Shown one piece after another: positions 1-64,000 of a stretch of DNA of 64,000 bases. The stretch spans positions 182,437 to 246,436 of the forward strand of contig JACJWR010000004.1 in NCBI GenBank assembly GCA_020637055.1. The letters run 5' to 3'. A program made the position numbers and the translations under genes. This DNA comes from Actinomycetota bacterium (lineage in GTDB: Bacteria > Actinomycetota > Actinomycetes > S36-B12 > UBA10799). The notes beneath the pieces were generated by a model, which ran no database searches, was not told the origin of the DNA, and saw nothing but the letters and a program-made list of their open reading frames with translations. The first letter of the stretch is position 1; each line of letters begins with the position of its first letter.

Positions 1-504
1 GCAGTCGCCGCCTCCGCCGTCGGTTTCGCCGCCTACCGGCGCCAGCGGATGGCGCAGGCGATCGGGGAGGGGGCGGACTCCATGGCCACCACCTTCTCCG
101 ACGTCGCAGCCAAGGCCGCCACCTCGGTGGGCGAAGCTGCCGACGTCGCCGCCGCCTCCGTCACCAAGGTCGCCGACAAGGCCAGCGACGCCGCCGCCAC
201 CGCTGGCAGCCGGGCCCAGGAAGTGGCCAACAAGGCAGCTACGGCCGTGGACAAGGGTGCTCAAGGCGCGGCCGACAGCACCGCGAAGGTGGCGTCGAAG
301 ACCGAGCAGGCTGCGGCCAAGGTGTCCAAGGCATCTCAGAAGGCCGCAGAGAATGCGTCGGCCTCGGCCACCGAAGCGGCCGGCAAGGTGGGCGAATCCG
401 TCAACGAGATCGCCTCCGAACTCGATGAGGCCGAGGCCGAGGCCGCCGAAGCTGGCGAGAGCGCCGTCGACGAATCGGGCAAGGGCGCGGCCGGCGCCGC
501 CTGA
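1..504 (+). CDS. C-terminal part of an Ala/Lys/Glu-rich repeat protein (5' end outside window)
   Basis: The frame is open from base 1 (AVAASAVGFAAYRRQR..., which looks like the end of a TM helix) to TGA at 502-504. The sequence is low-complexity A/K/E/S repeats (KAATSVGEAADVAAASVTKVADKASDAAATAG...) of LEA/apolipoprotein-like character. No enzyme motif is present. Confidence 0.45.
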   Translation, partial: AVAASAVGFAAYRRQRMAQAIGEGADSMATTFSDVAAKAATSVGEAADVAAASVTKVADKASDAAATAGSRAQEVANKAATAVDKGAQGAADSTAKVASKTEQAAAKVSKASQKAAENASASATEAAGKVGESVNEIASELDEAEAEAAEAGESAVDESGKGAAGAA

Positions 505-574
505 GGGACTCCTCCGTGGCGGTTCCGGCGGGCGCCGGTAGGCTGCATCCAACACGACCACGGAGGTATTTCGC

Positions 575-2356
575 ATGTCGCTGCTCTTCAACCCCGCCGA
601 CTACCGCCCGAACCAATCGGACGATGCCACGGCAGCGGACCTGACCGCGCTGATCGAGTTCTTCGAGTCGAAGGGCTTGGCGCAGATGAAGGAAGAGCAC
701 CACGCGAACGCCTGGTACGACGACTTCCTCACCGCGTTGGCGAGCAACGGCACGTTCGCCCGATTCGGCACACCCGCAGAGGTGGGTGCGCTGCTCGGCG
801 CCTCCGACGCGCGCTGGGATACCACCCGGATCAACGAATTGAACGAGATCCTGGCGTTCTACTCCCTGTCGTACTGGTACGCCTGGCAGGTGACGGTACT
901 GGGCCTCGGCCCGGTCTGGACCTCATCGAACGAGGCCGCGAAGGAACTCGTCGGAGAACTCCTCGCCGATGGTGCGGTGTTCGGTTTTGGGCTGTCCGAG
1001 AAGACGCACGGCGCCGACATCTACAGCACCGACATGGTGTTGACCAAGTCCGGCGACGGTTGGCGCGCCACCGGGTCGAAGTACTACATCGGCAACGGGA
1101 ACGTCGCCGGCCGGCTGTCGGTGTTCGGGCGGTTCGCTGACGACGACCCGGACGCCCCGGGGGAGTACGCCTTCTTCCTGGTGGATCCGAGCCACCCGTC
1201 GTACACGCTGGAGAAGAACCTCGTGGCCTCGCAGATGTTCGTCGCCGCGTTCTCGCTGACCGACTACCCGGTGGAGGCGAGCGACATCCTGCACACCGGC
1301 AAGCCCGCGTGGGACGCCGCGTTGGCGACGGTCAACGTCGGCAAGGCCAACCTCGGCTGGGCCAGCATCGGCATCTGCGAGCACGCGTTCTACGAAGCCG
1401 TCAACCACGCCAACAACCGCGTCCTCTACGGCACCACGGTGACTGATTTCCCCCACGTGCGGCGGATGTTGGCAGATGCCTACGCCCGCTTGGTGGCGAT
1501 GAAGCTGTTCGCCGCCCGCGCCACCGACTACATGCGCACCGCGTCCGAGGACGACCGCCGCTTCCTGCTGTTCAACCCCCTGACGAAGATGAAGGTCACC
1601 GGGGAAGGGGAACGGGTCATCGACCTGCTCTGGGATGTGATCGCCGCCCGTGGCTTCGAACAGGACACCTACTTCGAGCAGGCGGCCACGCACATCAGGG
1701 CCCTGCCGAAGTTGGAGGGGACCGTCGCGGTGAACGTCGCGCTGGTGCTCAAGTTCTTGCCTCAGTATCTGCTCGCCGCAGCCGGTCAGGGACCGGACCT
1801 GCCCGAGATCGGAGTGGTGCAGTACGCCAACGACGACGAATACCTGTTCGCCCAGGGCCCCGCGTCCGGACTGGGCAAGATCGGATTCCACGACCCAACC
1901 CCCGCGTTCGCCCGCTTCGCCCACCTTCCCAACGTGGCCATCTTCAGCGCGCAGATGAAAGCGTTCGCCAATCTGGTGACGTCGGCGCCGCCGAACGCCG
2001 ATCAGCAGCGCGATCTCGACTACCTACAGTCGCTGGGCCAGTTGTTCACCCAGATCGTCTATGCCCAATTGGTGTGCGAGGCGGCCGCGCTGGCGCTCGA
2101 CGCCGGCGGCACCCGGGAGGGGACGGTCTCCGACTTCAGCGATCTGTCGGAGGCCCACATCGATCGGTTGTTCGCCGTCTTCGTGCAGGACTTGGCCGAG
2201 TACGCTCTGCAGTTGCACGGGCGGTCCTCGGCCACGCCGGAGCAGCGCGAGGCTGCGCTGCCCATGATTGCTGCCCCGGTCATCGACCCGGTGGCAGAGA
2301 AGGACTTCGTCGCCGAAGTGCTGTCCTACGACGGTGCCTACACGATGGCCCCCTAG
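575..2356 (+). CDS. acyl-CoA dehydrogenase family protein (long ~590 aa form)
   Basis: 593-aa ORF with ggagg 8 nt upstream of ATG 575. It has the ACAD-like layout (GFGLSEKTHGADIYST, YYIGNGN, long helical C-terminal part). The substrate cannot be assigned. Confidence 0.75.
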   Translation: MSLLFNPADYRPNQSDDATAADLTALIEFFESKGLAQMKEEHHANAWYDDFLTALASNGTFARFGTPAEVGALLGASDARWDTTRINELNEILAFYSLSYWYAWQVTVLGLGPVWTSSNEAAKELVGELLADGAVFGFGLSEKTHGADIYSTDMVLTKSGDGWRATGSKYYIGNGNVAGRLSVFGRFADDDPDAPGEYAFFLVDPSHPSYTLEKNLVASQMFVAAFSLTDYPVEASDILHTGKPAWDAALATVNVGKANLGWASIGICEHAFYEAVNHANNRVLYGTTVTDFPHVRRMLADAYARLVAMKLFAARATDYMRTASEDDRRFLLFNPLTKMKVTGEGERVIDLLWDVIAARGFEQDTYFEQAATHIRALPKLEGTVAVNVALVLKFLPQYLLAAAGQGPDLPEIGVVQYANDDEYLFAQGPASGLGKIGFHDPTPAFARFAHLPNVAIFSAQMKAFANLVTSAPPNADQQRDLDYLQSLGQLFTQIVYAQLVCEAAALALDAGGTREGTVSDFSDLSEAHIDRLFAVFVQDLAEYALQLHGRSSATPEQREAALPMIAAPVIDPVAEKDFVAEVLSYDGAYTMAP

Positions 2357-2368
2357 CCGGCGACGCGG

Positions 2369-3151
2369 GTGGATCTCGCGCATGTGGTGATCGAGTTGGC
2401 CGCGGGCTTCGCGGCCGGGGTGTTCGCCGGAATCACTGGGGCCGGCGGCGGGATCCTTCTGGTTCCGATCCTCGTGTGGCTCGGCTTGCCGCCACTGGCT
2501 TCCACGGCCACCTCCAACGTGGCGATCTCGCTCACGGCACTGTCGGGCACGGTGACCAACACCCGAAAGTTCGATCTCCCCTGGCGGCGGGTGCTATTGC
2601 TCGCGATCCCGGCGGTGGTGTGCGCCCCGCTGGGCGTGATGTTGGCCGAGCGGCTTCCCACGGTGATGCTGCTCTGGGCCTTCGCGGCCTTCAACCTGAT
2701 CTCGGTCGGGCTCCTGCAGCTGCGTCTGGCGTCCTCGTCGGCGCCCGTCGCCGGTTCGGATGCGGGCGAGGCGCTGCCAGCGGTACCTGCAACGCCCGCG
2801 GTGGCGACCGGTGGGGCGGGGGGACTGCTGGCGGGCCTGTTCGGTGTCGGCGGGGGCCTGATCATGGTCCCGATGCAGACCTTGGCGTTGTCGACTCCGG
2901 TGCGACTCGCCTCCCGCATCAGCTTGGCGGTGGTGCTCTTCGCCAGCATCTCTGCGGTGGTCTCGCACGCGGTGACGCACGGTGACGTGCGCTGGTTGAC
3001 CGGCGTGATCATGGCCGTGGGCGGATTCCTCGGTGCTCCGCTGGGTGCCAGATGGCTGCACCGGCTGTCGGACCTGCAGTCCACCCGGATCATCCAGGTG
3101 ACGCTGGCGATTGTGGCCGTGTCGTTCGGCTGGCGGGCACTGGCCGGATAA
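2369..3151 (+). CDS. TauE/SafE-family anion (sulfite) exporter-like permease
   Basis: 260-aa polytopic membrane protein. It has the duplicated GxGGG motifs (GITGAGGGILLVP and GLFGVGGGLIMVP) typical of the TauE/SafE family. Confidence 0.75.
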   Translation: MDLAHVVIELAAGFAAGVFAGITGAGGGILLVPILVWLGLPPLASTATSNVAISLTALSGTVTNTRKFDLPWRRVLLLAIPAVVCAPLGVMLAERLPTVMLLWAFAAFNLISVGLLQLRLASSSAPVAGSDAGEALPAVPATPAVATGGAGGLLAGLFGVGGGLIMVPMQTLALSTPVRLASRISLAVVLFASISAVVSHAVTHGDVRWLTGVIMAVGGFLGAPLGARWLHRLSDLQSTRIIQVTLAIVAVSFGWRALAG

Positions 3152-3248
3152 GACTGCGCTTCGTGCTCCGAGACTCAGGGGTACCCCGGGGGTGGACTTC
3201 GGGCGTCCCAAGGTGCACAATGGAAATATAGTTACCTAGGCTAAGTAA

Positions 3249-3716
3249 GTGCCTGTCATGGGTGTGCAAGGAGGAACCGTGGACCCAACGACGACCGAGG
3301 AGGACGTGGCCGCGATCGCGGCGGACGTCCATGTCGCGGTGATGAAGCTGGCCCGACGACTGCGGACCGAGTGGACCGAGGAACTCACCGCCACCCAAGT
3401 GGGCACCCTCGGGTCCGTCGTGCGCGAAGGGCCCATGCCGATCTCGGCACTCGCCGCTCGGGAAGGGGTGCGGGCGCCCTCGATGACACGAACCGTGAAG
3501 CTGCTCGAGGCCAAGTCGCTGGTCGCCCGCAGTCAAGACCCCGACGATGCCCGAGTGGTGGTGGTCTCAGCGACCGACGCCGGCCGGGCGGCGGTGGAAC
3601 GGATTCGGCGCGCCCGGCGTGCGTGGCTCGCCGAACAGTTGGCGAGGCGCACGCCGGGTGAACTCGCCGCATTGCGTGCGGCGGCGCCGATTCTGACGGA
3701 GGTGGCGCAGAGTTGA
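3249..3716 (+). CDS. MarR-family transcriptional regulator
   Basis: 155 aa with a winged-HTH region (TATQVGTLGSVVREGPMPISALAAREGVRAPSMTRTVKLLEAKSLVARSQDPDDARVV). The start is uncertain: GTG 3249, ATG 3258 and GTG 3279 are all possible. The stop overlaps the next gene. Confidence 0.85.
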   Translation: MPVMGVQGGTVDPTTTEEDVAAIAADVHVAVMKLARRLRTEWTEELTATQVGTLGSVVREGPMPISALAAREGVRAPSMTRTVKLLEAKSLVARSQDPDDARVVVVSATDAGRAAVERIRRARRAWLAEQLARRTPGELAALRAAAPILTEVAQS

Positions 3717-4999
3717 GCCGCACTTTTGCTTCCTTCAGCCACCGGAACTACCGCTGGTTCATCTCCGGTCAAGCGGTCACCAACATCGGCACCTGGATGC
3801 AGCGCATCGCCCAGGATTGGCTGGTGCTCGAGGTCACCCACGGCAATGCCGTGGCGCTCGGCCTGGTCACAGCCCTGCAGTTCTTGCCCTTCCTGCTGCT
3901 CACCCCGTTCACCGGGGTGGTGGCCGATCGATTCAGCCGGCGCGCGGTGCTGATGGTGACCGGTGCCGCGGGCGGCACGGCGGCGGCCGCCCTCGCAGTG
4001 ACCACCATGGCCGGTGCGACGACGCTGGGGGTCATCCTCGCCGCCGGCGCCGTGCTGGGGGTGGCATCGGCGTTCGATCATCCCGCCCGGCAGGCGCTGC
4101 TGGGGGAGTTGGTGGGTCCGGATGAGCTGCGAAACGCCGTCGCGCTGAACGGTGCCACCTTCAACATGGCCAGGATCGTCGGGCCGGCGCTCGCCGGTCT
4201 CGGGATCGCCGCACTGGGAACCGGGCCGGTGTTCGCGGTGAACGCGGCCTCCTTCGCGGTGGCGGTGTGGACGCTGACCCGGTTGCGTTCGGCGGACTTC
4301 CACCTCGTCGCCCGGTCCGCCGAGCGGGTGACGTTCACCGCCGGGCTGCGGTACTTGCGCTCCCGGTCCGATCTGGTCTTCGTCATCCTCGCTGTCGCGT
4401 TGGCGGCGGTGTTCGCGTTCAACTTCGCCTTGACCACCGCACTGATGGCCACCGCGGAATTCGACCGGGGTGCGGCCGAATACGGCCTGCTCGGCACCAG
4501 CCTGGCCCTCGGCTCGATCACCGGATCGTTGCTGGCGGCCCGGCGCCGGGCGCCGATCGATCTGCGCTACGTATTCGCCGCCGGGGTCGCCTTCGGCCTG
4601 GTCACCGCAACCGCCGGGTTGATGCCCAACTACCTCACCTTCGTACTTTTCCTGCCATTGGCGGGATTGACCGCGTTGACCTTCTCGATCGGTGCCCAGA
4701 GCTACCTGCAGTTGCATACCGACCCGGGCATGCGCGGTCGTGTGATGGGCTTCTACGCGCTGGTCTTCTTCGGCAGCAATCCGGTCGGGGCACCGTTGCT
4801 CGGTTGGATTTCGATGCAGTTCGGCCCACGCTGGGCCCTCATCGGCGGTGGTCTGTTGGCGGCCGCCGCGTTGACCCTGCTCAGTCTGTGGGCGGCGCAC
4901 CGCGGGATCTTCGCGGCCGGTCGGGCAGTTGCCATCCGGGCGGTCGACGAGGACGGCGGCGACGAGCAGCGCGAGCGAAAGCCGGTTCGCGTGGGCTAG
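3713..4999 (+). CDS. MFS transporter (DHA3/EntS-like efflux type)
   Basis: 428 aa with about 12 predicted TM helices. The N-terminus (FSHRNYRWFISGQAVTNIGTWMQ) is typical of this MFS subgroup. The TTG start overlaps the MarR stop (gTTGAg), indicating an operon with marR. Confidence 0.85.
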   Translation: MSRTFASFSHRNYRWFISGQAVTNIGTWMQRIAQDWLVLEVTHGNAVALGLVTALQFLPFLLLTPFTGVVADRFSRRAVLMVTGAAGGTAAAALAVTTMAGATTLGVILAAGAVLGVASAFDHPARQALLGELVGPDELRNAVALNGATFNMARIVGPALAGLGIAALGTGPVFAVNAASFAVAVWTLTRLRSADFHLVARSAERVTFTAGLRYLRSRSDLVFVILAVALAAVFAFNFALTTALMATAEFDRGAAEYGLLGTSLALGSITGSLLAARRRAPIDLRYVFAAGVAFGLVTATAGLMPNYLTFVLFLPLAGLTALTFSIGAQSYLQLHTDPGMRGRVMGFYALVFFGSNPVGAPLLGWISMQFGPRWALIGGGLLAAAALTLLSLWAAHRGIFAAGRAVAIRAVDEDGGDEQRERKPVRVG

Positions 5000-5028
5000 G
5001 TTGGCGCCAACCCGACAAGGAGGTCGCG

Positions 5029-5493
5029 ATGGGCAAGGCGAAGAAGTCGAAGGCTGACGAGGCCGCGCCGGCCGATGGCGCGGAGATCCCCACGACCGTG
5101 CTGTGGCGCGATGAGCCGGCGAAACACGACTACCCGGCGGCTGGCAACTACCTGAGCCTGTTGGCCGATCCCGACACGGTTGCCTACCTGGTGGATCAAC
5201 TGCAGCACGCTCCGATCGAACACTTCCGCGCCAACGATCTGCTGCGGGCGGCCGGGCTGGAGTTGCTGCCGCTGGGGGACTACAGCGTGAAGGTGGACCT
5301 CAAGAAGATGATCCTGGGAACCCCGCTGTCGCCGGTGCTCATCGTGCGTGGCGACGTGCTCAACGGCTTCCCGTTGACCATCGCCGACGGCTACCACCGG
5401 ATTTGCGCCAGCTACCACCTCTCGGAGAAGACCTACATTCCCTGCAAGGTGGTCGATCTGCCGGTCAAGGAAGTCGTCCCGGACAAGTCCTGA
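5029..5493 (+). CDS. small ParB/sulfiredoxin-fold (ParB-like nuclease domain) protein, function unknown
   Basis: ATG 5029 is preceded by aggagg (5-nt spacer), giving 154 aa. The C-terminal half (SPVLIVRGDV...LTIADGYHRICASYHL...IPCKVV) matches the ParB/Srx core pattern (DGxHR). The 408-aa track ORF 4267-5493 is mostly shadow over the MFS gene. Confidence 0.5.
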   Translation: MGKAKKSKADEAAPADGAEIPTTVLWRDEPAKHDYPAAGNYLSLLADPDTVAYLVDQLQHAPIEHFRANDLLRAAGLELLPLGDYSVKVDLKKMILGTPLSPVLIVRGDVLNGFPLTIADGYHRICASYHLSEKTYIPCKVVDLPVKEVVPDKS

Positions 5494-5509
5494 GTCGGGG
5501 GCGTACGGC

Positions 5510-6874
5510 TCACCCGGGTCGGGCGGAGCCGCCGAGTTGCTCGGCGAACCAGTAGCCGGAGTCTTTGATGATCCGCGCCTGGGTGGCGTAGTCGGTGTAG
5601 ACCAGGCCGAACCTCGGAACCAGGCCCAGGGCCCACTCGAAGTTGTCCAACAGCGACCACGCGAAGTAGCCGTCCACCGGCACCCCGCGCTCGCGCGCCG
5701 CGGCGACCTCGGCCAGATGCGAGGAGTAGTAGGCGATGCGCGCGGGGTCGTGCACTCGGCCGTCCACCACGCGGTCGTCGAACGACGCCCCGCCTTCGGT
5801 CACGACCAGCCGTGGGAAGTGGTCGTAGGCATGCATGGCGTCGAGCACCATGCCGAGCCCCTCGGGCATGATCTCCCAGCCGAGCGAAGTAGTGGGTGCG
5901 TCATCGGCGCCGCCACCGCCGAACTGCGGCACGGTCCACAACCCCGGGATGGGCAGGAAGGGTGCTCGTAGCCGCGTGTAGTACTGCACGCCGAGGAAGT
6001 CCAGATCTGCGGTCATCTCGTCGAGGTCGCCGTCGCGGATGTAGGCGCGCACCCCGCGCAGCAGGCCTGCTTCCTCCCACGGATAGCCGCGGCCGATGAT
6101 CGGTTCGACGAACGCCCGGTTGAGCACGGCGTCGGCGCTCCGGGCGGCGAGGTCCGCCAGCGGCCCGGGTCCACCGCCCACCGGTGGCGTGAGGTACTGG
6201 GTGGTGCCGATGTCCGCGCCGCTGGTTGCCGACCGCAACGCATGGGATCCCCACACGGTCGCCAGGTTGACGTGATGCAGCGATGCGAAGTAGGCCGGGA
6301 GCGAACGCTTGCCCGGAGCGAAGTTGCCCACCAGGTGGCCCGAGATCACGATGTTGAGCGGTTCGTTGAACAACATCCAGTGTTCGACCAGGTCCCCAAG
6401 CGCCTCACCGACGATCTGGGCGTAGTCGGTGAACCGGTGGGCGGTCTCCCGATTCGTCCAACCACCGGTGTCCTGCAATCCCTGCGGCAGGTCCCAGTGG
6501 TAGAGCGTGACCCACGGTTCGATCCCGTTGGCCAGGCATTCCTCGATCACCCGCCGGTAGTGGTCGAGGCCGGCGCGGTTCACCCGCGACGACCCGGTCG
6601 GCTGGATCCGTGGCCAGGAGAGCGAGAACCGGTAGGCCGAGAAGCCCAGATCGCGGATCAGTGCGATGTCTTCGGCGTACCGACGATACGAATCGGTGGC
6701 CTCGTCCCCGGTCGTGCCGTCGGCGATGGGTGTCTTTCCCCGCCAGTTGCGTCGGTGGGTGAAGGTGTCCCAGATCGATGGGCCCTTCCCGTCGGCGTCC
6801 GGCGAGCCTTCGATCTGATACGCCGCCGTCGCCACACCCCAGGTGAAGTCGTCACCGAAGTCGGCCAGTCTCAT
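5510..6874 (-). CDS. GH1 family beta-glucosidase/beta-galactosidase
   Basis: 454 aa with GH1 signatures: FTWGVATAAYQIEG, TLYHWDLP, the acid/base LFNEP and the nucleophile region VVTEGG. The ATG overlaps the stop of the upstream MFS gene (ATGA). Confidence 0.9.
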   Translation of the reverse strand: MRLADFGDDFTWGVATAAYQIEGSPDADGKGPSIWDTFTHRRNWRGKTPIADGTTGDEATDSYRRYAEDIALIRDLGFSAYRFSLSWPRIQPTGSSRVNRAGLDHYRRVIEECLANGIEPWVTLYHWDLPQGLQDTGGWTNRETAHRFTDYAQIVGEALGDLVEHWMLFNEPLNIVISGHLVGNFAPGKRSLPAYFASLHHVNLATVWGSHALRSATSGADIGTTQYLTPPVGGGPGPLADLAARSADAVLNRAFVEPIIGRGYPWEEAGLLRGVRAYIRDGDLDEMTADLDFLGVQYYTRLRAPFLPIPGLWTVPQFGGGGADDAPTTSLGWEIMPEGLGMVLDAMHAYDHFPRLVVTEGGASFDDRVVDGRVHDPARIAYYSSHLAEVAAARERGVPVDGYFAWSLLDNFEWALGLVPRFGLVYTDYATQARIIKDSGYWFAEQLGGSARPG

Positions 6875-8184
6875 GGGACTCCTTTCACCTTGACCACGAG
6901 CACCGCGCCAAGCAGGGTCAGCACGGCGGCGGTGAGATAGAGGGTGCTGTAGGCGAATTCGTAGCCGTTGACCTTCAGGATCGCCACGATCGCGCCGGCG
7001 AGGAAGGGCGCCAGCACCTGCGGACCGCTGTTCGCGATGTTGATCACGCCCAAGTCCTGGGCCCGCGCCTCAGCGTTCGGCAGCACGCGGGAGATCAGGG
7101 CGAGGTCCACCGCGGTGTAGGCGCCGAAACCCAAGCCCATGATGAAGGCCGAGACGATGGCCATCGGCACGCTCCTGGCGAAGGAGAGGATCACCATGGC
7201 CAGCGCCGCTACCACCGACGCTCCGATCACGAATGGCTTGACCTTGCCCACCTTGTCGGAGATCGGCCCGATGGCGGGGGTGGAGATCACCAGTCCGACG
7301 ATGTAGAAGACCAGGATGCCCAGCACCGCTCCGGGGGCGTCGTCGTTGCTCTTGCCCAGAACGTCGATGGTGAAGAACAGCAGGTACGACGTCACGAAAG
7401 CGATGCCCAGCATGACGAGGAACCGGGTGAGCCACACCCAAGCGAAGTCGGGATACTGTTTGGGACTGATCCAGAAGCTCTTCGCGAAGGCGCCCCACTG
7501 CATCGTCGGGATCCGTTCCTTCTTCAGTTGCGGGTCGCGCATCTTGAAGAAGAACAACGCGGCGGTGGCCGCGACGATCGCGGCGACCACGAGATAGCGC
7601 ACGAACTGCCCGGAGACGGAGTTGTTGTCACCGGGGACCGCCACCGAGATCACCGCTCCCACGATGACCCCCAGGGGTTGGGCGACTCCGACCATGGCCG
7701 AGACCGTTCCCCGCTGATCGACCGGTACCTGATCCGGAATCATGGCGGTCATCGCGGCGTAAGACGCGTTGAGGGTCAACTGGGCCATGCCCCAGCCGAT
7801 CACCAGGCCGCCGAGGATCGGTGAGAGGCCTACGAAGACGAGCACCCCGACCGCCAAGACCGATGCCCAGAGCACCCAGGGTCGCCGACGCCCGAACCGT
7901 GAGGACGTCCGGTCGCTCAGGGCGCCGGCGATGGGGCTGACGATCATCGAGACCAAACCGCCGATGGACAACACCAGGGCGAGGCTGGCCTCCTTGGTCT
8001 CCGAACCCACGATCGCGTCGACCTGCAGCGGCAGCAGGAACTGGATGGGGGCGAAGAAGGCCGTCCAAATGCCCAGGTTGGTCAGGGAGAGGACGGCGAT
8101 GAAACCCCAACTGACGCGTTGGGTCGGTTCGGCCAGGGGATCGAGCGGTTCGGTGGCGGTCGTCTGTGCCATGTCGGCGCCCAT
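6871..8184 (-). CDS. MFS glycoside-type transporter (GPH/MelB-like)
   Basis: 437-aa polytopic protein translationally coupled to the GH1 gene. The start could be ATG 8184 or ATG 8172. Confidence 0.75.
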   Translation of the reverse strand: MGADMAQTTATEPLDPLAEPTQRVSWGFIAVLSLTNLGIWTAFFAPIQFLLPLQVDAIVGSETKEASLALVLSIGGLVSMIVSPIAGALSDRTSSRFGRRRPWVLWASVLAVGVLVFVGLSPILGGLVIGWGMAQLTLNASYAAMTAMIPDQVPVDQRGTVSAMVGVAQPLGVIVGAVISVAVPGDNNSVSGQFVRYLVVAAIVAATAALFFFKMRDPQLKKERIPTMQWGAFAKSFWISPKQYPDFAWVWLTRFLVMLGIAFVTSYLLFFTIDVLGKSNDDAPGAVLGILVFYIVGLVISTPAIGPISDKVGKVKPFVIGASVVAALAMVILSFARSVPMAIVSAFIMGLGFGAYTAVDLALISRVLPNAEARAQDLGVINIANSGPQVLAPFLAGAIVAILKVNGYEFAYSTLYLTAAVLTLLGAVLVVKVKGVP

Positions 8185-8368
8185 TTCTCGAAGTGCCCGC
8201 GGAACTCCGCGCGGCTGCCGGGATCAGTGGGGTTCAGCGTGGCAAACCAAAGACGCTATTGCAGCATAATCCGCTATTCCGCCGCCGACTTGCCGCCTCG
8301 GCTGCTTGCGGGGGTGTCGAGGTGGTTCACTCGGGTCACCCGGGAGGACTGACGAGGGGATTGAGACC

Positions 8369-9542
8369 GATGCGCGATGTGGTGGAAGTGGCCGAGGCAT
8401 TTCGGGGCTTCTTCGGCGACCAGGACCGTCGGCCGCGACTCTTCTTCGCACCGGGTCGGGTCAACCTGATCGGCGATCACATCGACTACTCGGGCGGCCT
8501 GGTGCTCCCCATGGCGATCGATCGCGGGACGCTGCTGGTTGCCCGGCAGCGGCGTGATACCACCATCCGGGCACGGTCACTGGATCGACCTGGCGAGGTG
8601 ATCGCCGACCTGGGCGATACCCGATTCGATCCCGCGCACGACTGGTTCTCGTACGTGATCGGCGTCGCGCACACACTCGCCACCGATGGCTACGCCCTCG
8701 ACGCCGGCTTCGACCTGTTGTTCGCCGGCGACATTCCCGATGGCGCAGGGCTGTCGAGTTCCGCTTCGTTGGAACTCGTGACGGCGGTGGCCTTCAACAC
8801 CTTCGCCGGATTCGGGTTGGCGGCGACGGATCTCGCCGAGGTGGGTCAGCGGACGGAGAACGACTACATCGGCGTCTCGTGCGGGATCATGGACCAATTG
8901 GCCGTGGCACGGGGGCGGCGCGGCCACGCGATGCTGATGGACTGCGATGACATGACCGTGAGCTACGTACCCTTCCCCCACGATCGGGTCACGCTCATCA
9001 TCGCCAACAGCAACCATCGCCGGAGTCTGGCGGACTCGGCCTACAACGACCGACGGCAAGCGGTCGAATCCGCGGCCGAACTGCTGGGGACCACCCGACT
9101 CGTGGACCTGCCGTTGACCGAACTGCAAGGCGGGAAGCGCCACCTGAACGAACAGGAGTTCCGCCGGGCCCGTCACACCATCACCGAACAGGCGAGGGTG
9201 ATCGAAGCTGCCGGAGCCCTGCGCAGCGGTGACTTGGAGCGTCTCGGGACACTCATGCGTGAGTCGCACGAATCGCTGCGTGACGACTTCGACGTCACCG
9301 GCCCCCACCTCGATGCGTTGGCCGCGGCCGCGTGGGCGCAACCCGGGGTGGTCGGGGCGAGGATGACCGGTGCCGGATTCGGGGGCTGCGCGGTGGTGCT
9401 CGCCCGCAGGGGTGCGGAGGCCGAGGTGGTCGAGGGCATCGAACGCGACTACCTCGCCCGCATGGGCACGGCGGCGACTTGCTTCGTGGTGGGCAGCGAC
9501 GACGGCGCGCGGGAACTCGCCGACGAGGAGGCCGAGGCGTGA
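8369..9542 (+). CDS. galK: galactokinase
   Basis: Carries the galactokinase signature GRVNLIGDHIDYSGG and the GHMP motif PDGAGLSSSASL. I placed the start at ATG 8369; the track ORF from 8166 has an implausible N-terminal extension. Confidence 0.9.
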
Positions 9543-11044
9543 CCGGGGACGTCCTCGATCCAGGTCCGGCAATCGCGGACCTGGTCGGCTACGCCATTAC
9601 CACCGGGCTGGTGGCCGATGGCGACGCGCGCTGGGCGGTGAACCGGATCATCGAAGTGCTGCGCCTTGATGATGTGGGCACGTATCACGGGCCCACGATC
9701 GCTCCGCCTCCGCCCACGGCCGACGACGCACTTGCCGGGGCCCTCGACCTTGGCGTGGCGACGGGTTTGATCGAGGACACGGCCGGCCGACGCGACCTGC
9801 TCGACGCCGCTCTGATGGGCGCGTTGATGGCGCCGCCGAGTGTGGTGACGGCGGAGTTCTGGCATCGCTACGCAGCGGCACCCGAGGCGGCGACGGACTA
9901 CTTCTACCGTCTCAGCGAGATGTCCAACTACATCCACGCCGCCCGGGTCGCGCGGAACCCGCGTTGGGTCTACCCCAGTCGGTACGGCGACCTCGATATG
10001 ACGATCAACCTGGCCAAGCCGGAAAAGGATCCACGCGACATCATCGCCGCCGGCAAGGCGGCCGCCAGCGGCTATCCGACGTGCCTGCTGTGCCCGGAGA
10101 ACGAGGGATACGCCGGCCGACTCGACCACCCGGGTCGGCAGAACCTCCGGTTGATCGAATTGGAACTGGCGGGTAGCCCGTGGTTTTTCCAATACTCGCC
10201 CTACGTCTACTACCCGGAACACTGCATCGTGCTCTCGGCCGCACATGAGCCGATGCGACTCACCCGCGTCACCTTCACCCGGCTGCTGCAATTCGTCGAC
10301 CAGTTCGGCGCCTACTTCATCGGTTCGAACGCGGACCTGCCGATCGTGGGGGGGTCGATCCTCTCCCACGACCACTTCCAGGGCGGCAGGTACGAATTCC
10401 CCATCGAACGGGCGGCCGCGGTGGCAGAGCTCGAGGCGCCGCACCGGATGCGGGCGCAGGTCGTGGACTGGCCGCTGAGCGTGCTTCGGATCACCGGCTC
10501 CGACCCCGAGCTGCTGGCAGATACCGGCTTCGCGGTGCTGGAGGCCTGGCGCGGCCACGACGTGCCGGCGACCGGCGTCCGGGCGTGGACCGGCGACACC
10601 CCTCACAACACAGTGACCCCCATCGCTCGCCGAGCCGGATCGGACTTCCAACTCGATGTGGTGCTCCGGAACAACCGCACCAGCGCCCAACATCCGGACG
10701 GTATCTTCCATCCGCATGCCGAGATCCACCCGGTGAAGAAGGAGAACATCGGTCTGATCGAAGTGATGGGTCTGGCGGTGCTGCCTGCCCGGCTTGCGGC
10801 CGACATCCCGCGGTTGGCCGCCGCCCATGCCGGGGAAGTGGAATTGGCCGACGACTTGGCGGCGCACCGTCCGATGCTGGATGCGATTCCGGTCGGATCG
10901 CTCGATGCCGAGCAGGCGGTGAGGTCGGCGGTGGGCGCCTACTTCACCGCGGGACTCGAACACTGCGCCGTCCTCGGCCCGGCGTCCTCGTCAGTGCCGT
11001 ATTGGGCGGAGTTGCTTGCGCCACTCGGCTTCCGCCCGGTCTGA
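9539..11044 (+). CDS. galT: UDP-glucose--hexose-1-phosphate uridylyltransferase, type 2 (long Gram-positive form)
   Basis: About 500 aa. The motif ADLPIVGGSILSHDHFQGG is characteristic of type-2 GalT. The GTG start overlaps the galK stop (GTGA). Confidence 0.88.
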   Translation: MTGDVLDPGPAIADLVGYAITTGLVADGDARWAVNRIIEVLRLDDVGTYHGPTIAPPPPTADDALAGALDLGVATGLIEDTAGRRDLLDAALMGALMAPPSVVTAEFWHRYAAAPEAATDYFYRLSEMSNYIHAARVARNPRWVYPSRYGDLDMTINLAKPEKDPRDIIAAGKAAASGYPTCLLCPENEGYAGRLDHPGRQNLRLIELELAGSPWFFQYSPYVYYPEHCIVLSAAHEPMRLTRVTFTRLLQFVDQFGAYFIGSNADLPIVGGSILSHDHFQGGRYEFPIERAAAVAELEAPHRMRAQVVDWPLSVLRITGSDPELLADTGFAVLEAWRGHDVPATGVRAWTGDTPHNTVTPIARRAGSDFQLDVVLRNNRTSAQHPDGIFHPHAEIHPVKKENIGLIEVMGLAVLPARLAADIPRLAAAHAGEVELADDLAAHRPMLDAIPVGSLDAEQAVRSAVGAYFTAGLEHCAVLGPASSSVPYWAELLAPLGFRPV

Positions 11045-11062
11045 GGCGAGTCGTCAACCCGC

Positions 11063-11103
11063 CGGTCGGACCCGCGACCGCGTGGGGAACACGGGTCCGA
11101 CCG
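11063..11103. terminator. hairpin between convergent galT and peroxiredoxin genes
   Basis: Perfect 12-bp stem cggtcggacccg / cgggtccgaccg (11063-11074 and 11092-11103) with a 17-nt loop. There is no clear U-tract. Confidence 0.45.
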
Positions 11104-11133
11104 TCGTGGGCAGCGCCGGAACGCGCTGTGGGG

Positions 11134-11784
11134 CTACAGCGACTTCGTCGCCAGGTACCAGTCCTTCTTCGTCAGCGTCTCGTCGGCCTTGCGCTCCTCG
11201 AGCGCCTCGGCGGTGCGCGGTGCACCCACCACGACGTCGTCCCCGGGGCGCCAGTTCGCGGGGCAGGAGACGGTGTTCGCATCTGCGGTCTGCAGCGCAT
11301 CCACGAGCCGGACGATCTCGTCGATGTTGCGGCCGGCGTTCATCGGGTAGTAGATGACGGCCCGGATCTTGCGCGTCGGATCGATCACGAACACGGCCCG
11401 CACGGCCGCGGTGTCACCGCCCTCACCCGGGTGGATCATGCCGTAGGCGTGGGAGACCTTGAGATCGAGGTCGGCGATGATCGGGAAGGGGATCTTGACG
11501 CCCTGCTTCTCTTCGATCGCGTTGACCCAGGCGAGGTGGGAGAAGATCGAGTCGACCGAGTTGCCGATCAGTTGCACGTTGCGTTCCGCGAAGTCGTCGG
11601 CCCGCTCGGCGAATCCGATGAACTCGGTGGTGCACACCGGGGTGAAGTCGGCCGGGTGGGAGAAGAGCACGATCCACTTGCCCTCGTAGTCGTCGAGGGT
11701 GAGGGGGCCGTGGGTGGACTCGCTGTTGATGGCGGGTGCCTGGTCGCCGATGCGAGGCAGGGACACCGTTGGGGTTTCGCTCAT
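11134..11784 (-). CDS. peroxiredoxin (Prx6/1-Cys-like AhpC/TSA family)
   Basis: Contains WIVLFSHPADFTPVCTTEF with the peroxidatic Cys. I chose ATG 11784 because of aggaaag about 9 nt upstream; the track start at 11817 is also possible. Confidence 0.9.
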   Translation of the reverse strand: MSETPTVSLPRIGDQAPAINSESTHGPLTLDDYEGKWIVLFSHPADFTPVCTTEFIGFAERADDFAERNVQLIGNSVDSIFSHLAWVNAIEEKQGVKIPFPIIADLDLKVSHAYGMIHPGEGGDTAAVRAVFVIDPTRKIRAVIYYPMNAGRNIDEIVRLVDALQTADANTVSCPANWRPGDDVVVGAPRTAEALEERKADETLTKKDWYLATKSL

Positions 11785-11995
11785 TTCGGGTTGCTTTCCT
11801 GTTCGGAGTAGTGACAAACGACAAATCGGCGCCGACGGGTCGGAAGACCCATCAGACGCCGACGGCTGAGTGCATCGTGCACGCGATCAGGCGCGCCCTC
11901 GCTCGGAAGCCGTCGGAGGAATCCGACGACAACAGGTGGAGAACGCGGCCATGGCAGAACCCTATGACCCCCCTGATCCACGTCACGTCACCGGG

Positions 11996-12847
11996 TCATG
12001 CCTCGGCCGCGGACGCCCCGTACGTCGCGAGGTGGTCGAGCAGCGCCGCGCTGACGTCGTCCACTGCTTGCTCCGGCAGCCAGTGTCCGGCGTCGGGCAG
12101 GATCACGAACTCGTACGGCCCGGTCACGTAGTCGGCGGTGGCCAGGGCGCCGGCCTCGCCGAGGGCCGGGTCGCGTCGGCCCCAGATGTAGAGCGTCGGC
12201 ACCTCGATGCGGTGCATCGGCAGCGATGGCTTCACCACGTCCCGGGGCATCGCCCGGTACCAGTTCAGCATCGCGGTGAGCGCACCCGGCTCGGCGACGT
12301 TCGCCGTGTAGCGGGCGACCGAATCGGCCGGCAGCCCCCGCATCACGGCCCGCCACATCGGCCGGGACGGCGCGAGCAGAGTTTCGGCCAGGTGCGGCAC
12401 CTGGAACAGGCCCATGTACCAGGACTTCAGGCCCTGGGTGCTGCGGATCATGGCCCGCTGCATGGCCGCCGGGTGGGGGGTGGAGAGCACGGTGAGGGAT
12501 CGGACTCGCGCGGGAGCGTCGGAGGCGAGCGCCCAGGCCACGGCACCACCCCAGTCGTGGCCGACAACGTGGGCTCGGTCGATGTCCAGCGCATCGAGCA
12601 GGCCGGTGACGTCTGAGGTCAACGGACCTAGCCGGTATTCCGCCACCCCCTTCGGACGCGCGCCGGGGGAGTAGCCCCGCTGATCCGGTGCCACCGTGCG
12701 GTATCCGGCCGCATTCAGGCGTTCGGTCAGCGGGCGCCAGCAGGTCCGGTCCTGGGGGAACCCGTGCAGCAGGACGACAACTTCGCCGTCCTGCGGACCG
12801 CTGATATCCACGTCGAAGTCGAATCCATTCACCGGCACCGTCGTCAT
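11996..12847 (-). CDS. alpha/beta-fold hydrolase (epoxide hydrolase / haloalkane dehalogenase-like)
   Basis: 283 aa with LLHGFPQ, APDQRGYS and the nucleophile elbow VGHDWGG (Asp nucleophile type). Confidence 0.85.
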   Translation of the reverse strand: MTTVPVNGFDFDVDISGPQDGEVVVLLHGFPQDRTCWRPLTERLNAAGYRTVAPDQRGYSPGARPKGVAEYRLGPLTSDVTGLLDALDIDRAHVVGHDWGGAVAWALASDAPARVRSLTVLSTPHPAAMQRAMIRSTQGLKSWYMGLFQVPHLAETLLAPSRPMWRAVMRGLPADSVARYTANVAEPGALTAMLNWYRAMPRDVVKPSLPMHRIEVPTLYIWGRRDPALGEAGALATADYVTGPYEFVILPDAGHWLPEQAVDDVSAALLDHLATYGASAAEA

Positions 12848-12941
12848 GCCCGCCAGGGTACGCCCGCTCGGCGCCGACCGGCATGCCCACGCAGCGGTCG
12901 GCCGCAGGATCGGGACGACCCGGATGCCAGGCTAGTGACCC

Positions 12942-13328
12942 ATGACCGCTCGTGCCGCTCCCGATTCCCCGCCGAGGCGTGGCCGGTGGCGGCCGTGGGC
13001 CTCCGTGCTGGCAACCGTGTTGATCCTCGGTCTGCTCATGGTTCCGGGTCCGTCGGTGCCCGACGTCGGTTTCGACGGCATCGATTTCGTCGCCCACGTG
13101 GTGCTCTTCGGTGTGTGGGCGACGGCAGTGCAGTGGGAGTTCGACCCGCCGCTCAGGGTGCTGCTCGGGTGGGCCGCGGTATTCGCCTTGGGCACGGAGT
13201 TGCTGCAGACGCTGGCGATCGAGCGCACCTTCTCGGTGGCAGACATCGCGGCAGACCTCACGGGGGTACTGCTGGCAGCAGCCGGGTGGAGGCTGCTGCG
13301 TCGGACGTCACTCCAGGCTGGCGAATAG
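12942..13328 (+). CDS. VanZ-like family membrane protein
   Basis: 128 aa with 3-4 TM helices. It shows the VanZ-type pattern D..F.AH...F, then E..Q, then R..S..D...D..G. Confidence 0.6.
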   Translation: MTARAAPDSPPRRGRWRPWASVLATVLILGLLMVPGPSVPDVGFDGIDFVAHVVLFGVWATAVQWEFDPPLRVLLGWAAVFALGTELLQTLAIERTFSVADIAADLTGVLLAAAGWRLLRRTSLQAGE

Positions 13329-14633
13329 CTCTCGCGCCTGGGCGGAATCCCACTTCAGCGCGGATTGGCCATCGACATCGAAGGTGCCTTCTTCCGTCGG
13401 CACGGTGGTCGAGGTGCCCCAACCGAGCGACAGCATGCCCATCGCGATTCCGATGCGGGTGATGTCGAAGATGTTGGTGCCGCGGGAGACGGTCAGCGAC
13501 TCACCGGCCGCGTAGGCAGTGGGGTAGGACCGCCACGGCAGCATCCAGGTGAGCGGGCTGAGCGCCTTCTTCCCGACCGCGGAGACGAATTCCTGTTGGC
13601 GTTCCACCCGGCCGAGATCGCCGCGCGGATCGGCGTACCGCATGCGCACGTACGCCAGGGCGGTCGGGCCGTCCATGGTCTGGCACCCGGCGACGACGTT
13701 GAGTCCGCTGAATTCGTCGTTGAAGTCCTGCACCGGGCACAGGGTGACCCCGCCGAGCGCGTCGGTGGTGTTGGCGATGCCGGCGAATCCGATCGCCACG
13801 AAGTCGGTGACCTGCAGCCCCGTCACCTGTTCGACCGTCTCGATGAGCAACTCCGGACCGCCGAGCGCGTAGGCGGCATTGATCTTGTCGTTGCCGAATC
13901 CGGGGATCGGCACCCAGGAATCTCGCGGAATCGAGACCAGCGTCGGCGTCCCGAAAGTCGGGATGTGCAGCAGCATGATCGCGTCGGTGCGGTCGCCCTC
14001 GACTGAACCGGTGGTCAACTGCTCCTGCTGCTCGGCGGTCAGTCCCGCGCGGCTGTCGCTACCGACGATGAGCACGTTCTTCCCGCTGGTATTCACGCTG
14101 CTCGTCGGCGGCAGGGCGTCGATTCGGTTGACCGAAAGCATGAACAGCGCGGCCAGAGAGACGAAGTAGGCGACCAGCGCCAGCACCACCCACCGAAGCC
14201 AGCGGCGCTTGCGTTTCCCCGACTTCCGACCCGGGGGCTTCTTGGCCGGGCCAGGCGGTGTGCGTCCCGGAGTGACTGGCGGCGGCACTGCCGGCGGGAC
14301 TGCTGCGCGCGGGGAGTTCGGAGGTGGAGCGGGCGGGGTCGCGGCCCTGCCTGGTGCCGGGATCACTGGGATTGGGCGCGGCTTCGACTCGGCCGGGTCA
14401 TTCGCGATCACCGCGGTGGCGTCGGCGTCCTCGGGCTGCGGAAGGGCGCGTGTGCTGTCGTCGTCATCCTCGGGTCGCAAGAAGGACTCGAACTCCGGTG
14501 GCAGCGCGTTCACCAGATCATGGTGCCCTGTCCCGCTCGATCCATACAGCCCTTTCCAGACGAAGACGGGGTATTCATCGACCGCGGGCCGGTTTCTTAC
14601 CCAACTCGTGCAGGCGCCGAACGCAAGGTTCAC
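13308..14633 (-). CDS. LCP (LytR-CpsA-Psr) family cell-wall glycopolymer ligase
   Basis: The LCP core is present (NVLIVGSDSR, DRTDAIMLLHIP, LVSIPRDSWVPIPG, KINAAYALGGPELL). It is preceded by a Pro-rich cytoplasmic region and one TM helix. The start is uncertain (GTG 14633 or an internal start). Confidence 0.85.
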   Translation of the reverse strand: MNLAFGACTSWVRNRPAVDEYPVFVWKGLYGSSGTGHHDLVNALPPEFESFLRPEDDDDSTRALPQPEDADATAVIANDPAESKPRPIPVIPAPGRAATPPAPPPNSPRAAVPPAVPPPVTPGRTPPGPAKKPPGRKSGKRKRRWLRWVVLALVAYFVSLAALFMLSVNRIDALPPTSSVNTSGKNVLIVGSDSRAGLTAEQQEQLTTGSVEGDRTDAIMLLHIPTFGTPTLVSIPRDSWVPIPGFGNDKINAAYALGGPELLIETVEQVTGLQVTDFVAIGFAGIANTTDALGGVTLCPVQDFNDEFSGLNVVAGCQTMDGPTALAYVRMRYADPRGDLGRVERQQEFVSAVGKKALSPLTWMLPWRSYPTAYAAGESLTVSRGTNIFDITRIGIAMGMLSLGWGTSTTVPTEEGTFDVDGQSALKWDSAQARELFASLE

Positions 14634-14720
14634 CGATACCCAGGAGACGCGGTTGCCGTGCCGGCTGCACCCATTCGGCGTCAGGTGCTCGGGGCATCGT
14701 CGCCATCGGCGACGCAGGTG

Positions 14721-14795
14721 TGGTGCCCCCGGCAGGATTCGAACCTGCGCACATGGCTCCGGAGGCCACTGCTCTATCCCCTGAGCTACGGGGGC
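14721..14795 (-). tRNA. tRNA-Arg (anticodon CCG), CCA encoded
   Basis: The minus strand reads GCCCCCGTAGCTCAGGGGATAGAGCAGTGGCCTCCGGAGCCATGTGCGCAGGTTCGAATCCTGCCGGGGGCACCA. It folds into a cloverleaf with a 7-bp acceptor stem GCCCCCG/CGGGGGC, anticodon loop CTCCGGA and T-arm GCAGG-TTCGAAT-CCTGC. Confidence 0.92.
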
Positions 14796-14885
14796 GCAGG
14801 GGTGCTTATCGCAAGGATGACCCTACCAGCAGACTCGCCAACGGCAGTGGTGCGGCCGGGCTTGGATGGATGCCAGAGTTGGGGC

Positions 14886-15506
14886 ATGACCGAAGTGCTT
14901 TCCCGGCGGCGTCCGACGCGGGCGATCGCTGCCATGTTGCTCGCGTTCCCGGCGTCGCTGCTGGCGCTCGGCGGCTGCGCAACCCTGTTGACGGATGACG
15001 GAACCACTCGGATCGGGACCCTCGAACCGGGTCCGGCGACACAGGGCAGCAACTTCTTCGGCGTCTCCTTCGAACCATGCACGGGAATCGAACTGGAGGG
15101 CTACCCGCCGTTCCTCGCCAGAGCCTCCTACGACTACTACCAAGGACCATGGTGTGCCAGCCAGGGCGACACCCGCACTTACCTGTGGGCCTACGCCCGG
15201 CCGATGAGCAGTGAGCAGTCGGCGGCCTCGATCAACCAGGACGTTCTGGCCGACGCCGACCAGATGGCGCTCGACCTCGAGGCGCAGGGCTACCAGCGGG
15301 TCTGCGGTGTCGCCGACCCTGGAGTGAGGATCGACGCCGGCTTCGAGAGCGCCGCTGAGGCGACGCGGATACGGCTGGCCAACCGCGGTCAGGTGGCTGA
15401 TCCGCCACAGGCGACGAGCACCGAACCCCCGGCCCTGCTGGTCTCGGTGTCGCCTGCGACCCGTGCCCCCAGCGTGCCGGAGGGTGCGTACGCGCCGCCC
15501 TGCTGA
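14886..15506 (+). CDS. putative lipoprotein, function unknown
   Basis: From ATG 14886 the N-terminus is MTEVLSRRRPTRAIAAMLLAFPASLLALGGC, a signal peptide plus lipobox (LALGGC). The 5' part of the track ORF overlaps the tRNA and is not coding. Confidence 0.6.
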   Translation: MTEVLSRRRPTRAIAAMLLAFPASLLALGGCATLLTDDGTTRIGTLEPGPATQGSNFFGVSFEPCTGIELEGYPPFLARASYDYYQGPWCASQGDTRTYLWAYARPMSSEQSAASINQDVLADADQMALDLEAQGYQRVCGVADPGVRIDAGFESAAEATRIRLANRGQVADPPQATSTEPPALLVSVSPATRAPSVPEGAYAPPC

Positions 15507-15535
15507 GCCATCTGCGACCTCAGTAGGCTGGGCGC

Positions 15536-17203
15536 ATGACTCCTGAGGCCCTTGCAGCAGTGATCCGCGACGCCGTGGTCGCGGCGGTCGCCTCCGGGCA
15601 ACTGCCGCTCGGGGCCGATGCAGTGCCCGACGACATCGTGGTCGAACGGCCGCGCAACCCGGACCACGGGGACTATGCGACGAACGTGGCCATGCGACTC
15701 GCGAAGCCGGCCGGTATGGCGCCTCGAGCGCTGGCCGAGGTCTTGGCCGCCGGGATCGAGGCCGCCCCAGGGGTTGCGAGCGCGACGGTCGCCGGCCCGG
15801 GTTTCATCAACATCACCCTCGAGGCGGCGGCGGCCGGGCAGATCGCGGCCGAGGTGATCGCGGCCGGCGCGGATTTTGGTCGCTCCGATTCGCTCGCCGG
15901 GGTGAAGGTGAATGTGGAGTACATCTCGGCGAACCCGACCGGTCCGCTGCATCTGGGGCACACCCGATGGGCCGCCGTCGGAGACGCGTTGGCCAGGGTG
16001 CTCAGCGCTGCCGGGGCCGAGGTCACCCGCGAGTTCTACATCAACGACCGCGGTGTCCAGATGGACCGATTCGGCGAATCCCTGCTGGCGGCGGCCAAGG
16101 GGCGGCCAGCTCCGACGGACGGCTACCACGGCGGCTACATCGTTGAACTCGCCGCGGAGATAGTCCGGGATCGGCCGGAACTGCTCGAACTGCCGGAGCC
16201 GGAGGCGATGGTGGAGTTCCGGGAGGAGGGCTACCAACGGCAGCGGGCCCAGCAGGAGGCGGTCCTGGAGGTCTTCCGCACCCACTTCGACGTCTGGTAT
16301 TCGGAGCGCCACCTTCACGAGAGCGGTGCCGTCGAACGAGGACTGGCCACCCTTGAGGCGCAGGGACATCTGTACCGGGCCGACGACGCATTGTGGTTGC
16401 GCACCACCGACTTCGGAGACGACAAGGACCGGGTGCTGATCAAGGGCGACGGCGAATTGACCTACTTCTCTTCGGACAGCGCCTACTACGTCGACAAGAG
16501 ATCCCGCGGCTTCGACATCAACATCTACCTGCTCGGTGCCGACCACCACGGCTACGTGGGCCGGCTCAAGGCCCTCGCGGCCTGCGCCGGCGACGACCCG
16601 GACTACAACATCGAGGTACTCATCGGTCAACTCGTGAAGATCTATCGCGGCGGTGAGGAGGTGCGCCTGTCCAAGCGGGCCGGCGAGATCGTCACACTGG
16701 AGGATCTCGTCGACGAGGTGGGTGTGGACGCGGCCCGGTATTCGCTCATCCGGTATCCGGCCGACTCGCCGCTGACGCTGGACTTGGACTTGCTGCTCAA
16801 GCGCAGCAACGACAACCCCGTCTTCTATGTGCAGTACGCCCACGCGCGCATCTCGTCGGTGCTCCGTCACGCGGCCGACCTCGGCATCGACTGGTCGAAT
16901 GCCGAATTCGACGCCGGCCTGCTGCAGCACCCGCGTGAGGGCGATCTACTGGGAGTGATCGCGGAGTTGCCCGGCACGGTGGCCTCGGCGGCTGAACTGC
17001 GCGAGCCCCACCGGGTCGCCCGCTACCTGGAGGAACTGGCCACCGCCTACCACAAGTTCTACGACTCCTGCCGGGTGCTGCCGCGGGCTGACGAGGAACT
17101 CACGGACACCAACATCGCGCGCCTCTGGCTCTGCGCCGCCGCCCGGCAGACGCTGGCGAACGGACTCGACTTGTTGGGCGTCGACGCTCCGGAGCGGATG
17201 TGA
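15536..17203 (+). CDS. argS: arginine--tRNA ligase
   Basis: 555-aa class-I aaRS with the HIGH-type motif (SANPTGPLHLGH) and an ArgRS anticodon-binding C-terminus ending in M. Confidence 0.95.
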   Translation: MTPEALAAVIRDAVVAAVASGQLPLGADAVPDDIVVERPRNPDHGDYATNVAMRLAKPAGMAPRALAEVLAAGIEAAPGVASATVAGPGFINITLEAAAAGQIAAEVIAAGADFGRSDSLAGVKVNVEYISANPTGPLHLGHTRWAAVGDALARVLSAAGAEVTREFYINDRGVQMDRFGESLLAAAKGRPAPTDGYHGGYIVELAAEIVRDRPELLELPEPEAMVEFREEGYQRQRAQQEAVLEVFRTHFDVWYSERHLHESGAVERGLATLEAQGHLYRADDALWLRTTDFGDDKDRVLIKGDGELTYFSSDSAYYVDKRSRGFDINIYLLGADHHGYVGRLKALAACAGDDPDYNIEVLIGQLVKIYRGGEEVRLSKRAGEIVTLEDLVDEVGVDAARYSLIRYPADSPLTLDLDLLLKRSNDNPVFYVQYAHARISSVLRHAADLGIDWSNAEFDAGLLQHPREGDLLGVIAELPGTVASAAELREPHRVARYLEELATAYHKFYDSCRVLPRADEELTDTNIARLWLCAAARQTLANGLDLLGVDAPERM

Positions 17204-18621
17204 GCCGGGCGCACCCGGCCGGGCCGCTGCACGGCGACCTGGTCACCACCAGCGAGGTGTCGGCTCCGCCGAACACCGCCGTCAGCGCCGAACTCGACCC
17301 CCTCACCTGGTCGGCGAACGTGGCCCGCGGCGAGTCCGGTCAGGTGACCGTCGCCGGCATCCCGGTGGGTGAGCTGTCTGACGACTACGGCACCCCGCTG
17401 TTCGTGCTCGACGAGGCGGATCTGCGGTCCCGAGCGCGCAAGTACGTCGAAGCGTTCCGCGGCTCCGCTGCCGAGGTGGACGTCTACTACGCCTCCAAAG
17501 CGTTCCTGAGTTCCACCGTGGCCCGTTGGGTGACTGCGGAGGGCATGCGCCTCGACGTCTGCACCGGCGGTGAACTCGCGCTCGCGTTGCGCAGCGGCGT
17601 TCCCGGGGAGCAACTGCTGTTCCACGGCAATAACAAGTCGGCCGCCGAACTCGACGCCAGCCTCGCCGCGGGGGTCTCCCGCATCGTCGTGGACTCGTTC
17701 GACGAGATAGAGATGCTCGCCCGGATCGCCCGCGAGCGTCAGGTGGTGGCGCCGGTGCTGGTGCGGGTCACGCTGGGGGTGGAGGCGCATACCCACGAGT
17801 TCATCGCCACCGCCCACGAGGATCAGAAGTTCGGATTCTCGCTCGCCTCCGGGCGGGCCCTGCAGGCCGTCGAGCGGGTGCTGGCCGAGGAGCACCTCGA
17901 ACTGGTGGGGATCCACAGCCACATCGGGTCGCAGATCTTCGTCGCTTCCGGCTTCGAGGTGGCTGCGGGCCGCGCCGCATCGTTCCTGGCGAAGATCCGC
18001 GACGAATATTCGGTGGTGATCGGTGAACTCAACCTCGGCGGGGGTTTGGGAATCCGGTACACCGCCGACGATGCCCCGATCGACATCGGCGAGATGGCCC
18101 CGCACCTGGTGGAGCTTGTGGCTTCCGAGTGCGCCCGGCGAGGGTTCCCGATGCCTCGGCTGGCATTCGAACCGGGTCGTGCGATCGTCGGACCGTCGAC
18201 CTTGACGCTCTATCGGGTCGGAACCGTCAAACGACGCAGCCTGGAGGGTGGCGGATCACGGGTGTACGTCAGCGTCGACGGCGGAATGAGCGACAACATC
18301 CGCACCGCGTTGTACGACGCCGACTACACCGTGACGCTGGCCAACCGGGTGTCGGATGCGGCTGCGGTGCGGGCGCGGGTGGTCGGCAAGCATTGTGAGA
18401 GCGGCGACATCGTGGTTCGCAACGCGTGGTTGCCGGCCGACATCGCCCCGGGCGATCTGCTCGCGGTGGCCGCGACGGGAGCCTACAACCGTTCCATGGC
18501 CAGCAACTACAACCTCGTCACCAGACCTGCCGTCGTGAGCGTGGCGGACGGCCGGAGCGCCGTGGTGCTGCGGCGCGAAACTCTGGACGACCTCTTCGCA
18601 ACCGACCCAGGATTGGCGTGA
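17200..18621 (+). CDS. lysA: diaminopimelate decarboxylase
   Basis: 473-aa PLP fold-III decarboxylase (YASKAF Lys region, GGGLGI, CESGD). The start overlaps the argS stop. Confidence 0.93.
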   Translation: MSRAHPAGPLHGDLVTTSEVSAPPNTAVSAELDPLTWSANVARGESGQVTVAGIPVGELSDDYGTPLFVLDEADLRSRARKYVEAFRGSAAEVDVYYASKAFLSSTVARWVTAEGMRLDVCTGGELALALRSGVPGEQLLFHGNNKSAAELDASLAAGVSRIVVDSFDEIEMLARIARERQVVAPVLVRVTLGVEAHTHEFIATAHEDQKFGFSLASGRALQAVERVLAEEHLELVGIHSHIGSQIFVASGFEVAAGRAASFLAKIRDEYSVVIGELNLGGGLGIRYTADDAPIDIGEMAPHLVELVASECARRGFPMPRLAFEPGRAIVGPSTLTLYRVGTVKRRSLEGGGSRVYVSVDGGMSDNIRTALYDADYTVTLANRVSDAAAVRARVVGKHCESGDIVVRNAWLPADIAPGDLLAVAATGAYNRSMASNYNLVTRPAVVSVADGRSAVVLRRETLDDLFATDPGLA

Positions 18622-18628
18622 GAACCTG

Positions 18629-19960
18629 ATGACCGTGACCGATTCACTCAAAGTCGCCATGCTCGGAGGCGGCGTCGTCGGCTCCCAGGTGGCGCGGTTG
18701 ATGGCTGAGAACGCCGACGACCTCGCAGCCCGCGCCGGTGCCCGCCTGGAACTGGTCGGAGTCGCCGTCCGCGACGCCTCCCGCCCGCGGGACGGCATCG
18801 ACGGTGCGCTGCTCACGGATGATCCGGCAGCCCTGGTGGCACGCGACGATGTGGATATCGTCATCGAGGTCATGGGCGGGCTGGAGCCGACCGCAGACCT
18901 CCTGCTCGCCGCTATGTCGCACGGGTCGAGTGTGGTGTCGGCGAACAAGGCGCTGATCGCGACCGAGGGTCCGATGCTGCACGCCGCGGCCGAGAACAAC
19001 TCCGTGGATCTCTACTACGAGGCTGCGGTCGCCGGCGCGATCCCGCTGCTGCGACCGTTGCGTGAGAGCCTGGTCGGGGACCGCGTGCGGCGGGTGCTGG
19101 GCATCGTCAACGGCACCACCAACTACATCCTCACGAAGATGGACGAGGAGGGGGCCGCCTACGACGACGTACTGGCCGAGGCGCAACGTCTGGGATACGC
19201 CGAAGCGGATCCGACCGCCGATGTGGAGGGCCTCGATGCGGCCGCGAAAGCCGCTATTCTCGCCGGTCTGGCTTTCCACTCGTCGGTTTCCCTCGACCAG
19301 GTGTCCTGTGAAGGTATTTCCCGGCTCAGCCAGGACGACATCGCGGCCGCCCGTGAAGCCGGATTCGTGGTCAAACTGCTCGCAGTGGCCGAACTTGTCG
19401 GCGACGCCGACGGCGAAGGCCCCGAGGCGGGAATCGTGGTTCGGGTACACCCGGCGATGGTGCCGAGGTCCCATCCGCTGGCGAGTGTGCGTGACGCCTA
19501 CAACGCCGTATTCGTTGAGGCCGAGGCGGCGGGTCAGGTGATGTTCTACGGTCGCGGTGCCGGTGGCGAACCCACCGCCAGCGCCATTCTGGGTGATGTG
19601 GTGGCAGTGGCCCGCAACCGACTGGCGGGCCGTCCCGGCCCCGGCCGATCGGACTACGCCGGCCTGACGGTGCTTCCGCTGGGCCGCGCGACCACCAGGT
19701 ATGCCGTCAGCCTCGTGGTGCACGACCGTCCCGGAGCGTTGGCAGCGGTGGCCCAGGTGTTCGCCGACGGCGGCGTCTCGCTGCAGAGTGTGCGCCAGGA
19801 AGGCGGACTCGAAGAGGGCGTGCCCGATGCTGGCCTGGTGGTGCGCACCCACCTGGCCAACGAGGCCGACCTGCGGGCCGTGGTCGAGCGACTGCGTGCC
19901 CTCGACGAGGTCAAGGAGATCGCCGGTGTGATCCGAGTCGAGGGAGGCCCGGACCTATGA
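18629..19960 (+). CDS. hom: homoserine dehydrogenase (with C-terminal ACT domain)
   Basis: 443 aa with the N-terminal GGGVVG Rossmann motif, NGTTNYIL and a C-terminal ACT-like region. Confidence 0.93.
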
Positions 19961-21021
19961 CCGGCGCGCACGTCTGGCGGGGTGTGATCGAGGAATACCG
20001 AGAGCGGTTGCCGGTGACCTCTGCAACGCCGGTGGTGACGCTGCGGGAAGGCGGGACCCCGCTGGTGGCGGCCCAGGAGGTGTCGGCCCTCACCGGGTGC
20101 GAGGTCTACCTCAAAGTTGAGGGGGTCAATCCGACCGGATCGTTCAAGGACCGTGGCATGACCATGGCGATCTCCAAGGCGGCCGAGTCCGGTTCCAAGG
20201 CGGTGATCTGCGCCTCCACCGGCAACACCTCGGCGAGTGCGGCCGCCTATGCGGTGCGGGCCGGCATGGTCTGCGCGGTGTTGGTCCCAGCGGGCAAGAT
20301 CGCCATGGGCAAATTGGCCCAGGCGCTGGTCCACGGGGCGGTGCTGCTGCAGGTCGACGGCAATTTCGACGACTGCCTGGTGTTGGCTCGCGACCTTTCC
20401 GAGCACTATCCGGTGTCGTTGGTCAATTCCGTGAACCCGGTACGGATCGAAGGTCAGAAGACCGCCAGTTTCGAGATCGTCGACCAACTCGGGGATGCCC
20501 CCGACATCCACTGCCTGCCGGTGGGGAACGCGGGCAACATCACCGCGTACTGGAAGGGCTACGTGGAGTACGCCCGTGATGGCGAGGCTCGTCAGCGACC
20601 GCGGATGTGGGGCTTCCAGGCCGCCGGGGCGGCGCCGATCGTGCGCGGCGAACCGGTGGCCAAACCGCAGACCATCGCCACGGCGATTCGGATCGGCAAG
20701 CCCGCCTCCTGGCGGCAGGCCGAAGAGGCGCGTGACACCTCGGGTGGCCTGATCGACATGGTCACCGACCGTGACATCCTGGCGGCATACCACCTGTTGG
20801 CGGCCAAGGAGGGCGTCTTCGTCGAGCCGGCGTCGGCAGCCTCCGTGGCAGGCCTGCTCAAGAGCCACGAGGCCGGACTGCTCGATCCGGGTCAACGGAT
20901 CGTCTGCACCGTGACCGGCAACGGCCTCAAAGACCCGGAATGGGCATTGGCCTCGGCGCCGGCGCCCACCAAAATCGACGCCGACGTCGACGTGGCCGCC
21001 TTGGCATTGGGCCTGCGGTGA
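19957..21021 (+). CDS. thrC: threonine synthase
   Basis: 354 aa with the PLP-Lys motif [10 protein letters not shown]. It overlaps the hom stop. Confidence 0.95.
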
Positions 21022-21965
21022 CCGAATCCGACTCGGTGGTCCGGATCCGGGTCGAGGTGCCAGCGACCTCGGCGAACCTCGGGCCCGGTTTCGATTGCCT
21101 GGGCCTGGCGCTGGAACTCCGGGACGAGTACACCGTCGATGTCCGCCTCGGCGTATCGGCCGAGGCCACACCTGCGGTTGACGTGACCATCGAGGGTGAA
21201 GGCGCGGACGGTTCGGTGCCGGTCGATGCCGACAACCTCGTCGCCTCGGCGCTGCTCGCAGGCCTGCGAGCCTGGACGGGGCCACAACTGCAGGAACTGA
21301 AGCTGCGCTGCAGCAATCGGATTCCGCATGGTCGCGGCTTGGGATCGTCCTCGGCTGCCATCGTCGGAGGGCTTGCCCTCGCCCGCGAGTTGTGCCCGGC
21401 CGAGGTCGCCGACGACGACGTGCTGGCGCTGGCCACCACATTGGAGGGCCACCCGGACAACGTCGCCCCCGCCGTGCTCGGTGGATTCACCGTGAGCTGG
21501 ACCTCCGCGGATGGTGCCGGAACCGGTCGCGCCGCCAGGTTGACGCCAACGGAGGCGTTGGCTCCGGTGCTGGCGATCCCGCCGACCACGCTGTCCACCG
21601 CCCGGGCGCGGGGTTTGGTTCCGGCGCAGGTGGCCACCGGCGACGCGGTCTTCAACCTCTCGCGGTCGGCTCTGCTGGTGGCCGCACTCACCACCCGGCC
21701 GGACTTGATCTTCACTGCGACCGAAGACCGACTCCACCAGCAACAGCGGGCGCAGGCCTACCCCGGGAGCCATGCCCTGATGTCGATCCTTCGGATGGAC
21801 GGCTACGCCGCCACCATCTCCGGGGCCGGTCCCACCGTGCTGGTTCTGGTCGACGCGGCCGGGGTCGAAGACGCGGTGCGCGAAATCGCCGAATACACCG
21901 GGCCGACCTGGGAGGTCACGGCGTTGCCCTTCGCCGGGCAGGGAGTGCGGGCCGAACGGTTCTGA
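21018..21965 (+). CDS. thrB: homoserine kinase
   Basis: GHMP kinase ([26 protein letters not shown]). I chose GTG 21018, which overlaps the thrC stop (GTGA); the track ORF start at 20940 lies inside thrC. Confidence 0.9.
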
Positions 21966-22160
21966 GGATCGGTGGCAACACGCACCCTCCGGGCCGGTGT
22001 TAGCCCATCGAGCCTGGCGGTGGTACTGTCGAGGCGGTCGAACGGTCAGTTTCCGACCGGGTATCAGGGCCTCGCTTCACTCATGAAGACTCGCGGGCTA
22101 ATTCGTTTCTCGTGTTGTCACCTTGCGATGGTCGACCCTCTCAATACGTCCTGAAAGGAC

Positions 22161-23936
22161 ATGGCAATAACAGTGACTGACACCACTATCGTCGAAGAAA
22201 CCTCGACGCGTCCGTCGGGCCTGGCGGCGATGCTGCTGCCCGACTTGAAGAAGCTAGCGAGCCAACTCGGCATCAGCGGGGTGAGCGGAATGCGCAAGGC
22301 GGACTTGATTTCAGCCATCAGCTCCCAGCAGTCCGGTGGCGGATCCAACGGCGGTCGCCGGGGGAAATCCGAGACCGCGGAGCGGCCGGAGTCGCGCGAG
22401 GCGACCGGTGAGGCAGCCCGGGACACGGCATCGAACAACGGCGAAACCCCCGAACCGGGCCGGAAGCCCGCAGCTGAGGCGGGAAACGGGACCGGCGGGG
22501 AAGTCAAGAGTGAACAGCCGCAGTCCGGTGACCAGCAGCGGCGCCAGCAGAACCAGCGCGACCAGCAGAACCAGCGTGATCAGCAGGGCCAGCGGGATCA
22601 GCAGGGCCAGCGGGATCAGCAGAATTCCGGCGATCAGCAGCAACGTCGCAACAGCGGTGGCGGCAACGACGAGGAGCGCGGCGGCCGTAGCCGCAACCGG
22701 CGCCGGCGCGGCCGGGACCGCAACCGCAACGACAATCGAGGCAATCGCTCCCGCGACCTCGACGCCGAGCCAGAGGTGAGCGAGGACGACGTCCTGGTTC
22801 CGATCTCCGGTGTGCTCGACGTGCTCGACAACTACGCCTTCGTGCGGACCAGCGGCTACCTGCCGGGTCCGAACGATGTCTATGTGTCGTTGTCCATGGT
22901 GCGTCGGCAGGGATTGCGCAAGGGCGACATCATCGTCGGGGCGATCAAGCAGGTTCGGGAAGGCGAGCAACGTCAGAAGTTCAACCCCCTGGTGCGCATC
23001 GACCAGGTCAACGGCCTCGAGCCGAGCCAGGCGCGCAACCGGGTCGAGTTCTCGAAACTCACCCCGCTGTACCCCCAGGAACGGCTGCGACTGGAGAACG
23101 ATCCCGGCAACCTCACGACCAGGGTGATCGACCTGGTCGCTCCCATCGGCAAGGGCCAACGCGGTCTGATCGTCTCCCCGCCCAAGGCGGGCAAGACGAT
23201 GGTGCTCCAGCGAATCGCCAACGCCATCACCGAGAACAACCCCGAATGCCACCTGATGGTGGTGCTGGTCGACGAACGACCGGAAGAAGTCACCGACATG
23301 CAACGGTCGGTGAAGGGCGAGGTCATCGCCTCGACGTTCGACCGGCCCGCGGAGGACCACACCACGGTCGCCGAACTGGCCATCGAGCGTGCCAAGCGAC
23401 TGGTGGAGATGGGCATGGACGTGGTGGTCCTGCTCGACTCCATGACCAGGCTGGGTCGGGCCTACAACCTGGCGGCGCCGGCTTCGGGACGGATCCTCTC
23501 CGGTGGAGTGGATTCGGCGGCCCTCTACCCGCCGAAGAAGTTCTTCGGTGCCGCCCGGAACATCGAGAACGGTGGCTCGTTGACCATCCTCGCCACGGCC
23601 CTGGTCGAAACCGGTTCCCGGATGGACGAGGTGATCTTCGAGGAGTTCAAGGGCACCGGCAACATGGAACTCAAGTTGGATCGGCGACTTGCGGACAAGC
23701 GGATCTTCCCCGCGGTCGACGTCGATGCCTCCGGCACCCGCAAGGAGGAGCTGCTGCTCGCTCCGGAGGAACTGAAGATCGTCTGGAAGTTGCGTCGGGT
23801 ACTGCACGCGCTGGACGCCTACCAGGCGATCGAGTTGCTGCTGGGCAAACTGCGGAACACCAAGACCAATTATGAGTTCCTCATGCAGGTGGCCAAGACC
23901 ACGCCGGGTTCGGACGACGTCCCCGGCGACGGCTGA
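22161..23936 (+). CDS. rho: transcription termination factor Rho with a long R/Q/N/D/G-rich insertion in the N-terminal domain
   Basis: 591 aa. It has a Rho_N helix bundle ([26 protein letters not shown]), an insertion of about 150 aa, a cold-shock-like RNA-binding domain, a P-loop (PPKAGKT) and the RecA-type ATPase core. Confidence 0.96.
22545..22652 (+). repeat. six tandem 18-nt (6-codon) units inside rho (QQNQRD / QQGQRD ...)
   Basis: The units are cagcagaaccagcgcgac | cagcagaaccagcgtgat | cagcagggccagcgggat | cagcagggccagcgggat | cagcagaattccggcgat | cagcagcaacgtcgcaac. Units 3 and 4 are identical. Confidence 0.9.
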
Positions 23937-24029
23937 CCGATCGCCGACCTGCGATACTGAACCTCCGGCCATGCGGTTCACGCCATCCGGGCGACCCGTA
24001 TTGCCGACGATTCGAGGAGAAAACCCGCC

Positions 24030-24248
24030 ATGAAGCCCGATATTCATCCCCAGTACGGCGAAACCACCGTCACCTGCAGTTGCGGCAACACCTTCGTCAC
24101 CCGCAGCACAGCCAAGAACGGTGTGATCCACGCCGAAGTGTGCAGTGAATGCCACCCCTTCTACACCGGCAAGCAGAAGATCCTCGACTCCGGTGGTCGG
24201 GTGGCACGCTTCGAGAAGCGCTTCGGCAAGAAGTCGGCGTCGAAGTAG
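24030..24248 (+). CDS. rpmE: 50S ribosomal protein L31 (Zn-ribbon type A)
   Basis: 72 aa starting MKPDIHPQY, with the Cys pairs CSCGN and [10 protein letters not shown]. Confidence 0.96.
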
Positions 24249-25319
24249 GTGTTCGAGCGCTGCGACGAGTTGGCCGCGGAGTACGACCAACTCGAGCATC
24301 GCCTCTCCGATCCGGCGCTGCACGCCGACCAGGTGGAGGCCCGTCGGGTCGGCAAACGCCACGCGATGCTGCGTCCGACGGTGGAGACCTACCGCCGCTG
24401 GCTGCAATTGGGTGAGGATCTCGGCGCTGCGGAAGAACTGGCCCAACTCGACGACTCGTTCGCGGCCGAGGCGCGCGCCTTGACCGACGAGCGGGATCAG
24501 GTGGCCGAGCAGTTGGCCGCCCTGTTGGTGCCGCGGGACCCACTCGACGATTCCGACGTGATCCTTGAGATCAAGGCCGGTGAGGGCGGGGAGGAGTCGG
24601 CCCTCTTCGCCGCCGACCTCGCCCGGATGTACCAGCGCTATGCCGAGACCCGCGGTTGGCGGGTGGAGGTTCTCGATGCGGTCGAGAGCGACCTCGGCGG
24701 GTACAAGGATCTCGCGCTCGCAGTGAAATCGGCCGGACTGCCGCAGCCGGGGACGGCCCCGTTCGCGCGGCTGAAATTCGAAGGCGGCGTCCACCGCGTG
24801 CAGCGCGTTCCGGTCACCGAGTCCCAGGGCCGGATCCACACGTCGGCAGCCGGAGTGCTGGTGTTCCCGGAAACGGAAGACGTTGAGGTGGAGATCGATC
24901 CGGCCGACGTGCGGGTGGACGTCTTCCGCTCCTCCGGCCCGGGCGGGCAGAGCGTCAACACCACCGATTCGGCGGTGCGGCTCACCCACCTGCCGACCGG
25001 CATCGTGGTGAGTTGCCAGAACCAGAAGTCGCAACTGCAGAACAAAGAGCAGGCGATGCGGATCCTGCGGGCTCGGCTGGTGGCCGCAGCCGAGGAGAAA
25101 GCGGCCGAGGAGGCCTCCGCGATGCGGAAGTCCCAAGTGCGTACGGTCGATCGCTCGGAACGAATCCGCACCTACAACTTCCCGGAGAACCGGATCGCCG
25201 ACCACAGAACCGGCTTCAAGGCCTACAACCTTGACGCTGTACTCGAAGGTGAACTGGACCCCGTCGTGCAGTCCTGTATCGACGCCGACCAAGCTGCCAG
25301 GCTGGCCGGCGCGGAATAG
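24249..25319 (+). CDS. prfA: peptide chain release factor 1
   Basis: 356 aa with the GGQ motif ([17 protein letters not shown]) and a PxT-type recognition loop region. The GTG start directly follows the rpmE TAG. Confidence 0.95.
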
Positions 25320-26300
25320 GTGTCGGCGATGGGATCGTCGCCAGCGCTGCTGCGCCGCGAAGTTCGGCAGCGGTTGGCCGCAGCCGGTATCGAATCCGCC
25401 GATGCCGAATCAGCACTGATCGTTGCGCACGCCCTCGGCGTGGAGCCCGGCCGACTGCTGTTCGCGGCGGACCCGGACGACTCGCAGTTGGCGACCATCG
25501 CCGCCTACACCGACCGGCGCACGCGGCGGGAGCCGCTGCAGCACATCTTGGGTTGGGCAGGCTTCCGTCGCTTGACGCTCGACGTCGGACCCGGGGTGTT
25601 CGTCCCGCGACCGGAGACCGAAAAACTGGTCGACGAGTGCCTCGACTTCCTCGGCCACGCCGTGTTTGCCACTGGCGACGGCGCGGCGGATGGCCGTCCC
25701 CAAGCGCTCGCGGTGGACCTCTGTGCGGGCAGCGGTGCCATCGCACTAGCCCTGGCCGACGAACACCCCGGGTTGACGGTGTACGCGGTTGAACGTGAGG
25801 ACTCCGCCTTCGGGTGGCTGACCCGCAACATCGACGCGTTGTCGGCCGACCTGCACCAGCGCGGTTCGACGGTCACTCCGGTCCGTGCGGACGCCTGTGC
25901 AGCTCCGCTGCCGACACTGGACGGGACTGTCGACCTCGTCGCCACCAACCCGCCCTACATCCCCAGCGGGGCGGTTCCGCGCGATCGCGAGGTCGCCGAA
26001 TTCGATCCGCCGGCGGCCCTCTACGGCGGTCCGGATGGACTCGACCTGGTGAGATGCCTGGTCGTCAGCGCGGCCCGACTGCTTCGCGAGGGAGGCCTGC
26101 TGGCCATCGAGCACGGCGACGCCCAGGGGTCAGAAGCAGCCGACGGCGGCGTGCCCGGTGTGCTTGCGGCCGATGGTCGATTCACCGACATCCGCGACGT
26201 CTGTGACCTCAACGGCCGGCCCCGGGTGACGCTGGGACGGCGCAGCGCCGCGCGCGGGGACTACTCGGCGACCAGGTCGGCGCAGATCCCGCGCAGGTGA
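25320..26300 (+). CDS. prmC: release-factor glutamine N5-methyltransferase
   Basis: 326 aa with the SAM motif DLCAGSGAIALA and the catalytic NPPY (VATNPPYIP). The GTG start directly follows the prfA TAG. Confidence 0.9.
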   Translation: MSAMGSSPALLRREVRQRLAAAGIESADAESALIVAHALGVEPGRLLFAADPDDSQLATIAAYTDRRTRREPLQHILGWAGFRRLTLDVGPGVFVPRPETEKLVDECLDFLGHAVFATGDGAADGRPQALAVDLCAGSGAIALALADEHPGLTVYAVEREDSAFGWLTRNIDALSADLHQRGSTVTPVRADACAAPLPTLDGTVDLVATNPPYIPSGAVPRDREVAEFDPPAALYGGPDGLDLVRCLVVSAARLLREGGLLAIEHGDAQGSEAADGGVPGVLAADGRFTDIRDVCDLNGRPRVTLGRRSAARGDYSATRSAQIPRR

Positions 26301-26902
26301 TCCAGCGGGACCGATCCCGCTCGCAGCAGTTGCGGCGGCGTCGTGGTGACGTCGACCACGGCCGATGCCCGGTCGCCGTGCAGGGGACCCGCATCCAGGT
26401 AGACAGCGACCGCATCGCCGAGTTGGCGCTGAGCATCATCGCAGGTCAGCGGGACGGGCATGGCGGCGTAGTTCGCGCCGGTCGCGGCCAACGGGCCGGT
26501 CGCGGCCAGCAGCTCGAGGGCCAACGGGTGAAGTGGCATCCGCACCCCAACGGACTTCGAACCGTCCACATCCCAGGCCAGCGAGGGTTGTTGGGCGGCG
26601 ATCAGCGTCAGCGGACCGGGCCACAGCGCGGCGGCGAGATCCCGCGCGATCTGCGGCAACCCGTAGGTAAGCGCATCGACGACGTTGGGTGCCGCGATCA
26701 GCACCGGCAGCGCCGTATCGGCGGCCCGCCCCTTCGCCTCGCGCAACGCCGCCGTGGCGGAGGTCCGGAAGGCGTCGCAGGCCACTGCATAGGCCGAATC
26801 CGTCGGAAGCACGACCAGGGCCCCGCGCCGGATCGCGGACGTCGCTGCGGCGATTCCGGTGGCCCGATCCTGCCGATCCGCGCAGTCGTACCGCTGGCTC
26901 AT
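26261..26902 (-). CDS. tsaC: L-threonylcarbamoyladenylate synthase (YrdC/TsaC-type, single domain)
   Basis: YrdC fold motifs are present (VVLPTDSAYAVACDA, ALWPGPLTLI, VGVRMPLHPLALELL, ATGANYA). The start is ambiguous: ATG 26902, ATG 26911 or TTG 26944. The 3' end overlaps prmC by 40 nt in convergent orientation. Confidence 0.85.
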   Translation of the reverse strand: MSQRYDCADRQDRATGIAAATSAIRRGALVVLPTDSAYAVACDAFRTSATAALREAKGRAADTALPVLIAAPNVVDALTYGLPQIARDLAAALWPGPLTLIAAQQPSLAWDVDGSKSVGVRMPLHPLALELLAATGPLAATGANYAAMPVPLTCDDAQRQLGDAVAVYLDAGPLHGDRASAVVDVTTTPPQLLRAGSVPLDHLRGICADLVAE

Positions 26903-26924
26903 GACCGCCATTCTGGCCCCTGCG

Positions 26925-26930
26925 TAGACT
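26925..26930 (+). promoter_or_regulatory. candidate -10 hexamer (TAGACT) for a leaderless glyA transcript
   Basis: TAGACT fits the TANNNT pattern and ends 7 nt before the A of the glyA ATG (26938). There is no SD between them. Confidence 0.3.
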
Positions 26931-26937
26931 GAGCGCC

Positions 26938-28200
26938 ATGACAACCGTGCAGTTCTGGGGCCCCGATTTCTCCGCTTTGGCAGCTGAGGATCCGGAGATC
27001 GCCGACATCCTCCTCGCCGAACTCGATCGTGCCCGATCCGGGCTGCAACTGATCGCCAGCGAGAACTTCACTTCGCCGGCGGTGCTGGCGGCGTTGGGCT
27101 CGACACTGAGCAACAAATACGCCGAGGGCTACCCGGGCAAGCGCTACTACGGCGGCTGCGTGGAGGTGGACAAGGCAGAGGTGATCGGCATCGAGCGGGC
27201 CAAGGAACTGTTCGGCGCAGAGCACGCCAACCTTCAGCCGCACAGTGGTGCGAGCGCCAACCTCGCCGTCTACGGTGCCTTCCTCGCACCTGGCGACACG
27301 GTGCTGGCCATGAGCCTGCCGCACGGTGGCCACCTGACCCACGGGTCCAAGGTCAACTTCTCCGGCAAGTGGTTCGACGTCGTTTCGTACGGGGTGCGGG
27401 CCGACACCGAACTGATCGACTACGACGAGGTGCGCGACCTCGCCCGCACGCACCGGCCGAAGATGATCATCGCGGGTGCGACCGCCTACCCACGGTTGAT
27501 CGACTTCGCCGCGTTCCGCGAGATCGCCGACGAGGTCGGCGCGATTCTGATGGTCGATGCCGCCCACTTCATCGGACTCGTGGCCGGCAAGGCCATCCCG
27601 AGTCCAGTGCCCTACGCCGATGTGGTCAGCTTCACCACCCACAAGGTGCTCCGGGGGCCGCGCGGGGGGATGATCTTGAGCCGTGCCGAGCACGCGGCAA
27701 AGATCGACAAGGCCGTGTTCCCGATGATGCAGGGCGGACCGCTGATGCACGCCGTCGCCGCCAAGGCGGTGGCGCTGCGGGAGGCCGCCTCCGCCGGCTA
27801 CCAGGCCTACGCAAGTGCCGTCATCGAGAACGCGCAGGCACTCGCCGCGGCGCTGGAGGCTCGGGGGATGCGTGCCGTCAGCGGCGGCACCGACACTCAC
27901 CTGGCGCTGATCGACGTCCGCGGTTTGGACGTCACCGGGGCCGAAGCCGAGGAGCGATGTGACGCCGCCGGCATCACCCTCAACAAGAACGCGATCCCCT
28001 ACGACCCCCAGAAGCCGATGGTGGCCTCGGGCATCCGGGTCGGAACGCCCAGCGTCACCACCCAGGGCATGGCCGCTGCTGACATGGACCTCATCGGTGC
28101 GTTGATCGCCCAAGCCATCACCGAACCTGCGTCAGCCGGCGATATCGCCGGGCAGGTACAGGCCCTGGTCGCACGCCACCCTGCCTACGATCGGACCTAA
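26938..28200 (+). CDS. glyA: serine hydroxymethyltransferase
   Basis: 420 aa with the PLP-Lys motif [16 protein letters not shown] and the typical N-terminus LIASENFTS. Confidence 0.96.
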
Positions 28201-28228
28201 CGGGCGCCTGCGGCGCTAACCTGTTCCG

Positions 28229-29341
28229 GTGCGTGAATACCTGCTGTGCCTGTTCGCAGCAGCTGCCGTGACGTACCTCACCATGCCGGTGGTCCGGCTG
28301 CTCGCCCTCAAGGCGGGCGCGATGGCAGAGGTGCGTGACCGCGACGTGCACTCGGTGCCGATCCCGAGATGGGGCGGCCTGGGGATGCTGCTCGGGTTCC
28401 TCGCCGCGTTCCTGCTCGCCAGCAAACTGCCGATGATGAGATCGGTCTTCGAATCGTCGGACACCCCGCGCGCGATCCTCACCGGGGTGTTCGTCATCGT
28501 CGTGCTGGGCATGATCGACGACAAGTGGGGCCTCGATCCACCCGTCAAACTGGCGGGTCAGGCGATGGCCGCGGGACTCATGGCCTGGCAGGGCGTGCAG
28601 ATCGTTTGGCTGCCCATCAACGGCACCCTGGTGTTGGATCCGCTCACGAGCACGGCTCTCACCACCCTGGTGATCATGATCACGATCAACGCGGTGAACT
28701 TCGTCGACGGCCTCGACGGCCTCGCCGGCGGAATCGTGGCGATCGCCGCCATGGCCTTCTTCGTCTATGCCTACCTCCTCAGTGTCGACTTCGGCTTCCA
28801 GCGAGCGACCTTGGCGACGCTGCTCACCGCCCTCCTCACCGGAATGTGTCTCGGTTTCTTGCCCCACAACATCCACCCGGCCCGCATCTTCATGGGGGAT
28901 ACGGGCTCCATGCTGATCGGGCTGCTGCTCGGCGCCGCGATGATCACCCTGGTGGGCCGGCTCGACCCCAGTGCGGTGCAAGGCGTGACGCTGTTTCCGG
29001 CGCTGCTGCCCATCGTGCTGCCACTGGCCGTCGTCGCGGTGCCGCTGATCGACGTGGTGCTCGCCGTGGGCCGGCGGGCGCGCGCGGGCCAGAGTCCTTT
29101 CACCGCCGACAAGGGGCACCTCCATCACCGACTGTTGGAGATGGGGCACTCCCAGCGGCGCGCCGTCAGCCTGATGTACGGCTGGACGGCGCTGGTCGCC
29201 TTCACCGGCGTATCGCTGGCCTTCATGAGCGTCGCTGTGTCTGCGACCCTGTTCATCATGGGCACCTTGGGCATGGTGTTGCTGGTGCGGCACACGCCGG
29301 AGTCAGAAGGCGCGCTCGGTGCGCCGGCACAGGCCGTGTAG
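28229..29341 (+). CDS. wecA: UDP-GlcNAc:undecaprenyl-phosphate GlcNAc-1-phosphate transferase (MraY/WecA glycosyltransferase 4 family)
   Basis: 370-aa polytopic protein with the motifs [28 protein letters not shown] and DKGHLHHRL. Confidence 0.85.
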
Positions 29342-29353
29342 TTTCGCAGTGCC

Positions 29354-29827
29354 ATGACAACGCCCACACCACCGCCGGATGACCCGCAGTCCGCTGCCGC
29401 GGCCCGGCGCGCCTCCGACGTTGCCCTGCTCGTGCGTACCCCCACCGTCATCACGATCATCGTCGGCATCGTGGCGACCGTCATCGGTGGGCTCGCCGAA
29501 GGTGGCAAGGGGGTGTTGGCAGGCGCACTGGGCACGATCGTGGTGGTGCTGTTCTTCGCCGGCGGCCAACTCGTCGTCGGCCGCGTCTTGCGCACCAACC
29601 CGGCCTTGGCCATGAACGCCGCGTTGCTGGTGTACGTGGTGCAGATCGGAGTGCTCTTCGCCCTGCTCGCGCTACTCCGCAACGCCACCTTCTTCGCTCC
29701 CAAAGTGTTCGCCTTCACCGTCCTGGCCTGCGCTTTGACCTGGATCCTCGGAGCTGTGATCGGCTTCTCCCGCAGCCGCCCGCTCTACGTCGAGCCGGGG
29801 TCCGGGCCACCCGCAGCGGGCGGGTAG
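29354..29827 (+). CDS. conserved small membrane protein preceding the atp operon
   Basis: 157 aa with 4 predicted TM helices. Its position is equivalent to the hypothetical membrane gene between rfe and atpB in other actinobacteria. Confidence 0.5.
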   Translation: MTTPTPPPDDPQSAAAARRASDVALLVRTPTVITIIVGIVATVIGGLAEGGKGVLAGALGTIVVVLFFAGGQLVVGRVLRTNPALAMNAALLVYVVQIGVLFALLALLRNATFFAPKVFAFTVLACALTWILGAVIGFSRSRPLYVEPGSGPPAAGG

Positions 29828-29898
29828 TGAAAGCACCGTGGGACTCGCCCAAGCCTGCGTGCATCGACTTGACACTGTGCTGATAAGTTCATGACGCG

Positions 29899-30171
29899 AT
29901 GGCAACCTCGGCAGACCGGAACGGACAAGATCGGTCGACCGCCGATGCCGCTTGGATGATCATGAGCCACCTGATGGCGGGCATCGTCCTCTACGGCGGG
30001 ATCGGGTGGTTGCTGAGTCTGTGGCTCGGTCACAGGTCGGCACTGATTGCCATCGGAGTGGTCGTAGGCGTGGTGTTGAGCACGATTCTTGTCCACACCC
30101 GGATCTCACACGCTGACCGCGTGACTGAGGCGAACAGCAAGAGTCGATTCACGAACGGAGGCCGGCCTTGA
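29899..30171 (+). CDS. AtpI/AtpZ-like ATP synthase accessory membrane protein
   Basis: 90 aa with 2 TM helices (MSHLMAGIVLYGGIGWLL..., IAIGVVVGVVLS). The stop overlaps the atpB TTG start. Confidence 0.6.
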   Translation: MATSADRNGQDRSTADAAWMIMSHLMAGIVLYGGIGWLLSLWLGHRSALIAIGVVVGVVLSTILVHTRISHADRVTEANSKSRFTNGGRP

Positions 30172-31022
30172 CCAGCGGCATCGGAGCACAACTCGTGGCC
30201 GCCGAAGTTGAGCCTGGGTGTGAATCGGCGCACCTCAACGACGGCAGCACCTGCGGCTTCCCGGCACCGACCACGGGGATCTTCGACCTCGATCCCTACT
30301 TCACTTACGACATCTTCGGCATCACCTTCGAGATTTCCAAGCCGGTCGTGCTGGCCGTGCTCGGTTCGGCCATCATCATCGTCTTCTTCCTGGTCGCCTT
30401 CGCCAAGCCGCGTCTGATCCCGGGCAAGGTCCAGAGCCTCGGCGAGTTGGCCTACGAGTTCATCCGCAAGGGGATCGCCCGGGAGACGATCGGTCCGGCG
30501 GGCGACAAGTGGGTGCCCCTGCTCTTCAGCCTCTTCTTCTTCGTGTTCATCATGAACATCTTCGAAGTCATCCCGGGCGCCCAATTCCCGGTGCCTTCGC
30601 GGATCGCCTTCCCGGTGTCGCTGGCTCTGCTGGTCTGGGTCATCTACATGTTCTTGGGCATGAAGCACCAGGGCCCGGTGAAGTTCTTCACGAACATGAT
30701 GTTCCCGCCCGGGCTGCCCAAGCCGATCTACGTGCTGCTGGCGCCGATCGAACTGCTGTCGAACATCATCATCCGGCCGTTCACCCTGGCGATTCGACTC
30801 TTCGCGAACATGTTCGCCGGTCACCTGCTGTTGACCATCTTCACCGTGGCGACGTTCTACCTGGCGAGCTTCTCGTTCATCGGGATCGTCGGATCGGCCA
30901 CATCGTTCGTGATGACGGTGGTGCTCACCGCCTTCGAATTGCTGATCATTACCCTGCAGGCATACATCTTCACGCTCCTGACGGCGGTGTACATCGCCGG
31001 CTCGCTCCACGCGGAGCACTAG
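30168..31022 (+). CDS. atpB: F0F1 ATP synthase subunit a
   Basis: 284 aa with the conserved region LAIRLFANMFAGHLLL (essential Arg). TTG start with ggagg 7 nt upstream. Confidence 0.95.
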   Translation: MTSGIGAQLVAAEVEPGCESAHLNDGSTCGFPAPTTGIFDLDPYFTYDIFGITFEISKPVVLAVLGSAIIIVFFLVAFAKPRLIPGKVQSLGELAYEFIRKGIARETIGPAGDKWVPLLFSLFFFVFIMNIFEVIPGAQFPVPSRIAFPVSLALLVWVIYMFLGMKHQGPVKFFTNMMFPPGLPKPIYVLLAPIELLSNIIIRPFTLAIRLFANMFAGHLLLTIFTVATFYLASFSFIGIVGSATSFVMTVVLTAFELLIITLQAYIFTLLTAVYIAGSLHAEH

Positions 31023-31085
31023 ACCGACCGTTCGACCCACAACCTCAAAGGCATGTCTCCGCGGGACGTCCGCGGGGCCGAATAA

Positions 31086-31367
<282 letters not shown>

Positions 31368-31386
31368 TCGAGCAGGTATTCAGACC

Positions 31387-31938
31387 ATGGGCGCATTGAC
31401 CACATTGCTCGCGGCGGAGGCTGAGGAATTCAACGTCCTCCGCATTCCGCTGTACGAAGTAATCATCGCGCTGGTGGCGTTCCTCATCGTTCTGCTGGTG
31501 CTGGGCAAGTTCGCGTTGCCCAAGGTGAAGCAAATCCTCGACGAGCGCGAGGAAGCCATCGCCGGCGGCATCAAGAAGGCGGAGGAAGCCCAGGCGCAGG
31601 TGGCCGAACTCAAGGAGCAGATGGAGGCTGAACTCGACGCGGCGCGTCAAGAAGCCGCCGAGATCCGTACTCAGGCCCAGGCCGACAAGGCTCAGATCAT
31701 CGAAGAAGCTCGGGTCCAAGCCCAGGCCGCGGCCAAGCAGGTCACCGATCAGGCCACCGCTGCCATCGAGGCCGACAGTGCCAAGGCGATGGCGGATCTG
31801 CGGACGTCGGTCGGTGCGATGGCGGTGGACCTCGCCGGCAAGATCGTCGGGGAGAAGCTCGCCGACGATGCCACGTCGCAACGGGTCGTCGATCGGTTCA
31901 TCTCTTCCCTTGAGGACAGCACGGCAGGACAGTCCTGA
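31387..31938 (+). CDS. atpF: F0F1 ATP synthase subunit b
   Basis: 183 aa with one N-terminal TM helix followed by a long charged coiled coil. Confidence 0.9.
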   Translation: MGALTTLLAAEAEEFNVLRIPLYEVIIALVAFLIVLLVLGKFALPKVKQILDEREEAIAGGIKKAEEAQAQVAELKEQMEAELDAARQEAAEIRTQAQADKAQIIEEARVQAQAAAKQVTDQATAAIEADSAKAMADLRTSVGAMAVDLAGKIVGEKLADDATSQRVVDRFISSLEDSTAGQS

Positions 31939-32759
31939 TGCTCGGCGCCAGTCGGATCTCCCAGCAGAATCTGCGCGAGAGCCTCGATGCCATCTACGAC
32001 GATCCCGCGCGGCGTGACTCCCTTGCGGAGGCCGGCACCGGGGTGCTGAGTGTGGTGGACGCGGCCGATCGCGAGCGTTCGTTGCGCTCGTTGTGGTCCG
32101 ACACGGCCACGGCCGACTCGGTGAAGGAAGGGGTGCTGGCGCAGCTGTTCGGCAGCCGGGTCCCCGAACTGACCACCGAGGTTGTCGGTCGGGTGATCAC
32201 CTCTCGGTGGTCGAACGCCTCGGACATGATGGACGCGATGGAGGAGAGTGCCGCCTCCCTGCTGTTCATGGCCGCCGAAGTGGCTGGCCGGCTCGACACG
32301 GTGGAGGAGGAACTCTTCCGGTTCGACCGCAGCCTTGACGCTAGCCCCGAACTGCAGATGGCCCTGAGCAATCCGGCCACTCCGCCGGAGGCGAAGGTGG
32401 CGTTGGTGCAGGATCTGCTCGACGGCAAGTCCGACCCCATCACCGAAGAGCTCCTGGTCTACCTCGCCGGGCACCTGCACGGCCGCCACATGAGCGCTGC
32501 CGTGACCCAGTTGTCCGCCTTGGCCGCCGTCAGACGTGGCCGGGTGGTGGCCGAGGTCACGTCCGCGATCGAGTTGACCGAGGAGCAGAAGTCCCGCCTG
32601 ACGACCGCCCTGAGCAACATCCAAGGGCGCCAGGTGCTCGTGAACGTCACCGTCGATCCGAACGTGATCGGCGGTATTCAGGTGCGTGTCGGCGATGAGG
32701 TCATCGACGGCACGCTCGCAACCCGTATCGAGCAGGCTCGGCGCCGGCTCACCAGCTGA
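31938..32759 (+). CDS. atpH: F0F1 ATP synthase subunit delta (long actinobacterial form)
   Basis: 273 aa with an OSCP-like C-terminal half (VNVTVDPNVIGGIQVRVGDEVIDGT). The ATG overlaps the atpF TGA. Confidence 0.9.
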   Translation: MLGASRISQQNLRESLDAIYDDPARRDSLAEAGTGVLSVVDAADRERSLRSLWSDTATADSVKEGVLAQLFGSRVPELTTEVVGRVITSRWSNASDMMDAMEESAASLLFMAAEVAGRLDTVEEELFRFDRSLDASPELQMALSNPATPPEAKVALVQDLLDGKSDPITEELLVYLAGHLHGRHMSAAVTQLSALAAVRRGRVVAEVTSAIELTEEQKSRLTTALSNIQGRQVLVNVTVDPNVIGGIQVRVGDEVIDGTLATRIEQARRRLTS

Positions 32760-32810
32760 GAATAATCCCACCGGGCCGCTCCGGCGGTCGACGAGTATGA
32801 GAGGTCCCAC

Positions 32811-34445
32811 ATGGCCGAGTTGACGATCTCCGGCGAGGAGATTCGTGAGGCGATCGCGCGCAACGTCGCCGACTTCGCCCCAGAGAACGCCCGCGAGGAG
32901 GTGGGTCGGGTTCTCGAGACCGGTGACGGTATTGCTCGGGTCGAAGGCCTGCACTCCGCGATGACCAACGAGTTGCTCGAGTTCGAGGGCGGTCTGCTCG
33001 GCCTGGCCCTGAACCTCGACGTGCGCGAGATCGGTGTCGTGCTGCTCGGCGACTCCTCGCACATCGAGGAGGGGCAGCAGGTCCGACGGACTGGCCGGGT
33101 GCTCTCGGTTCCGGTGGGCGACGGATTCCTCGGCCGGGTGGTGAACCCGCTGGGTGAGCCGATCGACGGCCTGGGCCCGATTCAATCGGAAGCCGAACGT
33201 GCACTTGAGGTTCAGGCACCGACCGTGGTGCAGCGCCAACCGGTGAAGGAGGCTTTGCTCACCGGCTGGAAAGCAGTGGACGCGATGACCGCCATCGGCC
33301 GCGGCCAGCGTCAGTTGATCATCGGCGACCGGCAGACCGGCAAGACCGTCCTGGCCCTCGACACGATCCTCAACCAGAAGTCGAACTGGGAATCCGGGGA
33401 CCCGAAGAAGCAGGTCAAGTGCATCTACGTGGCCGTCGGCCAGAAGGGTTCCACGATCGCCGCCGTGCGAGGAACCCTGGAGGAGTACGGGGCTCTGGAG
33501 TACACCACGATCGTGGCCGCCCCGGCGAGCGACAACGCGGGCTTCAAGTACCTCGCGCCCTTCACCGGATCGGCCATCGGCCAGCACTGGATGTACGAGG
33601 GTCAGAACGCGCTGATCATCTTCGACGACCTCAGTAAGCAGGCCGAGGCCTACCGTGCGGTGTCGCTGCTGCTGCGCCGGCCGCCCGGTCGAGAGGCGTA
33701 CCCGGGTGACGTGTTCTACCTGCACTCCCGGTTGCTCGAGCGCTGTGCCAAGCTCAGCGACGACATGGGTGGAGGGTCGATGACCGGTCTGCCGATCATT
33801 GAGACCAAGGCGAACGACGTTTCCGCCTACATCCCGACCAACGTCATCTCGATCACCGACGGTCAGTGCTTCCTGGAGACCGACCTGTTCAACTCCGGTG
33901 TCCGCCCCGCCATCAACGTGGGTATCTCGGTGTCCCGAGTCGGTGGGTCGGCTCAACCCAAGGCGATGCGGAAGGTTGCCGGTTCGCTCCGACTCAACCT
34001 CGCCCAGTACCGCGAGTTGGAGGCCTTCGCCGCCTTCGGATCCGACCTCGACAAGGCCTCGAAGGCGCAGTTGGAGCGCGGATCCCGGCTGGTGGAGTTG
34101 CTCAAGCAACCGCAGAACTCGCCGTTCCCCATGGAGAAGGCAGTCGTTTCGATCTGGGCCGGCACCACCGGTGAACTCGACGAGGTCCCGGTGGAGGACA
34201 TCAAGCGCTTCGAGACCGAGTTCCTCGACGATCTGGATCGAGCCCACCCCGGGGTGCTCGCCAGCATCCGCGACTCCGGCGAGTTGAGCGACGACACCGT
34301 CACGTCCCTGAAGTCGGCCCTGGCCGACTTCAAAGCCGGCTTCACCACCTCGGATGGCCACCGGCTGGTCAAGGACGAACCGGTGGAGGCGTTGCCCGAA
34401 GAAGAGATCCGCAAGACGACGATCAAGCGCCCCGTGCGGGCCTAG
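32811..34445 (+). CDS. atpA: F0F1 ATP synthase subunit alpha
   Basis: 544 aa with the P-loop GDRQTGKT and the typical alpha-subunit sequence throughout. Confidence 0.97.
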
Positions 34446-34459
34446 GGAGAGCAGGAAGT

Positions 34460-36888
<2,429 letters not shown>

Positions 36889-36910
36889 CGACCCGCGGGA
36901 GTGACTGATC

Positions 36911-37318
36911 ATGGCCGAATTGACCGTTCGCCTGGTGGCGACCGATAAGCAGGTCTACACCGGGCAGGCCTCCCTGGTGGTGTTCGAAACCGTGGACGGC
37001 CAGATGGGCATCATGCCGGCGCACTCACCGATGATGGCCATCCTGCGGGACGCCCCGGTCCTGATCCGGACGGTTGACAACGGTGATCTCTACGCCGCCG
37101 TGCACGGAGGTTTCGTCACCGTCGACGGCAACACCGTGATCATTCTCGCGGAGTCCGCGGAACTCGCCCACGACATCGACACCGACATCGAGAAGCGGGT
37201 CGAAGCCGAGATCGGCACTCCGGCCGACGATGACGAGGCGTCGAAGGCGCGGCTCAAGCGTGCCCAGGTGCGCTTGAGTGTGGCGGCGAAGTCCACCACC
37301 ACAACCGGCCTGCGGTAG
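36911..37318 (+). CDS. atpC: F0F1 ATP synthase subunit epsilon
   Basis: 135 aa with a beta-sandwich N-terminal part plus a helical C-terminal part. It is the last gene of the operon. Confidence 0.92.
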   Translation: MAELTVRLVATDKQVYTGQASLVVFETVDGQMGIMPAHSPMMAILRDAPVLIRTVDNGDLYAAVHGGFVTVDGNTVIILAESAELAHDIDTDIEKRVEAEIGTPADDDEASKARLKRAQVRLSVAAKSTTTTGLR

Positions 37319-37338
37319 CTCAATCCAGTACAAGCGAT

Positions 37339-37372
37339 CGCGGCCCCGCACCTGATGAGGTGCGGGGCCGCG
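37339..37372. terminator. bidirectional hairpin terminator after atpC / after the convergent adenosyltransferase gene
   Basis: Perfect 14-bp GC-rich stem cgcggccccgcacc / ggtgcggggccgcg with a 6-nt loop tgatga, located in the 79-nt gap between convergent genes. Confidence 0.7.
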
Positions 37373-37397
37373 GTGTTCGATCGGTTGTCGCTTGCGG

Positions 37398-37985
37398 CTA
37401 CTCCGGTTTGCCGCCCTGCTCACGACCCGGCTCCCAGAGCACGTCACCGTGGTCCTTGTTCGCGGTCCGGCACAGGATGAACAGCAGATCGGACAACCGG
37501 TTGAGGTACTGAGCCGGCAGTGGATTCATGCTGGGGCCGTGTTCGTGGACCGCCTGCCAGGTGGTGCGCTCCGCCCGCCGCACGATCGTACGAGTCACGT
37601 GGAGCAACGCCGCCCCGGGCGTACCACCGGGGAGGATGAACGAGCGCAACGGCTCCAGTTCGCCGTTGTAGGTGTCGCAGGCGGCTTCGAGTCGGTTGAT
37701 GTAGTCCTGCGTCACGCGCAGTGGGGGATACGCCGGGTTGGGCACCACCGGCGTCGCCAGATCGGCTCCGACGTCGAAGAGGTCGTTCTGGATCGAATGC
37801 AGCAGCGCGACCATGTCCTCGGGCAAGTCGCCGAGCGCGATCGCGACTCCGATCGAGGCGTTCGCCTCGTCCACATCGGCGTACGCCGCCAACCTCGAAT
37901 CCGTCTTCGACGTCCGGCTCATGTCCGCCAGCGCGGTGGAGCCATCGTCGCCGGTTCGGGTGTAGATGCGCGTCAAGTTCACCAT
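37398..37985 (-). CDS. ATP:cob(I)alamin adenosyltransferase, PduO type
   Basis: 195 aa with the N-terminus IYTRTGDDGSTAL characteristic of PduO-type ATR, followed by a helical bundle. Confidence 0.9.
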   Translation of the reverse strand: MVNLTRIYTRTGDDGSTALADMSRTSKTDSRLAAYADVDEANASIGVAIALGDLPEDMVALLHSIQNDLFDVGADLATPVVPNPAYPPLRVTQDYINRLEAACDTYNGELEPLRSFILPGGTPGAALLHVTRTIVRRAERTTWQAVHEHGPSMNPLPAQYLNRLSDLLFILCRTANKDHGDVLWEPGREQGGKPE

Positions 37986-38068
37986 GGTTTCACCCTAGGG
38001 CACCATGGGACTTCCGACACGGGGAGCAACCGGGTCTGCCGGGCGTGGGATGTGGGTAGCATGACCGC

Positions 38069-39349
38069 GTGGAAGCGTTCTTGGTCACCGGCGGGAACCG
38101 GCTCGAAGGCAGCGTCGAGGTGCCCGGTGCCAAGAACTCCGTGCTCAAACTCATGGCCGCCGCACTCTTGGCGCAGGGAAAGACAACGATCACCCACGTG
38201 CCGGAGATCCTCGACGTCGAGATCATGGCTGAGCTGCTGCGGCGTCTTGGTGCCGACGTCGTCTACCGGCCGCTGGAGGGCGAACTCGTCATCGACGTGC
38301 CGGAAGTGGTGGGCCACAAGGCCGACTACGACTTGGTCCGCCGGATGCGTGCAAGCATCGCCGTCCTCGGACCGCTCATCGCGCGGGCAGGTGTGGCCGA
38401 TGTGGCCCTACCGGGCGGTGATGCCATCGGATCCCGCGGGCTGGACATGCACATCGAAGGCCTGCAGCGCATGGGCGCCGAATTCGGCAGCGAACACGGC
38501 TTCTTGATCGCGCACGCCGAAGGTGGACTGCACGGCGCCCAGATCTGGCTGGACTTCCCCAGCGTGGGCGCCACCGAGAACCTGGTGATGGCGGCGGTGC
38601 TGGCGAAGGGCACCACTGTGATCGACAACGCGGCCAGAGAACCCGAGATCGTGGATCTGTGCCACATGCTGGGCAAGATGGGAGCCCACATCGAAGGGGT
38701 CGGATCGTCGACGTTGACGATCCACGGGGTGGAATCGCTCCAACCCACCACCCACGCGACGGTGGCCGACCGGATCGTGGCCGGAACCTGGGCGACGATG
38801 GCGGCGATCACCATGGGCGACATCGCGATCGACTACGCGGCCACCGAACACCTCGAGATCGCACTCGACAAACTGATCACCGCCGGTGCCACGGTCGAGC
38901 AAACCGGCCGCGGCTTCCGGGTGCGGATGGAACGTCGGCCGAAGGCGGTCGACATCGTGACCTTGCCCTACCCCGGATTCCCCACCGACCTGCAGCCGCA
39001 GTTCATCGCGCTCAACGCGGTCGCCGACGGCGTCTCCATGGTCACCGAGAACCTGTTCGAAGCGCGCTTTCGCTTCGTCAACGAACTCTCCCGTCTCGGT
39101 GCGAACGTCCGCACCGATGGTCACCACGCCTTCATCAAGGGCCGCAAACGACTCTCCGGTGCCCCGGTGGAGGCAACCGATGTGCGAGCCGGCGCCGGTC
39201 TGGTGATGGCGGGTCTCGTGGCGGAGGGCGTCACGACGGTGCTCGACGTGCATCACATCGACCGCGGCTACGCCCGATTCACCGACTTGCTCACCGGACT
39301 CGGAGGCAAGATCGAACGCGTCGACGCCGACGCCTTGGCGCCCGCGTAG
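38069..39349 (+). CDS. murA: UDP-N-acetylglucosamine 1-carboxyvinyltransferase
   Basis: 426 aa with [15 protein letters not shown], an active-site loop carrying Asp in place of Cys ([15 protein letters not shown], as in other actinobacteria) and the typical C-terminal half. GTG start. Confidence 0.94.
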
Positions 39350-39360
39350 CGAGCATTCCG

Positions 39361-39729
39361 CTAGTGTCCGATCACCGCGCGGGCCTTGTGCTCGTCGCCG
39401 GGCCACACCATCACCCGGGGACCGTCGAGCGTCTGCACCAGGGTGGCCTTCACGCCGGCTGACGCCAGCGTCTGGCGTTGGATCTCACCCTCGATGTAGG
39501 ACTCCGGCCGGCTGACCACCACCAGCAGACCGTAGTCCGTCTCCGTGCTCGGTTCCGGAGCCGCCGCGACCACCGAGGACCCCCGCTTCGAGGACCAACG
39601 CAGGATCAATACGAAGACCCCGATCGCGGCCAAGGCGACGAGCGGGCCGAAGAAGTACGAATAGGACTGCCAAGCGGGCACGAAGACAGTGTGTACCCGC
39701 GACGACGGGCACGCCAGGCGGTACCGCAT
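39361..39729 (-). CDS. hypothetical single-pass membrane protein
   Basis: From ATG 39729 the product is 122 aa with one TM helix (YFFGPLVALAAIGVFVLIL) and a small soluble C-terminal domain. No motif was recognised. It is convergent with murA, with only an 11-nt gap. Confidence 0.4.
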   Translation of the reverse strand: MRYRLACPSSRVHTVFVPAWQSYSYFFGPLVALAAIGVFVLILRWSSKRGSSVVAAAPEPSTETDYGLLVVVSRPESYIEGEIQRQTLASAGVKATLVQTLDGPRVMVWPGDEHKARAVIGH

Positions 39730-39858
39730 GTGTGCGGAAGCCGCTGCGGTGCGTCCGGGCGCCACCTGGACTCCTGCCCGCCCGATGTCTTGGTTACTCT
39801 TCAGTAGGTAGTGGGAATCTTCAATTGCCTACCCATTTCCCGCGAGGAAGGGCCAGAT

Positions 39859-40707
39859 ATGAGCGCGGTCACCATTGTCGGAGCCGGTCTGATGGGTGCT
39901 GGAATCGCCCAGGTGGCCGCCAGCGCGGGCTACGACGTGATTCTGGTCGATACCGCCGAGGCGTCGCTGACGAAGGCAGTCGACCAGATCAGCGGTTCAC
40001 TGGCGAAGTTCGCCGCCAAGGGCCGACTCACCGAAGGCGAGCGCGACGCGGCGCTGGATCGCATCACCACCACCACCGACCTCCACGCCGCCGACTCCAG
40101 CGACCTCATCGTGGAGGCCGTGTTCGAGAACGTGGAGGTCAAGAAGGAGATCTTCGTCGCACTCGACGCGATCGCCAAACCCGATGCTGTCCTGGCGACC
40201 AACACCTCGGCCATTCCGATCACCACCATCGCGGCCGTGACGTCGCGGCCCGAGGCGGTCGTCGGAACCCACTTCTTCTCTCCGGTGCCGATGATGAAGC
40301 TCTGCGAGCTGGTGCGCGGCTACAAGACCTCCGACGACACCCTGGCCAAGGCCCGGGAGTTCGCCGAGAACGTCGGCAAGACCGTGATCGTGGTGAACCG
40401 CGACGTGGCCGGGTTCGTCACCACGCGACTCATCTCAGCGCTCGCGATGGAGGCGGCCGCGCTCGTTGAGGCCGGCGTGGCCAGCGCCGAAGACGTCGAC
40501 ATCGCCTGTCGACTGGGCTTCGGCCACGCCATGGGCCCGCTCCAGACCGCCGACCTGACCGGCGTCGACATCCTCACCAACGCCAGCTTGAACATCTACG
40601 CCGACACCCAGGACGAGAAGTTCGCACCGCCGGAGTTGCTGCGCCGGATGGTCGTGGCCGGCGACCTCGGCCAGAAGTCCGGCAAGGGCTTCTACACCTA
40701 CAACTGA
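39859..40707 (+). CDS. hbd: 3-hydroxybutyryl-CoA dehydrogenase (NAD-dependent, short-chain HAD family)
   Basis: 282 aa from ATG 39859 (gaggaag upstream). It has the Rossmann motif VGAGLMGAGIA, NTSAIPIT and HFFSPVPMMKL. Confidence 0.88.
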   Translation: MSAVTIVGAGLMGAGIAQVAASAGYDVILVDTAEASLTKAVDQISGSLAKFAAKGRLTEGERDAALDRITTTTDLHAADSSDLIVEAVFENVEVKKEIFVALDAIAKPDAVLATNTSAIPITTIAAVTSRPEAVVGTHFFSPVPMMKLCELVRGYKTSDDTLAKAREFAENVGKTVIVVNRDVAGFVTTRLISALAMEAAALVEAGVASAEDVDIACRLGFGHAMGPLQTADLTGVDILTNASLNIYADTQDEKFAPPELLRRMVVAGDLGQKSGKGFYTYN

Positions 40708-40766
40708 CGTTTCCCAGCACCAGTCACCAGTCGCGCACCCGGGGCGCGGGCGAGGAGGAATCTGCG

Positions 40767-42764
40767 ATGACCGATCGGAAGAAGGACCGGCCGTGGTTGA
40801 TGCGCACCTACGCGGGTCACTCGTCTGCGGCGAAGTCCAACGAGCTCTACCGCCGTAACCTCGCGAAAGGCCAGACGGGGCTTTCCGTCGCCTTCGATCT
40901 GCCCACCCAGACCGGCTACGACCCGGACAGCGCGCTGGCCCGCGGTGAGGTCGGCAAGGTTGGCGTTCCGATCCCTCACCTCGGCGAGATGCGAACGCTC
41001 TTCGATCAGATCCCGATCGAAGAGATGAACACCTCGATGACGATCAATGCCACCGCGATGTGGCTGCTCGCGCTCTACATTGCAGCGGCGGAAGAACAGG
41101 GCGCCGATATCTCGCTGCTCGCCGGGACCACCCAGAACGACATCGTCAAGGAGTATCTCAGCCGCGGGACCTACATCTTTCCCCCCGGCCCGTCTCGACG
41201 TTTGATCGTCGACATGGTCACCTACACCGTGTCCAATGTCCCCAAATGGAACCCGATCAACATCTGCTCCTATCACCTCCAAGAGGCTGGGGCGACCCCA
41301 ACCCAAGAGATCGCATACGCGCTCGCGACCGCTATTGGAGTCCTCGATGCCGTTCGCGAATCGGGCACGATCAGCGATGAGATGTTTCCTCAGGTCGTGG
41401 GGCGAATCTCCTTCTTTGTCAACGCGGGAATCCGGTTCGTCGAGGAAATGTGCAAAATGCGGGCATTCACCCAGATGTGGGACCGCATCACCGCAGATCG
41501 TTATGGCGTGACCGATCCGAAGCTGCGGCGTTTCCGCTACGGCGTCCAGGTCAACTCATTGGGGTTGACCGAATCACAGCCTGAGAACAATGTGCAGCGC
41601 ATCGTCTTGGAGATGCTGGGCGTCACGCTGAGCAAAGACGCCCGGGCACGCGCTATCCAGCTTCCGGCGTGGAACGAAGCTCTCGGCCTGCCTCGGCCGT
41701 GGGATCAGCAGTGGTCGCTGCGGATCCAGCAAGTGCTGGCCTACGAGTCGGATCTGTTGGAGTACGACGACATCTTCGCCGGATCCACGGTGGTGGAGGC
41801 CAAGGTCGCAGACCTCGTCTCGGCGGCTCGAGAGGAGATCGACCGGGTGGCGGCGATGGGCGGCGCGGTGGCCGCCGTCGAGTCGGGCTACATGAAGCAG
41901 CAGTTGGTGGCCTCACACGCCGAACGTCGGGCGCGGATCGAAGCCGGCGAGGACCTGGTGGTCGGACTGAACAAGTTCACCACCAGCGAGGACAATCCGC
42001 TGCTGGCCGATCTGGACACCGCGATCCAAACGGTGGATCCAGCGGTCGAAGCGCAGGCGGTGGCCGACGTGCGTCGCTGGCGTGCAGACCGCGACGAGGC
42101 CGCGGTCGCGGCTGCGCTGACCGAACTCAAGGCGGTCGCTGCGACCGATGAGAATCTGATGGCTGCCACCTTGGCGTGCGCCCGCGCCGGCGTGACCACC
42201 GGCGAGTGGGCACAGGCACTGCGCGAGGTATTCGGGGAGTACCGCGCGCCCACCGGCGTCGCCGGTGTCACCGGTGTGCACGAGCCCGACGAGTCGCTCC
42301 TGCGGGTTCGGGAGGCGGTGCGTGAGACCGGCGAGCAACTCGGTGGCAAGGTGCGTTTCCTGGTGGGCAAGCCCGGTTTGGACGGGCACTCGAACGGCGC
42401 CGAGCAGATCGCGGTGCGAGCGCGCGACGCCGGCTTCGAGGTGGTCTACCAGGGCATCCGGCTGACCCCGGAGCAGATCGTGGCCGCGGCGGTGGAAGAG
42501 GACGCCGACGTGGTGGGGCTGTCGATCCTGTCCGGTTCGCACATGGAACTGGTGCCACAGGTCGTGGCCGGTTTGACCGAAGCGGGACTCGACGACGTTC
42601 CGGTTGTGGTCGGCGGCATCATCCCGGAGTCGGATGCGGCTGCCTTGCGGGACGCAGGGGTGGCCGAGGTGTTCACACCCAAGGACTACGACGCCAACGC
42701 GATCATGCTCAAGGTCGTCGGCAGCGTGCGCCGGGCCCATCACCTCGAGCCGCTGGGTGTCTGA
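40767..42764 (+). CDS. ecm: B12-dependent acyl-CoA mutase with fused cobalamin-binding domain, ethylmalonyl-CoA mutase (Ecm/MeaA)-like
   Basis: 665 aa. The TIM-barrel mutase domain has LMRTYAGHSSA and NDIVKEYLSRGTYIFPP, the Ecm-type variants of the MCM substrate motifs. The C-terminal Rossmann domain has the DxHxxG motif (LDGHSNG). gaggagg lies upstream of the ATG. Confidence 0.8.
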   Translation: MTDRKKDRPWLMRTYAGHSSAAKSNELYRRNLAKGQTGLSVAFDLPTQTGYDPDSALARGEVGKVGVPIPHLGEMRTLFDQIPIEEMNTSMTINATAMWLLALYIAAAEEQGADISLLAGTTQNDIVKEYLSRGTYIFPPGPSRRLIVDMVTYTVSNVPKWNPINICSYHLQEAGATPTQEIAYALATAIGVLDAVRESGTISDEMFPQVVGRISFFVNAGIRFVEEMCKMRAFTQMWDRITADRYGVTDPKLRRFRYGVQVNSLGLTESQPENNVQRIVLEMLGVTLSKDARARAIQLPAWNEALGLPRPWDQQWSLRIQQVLAYESDLLEYDDIFAGSTVVEAKVADLVSAAREEIDRVAAMGGAVAAVESGYMKQQLVASHAERRARIEAGEDLVVGLNKFTTSEDNPLLADLDTAIQTVDPAVEAQAVADVRRWRADRDEAAVAAALTELKAVAATDENLMAATLACARAGVTTGEWAQALREVFGEYRAPTGVAGVTGVHEPDESLLRVREAVRETGEQLGGKVRFLVGKPGLDGHSNGAEQIAVRARDAGFEVVYQGIRLTPEQIVAAAVEEDADVVGLSILSGSHMELVPQVVAGLTEAGLDDVPVVVGGIIPESDAAALRDAGVAEVFTPKDYDANAIMLKVVGSVRRAHHLEPLGV

Positions 42765-42812
42765 GCCGGCGATGCCACTGCGTGAGTTTCCGTCGGCCTT
42801 TATGGGGCGTAG

Positions 42813-43511
42813 ATGCGACTGGTGATCGCCGACTGCCAAGTCGACTACGCGGGTCGATTGGCCGCACACCTGCCGATGGCTACCCGGCTGATCCTGCTGA
42901 AGGCCGACGGTTCGGTTTCGGTTCACGCCGACGATCGCGCCTACAAGCCGCTGAACTGGATGAGCCCGCCCTGCACGCTGACGATCGAAGCAGCACCTGC
43001 CGCCGAGGAACCGTCGGCACCGGCTTTCGATGAGATCTGGCGGGTGGTGAACAAGGCCGGCGAGGAGTTGCGCATCAGCATCGCCGGGGTCCACACCGAC
43101 GTCGAGGTCGAACTCGGACCCGACCCCGGCCTGATCAAGGACGGCGTTGAGGCCCACCTGCAGGAACTGCTCGCCGTGCAGGTGCACACCCTGGGGGAGG
43201 GGTGGCAACTCGTGCGGCGGGAATACCCCACGGCGATCGGCCCGGTCGACCTGCTCTGCCGGGATCGGCACGGGGCCTCGGTTGCGGTCGAGATCAAGCG
43301 CCGCGGCGAGATCGACGGCGTCGAACAGTTGACGAGGTACCTCGAACTGCTCAACCGTGATCCGCTCTTGGCGCCGGTCAGCGGCGTATTCGCAGCCCAG
43401 GAGATCAAGCCGCAGGCGCGCACCTTGGCGCAGGATCGGGGGATCCGCTGCGTCGTGCTCGATTACGACGCGCTGCGCGGCATGGACGACCCGACGCTGA
43501 GGCTGTTCTAG
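42813..43511 (+). CDS. nucS: endonuclease NucS (EndoMS), mismatch-specific
   Basis: 232 aa with the N-terminus [14 protein letters not shown] and a C-terminal PD-(D/E)xK domain (GPVDLLCRD...[17 protein letters not shown]). Confidence 0.93.
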
Positions 43512-43631
43512 CGCCTCCGTCGCCCGGGGGGTCGTGGCCCCGGTATCAGTTGGTGATGAAACACTGCAGGTAGGCGTCCGGAAAGTCCGGGCAAGGTGTA
43601 GCAGAACAGTCCGCGTTGGAGGCATAGAACG

Positions 43632-45410
43632 ATGTCGGCGATCGAATCGGTGGGGTTGGCAGGCTTTGGCACGATGGGTTCGGGCATCGCCGAGGTGGTG
43701 GCTCGCGCCGGACTGCCGGTCGTCGCGTATGTCCCCAACGCCCGGGCGGAGGCAATCGGTCGCGCCCGGCTCGAATTCTCCGTCGATCGCGCCGTCGCCG
43801 CGGGCAAACTCTCAGCGGATGAGAAGGCTGCGATCCTCGCGCTGGTGACGACCACGACGTCGGCCGCCGATCTCGCCGAGGTCGACCTGGTGATCGAAGC
43901 GGTGCCGGAGAATCTCGAGCTCAAGAAGGAGGTATTGGCCGAACTCGATGCCGTGGTGAAGCCCGAGGCCATCTTCGCCTCCAACACGTCGGCGCTGCGG
44001 ATCACCGAGTTGGCAGTCGCCACCGAACGCCCCAGCAGGGTGATCGGAATGCACTTCTTCAACCCCGCTCCGGTGCTGGACTTCGTGGAGTTGGTGTCCA
44101 CCGTGGCAACCGACGAAGCTGTCCTCGCGGAGGCCCGGCAATTCCTCGACGCCATCGGCCGCTCGGTGGTGGAGGTCAACGACCGGCCCGGTTTCATCGC
44201 GAACTCCTTGCTGTTCGGCTACCTCAACCATGCGGTGGCCATGTACTCGGAGAAGTACGCGTCACGGGAGGACATCGATGCCGCCATGCGCTTCGGCTGC
44301 GGCTACCCGATGGGCCCGTTGGCGCTGCTCGACCTGATCGGCCTCGACACCGCCTATGACGTGCTCGATGCCATGTACCACGAATCGCGCGATGTGTTGC
44401 ACGCTCCCGCCCCGATGCTCAAGCAGTTCGTCACCGCCGGTCGGCTCGGACGCAAGTCCGGCCAGGGTTTCTACACCTATGCCGACCCTGGCTCGGCGGT
44501 GGTGGTAGATGACGAACTGACCCCGGCCGATGACGCCGCCGCCGGCGGCTCGCTGCGAGAGATCTCGAAGGTGGGGGTGGTGGGCACCGGCACCATGGCC
44601 TCCGGCATCGTCGAAGTGTTCGCCAAGGCTGGCTACGAGGTCATCTTCATCGCCCGCAGCGATGCCAAGGTCGGCGGTGTCAACGCTGCCGTCGCCAAGT
44701 CCCTCAACCGGGCCGTCAGCAAGGGTCGGATGTCTGAGGAGGCCCGGGATGAGGTGCTGGGCAGGATCACCGGCGCGACCGAGCGGGAGGCGCTGGCCGA
44801 GGTGGACATCGTGGTGGAGGCCATCGCCGAAGACCTCGGGATCAAGCTCGACCTGTTCCGCGACCTCGACCGGATCTGCAAGCCCGGCGCGATTCTGGCG
44901 ACGACCACATCGTCGCTGCCGGTCATCGCCATGGCGGCGGTCACCGAGCGTCCCGAAGACGTCATCGGCATGCACTTCTTCAACCCGGCACCGATCATGA
45001 AACTGGTCGAGGTGGTGACCACGATCGCGACCGCGGACGACGTCACCGCCACCGTGGTCGACCTCACCAAGAAGGTGCGCAAGCATCCGGTGTTGTGCGG
45101 GGACCGGGCCGGCTTCATCGTCAACGCCCTGCTGTTCCCCTACCTCAACGATGCGGTGCGGATGGTGGAGGCGCACTACGCCACCATCGATGCGGTGGAC
45201 ACCGCGATGACGAAGGGCTGCTCGCTGCCGATGGGCCCGTTCGCACTCTTGGACGTGGTGGGCAACGATGTCTCGCTCGCCATCCAGGAGACCCTCTACC
45301 GAGAGTTCCGGGAGCCGGGCTACGCACCGGCCCCGATGCTCAGGGAAATCGTCACGGCCGGCTACCTCGGGCGCAAGACCGGTCGCGGTTTCCGTTCGTA
45401 CGCCCGCTGA
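43632..45410 (+). CDS. tandem-duplicated (two-module) 3-hydroxyacyl-CoA dehydrogenase
   Basis: 592 aa made of two complete HAD modules, each with a Rossmann motif (GFGTMGSGIA; GTGTMASGIV), NTS/TTSS, HFFNPAP and a C-terminal dimerisation domain ending G.GF..Y. Confidence 0.85.
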   Translation: MSAIESVGLAGFGTMGSGIAEVVARAGLPVVAYVPNARAEAIGRARLEFSVDRAVAAGKLSADEKAAILALVTTTTSAADLAEVDLVIEAVPENLELKKEVLAELDAVVKPEAIFASNTSALRITELAVATERPSRVIGMHFFNPAPVLDFVELVSTVATDEAVLAEARQFLDAIGRSVVEVNDRPGFIANSLLFGYLNHAVAMYSEKYASREDIDAAMRFGCGYPMGPLALLDLIGLDTAYDVLDAMYHESRDVLHAPAPMLKQFVTAGRLGRKSGQGFYTYADPGSAVVVDDELTPADDAAAGGSLREISKVGVVGTGTMASGIVEVFAKAGYEVIFIARSDAKVGGVNAAVAKSLNRAVSKGRMSEEARDEVLGRITGATEREALAEVDIVVEAIAEDLGIKLDLFRDLDRICKPGAILATTTSSLPVIAMAAVTERPEDVIGMHFFNPAPIMKLVEVVTTIATADDVTATVVDLTKKVRKHPVLCGDRAGFIVNALLFPYLNDAVRMVEAHYATIDAVDTAMTKGCSLPMGPFALLDVVGNDVSLAIQETLYREFREPGYAPAPMLREIVTAGYLGRKTGRGFRSYAR

Positions 45411-45447
45411 CCTGACCTGACCACGGCGCCGCTGGCACACTCGAGTC

Positions 45448-45714
45448 ATGCCCCGACGCAACCGCCGGGAACGACCCCAGGAGTCACCGGTGCGCTTCGG
45501 CGCGAACCAGTGGACCGAGTCCGGACCACGTGGCGAATGGACGGTGCGCCAGATCCGTGGGAACGGCAAAGAGTACGTCTGCCCTGGCTGCAACCAAGTG
45601 ATCGGCGGCTCCGCGTCGCACATCGTGGCCTGGCGGGAAGATTCCCTGCTCGCGTCCGAAGCGAGGCGACACTGGCATACCCCGTGTTGGCAGCGCAGCG
45701 CACACACCCGATGA
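45448..45714 (+). CDS. small conserved actinobacterial Cys/His-motif protein, function unknown
   Basis: 88 aa with a basic N-terminus, CPGC and RRHWHTPCW (a likely Zn site). The stop overlaps the next ATG (ATGA). Confidence 0.5.
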   Translation: MPRRNRRERPQESPVRFGANQWTESGPRGEWTVRQIRGNGKEYVCPGCNQVIGGSASHIVAWREDSLLASEARRHWHTPCWQRSAHTR

Positions 45715-46550
45715 GCCTGCCGCAGACTCGGGGTAGCCTCAAGGCTGTGCGCACCCCCACGGAGATCACCGCCAACAGCGTGCTCCCCGCGCGACGGGAA
45801 CCGCTGACGCTGGTGACCGCGGACGGACTGCGGCTGGTGGGGGAACTCGCAGCTCCGGTCTCCGGGAAGCCGCGGGCCACGATCGTCTGCCTGCATCCGC
45901 TGCCCACCCACGGCGGAATGATGGATTCGCATGTATTCCGCAAGGCGGCGTGGCGGCTTCCGGCGCTGGCCGGGGTTGCCGTACTCAGATTCAACATGCG
46001 CGGGACGGCCAGTGCCGACGGTCGCAGCGAAGGCGACTTCGACGAGGCCCGTGGGGAGGGTTTGGACCTTCGGGCCGCAGTGGACTGGGTCGAACGCGCC
46101 GGTTTGCCTGTCCCGTGGCTGGTCGGTTGGAGTTTCGGCACCGATGTGGTGCTCAGGCATGGGCTGATCGACGGACTGCCGGGGGCAATACTGCTCAGCC
46201 CGCCGCTGCGCTACTCGACCGAATTGGATCTTCGGGCCTGGGCGGACGACGGTCGAAGGGTCGTCGCGCTGGTCCCCGAATTGGATGATTTTCTGCCCCC
46301 GGACGAGGCCGCCGAGAAGTTCCGTGCGGTGACCCAACTCGAACTCGTGCCCGGTCCAGGTGCCAAACATCTGTGGGTCGGCGAGCGGTGGGTGCGGTGG
46401 GTACTCGACAGCATCGTGACTGTGGTGGCGCCTGAGGTCGGGGTACCGTTGCCGACGACATGGGAAGGACCGATGGTCCGGCACAACGATTTGCTAGCGC
46501 CTAGCGCTGGACCTGAGGGTGCTGAATCACCTTCAGGTGAACCTAAATAG
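45711..46550 (+). CDS. alpha/beta-fold hydrolase
   Basis: 279 aa from ATG 45711 with the nucleophile elbow GWSFG. The track ORF start at 45510 lies inside the preceding gene. Confidence 0.7.
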   Translation: MSLPQTRGSLKAVRTPTEITANSVLPARREPLTLVTADGLRLVGELAAPVSGKPRATIVCLHPLPTHGGMMDSHVFRKAAWRLPALAGVAVLRFNMRGTASADGRSEGDFDEARGEGLDLRAAVDWVERAGLPVPWLVGWSFGTDVVLRHGLIDGLPGAILLSPPLRYSTELDLRAWADDGRRVVALVPELDDFLPPDEAAEKFRAVTQLELVPGPGAKHLWVGERWVRWVLDSIVTVVAPEVGVPLPTTWEGPMVRHNDLLAPSAGPEGAESPSGEPK

Positions 46551-46560
46551 GAGGTTTACA

Positions 46561-47319
46561 GTGGGAGATCGACTCGCAGGCAGGCGGGCGTTGGTGACTG
46601 GGGCGTCGCGCGGGATCGGTCGTGCGATCGCACTCGCCTTCGCAGCCGAAGGAGCTCACGTCGTGGCCTTGGCGCGCAATGGCGAGTTGCTGACCGAATT
46701 GGTGGCAGACATCGACGGCCAGGGCGGTAGCGCGAGTTTCGTGGTGTGTGATGTCACCGATCCGGAGGCCGTCGGAGCGGCCACGGCTGCCATCGTCGCC
46801 GAAGGGCCGATCGATGTGCTGGTGAACAACGCCGGCGGCAATTCGTTCTCGGCTCCAGTGGTGATGATGCGTCCGACCGGCTGGACCAAGACCCAAACCC
46901 TGAATGTCGACTCGACGTTCTGGATGCTGCAGGGAGTGCTCCCGTCGATGGTCGCCGCAGGAGGCGGATCCGTGATCAACGTGTCGTCGGTCGCCGGGCT
47001 CGCCGGGGCGCCGCTGATGGCCCACTACGGGGCGGCCAAGGCAGCAATCTTGTCGCTCACGCGCAGTGCCGCCTTGGAGGTCGCCGCTTCGGGTGTCCGG
47101 GTGAATGCCCTCGTGCCGGGCTGGGTCGAGACCGATCTGACCGACTTCCTGCGTCACGATTCGAACGTGGAGTCCAGCCTGCTCGACCGGGTGCCGATGC
47201 AACGCTGGGGAACGCCTGAGGAGATCGCCGCGGCCGCGGTGTTCCTGGCTGGCGACGAGTCCTCCTTCATGACCGGCCAGACCCTCGTGGTCGACGGCGG
47301 GCTCTCGGTGATGCCGTAG
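46561..47319 (+). CDS. SDR-family oxidoreductase (FabG-like)
   Basis: GTG 46561 follows ggagg. Contains TGASRGIG, NNAG and the YxxxK motif (AHYGAAKAA). Confidence 0.85.
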   Translation: MGDRLAGRRALVTGASRGIGRAIALAFAAEGAHVVALARNGELLTELVADIDGQGGSASFVVCDVTDPEAVGAATAAIVAEGPIDVLVNNAGGNSFSAPVVMMRPTGWTKTQTLNVDSTFWMLQGVLPSMVAAGGGSVINVSSVAGLAGAPLMAHYGAAKAAILSLTRSAALEVAASGVRVNALVPGWVETDLTDFLRHDSNVESSLLDRVPMQRWGTPEEIAAAAVFLAGDESSFMTGQTLVVDGGLSVMP

Positions 47320-48056
47320 TGGCTGTCATCACGTTGTTGCACGCGTTCCCCCTCGGCCCGGCGATGTTCGAGGCGCAGCGCAAGGCCTTGGTGGCGGCCG
47401 GCCACGAGGTGGTGGTGCCCGATCTGCTGTCACCCGAGCGCAACTATCCCGCGGATCCGGATCTTGCGGCGATGGCCAGATACGTGCTGAAACTGATGTC
47501 CGACGCGGGTCATCGGCAGTTCGCCATCGCCGGGCTCTCGATGGGTGGCTATGTGGCCATGGCGGTGCTGCGCAACGCCATGACCCGGGTGACGGGCCTG
47601 GCGCTGCTCGACACCCGCGCGTCGGCGGACTCGGACGCGGCGGCCAGGAACCGCTACGCCTACGCCGACCGAGTCGAAGCCGAGGGTATGGGCTGGGTGC
47701 CCGAGGCCGCCCTGGACTCCCTGCTCGGCGAGACGACCCGGGAATCGCGCACCGTCATCGTTGACCGAGTGCGCGGTTGGATCGAGACTGCGGATCCGGG
47801 AATGGTCGCCTGGGCCCAACGGGCGATGGCCGAGCGGCCGGACTCGCTGGCCGAATTGCAGGTGTTCCGTCAACCTTCGCTGGTGCTCGTGGGCCAGGAG
47901 GACACCCTCACCCCGCTGCCGGATTCGCTGGCCATGGCAGAGGCCCTCGGTGGCGCCCCGCTGACCCAGATCAGTCGGGCCGGTCACCTGTCCGCCGTGG
48001 AGAGTCCGAACAAGGTTTCGGAGATGCTGACAACCTGGGCCGACCGCCTCGATTGA
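47319..48056 (+). CDS. alpha/beta-fold hydrolase
   Basis: 245 aa with the nucleophile elbow GLSMGG and a C-terminal GH (RAGHLS). The GTG start overlaps the SDR stop. Confidence 0.75.
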   Translation: MAVITLLHAFPLGPAMFEAQRKALVAAGHEVVVPDLLSPERNYPADPDLAAMARYVLKLMSDAGHRQFAIAGLSMGGYVAMAVLRNAMTRVTGLALLDTRASADSDAAARNRYAYADRVEAEGMGWVPEAALDSLLGETTRESRTVIVDRVRGWIETADPGMVAWAQRAMAERPDSLAELQVFRQPSLVLVGQEDTLTPLPDSLAMAEALGGAPLTQISRAGHLSAVESPNKVSEMLTTWADRLD

Positions 48057-48192
48057 CCCTTCTCGGGGGTGTTTCCGGGCGGCTCCGGTGAGCCCGGAGT
48101 TGCCGCCGAATTGCGGTTGGATCGGTGCGAGTCGCGATCCCCAAGTCGACCTCGGTAGGCCTAGAGTGGCCGCAGTTGATGGAGGTTCGGCG

Positions 48193-50136
48193 ATGGCGTC
48201 TACAGCGGTGCCCGAGGTGCACACGCATGCCTCGGCACCGACGAGTCTCCCTACCGACTCGCCCACCCCGGGCCGCGCCGGCGTCCGGGTCCGCACCGGC
48301 CGCCACCTGCAGCGACCCGCCCCGCCGATGGGATACGTGCCCGGCCTCGACGGTATCCGCGCACTGGCCGTGTTGGGCGTGCTGGTGTTCCATGGCAGCG
48401 ACTCGTGGTTGCCCGGTGGCTTCCTCGGGGTGGACGTCTTCTTCGTGCTGTCCGGATTCTTGATCTCGACCATCCTGCTCGAGCAGTTGAGTTCACGGGG
48501 TTGGATCGATTTCCGCGTCTTCTACCTGCACCGGGCCCGCCGCCTGCTGCCCGCGTTGCTGGCCATGCTGGCCATGTCCGCGGTGCTCATCGCGGTCTTC
48601 GCCCACGACGCCGCGGCCCAGTTCCGTCGCACGGTCCTACCTTCACTGCTCTACGTCGCCAACTGGGCGTTCATCAACGACGACCTGTCGTATTTCGAGG
48701 CCATCGGTCGCCCTCCGGTGCTGCAGCACCTGTGGTCGCTGGCCATCGAGGAACAGTTCTACCTGCTGTGGCCGCTGGTGCTGCTGCTCATCTACAAACG
48801 CCGTGGTCGGCTTGGTGTGGGTCGGGTGGCCTTCGGAGTTGCGGTCGTCTCCACGTTGCTGATGGCGCTGCTCTCGGTGCTGTGGAACGTCCCCGGGCAG
48901 TCCGATGCCAGTCGGCTGTACTTCGGCACCGACACGCACGCCATGAGTCTGCTCGTCGGTGCTGCCCTCGCGGCTGTGTATCGGCCGGGGGCCATGCCCC
49001 GGTCATTGCCGCTGCTCCGGCGCCTGGCCCTCACCGGCGTCGGGGTGCTGGCGCTCGGCCTGGTCATCCTCGCGTATTTCCAGGTGTCCGAGCAGGGAAC
49101 CTGGCTCTACCGAGGGGGTTTCCTGGTATTCGCCTTCGCGACCGCCGCGTTGATCACAGTGGTCGCCCACCCGGCGGCGCTGCTCGGACCCGTCATGGCG
49201 TGGGCGCCGTTGCGCTACCTCGGCACCCGCTCGTACGGGCTCTACCTCTACCACTGGCCCATCTTCGTGGTGCTTCGCCCCGAGATCGACGTTCCCATGG
49301 GCGCTTTCGGGACCTTCCTGCTTCGGATGGGCCTCACCATGGCCGTCGCCGAAGTCTCCTACCGGTACCTGGAGATGCCGATCCGGCGCGGCACCGCCTG
49401 GCCGGCGCTCAAGCAGTGGTTCGCCGACGCGCCCGCCCGCCGGATCGTCGCCGTCGTGGGAACAACAGCGGCCGCCACCGCCGCAGTCGCGTTCGTGATC
49501 GCCAACGCTGAGGCCCCCACCGCGAAGGAATACCTCGGCGGCGTGACCGAAGTCAACGCAGCACCCTTGGCACCGAAGCCGGCCGCCGAGCCGGCGGCGG
49601 CTGCGCCGGAGGAGGCGCCGGCAGTTGAGGAGCCCACGCCGACAGTCGCACCGGAGCCCATCACGCCGGCCACACCAATGACCGTCGTCGGAGATTCCCT
49701 GGCGGTGGGTGCCGCCGAGAGTTTGACCGCGCTGATGCCCGCCACAACCGTCGACGCGGCCGTGAGTCGGCAACCGGAAGAGGTTCTCGCCCGGATCTCC
49801 GAACGGCAGGCGGCGGGCCTGCTCGATCCGGTGGTGGTGATCCAGACGGGCACCAACGGCCGGGTCGACAACGATCAACTCTCGGCCCTGCTGGCATCGC
49901 TGTCGGATCGCCAACGCGTGGTGCTGGTGACCTCGGCCGGGCCGCACTCCTGGCAGCCGCAGTCAAACGAGGTCATGCAGCAGGTGGCTGCGGGCCATCC
50001 GAATGTCCGGATCGCCGACTTCGCCGCCGCCGCGGCGGGTCACCCGGAGTACTTCATCGAAGACGGAGTCCACCTGACGCCCACCGGTCTGGATGTGTAC
50101 ACCGCGCTCATCACCGCGACCGTCCAGGCGCCCTGA
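48193..50136 (+). CDS. acyltransferase-3 family membrane O-acyltransferase with C-terminal SGNH domain
   Basis: From ATG 48193 the product is about 647 aa. It has the N-terminal motif GLDGIRALAVLGVLVFH, about 10 TM helices, an Ala/Pro-rich linker and then an SGNH-like domain (VVGDSLAVG ... IQTGTNG ... DGVHLT). Confidence 0.85.
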   Translation: MASTAVPEVHTHASAPTSLPTDSPTPGRAGVRVRTGRHLQRPAPPMGYVPGLDGIRALAVLGVLVFHGSDSWLPGGFLGVDVFFVLSGFLISTILLEQLSSRGWIDFRVFYLHRARRLLPALLAMLAMSAVLIAVFAHDAAAQFRRTVLPSLLYVANWAFINDDLSYFEAIGRPPVLQHLWSLAIEEQFYLLWPLVLLLIYKRRGRLGVGRVAFGVAVVSTLLMALLSVLWNVPGQSDASRLYFGTDTHAMSLLVGAALAAVYRPGAMPRSLPLLRRLALTGVGVLALGLVILAYFQVSEQGTWLYRGGFLVFAFATAALITVVAHPAALLGPVMAWAPLRYLGTRSYGLYLYHWPIFVVLRPEIDVPMGAFGTFLLRMGLTMAVAEVSYRYLEMPIRRGTAWPALKQWFADAPARRIVAVVGTTAAATAAVAFVIANAEAPTAKEYLGGVTEVNAAPLAPKPAAEPAAAAPEEAPAVEEPTPTVAPEPITPATPMTVVGDSLAVGAAESLTALMPATTVDAAVSRQPEEVLARISERQAAGLLDPVVVIQTGTNGRVDNDQLSALLASLSDRQRVVLVTSAGPHSWQPQSNEVMQQVAAGHPNVRIADFAAAAAGHPEYFIEDGVHLTPTGLDVYTALITATVQAP

Positions 50137-50178
50137 TGGTGGCCGGAGGCTGCGGCCGAAGGTCGCCGAGGTAGTCCC

Positions 50179-52053
50179 GTGGCGCATCTGCTCGGCGCCG
50201 AGGAGCTGCACTTGGAGTTCCCGACCCGGATCGTCTTCGACTCCGTGTCCCTCGGGATAGATGAGGGGGATCGCATCGGCATCGTCGGGCGCAACGGCGA
50301 CGGCAAGTCCTCCCTGTTGGGAATGTTGTCCGGCCGCGTGACACCCGACACCGGTCGGGTGACCAGGCGCAGCGGGGTGCGCATGGGGGTGCTGGAGCAG
50401 GCGGACACGCTCGATGCTGATGCCACAGTCGGTGAAGTGGTGGTCGGTGATCGGGCCGAGCATGAGTGGGCCGGCGATGCCCGGATCCGCGACGTCATCG
50501 CCGGGTTGGTGCCGGATCTGCCATGGGATGCCGAGATTTCGACGCTCTCCGGGGGTCAACGCCGTCGGGTGGCCCTGGCCGCGCTACTCGTCGGCGATTG
50601 GGACATCCTCGCGTTGGACGAACCCACGAACCACCTCGACCTGGAAGGGGTCGCCTGGCTCGCCGATCATCTCAAGCGGCGATGGGCGAAGAATGCCGGC
50701 GGCCTGCTGCTCATCACCCACGATCGTTGGCTGCTCGACGAGGTCTCGACCAGCACCTGGGAGGTGCACGACCGGATCGTCGAACCGTTCGAGGGTGGCT
50801 ATGCCGCCTACGTGTTGCAGCGGGTGGAACGGGACCGCAGGGCGGCTGTCAGCGCGGCGAGGCGGGCGAATCTGATGCGCAAAGAACTCGCCTGGCTGCG
50901 GCGGGGACCACCGGCCCGCACCTCCAAGCCCAAGTTCAGGATCGAAGCAGCCAACCAGTTGATCGCCGACGTCCCGCCCCCTCGGGACCAGGTCCAACTG
51001 TCCCGGCTGGCCGTGGCGCGGCTGGGCAAGCAGGTCATCGACCTGCTCGATGTGTCAGTGTCCTTCGGCGAGCGTGAGGTGCTGCGGGAGGTGGACTGGC
51101 GGATCGCGCCCGGCGAGCGCACCGCAATCATGGGTGCCAACGGTGCGGGCAAGTCCACCCTGCTGGGGTTGATCGCCGGCACCGTCGAACCGAGCAGCGG
51201 CCGGGTGAAGCGCGGCAAGACCGTCCGGGTGGGGGTGCTCGACCAGCAGTTCCGCGAACTCGTCGACATCGCCGACGAACGGGTCCGTGACGTGCTCGCC
51301 AGGGCCAAGTCCAGCTACGTGGTGGACGGCCGGGAACTGACCCCGGCCCAGTTGCTGGAACGGCTGGGTTTCTCGAATGCCCATCTCAGCGCGAGGGTGG
51401 GGGAACTCTCCGGTGGGCAGAAGCGGCGCCTGCAGTTGCTGCTGGTGCTGCTGTCGGAGCCGAACCTGATCGTCCTCGACGAACCCTCCAACGACGTCGA
51501 CACAGACATGCTCGCGGCGATGGAGGACCTGCTTGACACCTGGCCGGGAACGCTGATCGTGGTCTCCCACGATCGCTACCTCTGCGAGCGTGTCACCGAT
51601 CAGCAGTACGCCGTCATCGACGGTCGACTCCGGCACCTGCCGGGAGGAGTGGCGGAGTACTTGAGCCTGCGGCAGGGCCAACCGTCTCGACCGGCATCGG
51701 CGCGGGATCGGGTGGCTCGGGATGTGGATGCGCCCGCAGTTCCGGGTGGGCCCGGCGAGAGTAGGGGCTCGGGGGGAGGGGATGCGGGACGGAAGGGTGC
51801 GGCTGACGCTGACCCCGCGCCCTCGGATCTCACCGGATCTCAACGACGGGCGATCCAGAAAGAGGCCGCGTCGATTGAGCGGCGTCTCGACAAGTTCGCG
51901 GCCGAGGTGGCGGACCTGCATCGCCGCATGGCCGTTCACGATCAGACCGACTACGAGGAGTTGCGACGACTCGGCGAACGGCTCCGGGCCGTCGAGAGCG
52001 AGACCGCCGACCTGGAGGAACGTTGGCTGGAACTGTCCGAACTGATCGACTGA
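50179..52053 (+). CDS. ABC-F family ATPase (two ABC domains, no TM domain)
   Basis: 624 aa with two Walker A motifs (GRNGDGKS; GANGAGKS), two LSGG signatures (LSGGQRRRV; LSGGQKRRL) and a C-terminal coiled coil. GTG start. Confidence 0.9.
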   Translation: MAHLLGAEELHLEFPTRIVFDSVSLGIDEGDRIGIVGRNGDGKSSLLGMLSGRVTPDTGRVTRRSGVRMGVLEQADTLDADATVGEVVVGDRAEHEWAGDARIRDVIAGLVPDLPWDAEISTLSGGQRRRVALAALLVGDWDILALDEPTNHLDLEGVAWLADHLKRRWAKNAGGLLLITHDRWLLDEVSTSTWEVHDRIVEPFEGGYAAYVLQRVERDRRAAVSAARRANLMRKELAWLRRGPPARTSKPKFRIEAANQLIADVPPPRDQVQLSRLAVARLGKQVIDLLDVSVSFGEREVLREVDWRIAPGERTAIMGANGAGKSTLLGLIAGTVEPSSGRVKRGKTVRVGVLDQQFRELVDIADERVRDVLARAKSSYVVDGRELTPAQLLERLGFSNAHLSARVGELSGGQKRRLQLLLVLLSEPNLIVLDEPSNDVDTDMLAAMEDLLDTWPGTLIVVSHDRYLCERVTDQQYAVIDGRLRHLPGGVAEYLSLRQGQPSRPASARDRVARDVDAPAVPGGPGESRGSGGGDAGRKGAADADPAPSDLTGSQRRAIQKEAASIERRLDKFAAEVADLHRRMAVHDQTDYEELRRLGERLRAVESETADLEERWLELSELID

Positions 52054-52066
52054 GCCGAGCACCCAT

Positions 52067-52115
52067 CGCGGCGGGCGGAATGGACCGGGAAACTCAGTCG
52101 ATTCCGCCCGCCGCG
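52067..52115. terminator. hairpin between convergent ABC-F and ccr genes
   Basis: Perfect 15-bp stem cgcggcgggcggaat / attccgcccgccgcg with a 19-nt loop, followed on the + strand by gttggttttg. Confidence 0.6.
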
Positions 52116-52152
52116 GTTGGTTTTGCCGACGCCAGCCGCCGGCGGGCGGGTG

Positions 52153-53490
52153 CTAGGCGTCGCGGAAACGGTTGATCTCGTCGATGTGCTTGGCGCGCAA
52201 CTCCTCGTCACGCACACCGAGTCCTTCTTCGGGAGCCAGCGCCAACACGCCGACCTTGCCTTGGTGCAGGTTCCGGTGCACGTCGTAGGCCGCCTGGCCG
52301 GTGTCCGCGAGTGAGTAGACCTTCGACAGGGTCGGGTGGATCATGCCCTTCTCGATCAGCCGGTTGGCCTCGTACGCTTCGCGGTAGTTGGCGAAGTGCG
52401 AACCGATGATGCGCTTGAGGTTCATCCACAGGTAGCGGTTGTCGTACTCGTGCATGTATCCGGACGTCGACGCGCAGGTGACGATCTTGCCGCCCTTGCG
52501 GGTCACGAACACGGAAGCGCCGAAGGTCTCCCGGCCCGGGTGCTCGAACACGATGTCGATGTCTTCGCCGCCGGTGAGTTCGCGGATGTCCTTGCCGAAT
52601 CGACGCCATTCGCGCGGGTCCTGGACACCTTCGTCGGTCCAGAACTTGTAGTCCTTCTCGCGCCGGTCGATGATCAGTTCCGCTCCCATGGAGCGCACGA
52701 TCTCGGCCTTCTCCGGGCTCGAGACCACGCACACCGGGATGGCGCCGCCGTTGAGGGCGTACTGGGTGGCGAACGCACCCAAACCGCCGGAGGCGCCCCA
52801 GATGAGCACCACGTCGCCCTGCTTCATGTTGCCGCCGTTTTCGCTGACGAGCTGCCGGTAGGCCGTTGAGTTGACCAGCCCGGGGCTCGCTGCTTCTTCC
52901 CAGGACAGGTGCTTGGGCTTGGGCATCAGTTGGTTGCTCTTGACGATGGCCAGTTCGGCCAGGCCGCCGAAGTTGGTCTCGAAGCCCCAGATCCGCTGCT
53001 CGGGATCCATCATGGTGTCGTTGTGACCGGCGGGTGATTCCAGCTCCACCGACAGACAGTGGGCCACCACCTCATCACCGGGTTTCCAGGCGTTGACCCC
53101 CGGTCCGGTGCGCAGCACGACGCCGGCCAGGTCGGACCCCAGCACGTGGTAGGGGAGGTCGTGGCGCTTGGCCTCCTTGTGGGTGCGGCCGTAGCGCTCC
53201 AGGAAACCGAAGGTGCTCACCGGCTCGAAGATCGACGACCAGACGGTGTTGTAGTTGATGGCGCTCGCCATGACCGCGACCAGCGCCTCACCGGCGGCGA
53301 GTTCCGGCACCGGCACCTCGTCGAGGTGCAGCGACTTGCGCGGATCCTTGTCCCGGGAGGGCACGTCGGCGAACATCTCCTGCTCGTCCTTGTGGATCGT
53401 GACGCCCCGGTAGGTCTCGGGGATTTCGATCGTGGCGAACTCCTCGGCCGGGGTATCCCCGGCCATGATCGCGTCGCGGATATGGTCCAT
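52153..53490 (-). CDS. ccr: crotonyl-CoA carboxylase/reductase
   Basis: 445 aa, near-colinear with the Streptomyces Ccr I remember (KDPRKSLHLDEVPVPEL, NYNTVWSSIFEP, GFETNFGGLAE, HQGKVGVL). gaggagg lies upstream of the ATG. Confidence 0.92.
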   Translation of the reverse strand: MDHIRDAIMAGDTPAEEFATIEIPETYRGVTIHKDEQEMFADVPSRDKDPRKSLHLDEVPVPELAAGEALVAVMASAINYNTVWSSIFEPVSTFGFLERYGRTHKEAKRHDLPYHVLGSDLAGVVLRTGPGVNAWKPGDEVVAHCLSVELESPAGHNDTMMDPEQRIWGFETNFGGLAELAIVKSNQLMPKPKHLSWEEAASPGLVNSTAYRQLVSENGGNMKQGDVVLIWGASGGLGAFATQYALNGGAIPVCVVSSPEKAEIVRSMGAELIIDRREKDYKFWTDEGVQDPREWRRFGKDIRELTGGEDIDIVFEHPGRETFGASVFVTRKGGKIVTCASTSGYMHEYDNRYLWMNLKRIIGSHFANYREAYEANRLIEKGMIHPTLSKVYSLADTGQAAYDVHRNLHQGKVGVLALAPEEGLGVRDEELRAKHIDEINRFRDA

Positions 53491-53608
53491 TACTGCCTCC
53501 TCGCAGTGATGCGGTGGTGCTGGTTGTCAGATGCCGAGCGGTTGCCGGGCCGATTCATGGTCGAACCCGGACAATAGGTGAAATGTACTTCATGTGTTTG
53601 CGGTCGAT

Positions 53609-54055
53609 TCAGTGGGCCTCGGCGGCGGGTTCGACGAGTTCCATGAGCACTCCGCCGCAGTCCTTCGGATGGCAGAAATTGACCCGCGAGCCGGCGGTTC
53701 CACGCTTGGGTGCGTCGTACAACACACGCACACCTGCGCTGCGCAGAGTCTCGGCGGCCAGTTCGATGTCGGTGACCCGCAGCGCCATCTGTTGGATGCC
53801 CTCGCCGTTGCGGGCCAGGAACTTCCCGATCGGTGAGTCCTCACGCAGGGGTGCCAGCAGTTGGATGCAGGAGCCGGAGTCGCCGACCGCCATCATCGCC
53901 TCCCGGACGCCCTGTTCCTCGTTGACCTCCTCGTGGATCATCTCCATACCGAAGGCGCGGCGGTAGAAGGCGATCGCCGCATCCAGATCGGCGACAGCCA
54001 ACCCGACGTGGTCGATGGCGGTGACGTAGGGGGCAACTTCGTTGGGGACGGTCAT
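53609..54055 (-). CDS. mce: methylmalonyl-CoA (ethylmalonyl-CoA) epimerase, VOC/glyoxalase fold
   Basis: 148 aa with [14 protein letters not shown] and a C-terminal [15 protein letters not shown]. Confidence 0.9.
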
Positions 54056-54193
54056 GGCGGTGCTCCTCCAAGCGGTGTCAGGCGCAGGTTCGCTGCGCGC
54101 GTATCACGAGTGCTCCGGGGCGGCGACGTGCGCCCTTCCCTTGCTCGTTATCGTTGCAGGCACACTTGTCCAGCCGTTCAGCGGAGGTCGTCC

Positions 54194-55384
54194 ATGTCCG
54201 GGAATGTCATCGTTGCAGGCGCACGCACGCCCATGGGGCGCCTCCTTGGGTCACTCAAGTCGCGTTCCGCGGCCCAACTGGGCGGCGTGGCGATCGCCGG
54301 CGCCCTCGAGCGGGCGGGGGTGGCCCCCGACCAGGTCGACTACGTGATCATGGGTCATGTGCTGCAGGCCGGAACCGGTCAGATCACGGCCCGGCAGGCC
54401 GCCGTCGAGGCGGGCATCCCGATGAACGTGCCGGCGCTGACCATCAACAAGGTCTGCCTGTCGGGCATCGACGCCATCGCTCTGGCCGACCAACTCATCC
54501 GGGCCGGTGAGTTCGACATCGTCGTGGCCGGTGGCATGGAGTCCATGACCAACGCCCCGCACCTGCTGATGGGTTCCCGGGAGGGTGTGAAGTACGGCGA
54601 CTGGAAGGCCATCGATTCGATGGCGTTCGACGGCCTCACCTGCGCCTTCGATCAGTGCGCCATGGGTGAATCGACCGAGCGCTACAACTCCCGCTACTCC
54701 TTCGGCCGGGCCGAGCAGGACGCCTTCGCGGCGGCCTCGCACCAGCGTGCCGCCGAGGCGCAGAAGGCCGGGGCGCTCGCCGAGGAGATCGTCCCGGTGG
54801 CGATTCCGCAGCGCCGCGGGGAGCCGATCCTGGTCGAGGTGGACGAAGGGATCCGGCCGGAGACGACGGCCGAGTCGCTCGGGAAGCTGCGCCCGGCCTT
54901 CGCCAAGGAGGGCACGGTCACCGCCGGCAACGCCTCCCAGATCTCCGACGGTGCCGCGGCTGTTGTGGTGATGAGCAAGGCCAAGGCCGAGGAGCTCGGC
55001 TTGGAGTGGTTGGCCGAGATCGGCGCTCACGGCGTCGTCGCGGGACCGGACGCTTCCCTGCACCTGCAGCCGGCCGAGGCGATCCTGGCCGCCTGCGAGA
55101 AGCAGGGCATCACCCCGGCGGACCTCGACGTGCTCGAGATCAACGAGGCCTTCGCCGCCGTCGGCCTGGCCTCGACCGAGAAGCTTGGCGTCGACGCCGA
55201 GATCGTCAACGTCAACGGCGGCGCGATCGCGCTCGGCCACCCGCTGGGCATGTCCGGCGCCCGAATCGTGCTGAGCCTCGCGCTTGAACTCAAGCGGCGC
55301 GGTGGCGGCATCGGTGCGGCGGCCCTGTGCGGTGGCGGCGGCCAGGGCGATGCCCTGATCGTCACCGTTCCCGCCTCGGAGTAG
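54194..55384 (+). CDS. acetyl-CoA C-acetyltransferase (thiolase II)
   Basis: 396 aa from ATG 54194 (ggagg upstream). It has the active-site Cys region [25 protein letters not shown] and ALCGGGGQG. Confidence 0.93.
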
Positions 55385-55386
55385 CC

Positions 55387-56340
55387 ATGGCGAGGTCCGC
55401 CGATGTACCGGACCTGGTGAGTCGGGCGCGCAACGGAGAACCCCGGGCGGTCGCCCGACTCATCTCGATGGTCGAGGATTCCTCGCCGCAGTTGCGCGAG
55501 GTCGCCGCTACCCTCGCGCCGCACGTCGGCCGCGCGCACATCGTGGGGTTGACCGGTGCCCCCGGCGTGGGCAAGTCGACGACGACTTCCGCTTTGGTGG
55601 CGGCCTATCGCGCCGCGGGCAAGCGAGTCGGGGTGTTGGCGGTCGATCCGTCGTCGCCGTTCTCCGGGGGTGCGTTGCTTGGGGACCGGATCCGGATGCA
55701 GGAGCATGCGCTGGATCCGGATGTGTTCATCCGATCTATGGCATCGCGCGGGCACCTGGGGGGTTTGGCATGGTCGACCCCGCAGGCGCTGCGCGTCCTC
55801 GACGGGGCCGGATGCGACGTCATCCTGGTGGAAACCGTCGGAGTGGGCCAGTCTGAGGTCGAGGTGATCGGGGTCGCCGACACGGTGGTGGTGCTGCTGG
55901 CACCTGGCATGGGTGACGGGATCCAGGCCGCGAAGGCCGGAATCCTGGAGATCGGCGATGTTTTCGCAGTCAACAAGGCCGACCGCGACGGCGCGGACGC
56001 CACAGCTCGGGAGTTGCGCCACATGATCGGACTCGGCGAGCGGCTCGCGGGAGCCTGGCGGCCACCGGTGCTGAAGATGGTCGCCGCTCGGGGCGAGGGC
56101 ATCGACGAGTTGGTGGCGGCCATCGAGAAACATCGCCTGTGGGCCATTGAATCCGGTGCCGGGTTGGTGCGTCGCGAGCGGCGTGCGGCGGAGGAGATCG
56201 AGGCGCTGGCGGTGGAAGCCGTGCGGCGGCGATTGGTCGCCGATCCGGCCGTGCTCGGTGGTTTGGCTGCCGATGTGGCCGCCGGCCTGGAAGATCCCTA
56301 CCAGGCAGCCGATCGGTTGCTGGCGGCCGGCGGCGTCTGA
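55387..56340 (+). CDS. meaB: methylmalonyl-CoA-mutase-associated G-protein chaperone MeaB/ArgK
   Basis: 317 aa from ATG 55387 with the P-loop GAPGVGKST, a switch region (VDPSSPFSGGALLGDRIRM) and NKAD. Confidence 0.92.
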   Translation: MARSADVPDLVSRARNGEPRAVARLISMVEDSSPQLREVAATLAPHVGRAHIVGLTGAPGVGKSTTTSALVAAYRAAGKRVGVLAVDPSSPFSGGALLGDRIRMQEHALDPDVFIRSMASRGHLGGLAWSTPQALRVLDGAGCDVILVETVGVGQSEVEVIGVADTVVVLLAPGMGDGIQAAKAGILEIGDVFAVNKADRDGADATARELRHMIGLGERLAGAWRPPVLKMVAARGEGIDELVAAIEKHRLWAIESGAGLVRRERRAAEEIEALAVEAVRRRLVADPAVLGGLAADVAAGLEDPYQAADRLLAAGGV

Positions 56341-56468
56341 GGTCAGACGGGCCCATCGGAGGCGACCCAGATGGGTGAAACGCATCATCATGGTGATATC
56401 TCCAGTGTTGGGAAGGGAGCCTGCACCCGCGTTGGGCAGGCCAGCCCCGCGCAGGTATGGGGAAGTTC

Positions 56469-56509
56469 CATGGCAAGACCCCGCCAGCCACAACGGCTGC
56501 GGGGCTTCG
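56469..56509 (-). repeat. copy A of the 41-nt terminator-containing repeat
   Basis: catggcaaGaccccgccagccacaacggctgcgggGcttcg is 39/41 identical to 57661-57701. Confidence 0.9.
56479..56504 (-). terminator. hairpin terminator downstream of immunity-position ORF 2
   Basis: The minus strand reads ccccgcagcc-gttgt-ggctggcgggg followed by tcttgcc. It lies 23 nt after the TAG of the 56527-56769 ORF. Confidence 0.55.
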
Positions 56510-56526
56510 GGGAGGCGCTGCTGCGG

Positions 56527-56769
56527 CTAGGAAATGCCAGCTTCGTCGAGCAAGTAGCCGCGGCCAAGCCGGCGGAAACTGGCCGCCAAGTTCGGGGTCG
56601 GCTGGTTGGAGGCCAGCCAGGCCCTGATGGCCTTGTCCTGGGTGGCGACGTCCGCGTCCAGCACACCCAACCGGTGCACCAGGAACTGAAGCACCTGAGG
56701 CGGGCGTGGCGTGCCGTCGTATGGGACGCCGATCATGTCGTCTCTTAGTGCTGGCGAGAGTTTGGGCAT
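56527..56769 (-). CDS. small ORF in immunity position of orphan toxin module 2, function unknown
   Basis: 80 aa (MPKLSPALRDDMIGVPYDGTPRPPQVLQFLVHRLGVLDADV...). The ATG overlaps the TGA of the upstream toxin-like frame (TGATG), with ggagg upstream. A GTG start 3-9 nt upstream is possible. It is followed by a hairpin terminator, and its codon usage is less GC3-biased than the host genes. Confidence 0.4.
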   Translation of the reverse strand: MPKLSPALRDDMIGVPYDGTPRPPQVLQFLVHRLGVLDADVATQDKAIRAWLASNQPTPNLAASFRRLGRGYLLDEAGIS

Positions 56770-57487
56770 CACCACCACACCTCCACGTCAACCACCGGTA
56801 CATCACCAGAGTAGTCCGCCGGCCTGGCGATGAGGAGGTTTGCGTCCGCTGGCATGAGGATTTCGCCTTGGTAGCGCAATCGCGGATCGCCGACCCCTGC
56901 GACCCAGGCTGCTGGGGATGTCTCGCGCAGGCGCACGCGCATCAGCAGCGGCCGGCTGCCGGACGCAAACTCAGCCTCAGCGACCTTGCGCTTCAATGGT
57001 CGTAACCAACAGGGCCCTGGAGGCGGCGGAGCTCCCACGCTCGATGGACGATAACAACGTGGATCAGTTGCGCAGGCCGCGGAACAGAGTGACTCCGGGT
57101 GTGATCCGTCCGAACACGAACGCTTCAAGCACATCGTCTAGCCCGTCTGGGGCCTGATCGCTCAACCCGCGTAGGAATGCTGGATCTTCTCGTAGAACCG
57201 GTCGGTCTTCTGCCACTCCTTCAGCGCCGTGCGCTGGGCGCTTCGGTCAGGTCGCGCGCCCATTGCTCGAAGGCTGTGTCCATTGCGGCCATGGCGGGCG
57301 GCTCGACGGGCTCGGCCGGTGTCAGCAATGGACGGGTGGGGATGGCCCGCCGCTGGCGCCGCCGGTTTCCGCGACGGGCCTACCCGCGGCTACCGCTGGC
57401 TAGTTCCCGCGAGGTGCGCTTGCGGGTCGGGATGGTTGAGGCGCTTCAGTGACGCCGAGGTTGCGGTATTTGGACAGGTCGCAGCGG
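56769..57487 (-). pseudogene. orphan, multiply disrupted toxin C-terminal module (ADP-ribosyltransferase-like motifs)
   Basis: It starts with the 39-nt junction repeat (R-C-DLSKYRNLGVTE). Protein-like stretches then lie in three different frames, separated by stops: AFEQWARDLTEA / RTALKEWQKTDRFYEKIQHSYAG* / LSDQAPDGLDDVLEAFVFGRITPGVTLFRGLRN* / ...EFASGSRPLLMRVRL...LRYQGEILMPADANLLIAR...VVDVEVWW*. FRG, F-A-S-G-S and Q-G-E-ILMP resemble the R / S-x-S / (Q/E)-x-E triad of ARTs. Confidence 0.35.
57449..57487 (-). repeat. junction repeat, copy 2 (39 nt)
   Basis: gtgaCgccgaggttgcggtatttggacaggtcgCagcgg is 37/39 identical to 58533-58571. Confidence 0.9.
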
Positions 57488-57660
57488 GCGCCTGCGCGGG
57501 GATGCTGGCGCCAGCGGACTGGACGGGATCGACTGCGAAGGCCAGCCACGGGAGGCCGGCAGGGTGGCTGAATCGGATGGTCATGCGAGTTTCCCTCCGT
57601 CACGGGGGATAGACGACGTCCCCATCACGGGGACCGGACAAGCATGTGAAGACATGCGGT

Positions 57661-57701
57661 CATGGCAAAACCCCGCCAGCCACAACGGCTGCGGGACTTC
57701 G
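57661..57701 (-). repeat. copy B of the 41-nt terminator-containing repeat
   Basis: catggcaaAaccccgccagccacaacggctgcgggActtcg; see copy A. Confidence 0.9.
57671..57695 (-). terminator. hairpin terminator downstream of immunity-position ORF 1
   Basis: The minus strand reads cccgcagcc-gttgt-ggctggcgggg followed by ttttgcc. It lies about 20 nt after the TAG of the 57716-57979 ORF. Confidence 0.6.
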
Positions 57702-57715
57702 AGGTGTGGGGTCAG

Positions 57716-57979
57716 CTAGGCCAGCACCGGGTCGGTGCGGGAGATGCGGCGGCGGACTGCACTGGCGATGTCGCTCGGCGAGCGTTCAGGGTGGGTGTAG
57801 ATGGTGCCGATCCACGTGTCGTGTGCAGCTGCCGACTCGAACACAACGATGGCGACGTAGACACCTGCTTCGTCCTGGAACCAGAACTCGTCCGGGTCAC
57901 CCGTGGGCGTCATGCCATGGGCGGCGGCGAAGGCCTTGATATCGGCGGCCTGCACAGTCAACTGCGACGGCTTGTTCAC
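57716..57979 (-). CDS. small ORF in immunity position of toxin module 1, function unknown
   Basis: 87 aa from GTG 57979 (VNKPSQLTVQAADIKAFAAAHGMTPTGDPDEFWFQDEAGVYVAIVVFESAAAHDTWIGTIYTHPERS...). gggagg lies 6 nt upstream and the GTG overlaps the toxin-frame TGA (GTGA). GC3 is high and the frame is clean, and a terminator follows. Confidence 0.45.
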   Translation of the reverse strand: MNKPSQLTVQAADIKAFAAAHGMTPTGDPDEFWFQDEAGVYVAIVVFESAAAHDTWIGTIYTHPERSPSDIASAVRRRISRTDPVLA

Positions 57980-59006
57980 TGCGGGCCTCCCTTCACCCAG
58001 TAGCACCAATCCTCACCCTCAGTATGACCGATCAGTAGCACGTGGTCCACCCTGTCGCCACGACCATGGGAACCCATTGCACGCTCGAGTTTCAGCAAGA
58101 GTTGGTCGCGGGTCTGGTCCAGCACCTCGCGGCTATCGAAGATGACGACGTCTGCCTTCTCCGCGCCGTCTGCGAGCAGCTCGCTCCAGCGGGCCGCATT
58201 CGCGGACGTCGGCGTCTTCAGATCGACGGTGAGGCGAAGCGCATCCCAAACAGCGTCCGGTCGCCGCGATTCCCCGTGTGCCGCCTTCACGGAGCGCAGG
58301 AAGACGCCTGCTACACGGCGAAGGAATCTGGCGGCTGACTTCTCTTTCTCCAACTCGTAGAACTTGTCTGGCTTCCGCTTCGGAGCGACGTACTTGTGGC
58401 CCGCTGCAATTGGTTCCTCGTATCCGGGAGGTTCGGGGCTTCCCTCCGGCCGCTTGGCCCTGGCGGCGGCGTCTTGGATGCGGGCGACTTGGATAAGCCG
58501 TGGGGTGACCCATTCCAGTGGGGGGCGGGTCGGTGATGCCGAGGTTGCGGTATTTGGACAGGTCGTAGCGGTGTTCCCGGGCCTTGACCCGGTTGCTGAC
58601 GGTGCGTGCGGCGTCGGCGGGGTCGGTGCGGATGTCGGTGCGGCGGTCGAATCGTGTTTCCAGTTCGGCGCGGCACTTGCAGTGGCGGTGGTAGTTGGAC
58701 TTGCCGCGCGCGGTCTTCGCGGTGGTCTTCGACTTGTAGACGGCGCCGCGGGTGGCGAGCATGAGGCACCACGGGCAGGCGCCGGATTCGGGGACGCGGC
58801 GCCAGGCGGAGAAGCCCACAGTGTCAGCCGGCCAGGACGCGGTCGAGGGACACGTTGCGCATGGCCTCGTGGGCTTCGGTGCCGAAGATGCCGATTAGAT
58901 AGTTCAGCCCGTACACCATGGCCTCGGAGACGTCGACTCCTTGGCTGATGCGCCACAGCACGATGATCGGCGCCCGGCGCAGCGCGGGCGCGGCGGCCTC
59001 CGCGCC
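57976..59006 (-). pseudogene. 5'-truncated, frameshifted phage MuF-like (SPP1 gp7 / Mu F family) minor head protein fragment fused to a C-terminal PD-(D/E)xK-like toxin domain
   Basis: The sequence occupies three frames. (1) 59006-58827 gives ...APIIVLWRISQGVDVSEAMVYGLNYLIGIFGTEAHEAMRNVSLDRVLAG*. (2) 58819-58526 gives VGFSAWRRVPESGACPWCLMLATRGAVYKSKTTAKTARGKSNYHRHCKCRAELE...REHRYDLSKYRNLGITDPPP, where the CxxC...HxHCxC motif is one I associate with actinophage MuF-like proteins. (3) After a C6 run (58520-58525), a +1 frame gives LEWVTPRLIQ...PKRKPDKFYELEKEKSAARFL...ESRRPDAVWDALRLTVDLKTPTS...KADVVIFDSREV...WCYWVKGGPQ*. No start codon or upstream phage genes are present. Confidence 0.5.
58533..58571 (-). 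repeat. junction repeat, copy 1 (39 nt)
   Basis: gtgaTgccgaggttgcggtatttggacaggtcgTagcgg encodes RYDLSKYRNLGIT at the end of the MuF-like part. Confidence 0.9.
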
Positions 59007-59315
59007 TCAGCACACCCCATCAGTCTGTGTACCGTGGCCGAGTGCCGTGCACGCACAGTGCGGGATGCCCAAACCGTGGATGCGGCAGCCGTACCTTGAC
59101 GCAGCCCAGACGCTGTTTTCCGTGCGCATGCCGAGCAAGACCAAGTACATCGTCCGCCGAAGTGAACGAGCCGCGATGCACTTCAAGCGTCGCTGTGTGC
59201 GGGCGTGCAACGTCAACTCACACGATCGCGAGGCACCTCTGCGTCGACACTGGCGAGCAACCAGGGGGTGAACGGTCCCAAGGCACCCTCGACGGTCACG
59301 GACTACCCTGGGCCT

Positions 59316-61028
59316 ATGGATGCCGAGGAGATTGATCGCGGCCGGCAACGTTGGGCCCGCCGGTATGAAGAAGCGCGGACCCGTGGCCGGGTCCGGGATG
59401 CCGACTACACGACCCTCAGCGGGTTGGAAGTGGCGCCGGTCTACGGCCCGCCGGCCGGCACCGCGTATCCCGGCTTCGAGCGCATCGGTTGGCCGGGCGA
59501 GTACCCCTACACCCGCGGTCTGCACGCGACCGGCTACCGCGGCAAGACCTGGACGATCCGGCAGTTCGCCGGATTCGGCAACGCCCGCCAGACCAACGAG
59601 CGCTACCGGATGATCTTGGCCACCGGCGGCGACGGGCTGTCCGTGGCCTTCGACATGCCGACCCTCATGGGTCGGGATTCCGACGATCCGCTGGCCCTCG
59701 GCGAGGTCGGGCACTGCGGCGTCGCGATCGACTCCGCCGCCGACATGGACGTGCTGTTCGACGGAATCCCGCTCGGTGAGACGACGACCTCCATGACCAT
59801 CTCCGGCCCCGCGGTGCCGATCTTCTGCATGTACGTGGTGGCCGCCGAACGGCAAGGGTTCGCGCCCGCCCAACTCGACGGCACCCTGCAGACCGATATC
59901 TACAAGGAATACATCGCGCAGAAGGAGTGGCTGTTCGGCCCGGAGGCGCATCTGCGGCTGATCGGTGACCTGATGGCCTACGTGGATGCCGAGATGCCCA
60001 GGTACAAGCCGCTGAGCGTCTCCGGCTACCACATTCGGGAGGCCGGCGCGACGGCCGCACAGGAGTTGGCCTTCACCCTGGCCGATGGGTTCGCCTACGT
60101 GGAATTGGGGAAGTCCCGCGGATTGGACGTCGACTCGTTCGCCCCCGGACTGTCCTTCTTCTTCGACGCCCACGTCGACTTCTTCGAGGAGATCGCCAAG
60201 TTCCGCGCCGCCCGGCGCATCTGGGCGCGTTGGTTGCGCGACGTCTACGGCGCCACCGACGAACGGGCCATGTGGCTGCGATTCCACACCCAGACCGCCG
60301 GAGTTTCGCTCACCGGTGCCCAACCGTTCAACAACGTCGTCCGCACCGCCATCGAAGCGCTCGCCGGCGTGCTCGGCGGCACCAACTCGCTGCACACCAA
60401 CGCCCTCGATGAGGTCCTCGCCCTACCCACCGAACAAGCCGCCGAGATCGCGCTGCGGACCCAACAGGTGATCATGGCTGAGACCGGGGTGACGAACGTC
60501 GCGGATCCCCTGGGCGGGTCCTGGTACCTCGAGGCGCTGACGGATCGAATCGAGGCCGAAGCCGAGGAGATCTTCGCGAAGATCCTGAAGATGGGTGGCG
60601 GCACCGAAGGTGTCACGCACCCGATCGGGCCGATGACCGCAGGAATCCTGCGCGGCATCGAAGACGGCTGGTTCACCGGTGAGATCGCCGATTCGTCGTT
60701 CGCTTTCCAGCAGGCGATCGAGGATGGCCGCAAGCACCAGGTGGGCGTCACCGTCCAGACCGACACCGTCACCGAGCCGCTGGAGATCCTGCGGATCAGT
60801 CACGAGGTGGAGCGGGCGCAGGTCCAGCAACTCGCCAGCCGGCGGCTGGCGCGGAACGAGGAGGGGGTGCAGTCGGCGCTGATGCGACTGACGCACGCCG
60901 CCGCCTACACCGACGACAACCTGGTGCCGGCCATCCTGGATGCAGCCCGGGCCGAGGCGACGCTGGGCGAGATCTGCGGCGTGCTGCGCGACGTGTGGGG
61001 CGAATACCGCGAACCCGCTCGGATCTGA
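59316..61028 (+). CDS. icmA: B12-dependent acyl-CoA mutase large (catalytic) subunit, isobutyryl-CoA mutase (IcmA)-like, with no cobalamin-binding domain
   Basis: 570 aa from ATG 59316. The mutase TIM barrel has TIRQFAGFG and TDIYKEYIAQKEWLF, i.e. the Phe/Gln variants described for ICM at the positions of Tyr89/Arg207 of P. shermanii MCM. The product ends after the barrel and linker, with no DxHxxG domain. Confidence 0.82.
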   Translation: MDAEEIDRGRQRWARRYEEARTRGRVRDADYTTLSGLEVAPVYGPPAGTAYPGFERIGWPGEYPYTRGLHATGYRGKTWTIRQFAGFGNARQTNERYRMILATGGDGLSVAFDMPTLMGRDSDDPLALGEVGHCGVAIDSAADMDVLFDGIPLGETTTSMTISGPAVPIFCMYVVAAERQGFAPAQLDGTLQTDIYKEYIAQKEWLFGPEAHLRLIGDLMAYVDAEMPRYKPLSVSGYHIREAGATAAQELAFTLADGFAYVELGKSRGLDVDSFAPGLSFFFDAHVDFFEEIAKFRAARRIWARWLRDVYGATDERAMWLRFHTQTAGVSLTGAQPFNNVVRTAIEALAGVLGGTNSLHTNALDEVLALPTEQAAEIALRTQQVIMAETGVTNVADPLGGSWYLEALTDRIEAEAEEIFAKILKMGGGTEGVTHPIGPMTAGILRGIEDGWFTGEIADSSFAFQQAIEDGRKHQVGVTVQTDTVTEPLEILRISHEVERAQVQQLASRRLARNEEGVQSALMRLTHAAAYTDDNLVPAILDAARAEATLGEICGVLRDVWGEYREPARI

Positions 61029-61082
61029 CCCCCGGCCGACCGTCGGCGGCGCGAACTGCCGCGGTGATGCCAGAATGGGCCC

Positions 61083-62042
61083 ATGGCGACACAACCACAA
61101 GGACTGACCAATGCCGCCCTCAGGGGAGCGGTGGATCTCGGGGCGCTCGCACAGGCGCGACAGGCGCAGCAACAAGCAGCCAGTGGGGCCCCTGGTGGCG
61201 CCGGGACCGGTGCCTACGTCAAGAACGTGACGGTCGCGGACTTCGAGGTCGAGGTGATCCAGCAGTCCCTGACCGTGCCGGTGGTGCTCGACCTGTGGGC
61301 CTCGTGGTGCGGACCGTGCAAGCAACTCACCCCGGTGCTCGAGTCCTTAGCTGCCGAATACGACGGGCGCTTCGTGCTCGCCAAGGTCGATGTCGACGCC
61401 GAGCAACAGATCGCCGCCGCCTTCCAGGTGCAGAGCATTCCGAGTGTTTTCGCCGTCGTGAAGGGTCAGCCCATCCCGCTGTTCCAGGGAGCCCTGCCGG
61501 CGCCGCAGGTGCGTCAGTACCTCGACGAGTTGTTGCGGGTCGCGGCCGAGAACGGAGTGACCGGGCGGGCCGTTGCGGATGTGCCCGCAGCGGCGGCGGA
61601 GGAGCCGGCCGAACCGGTCGACGACCCCACCGACGCCTTGTTCGACGCCGCCGGCGAGGCCTTGGTGGCTGGGGACTGGGACGCCGCCACGGCCGCCTAC
61701 CAGCAGGTGCTCGCGGCGAACCCGGGGGATCCGGACGCGCAGGCCGGCCTCACCCTGGTGGCATTGCAGCGACGGATCGACGGGATCGATCCGGTCGCTG
61801 CGGTCGCGGCGGCGGATGCCGACCCCGCCGACGTGCAGGCAGCTGTCGTCGCCGCGGATGTCGAGTTGGTCAACGGCGATCCGGCTGCGGCCTACGCACG
61901 CCTGGTCACAGCGGTGTCGCGGGCATCCGGCGACGACCGCGACGCCGCCCGGGCTCGGCTACTGGAACTGTTCGAACTCGCGCCGCCGGACGATCCCGAG
62001 GTGGCCAAGGCCCGGCGCGCGCTCGCGGCGGCGCTTTTCTAG
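61083..62042 (+). CDS. thioredoxin-domain protein with C-terminal TPR-like domain (YbbN/CnoX-like)
   Basis: 319 aa with the Trx fold and WASWCGPCKQL, followed by an Ala-rich helical repeat region. Confidence 0.85.
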   Translation: MATQPQGLTNAALRGAVDLGALAQARQAQQQAASGAPGGAGTGAYVKNVTVADFEVEVIQQSLTVPVVLDLWASWCGPCKQLTPVLESLAAEYDGRFVLAKVDVDAEQQIAAAFQVQSIPSVFAVVKGQPIPLFQGALPAPQVRQYLDELLRVAAENGVTGRAVADVPAAAAEEPAEPVDDPTDALFDAAGEALVAGDWDAATAAYQQVLAANPGDPDAQAGLTLVALQRRIDGIDPVAAVAAADADPADVQAAVVAADVELVNGDPAAAYARLVTAVSRASGDDRDAARARLLELFELAPPDDPEVAKARRALAAALF

Positions 62043-62043
62043 T

Positions 62044-62781
62044 TCACGCCGGACGGTTCCACGCCTCGCCGAGCACCGTGCGAAGGCGTTCTTCGCGCAG
62101 GGCTTCGACGTCGGGTTCCTCGATCGGCTCCAGCTCGCGCCCGATGCACCACCCGAGCAGCAGGTCGGCCAGGGCGGGGTTGCGGGCGAGGCCGGGGCCG
62201 TGCAGGTAGGTGCCGAGGATGTGGCCGGCCACCGCTCCTTCGGTGCCGTCGCCGTTGCCGACGCCGGCCAGCACCCGCGCCAACGGTTGCACCTCGGCGC
62301 CGAGGTGGGTGGCACCACCGTGGTTCTCGTAGCCGGTCAGTCGTGGCAGTCCGGGGATGAGCGACTCGGCGGCGAGTTCGCCGACCGCCCTTCGCGGCAG
62401 TCGATCCGTGCGGATGTCGATCATGCCGAGCCCGGTCGCCGGTTGGCCGGTGGCATCCGGGAAATATTCGCCGAGCAATTGGTAGCCCGCGCAGATGGCC
62501 AACACCGCGGCGCCGCCGGCGGCGGCCGAGGCGAGGTTGCCATCCGCGGAGATACCGCGGGCGGCCGCGGTCTGGGCCGAATCCTCACCGCCGCCGAGCA
62601 CATAGAGGTCGCCCTGGGCCGGGATCGGTTCCCCGGCGGCCACTTCGATGATCCGGGCCTCCAGTCCATGCAGTGCGGCCCGATGTCGCAGTGCGAGCAC
62701 ATTGCCGGCGTCCCCATAGGTCCCCAGCAGGGCCGGGTAGATGGAGACGATCGTCACCTGTTCGGAGTTTGCCGAAGGCAT
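62044..62781 (-). CDS. gatD: lipid II isoglutaminyl synthase, glutaminase subunit (GatD, CobQ-type GATase)
   Basis: About 245 aa with the nucleophile region LAICAGYQLLG and a C-terminal YLHGP. The ATG 62781 overlaps the murT TGA. Confidence 0.82.
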   Translation of the reverse strand: MPSANSEQVTIVSIYPALLGTYGDAGNVLALRHRAALHGLEARIIEVAAGEPIPAQGDLYVLGGGEDSAQTAAARGISADGNLASAAAGGAAVLAICAGYQLLGEYFPDATGQPATGLGMIDIRTDRLPRRAVGELAAESLIPGLPRLTGYENHGGATHLGAEVQPLARVLAGVGNGDGTEGAVAGHILGTYLHGPGLARNPALADLLLGWCIGRELEPIEEPDVEALREERLRTVLGEAWNRPA

Positions 62782-64000
62782 CACGACACCACCCTGGTTG
62801 CGGCTCGACGCACCTTGCGGCGCCTGGTTTGCGGGTCGGTGCGGGCGTCGGCGCGGGTTCGCAGGCCGTGGAAGGCGGTGTAGGTGGCGGCGCAGTCGAT
62901 CACTTCGAGGTCTCGGGCGCTCGCCGGGAGTTCGACTCCGGGTGCGTACGGGTCTTCGATCACGACGTGATCGACCCCGGCATGCAGCAGACGGACGGCG
63001 AGATCACGCCGCCGGTCGCCGGTGGCGATCACCGTGCGGCCGCGCAGCTTCTCGAAGGGCACATCCCATAGCCAGGACGGATCACGGCCGTCGGCGTCGT
63101 TCGCGTTGATCGTGATGATCACCGGCGCCGGCGCCGGTGGCATGACCGTCAACAGTTCCGACCACGATGCCGGATTCTTGGCCAGCAGCAGGCGCACGTC
63201 CAGGGCGCCGATGGTACGGACCTCGTAGCGCCCGGACACCGCGGTGACCGTGGCCATCCGCTGCACCGAGGTGCGCGCGTCGAGACCGAGTACGTCGGTC
63301 GCGGCAGCCAGCGCGAGGGTGGCGTTCGCGGCGTTGAACCACCCCGGCAAGGCCAGGTCGGAGAGGTCGAAACGCCTCCGGTCGGGGCCGACGGCGGTGA
63401 ACCGGCCGTCGTCGATCTGGAATCGCCAGGCCGGCTCAGGGCGCTGCTGGCCGCAACTCGTGCAACGCCATCCCTCGACGCCGCCGAACCGCAGCAGACC
63501 GCCGCATTCCAGGCAGACGCTGGCATCGGCAGTCCAGTTCTGACCTGCGGAGACCCACAACACGCGGGGAGCCGAACGCGCCGCCCAGGTGACGATGGGG
63601 TCATCGCAGTTGGCCACCACGGTGGTGCGCTCCGGGCACGACTCGAGCATGGTGCGCCACTTCCGGGCGACCATGGCGACTTCGTTCATGCGGTCGAGCT
63701 GGTCGCGCGTGAGGTTGCCGAGCAGCAGCGCCCGCGGGCGGGTGTCCGGCAGGATCAGCGGCAGATAGGCCTCGTCCACCTCGAGCACGGCCTGCCCGCG
63801 GGGGTGGCCGTAGGCCAGCGCCGAGAGCACACCGTCGGTCATGTTCGCGCCGGTCTCCTGGGTCACCACCGGGCCGGTCTGACCCACCGCGGTGGCGAGC
63901 AGTCGGGTGGTGGAGGTCTTGCCGTTGGTGGCCGAGACGAGCGCCGCGACTCGATCGCCCGCCAAGTCGCGCATCGCTCCCGGCGACACCTTCAGGATCA
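62781..64000 (-). CDS. murT: lipid II isoglutaminyl synthase, Mur-ligase-like subunit MurT (5' end outside window)
   Basis: The frame is open to the window edge. It has the Mur ligase P-loop SATNGKTSTT, the Cys4 ribbon typical of MurT (CLECGG...CTSCG) and a C-terminal DUF1727-like region. Confidence 0.85.
   Translation of the reverse strand, partial: ILKVSPGAMRDLAGDRVAALVSATNGKTSTTRLLATAVGQTGPVVTQETGANMTDGVLSALAYGHPRGQAVLEVDEAYLPLILPDTRPRALLLGNLTRDQLDRMNEVAMVARKWRTMLESCPERTTVVANCDDPIVTWAARSAPRVLWVSAGQNWTADASVCLECGGLLRFGGVEGWRCTSCGQQRPEPAWRFQIDDGRFTAVGPDRRRFDLSDLALPGWFNAANATLALAAATDVLGLDARTSVQRMATVTAVSGRYEVRTIGALDVRLLLAKNPASWSELLTVMPPAPAPVIITINANDADGRDPSWLWDVPFEKLRGRTVIATGDRRRDLAVRLLHAGVDHVVIEDPYAPGVELPASARDLEVIDCAATYTAFHGLRTRADARTDPQTRRRKVRRAATRVVS

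Follow-up and report, generated by a model that had tools for sequence, protein, structure and literature searches.

A probable phage head-region relic with a MuF-class toxin locus and one displaced toxin/immunity cassette between meaB and an acyl-CoA mutase gene

A lineage-specific block between meaB and the mutase gene

What is a 2.96 kb block of minus-strand DNA doing between meaB and an acyl-CoA mutase gene of an actinomycetotal genome, and from where did it come? In the 64,000-nucleotide stretch analysed here (the window), meaB, encoding the G3E GTPase chaperone of acyl-CoA mutases (55387..56340, plus strand; TIGR00750, 338 bits against a curated cut-off of 240.75), ends at 56340, and the gene for the 570-aa acyl-CoA mutase large subunit, labelled icmA (59316..61028, plus strand; TIGR00641, 663 bits), starts at 59316. 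An earlier annotation made from the letters alone (the sequence-only reading) took the interval for an accessory insert and called for its comparison among relatives, which shows the insert to be real. The nearest relative, L001, has a meaB 92% identical to that of the window, and its homology ends precisely at the meaB stop (56340) and restarts at 59300, skipping exactly 56341-59299, so that the block is lineage-specific. Only 91-178 bp separate the two genes in L003, L006, L007 and L017, while L001 carries another, 4.4 kb gene set that includes a VapBC-type toxin-antitoxin (TA) pair. The reduced G/C bias at third codon positions that had been ascribed to the whole insert holds for its two toxin domains (GC3 of 0.73-0.75) but not for the phage-protein part, MuF4-C (0.92); core genes range from 0.81 to 0.90.

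The block 56341-59299 is, in our view, very probably what is left of a head-morphogenesis region from siphovirus-type actinophages: a polymorphic toxin locus of the MuF class and one displaced (orphan) cassette. This upholds the main claim of the sequence-only reading, that a phage MuF-toxin locus has decayed here and comprises two toxin/immunity modules, one main and one orphan, and is supported by the correspondence of the VG15 and MuF4 families, a CdiA-CT fold, homology to the phage gene pair gp14/gp15 and a fusion gene in a sister allele, L179. No portal, terminase, capsid or integrase gene and no att site were found in the 64 kb window, so the prophage origin rests on homology and on relatives rather than on local context. 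The earlier statement that no other phage gene, integrase or att repeat is present thus stands for the latter two, but it overlooked two scaffold-gene 5' stubs, described below. Beside the mutase start lies a 283 bp spacer (59017..59299, no strand assigned; GC ~0.64-0.66), whose sole match is L179 (99%); it has no Rfam or Pfam match and nothing alike in L001 or in a second allele, L087.

The MuF4 gene pair and its nuclease module

The MuF-like fragment matches Pfam VG15 (PF25310; E=7e-19) as well as phrog_193, and tblastn with this part retrieves phage genes annotated as MuF-like minor capsid protein. The seed of the MuF4 family is mycobacteriophage Angel gp4 (Jamet et al., 2017, PMC5576092); since Angel gp4 itself matches PF25310 at 5e-32 in a profile search, Pfam VG15 corresponds to MuF4. 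On the opposing side, a VG15 profile gave no significant alignment with a MuF1 (PF04233) sequence. Two genes make up this part of the block. Of the first, MuF4-N, a 3' remnant survives (58824..59016, minus strand), comprising ~60 of 156 codons and a TGA at 58826-58824, with 90% amino acid identity to the C-terminal third of its 156-aa homologue P0004; DNA homology to L087 starts at 59016, which is codon ~94, and the first ~93 codons are gone. The second, MuF4-C::CT1 (57976..58819, minus strand), starts with a GTG at 58819 and encodes the zinc-ribbon-like C..C...H..C.C part of VG15, then a junction motif, then a PD-(D/E)xK nuclease domain (CT1). The fragment had been described as 5'-truncated and frameshifted. 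The truncation of the N-part stands, but the frame change at 58824/58819 is rejected as a product of decay, for the same two-gene split is found in intact phages: phage contigs L099-L103 and L190 each have a full-length N-part gene of 152-159 aa directly 5' of their C-part gene. The frame change is a conserved border of two translationally coupled genes, and the actual lesions of the main gene pair are the 5' truncation of MuF4-N and, within a C6 run, a single +1 frameshift.

The C6 run (58520..58525, minus strand) parts MuF4-C from CT1, just where the junction homology ends. It gives the sequence GACCCGCCCCCCACTGG, whereas a C5 version would read DPPPLEWVTPRL, like the intact 265-aa homologue P0010 (..DPPLPAWVTPRL..), which reads straight across the junction. 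That this and the other frameshifts and stops are sequencing or assembly errors in an otherwise intact locus has a negligible chance of being true: although one lesion does sit in a homopolymer and the nearest genome is a MAG assembled from long reads, public assemblies made independently (L081-L083, L091-L094), from at least five sequencing runs, show every lesion at 100% identity, which holds unless one error source is common to all assemblies, and the second toxin contains two base-substitution stops and an insertion of 2 nt, neither being the kind of error that homopolymers cause.

Within the CT1 family alignment, E61, S78 and K103 are invariant and PD89-90 near-invariant, so the PD-(D/E)xK-like motif noticed earlier in the C-terminal extension is present and family-conserved. 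For the AF2 model of CT1 (pLDDT 86), Foldseek ranks the B. pseudomallei CdiA-CT, 4g6v_A, first among PDB entries (E=1e-3, probability 1.0), and a search against BFVD matched MuF or minor-capsid fusions. As modelled, CT1 has the fold of the PD-(D/E)xK nuclease CdiA-CT(Bp1026b). With CdiA-CT(II) of strain 1026b (PDB 4g6v, PF18451), a PD-(D/E)xK tRNA nuclease, it has in common this fold (TM 0.60 on the target) and the E...PD...(D/E)xK signature of the CT1 family, although the two are only 13% identical. The window sequence itself reaches 14 bits against Pfam CdiA_C (PF18451), below the cut-off of 26.6, and remote family members, fused to VG15 or Phage_min_cap2, pass that threshold. Among viral proteins, the model matches best a product of Mycobacterium phage MalagasyRose (A0A5J6TGH5; E=8e-6, 16% identity) annotated as 'capsid maturation protease and MuF-like fusion protein', which indicates that a MuF-nuclease fusion of the CT1 fold exists in a cultured phage; at the sequence level, a search of the phage collection returned no match.

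Directly downstream, Imm1 (57716..57979, minus strand) is an intact 87-aa ORF and, from its start overlap and homologues, the putative immunity protein of the nuclease toxin. Its GTG (57979) overlaps the toxin-frame TGA (57978-57976) as GTGA, confirming the overlap previously proposed, and in L095/L096 the intact toxin homologue P0010 likewise has a small Imm1-homologous ORF behind it. The homologue P0026, 85% identical, occurs widely. Family and profile searches matched Imm1 to no family, comparison with CdiI yielded no sequence match, and the Imm1 structure model is poor (pLDDT 62).

Could the nuclease toxin still be made, by programmed +1 ribosomal frameshifting or transcriptional slippage at C6, with the locus serving as a chromosomal toxin-antitoxin (addiction) module? 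The lesion is a lone one, in a homopolymer and precisely at the domain boundary, the frame downstream of it is open for 182 codons, L179 retains an intact toxin in an equally truncated locus, and the nearest relative has its VapBC-type pair in this very interval. We nevertheless consider this very unlikely, as the intact homologues P0010, P0011 and P0022 require no frameshift, no slippery site or stimulatory structure is known at the C6 run, and the run is fixed in 4/4 independent assemblies.

Junction repeats, the orphan module and a probable cassette swap

The orphan module is headed by a second copy of the junction sequence, confirming an earlier observation. Copy 1 (..RYDLSKYRNLGIT..; 58524..58571, minus strand) and copy 2 (57440..57487, minus strand), a MuF4-C 3' coding end (..DLSKYRNLGVT..), are 48 nt long and 90% identical, with an identical 27-nt core. 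A hairpin repeat also follows each immunity gene, at 57661..57704 after Imm1 (stem-loop 57671-57695) and at 56469..56512 after Imm2, the small ORF of the orphan module (stem-loop 56479-56503, terminator-like), both on the minus strand; these copies are 44 nt long and 93% identical. The junction and hairpin repeats each gave 0 matches in 100 shuffles and are thus not expected by chance. The sequence-only reading had called the hairpins near-identical terminators. Their near-identity is borne out, but they form only the first part of a longer 3' flank, and a simple terminator scan did not call copy 2, whose fold (-27 kcal/mol, z=-0.7) is unremarkable by energy; in neither hairpin does stability exceed that of shuffled sequence, and a strong U tract is missing. 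The hairpin is also kept behind unrelated immunity genes in L087 and L084.

The repeated hairpin opens a conserved 3' flank consisting of hairpin, leader and first scaffold-gene codons, and this flank is the second recombination arm. Behind hairpin copy 1 lies a stub (57480..57660, minus strand) with a leader, the ribosome-binding site GGAGGG and 35 codons (ATG 57584, MTIRFSHPAGLPWLAF...), which breaks off at junction copy 2. It has 82.7% DNA identity to the L087 stretch behind that allele's immunity gene, where the scaffold ORF runs on to 82 aa or more and includes KPNDKRVLADLA, like the scaffold-position gene of L097; its N-terminal motif also heads the 188-aa scaffold-position gene upstream of the capsid gene in L190. 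The second stub (56341..56468, minus strand), a leader and the first ~8-17 codons (ATG 56391, MMMRFTHL...), is severed at the meaB stop and aligns to the leader and start of the same L190 gene (MQIRYTHPRPWL...); its DNA similarity to stub 1 is not significant by itself. These stubs also bear on whether the locus was ever phage. A chromosomal polymorphic-toxin islet that borrowed a VG15-like domain would agree with the lack of an upstream portal gene in both the window and L087, and with the truncated ABC-ATPase gene that adjoins the L087 locus. Such an origin is extremely unlikely, given that a scaffold-gene start follows the immunity gene in both and that every longer contig with a split VG15 is a phage head module.

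Between junction copy 2 and Imm2, the linker and domain of an orphan ART-like toxin pseudogene (56769..57439, minus strand; phrog_34890, E=7e-11) are spread over three frames and lack a start codon. By tblastn against Gordonia phage MuF-ART fusions, the domain shows 33% identity over 98% coverage (E=1e-9). Compared with the intact L179 gene, it has two nonsense codons (CAG>TAG at 57402-57400 and TGG>TGA at 57066-57064) and at least four frameshifts, namely -1 at ~57342, +2 at ~57241, -1 at ~57180 and an indel cluster of net +1 at 57038-56993. Imm2 (56527..56769, minus strand), an intact 80-aa ORF and putative immunity protein of the ART-like toxin, has its ATG (56769) on the ART-frame TGA (56771-56769). 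It matches phrog_21251 (E=5e-8, positions 6-73 of 75 covered), is 37% identical to gp15, directly 3' of the MuF-ART gene gp14 in Gordonia phage Savbucketdawg (Wizardvirus), and is found as an identical protein on 7 public contigs. Both the badly disrupted ART-like domain and the second overlapping small ORF of the sequence-only reading are thereby substantiated. Savbucketdawg gp14, annotated as 'capsid maturation protease and VIP2-like ADP-ribosyltransferase toxin', is 41% identical to the window domain across its final 76 aa (in sister phages, 33% for the domain as a whole), and with gp15, a 61-aa ORF, it repeats the gene order of ART and Imm2. It differs in being a MuF1 (PF04233), single 675-aa protein, whereas the window has a pseudogene behind a MuF4-type junction. 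Against the ART assignment, Pfam scores stay below threshold, at 13 bits for the intact L179 ORF and, with a cut-off of 23.4, at 22.4 bits for gp14.

Phage relatives supply the ancestral arrangement. In intact relatives the order is portal, MuF4-N (~155 aa), MuF4-C::variable toxin, small immunity gene, hairpin, scaffold and capsid; L190 reads terminase, portal, N-part, C-part, scaffold, capsid, and in L090, L097 and L099-L103 the C-terminal domain is Gln_amidase, ART, DUF3626 or another type, in every case with a small ORF behind it. The allele L087 is 87% identical to the window up to 58523, then continues with an unrelated metallopeptidase toxin and its immunity gene, and identity returns at 83%, 5 nt past the Imm1 stop. 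The metagenomic allele L179 has an intact 321-aa MuF4-C::ART ORF, fused in frame at the junction sequence, and its alignment to the window jumps from 58524 to 57487 across the common 48-nt junction, showing that ART was once joined to MuF4-C in one reading frame; window homology to both alleles, one with another toxin and one with ART, stops at 58523/58524. L179 also has MuF4-N truncated in the same way, together with 248 bp of the spacer that is otherwise unique to the DNA beside the mutase gene. Its contig ends 36 nt before chromosomal homology, so that its adjacency to icmA is deduced rather than seen, and because its ART part is 61-89% identical to the window against 97% in the left flank, it is a cousin allele and not the direct ancestor. 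The in-frame fusion together with the same unique left flank suggests that the nuclease cassette entered after ART and pushed the ART module aside. A related phage would have donated the nuclease toxin, Imm1, hairpin and scaffold 5' end, with one crossover in MuF4-C or the junction and the other an illegitimate join at the microhomology CCGCT(G/A)CGAC; the ART cassette would thereby have moved downstream and decayed there.

Immunity genes in a decayed locus, and known systems

Since the window has no portal or capsid gene, toxin delivery is presumably gone, and neither toxin would now be producible or deliverable. The sequence-only reading proposed that immunity is retained after toxin decay. 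Both immunity ORFs are indeed intact and both toxins broken, but selection does not follow from this pattern: at a uniform rate, ~7 lesions in ~1.5 kb of toxin DNA predict ~2.3 across the 507 bp that encode Imm1 and Imm2, and the probability of none, P(0) ~0.1, is not significant. We give about an even chance to the block being inert junk, nothing in it expressed or selected, with the Imm ORFs intact because they are short and so far unhit. The dN/dS of MuF4-C between window and L179 (~1.15; 7 non-synonymous, 2 synonymous changes) agrees with this, as does a sigma-70 scan that found no promoter-like site, though such a scan is ill-suited to actinomycetes. Against it, Imm1 and Imm2 are both full-length relative to their homologues, and an Imm1 homologue accompanied by only the last 33 toxin codons rides, in many samples, an integrative element of ~8 kb, which the collection index lists in 35 blocks; its dN/dS is 0.47 (14 non-synonymous, 9 synonymous changes). 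This element makes selective keeping of immunity genes plausible from a comparative standpoint. That Imm1 and Imm2 are expressed and guard the cell when a phage brings in the matching toxin, rather than merely being not yet hit, we put tentatively at somewhat under an even chance.

Orphan CT/immunity modules are reportedly known from CdiA and Rhs loci. There, an orphan is a promoter-less, start-less toxin tip lying 3' of the main pair, with a short copy of the pre-toxin sequence and its own immunity gene. The window cassette is alike in having a junction copy at its head and its own Imm2, and in L179 the corresponding tip sits on the main gene. The differences are that a phage head protein, not a secretion substrate, supplies the delivery domain, that the boundary motif is YDLSKYRNLG(I/V)T where CdiA and Rhs have VENN or PxxxxDPxGL, and that the 3' recombination arm is the hairpin with the scaffold-gene start. 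With the MuF4 family of MuF polymorphic toxins (PMC5576092), the locus has in common the VG15 domain, a variable C-terminal toxin and a small downstream ORF, and in relatives a position directly after the portal gene; it differs from those toxins in that MuF4 is split into two translationally coupled genes and in that the copy in the window, being a relic, has no portal, capsid or integrase and is followed by an orphan cassette. The main text of PMC5576092 does not contain the words 'orphan' or 'recombination', and a full-text literature search for MuF toxins together with orphans returned two papers, neither of which names these in title or abstract.

In the intact phage, the toxin would presumably have been carried in the capsid with MuF and entered the next host with the DNA, as hypothesized for this class (Jamet et al., 2017, PMC5576092). 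Imm1 and Imm2 may be the sole parts of the block still working. The locus is of a kind already known, both from MuF polymorphic toxins and from the orphan modules of CDI/Rhs loci (Poole et al., 2011, as cited in PMC5576092), and we regard it as a tidy rather than an unprecedented example.

A lineage-specific insert between meaB and the mutase gene

The window is part of a high-GC actinomycete chromosome and carries core genes (rho, prfA, the ATP synthase operon, murA, nucS, ccr, a thiolase and others) together with one tRNA. Comparison with L001, the best species-level relative in the genome collection (an uncultured Actinomycetes MAG with a meaB identity of 92%), shows nucleotide homology ending at the stop codon of meaB (55387-56340, plus strand, above the curated threshold of TIGR00750) and restarting at 59300, just ahead of the plus-strand gene for the 570-aa acyl-CoA mutase large subunit (start at 59316); the lineage-specific block therefore spans 56341-59299. 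The sequence-only reading had proposed that this block is a decayed phage MuF-toxin locus with two toxin/immunity modules. That proposal is supported, with corrections, by a PF25310 match, by the fold of the first toxin domain and by a metagenomic allele in which the second toxin domain is fused to the head protein. All the structural elements it listed were recovered, including a 48-nt junction repeat (58524-58571 and 57440-57487, 90% identical) and a 44-nt hairpin repeat (57661-57704 and 56469-56512, 93% identical), both beyond chance, as well as two small ORFs, each with a start codon that overlaps the stop of the frame before it, and coding-like sequence in three minus-strand frames. An assembly artefact is ruled out as the source of the lesions in the block, all of which are 100% identical in contigs of at least five independent public runs.

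No phage genes were found outside the block in the 64-kb window; portal, terminase and capsid genes are absent from the window, and neither an integrase nor an att site was found at the block. The whole insert had no match in the phage collection by blastn, nor in Rfam. The sole repeat between the flanks (56317-56336 and 59332-59351, 80% identical) falls within coding sequence and looks fortuitous, and we rejected it as an att site or target-site duplication. Another possibility is that the interval is a general hotspot for mobile elements. The one supporting case is the nearest relative, in which the interval (L001:8949-13293) holds a different accessory set of 4.4 kb, including a PIN/MazE-type toxin-antitoxin pair; meaB and the mutase gene are 91-178 bp apart in four more distant relatives. 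In still more distant lineages the interval is occupied by conserved native genes, such as one for a MarR-type regulator, on which grounds the hotspot reading was rejected. Besides PIN (VapC) and a MazE/AbrB-type antitoxin, the two assignments covered by the Pfam check, the L001 interval itself contains a 310-aa ORF of no assigned family and two ORFs that resemble ABM and an iron-type alcohol dehydrogenase.

A 283-bp spacer (59017-59299) of slightly lower GC content sits immediately ahead of the mutase gene and has no RNA-family match and no Pfam match for its translations; its only tblastx match among all fetched loci is the metagenomic allele L179. Because the insert parts the mutase gene from meaB, this spacer might be the source of the present mutase promoter.

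A MuF4 head protein encoded by two genes

The product of 59016-58524 matches Pfam VG15 (PF25310, E=7e-19) and phrog_193, and by tblastn the MuF part matches genes of cluster-F-type mycobacteriophages and of one Gordonia phage, most annotated as "capsid/head maturation protease" and some as "MuF-like minor capsid protein" or "capsid maturation protease and MuF-like fusion protein". The MuF part of the window did not match PF04233 (MuF1), and an hhalign alignment of the VG15 profile with one MuF1 sequence was insignificant. A fourth MuF family, MuF4, has been defined from gp4 of mycobacteriophage Angel and is reported to be homologous to MuF1 and MuF2 by HMM-HMM comparison (Jamet et al., 2017; PMC5576092). 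Angel gp4, the MuF4 seed, matches almost the full length of the PF25310 model (5e-32), so that VG15 corresponds to MuF4 and the fragment is rightly called "MuF"; an N-terminal domain of the MuF superfamily (MuF1-MuF4), by which MuF polymorphic toxins are recognized, is present here as VG15/MuF4. The small ORF directly after gp4 in Angel, gp5 (L189:6189-6395), matches Pfam RMF (ribosome modulation factor, E=2e-10), a surprising match for an ORF placed where an immunity gene would lie.

The frame change within the MuF fragment had been taken as a frameshift and a sign of decay. It is instead a gene boundary, found also in diverged relatives. The frame-0 stretch ends ...NVSLDRVLAG at a TGA (58826-58824), and a GTG at 58819, four bases after this stop, opens MGFSAWRRVPESGACPWCLMLATRGAVY... 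The same boundary between an N-part gene (MuF4-N) and a C-part gene (MuF4-C) recurs in relatives at 47-90% identity, with an N-part gene of 152-159 aa and an overlapping or adjacent C-part that starts M-x-[FW]-[SEK]-x-W-R-R. Split genes are present in short-read assemblies (L087, a locus with an intact but different toxin; L095/L096; and the phage contig L190) and in IMG/VR phage contigs (L099-L103), and single fused genes in other family members (P0007, P0008 and L104-L106). We found no published description of this conserved two-gene split of MuF4, and annotation of this lineage calls for caution, because a change of frame within its MuF-like genes is a real gene boundary. What is truncated in the window is the 5' end of MuF4-N, where homology to L087 begins at 59016, at about codon 94 of 156. 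For MuF4-C (58819-58526), dN/dS is 0.34 against L087 and about 1.15 against L179 (7 non-synonymous and 2 synonymous changes, tiny counts), the latter value being consistent with relaxed constraint in a relic.

The 38-kb phage contig L090 (8209-9553 and 10001-11003) has its portal gene in pieces (two SPP1_portal-matching ORFs with an unannotated ORF between them) and a Gln_amidase toxin as a separate ORF 3' of MuF4-C. These split calls are probably indel errors of long reads, which makes the contig poor evidence for or against gene splits.

Two putative toxin/immunity pairs

After the conserved motif RYDLSKYRNLGIT, at the junction (the pre-toxin end of MuF4-C), frame 1 becomes low-complexity junk and frame 2 holds a clean 182-codon domain, CT1. 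The switch is a single +1 frameshift in a run of six C (58525-58520): five C would give ...LGITDPPPLEWVTPRLIQ..., and an intact homologue (P0010, 265 aa, 53% identity) reads ...LGVTDPPLPAWVTPRLVE... across the same junction. An exhaustive HMMER search retrieved 16 CT1 relatives, where a word-indexed protein search with CT1 had no match; the domain lies C-terminal to VG15 in P0011 and P0022 and to Phage_min_cap2/MuF2 in P0018. Against CdiA_C (PF18451), CT1 of the window scores 14.4 bits (E=0.045), below the gathering cut-off of 26.6, which is passed by the family members P0018 (32.2 bits) and P0020 (31.8 bits). In the alignment of 14 family members, E61, S78 and K103 never vary and P89/D90 are kept in at least 90%, which is a PD-(D/E)xK signature; the catalytic E...PD...(D/E)xK residues of CdiA_C and CdiA-CT(Bp1026b) are conserved in the family.

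The AlphaFold model of CT1, built from the family alignment, is confident (pLDDT 86) and has one Foldseek match in the PDB at E<=1e-3, namely 4g6v_A (E=9.9e-4, probability 1.00, 119 columns; TM 0.46 by query and 0.60 by target). In fold, the model thus matches the CdiA-CT tRNA nuclease of Burkholderia pseudomallei 1026b. Fold comparison alone gave a PDB match, as searching PDB sequences with the family profile returned nothing meaningful. The best viral structural match is a MuF-like fusion protein of Mycobacterium phage MalagasyRose, and other top viral matches include several "minor capsid proteins" and one "tRNA nuclease CdiA C-terminal domain" protein; a tblastn search of phages with CT1 had no match. 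CT1 is thus a C-terminal extension of 182 aa with a predicted PD-(D/E)xK fold, above the 100 aa expected of a MuF toxin. Among the homologues, the 212-aa P0013 has a Ribosomal_L32e domain (E=3e-27, residues 23-101) together with a CT1-like nuclease domain (65-211); it may reflect a chimeric gene call, or else the insertion of a toxin cassette into a gene for an archaeal-type ribosomal protein.

CT1 is followed by Imm1 (57979-57716, minus strand, 87 aa), a putative immunity protein whose start overlaps the toxin stop as GTGA. Family searches gave Imm1 no assignment and its model (pLDDT 62) was too poor for a fold search; an Imm1-homologous small ORF lies 3' of P0010 in L095/L096.

Downstream of Imm1 come, in order, a hairpin, a strong RBS with 35 codons reading MTIRFSHPAGLPWLAF..., and the second copy of the junction, in another frame, reading ...DLSKYRNLGVT... 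The ~670 bp that follow match phrog_34890 (positions 501-676 of 679) and, by tblastn, the C-termini of Gordonia phage proteins (33% identity, 98% coverage) annotated as MuF-like fusions with an ADP-ribosyltransferase (ART)/VIP2-like toxin domain. One of the Gordonia phage proteins, gp14 of Savbucketdawg, matches Phage_Mu_F and ADPrib_exo_Tox, the latter at 22.4 bits for a cut-off of 23.4. The conceptual ART product of the window has no match to PF03496 at E<=1, and the intact ORF of L179 misses the threshold at 13.1 bits (E=0.058, model positions 7-173 of 196); given this weak ART likeness of the intact ORF, membership of the second toxin domain in the ART family is likely on sequence grounds while formally below the Pfam cut-off. 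Of the ART signature, (F/Y)RG ('TLFRGLRN') and Q-x-E ('RYQGEILMP') are seen and align with 'AYRGVRN' and 'RYQRELLLP' of gp14, the S-T-S equivalent falling in the most diverged, damaged patch. Imm2 (56769-56527, minus strand, 80 aa) covers phrog_21251 end to end and is 37% identical to Savbucketdawg gp15 (61 aa), encoded 3' of gp14, so that the ART-Imm2 pairing is conserved in Gordonia phages. Both Imm1 and Imm2 are small downstream ORFs of the size (<150 aa) usual for MuF toxins. CT1, ART, Imm1 and Imm2 had no matches in NCBIfam or PADLOC.

A search of metagenomes with the junction-motif pattern, which had no match in IMG/VR, retrieved L179. This allele is 97.3% identical to window 59264-58524 over 741 nt and then runs through the shared 48-nt junction into the ART module (window 57487-56691), so that MuF4-C, junction, linker and ART form one unbroken ORF of 321 codons, with an ART extension of ~220 aa, followed by Imm2. 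Relative to L179, the minus-strand ART region of the window carries a CAG to TAG change (57402-57400), a -1 (~57342), a +2 (~57241), a -1 (~57180), a TGG to TGA change (57066-57064) and an indel cluster of net +1 (57038-56993). Identity to L179 is a mosaic (92% in the junction, 89% in the N-terminal half of ART, 61-69% in its C-terminal half and 96% over the ART end and Imm2 start), which makes L179 a cousin allele and not the direct ancestor.

Shared flanks, proposed cassette displacement and possible orphan immunity

The near-identical elements after each small ORF had been read as terminators. The repeat is real, and comparison with L087 shows it to be the start of a longer conserved flank; a consensus promoter/terminator scan of the block found nothing, and hairpin energies are no better than those of shuffles. 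The L087 locus is intact: it has an N-part of 156 aa, a 351-aa fusion of MuF4-C with an HExxH-metallopeptidase-like toxin, and an immunity gene of 86 aa. As far as window position 58523 the two DNAs are 87% identical; toxin and immunity gene are then unrelated, and similarity (83% identity) returns shortly 3' of the immunity stop, extending across the hairpin into an L087 ORF, MTIRITYPQSRPWLAH..., of at least 82 codons. Such sharp breaks at the junction and just after the immunity stop are a hallmark of cassette exchange between conserved arms. The locus (L087:367-866) starts 4 nt after a MacB-type ABC ATPase gene cut at about residue 142, and would be a second, independent case of a split-MuF4 toxin locus without a portal gene upstream.

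The phage contig L190 has the order terminase, portal, N-part (159 aa), C-part (199 aa), a 188-aa coiled-coil protein (MQIRYTHPRPWL...) and a 295-aa capsid-position gene, whose product has no Pfam match; the coiled-coil protein, directly before it, is in scaffold position. The same order, with weak DUF4355 matches, is seen in L102 and L097. These scaffold-position genes identify the 35 codons 3' of hairpin 1 as the stub of a scaffold gene. Beyond hairpin 2, the sequence at 56475-56341 can be aligned to the L190 scaffold leader and start and has no significant similarity to stub 1. Both modules thus have a hairpin and a scaffold start of their own, and these come from two different phage lineages. 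A DNA pattern for the scaffold start had no match in IMG/VR. The position downstream of a portal gene that is typical of MuF toxins is seen in L190, L090 and L102; with no portal, terminase or capsid gene in the window, the copy here is classed as a relic of a MuF toxin locus.

The architecture of this relic also follows the orphan-module logic of CDI and Rhs loci. Indeed, the second pre-toxin copy (48 nt, 90% identical) lies 3' of scaffold codons in another frame, with no start or delivery domain of its own; its putative cognate immunity gene, Imm2, is directly downstream; and the same toxin tip is found on a full-length gene elsewhere, the 321-aa MuF4-C::ART of L179 with its 97.3% identical left flank. 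We propose that an earlier relic had a truncated MuF4-N and an in-frame MuF4-C::ART with Imm2, as in L179, and that a related phage then contributed about 1.04-1.08 kb comprising the nuclease toxin, Imm1, hairpin and scaffold 5' end. The left crossover would have fallen within MuF4-C or the junction, and the right join would have been illegitimate, linking scaffold codon 35, through a CCGCT(G/A)CGAC microhomology, to the junction at its 5' edge. ART would thereby have been pushed downstream without a start codon, and its decay would have followed. A further arrangement, in L084/L180, has the ART end, Imm2, hairpin, the same scaffold-stub/junction joint and then the beginning of one more ART-type unit, interrupted by an IS; this arrangement indicates unequal recombination among units. 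This IS-cut junction/ART-type unit (L084:694-944, L180:330-1816) is from another strain, and an rve-type transposase C-terminus lies on the opposite strand directly after '..PSSAPRGN*'.

As annotated, neither toxin can be made, no capsid is at hand for delivery, and the only complete genes in the block are Imm1 and Imm2. By our estimate, the toxin DNA has taken about 7 lesions in about 1.5 kb, a rate at which these 507 bp should carry about 2.3; P(0) is then about 0.1, and the intactness of Imm1 and Imm2 alone is weak evidence of selection. Support independent of this intactness comes from P0026, an Imm1 homologue (85% identical) found in 35 blocks of the collection index (24 contigs read). 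It sits on an ~8-kb integrative element (L181-L188, e.g. L181:6133-6529) with two integrases (tyrosine-recombinase), WhiB, HTH_17, HTH_36 and DUF6907, and is preceded by the last 33 toxin codons only. The element has 397 bp in common with window 58080-57686 at 90.7% identity; dN/dS for the P0026/Imm1 gene is 0.47 (14 non-synonymous and 9 synonymous changes). The element carries a putative immunity gene that travels without its toxin. With P0026, retained or acquired immunity against phage-borne toxins is kept as a live possibility, to which we give somewhat less than an even chance.

A broader idea, which we consider rather unlikely, is that chromosomal MuF-toxin relics serve as immunity banks and cassette reservoirs for superinfecting phages. 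Toxin-less immunity genes would be kept and would blunt toxins injected with the DNA of related phages, and superinfecting phages would recombine with the relics through the YDLSKYRNLG junction and the hairpin/scaffold start arms. The allelic series (a single module in L179, a displaced one in the window, a further IS-cut unit in L084/L180) and the Imm1-plus-toxin-stub cargo of L181-L188 are compatible with this idea and do not prove it. If true, it would extend the orphan-immunity and cassette-displacement logic of contact-dependent and Rhs systems to phage-delivered toxins.

To our knowledge, MuF toxins are widespread and barely tested, and their mode of diversification is undescribed. The locus belongs to the published MuF polymorphic toxin class and is no new kind of system: the nuclease fold of CT1 is already fused to a MuF-like protein in a cultured actinophage, MalagasyRose, as is an ART-like toxin in Wizardvirus-type Gordonia phages. 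A downstream orphan cassette with defined recombination arms appears to be undescribed for MuF toxins; neither "orphan" nor "recombination" is used in the main text of the defining study (Jamet et al., 2017; PMC5576092), and in a full-text literature search for MuF toxin and orphan no match has either term in its title or abstract. The locus and its metagenomic alleles thus offer a base-pair-resolved example of toxin/immunity cassette displacement among MuF toxins, with recombination arms defined as the 48-nt junction on one side and the hairpin and scaffold-gene start on the other, and two candidate toxin/immunity pairs, a CdiA-CT-like nuclease with Imm1 and a VIP2-like ART with Imm2. They suggest that immunity genes are able to outlive their toxins and travel without them, and that small ORFs annotated as "hypothetical" amid housekeeping genes may include orphan immunity genes.
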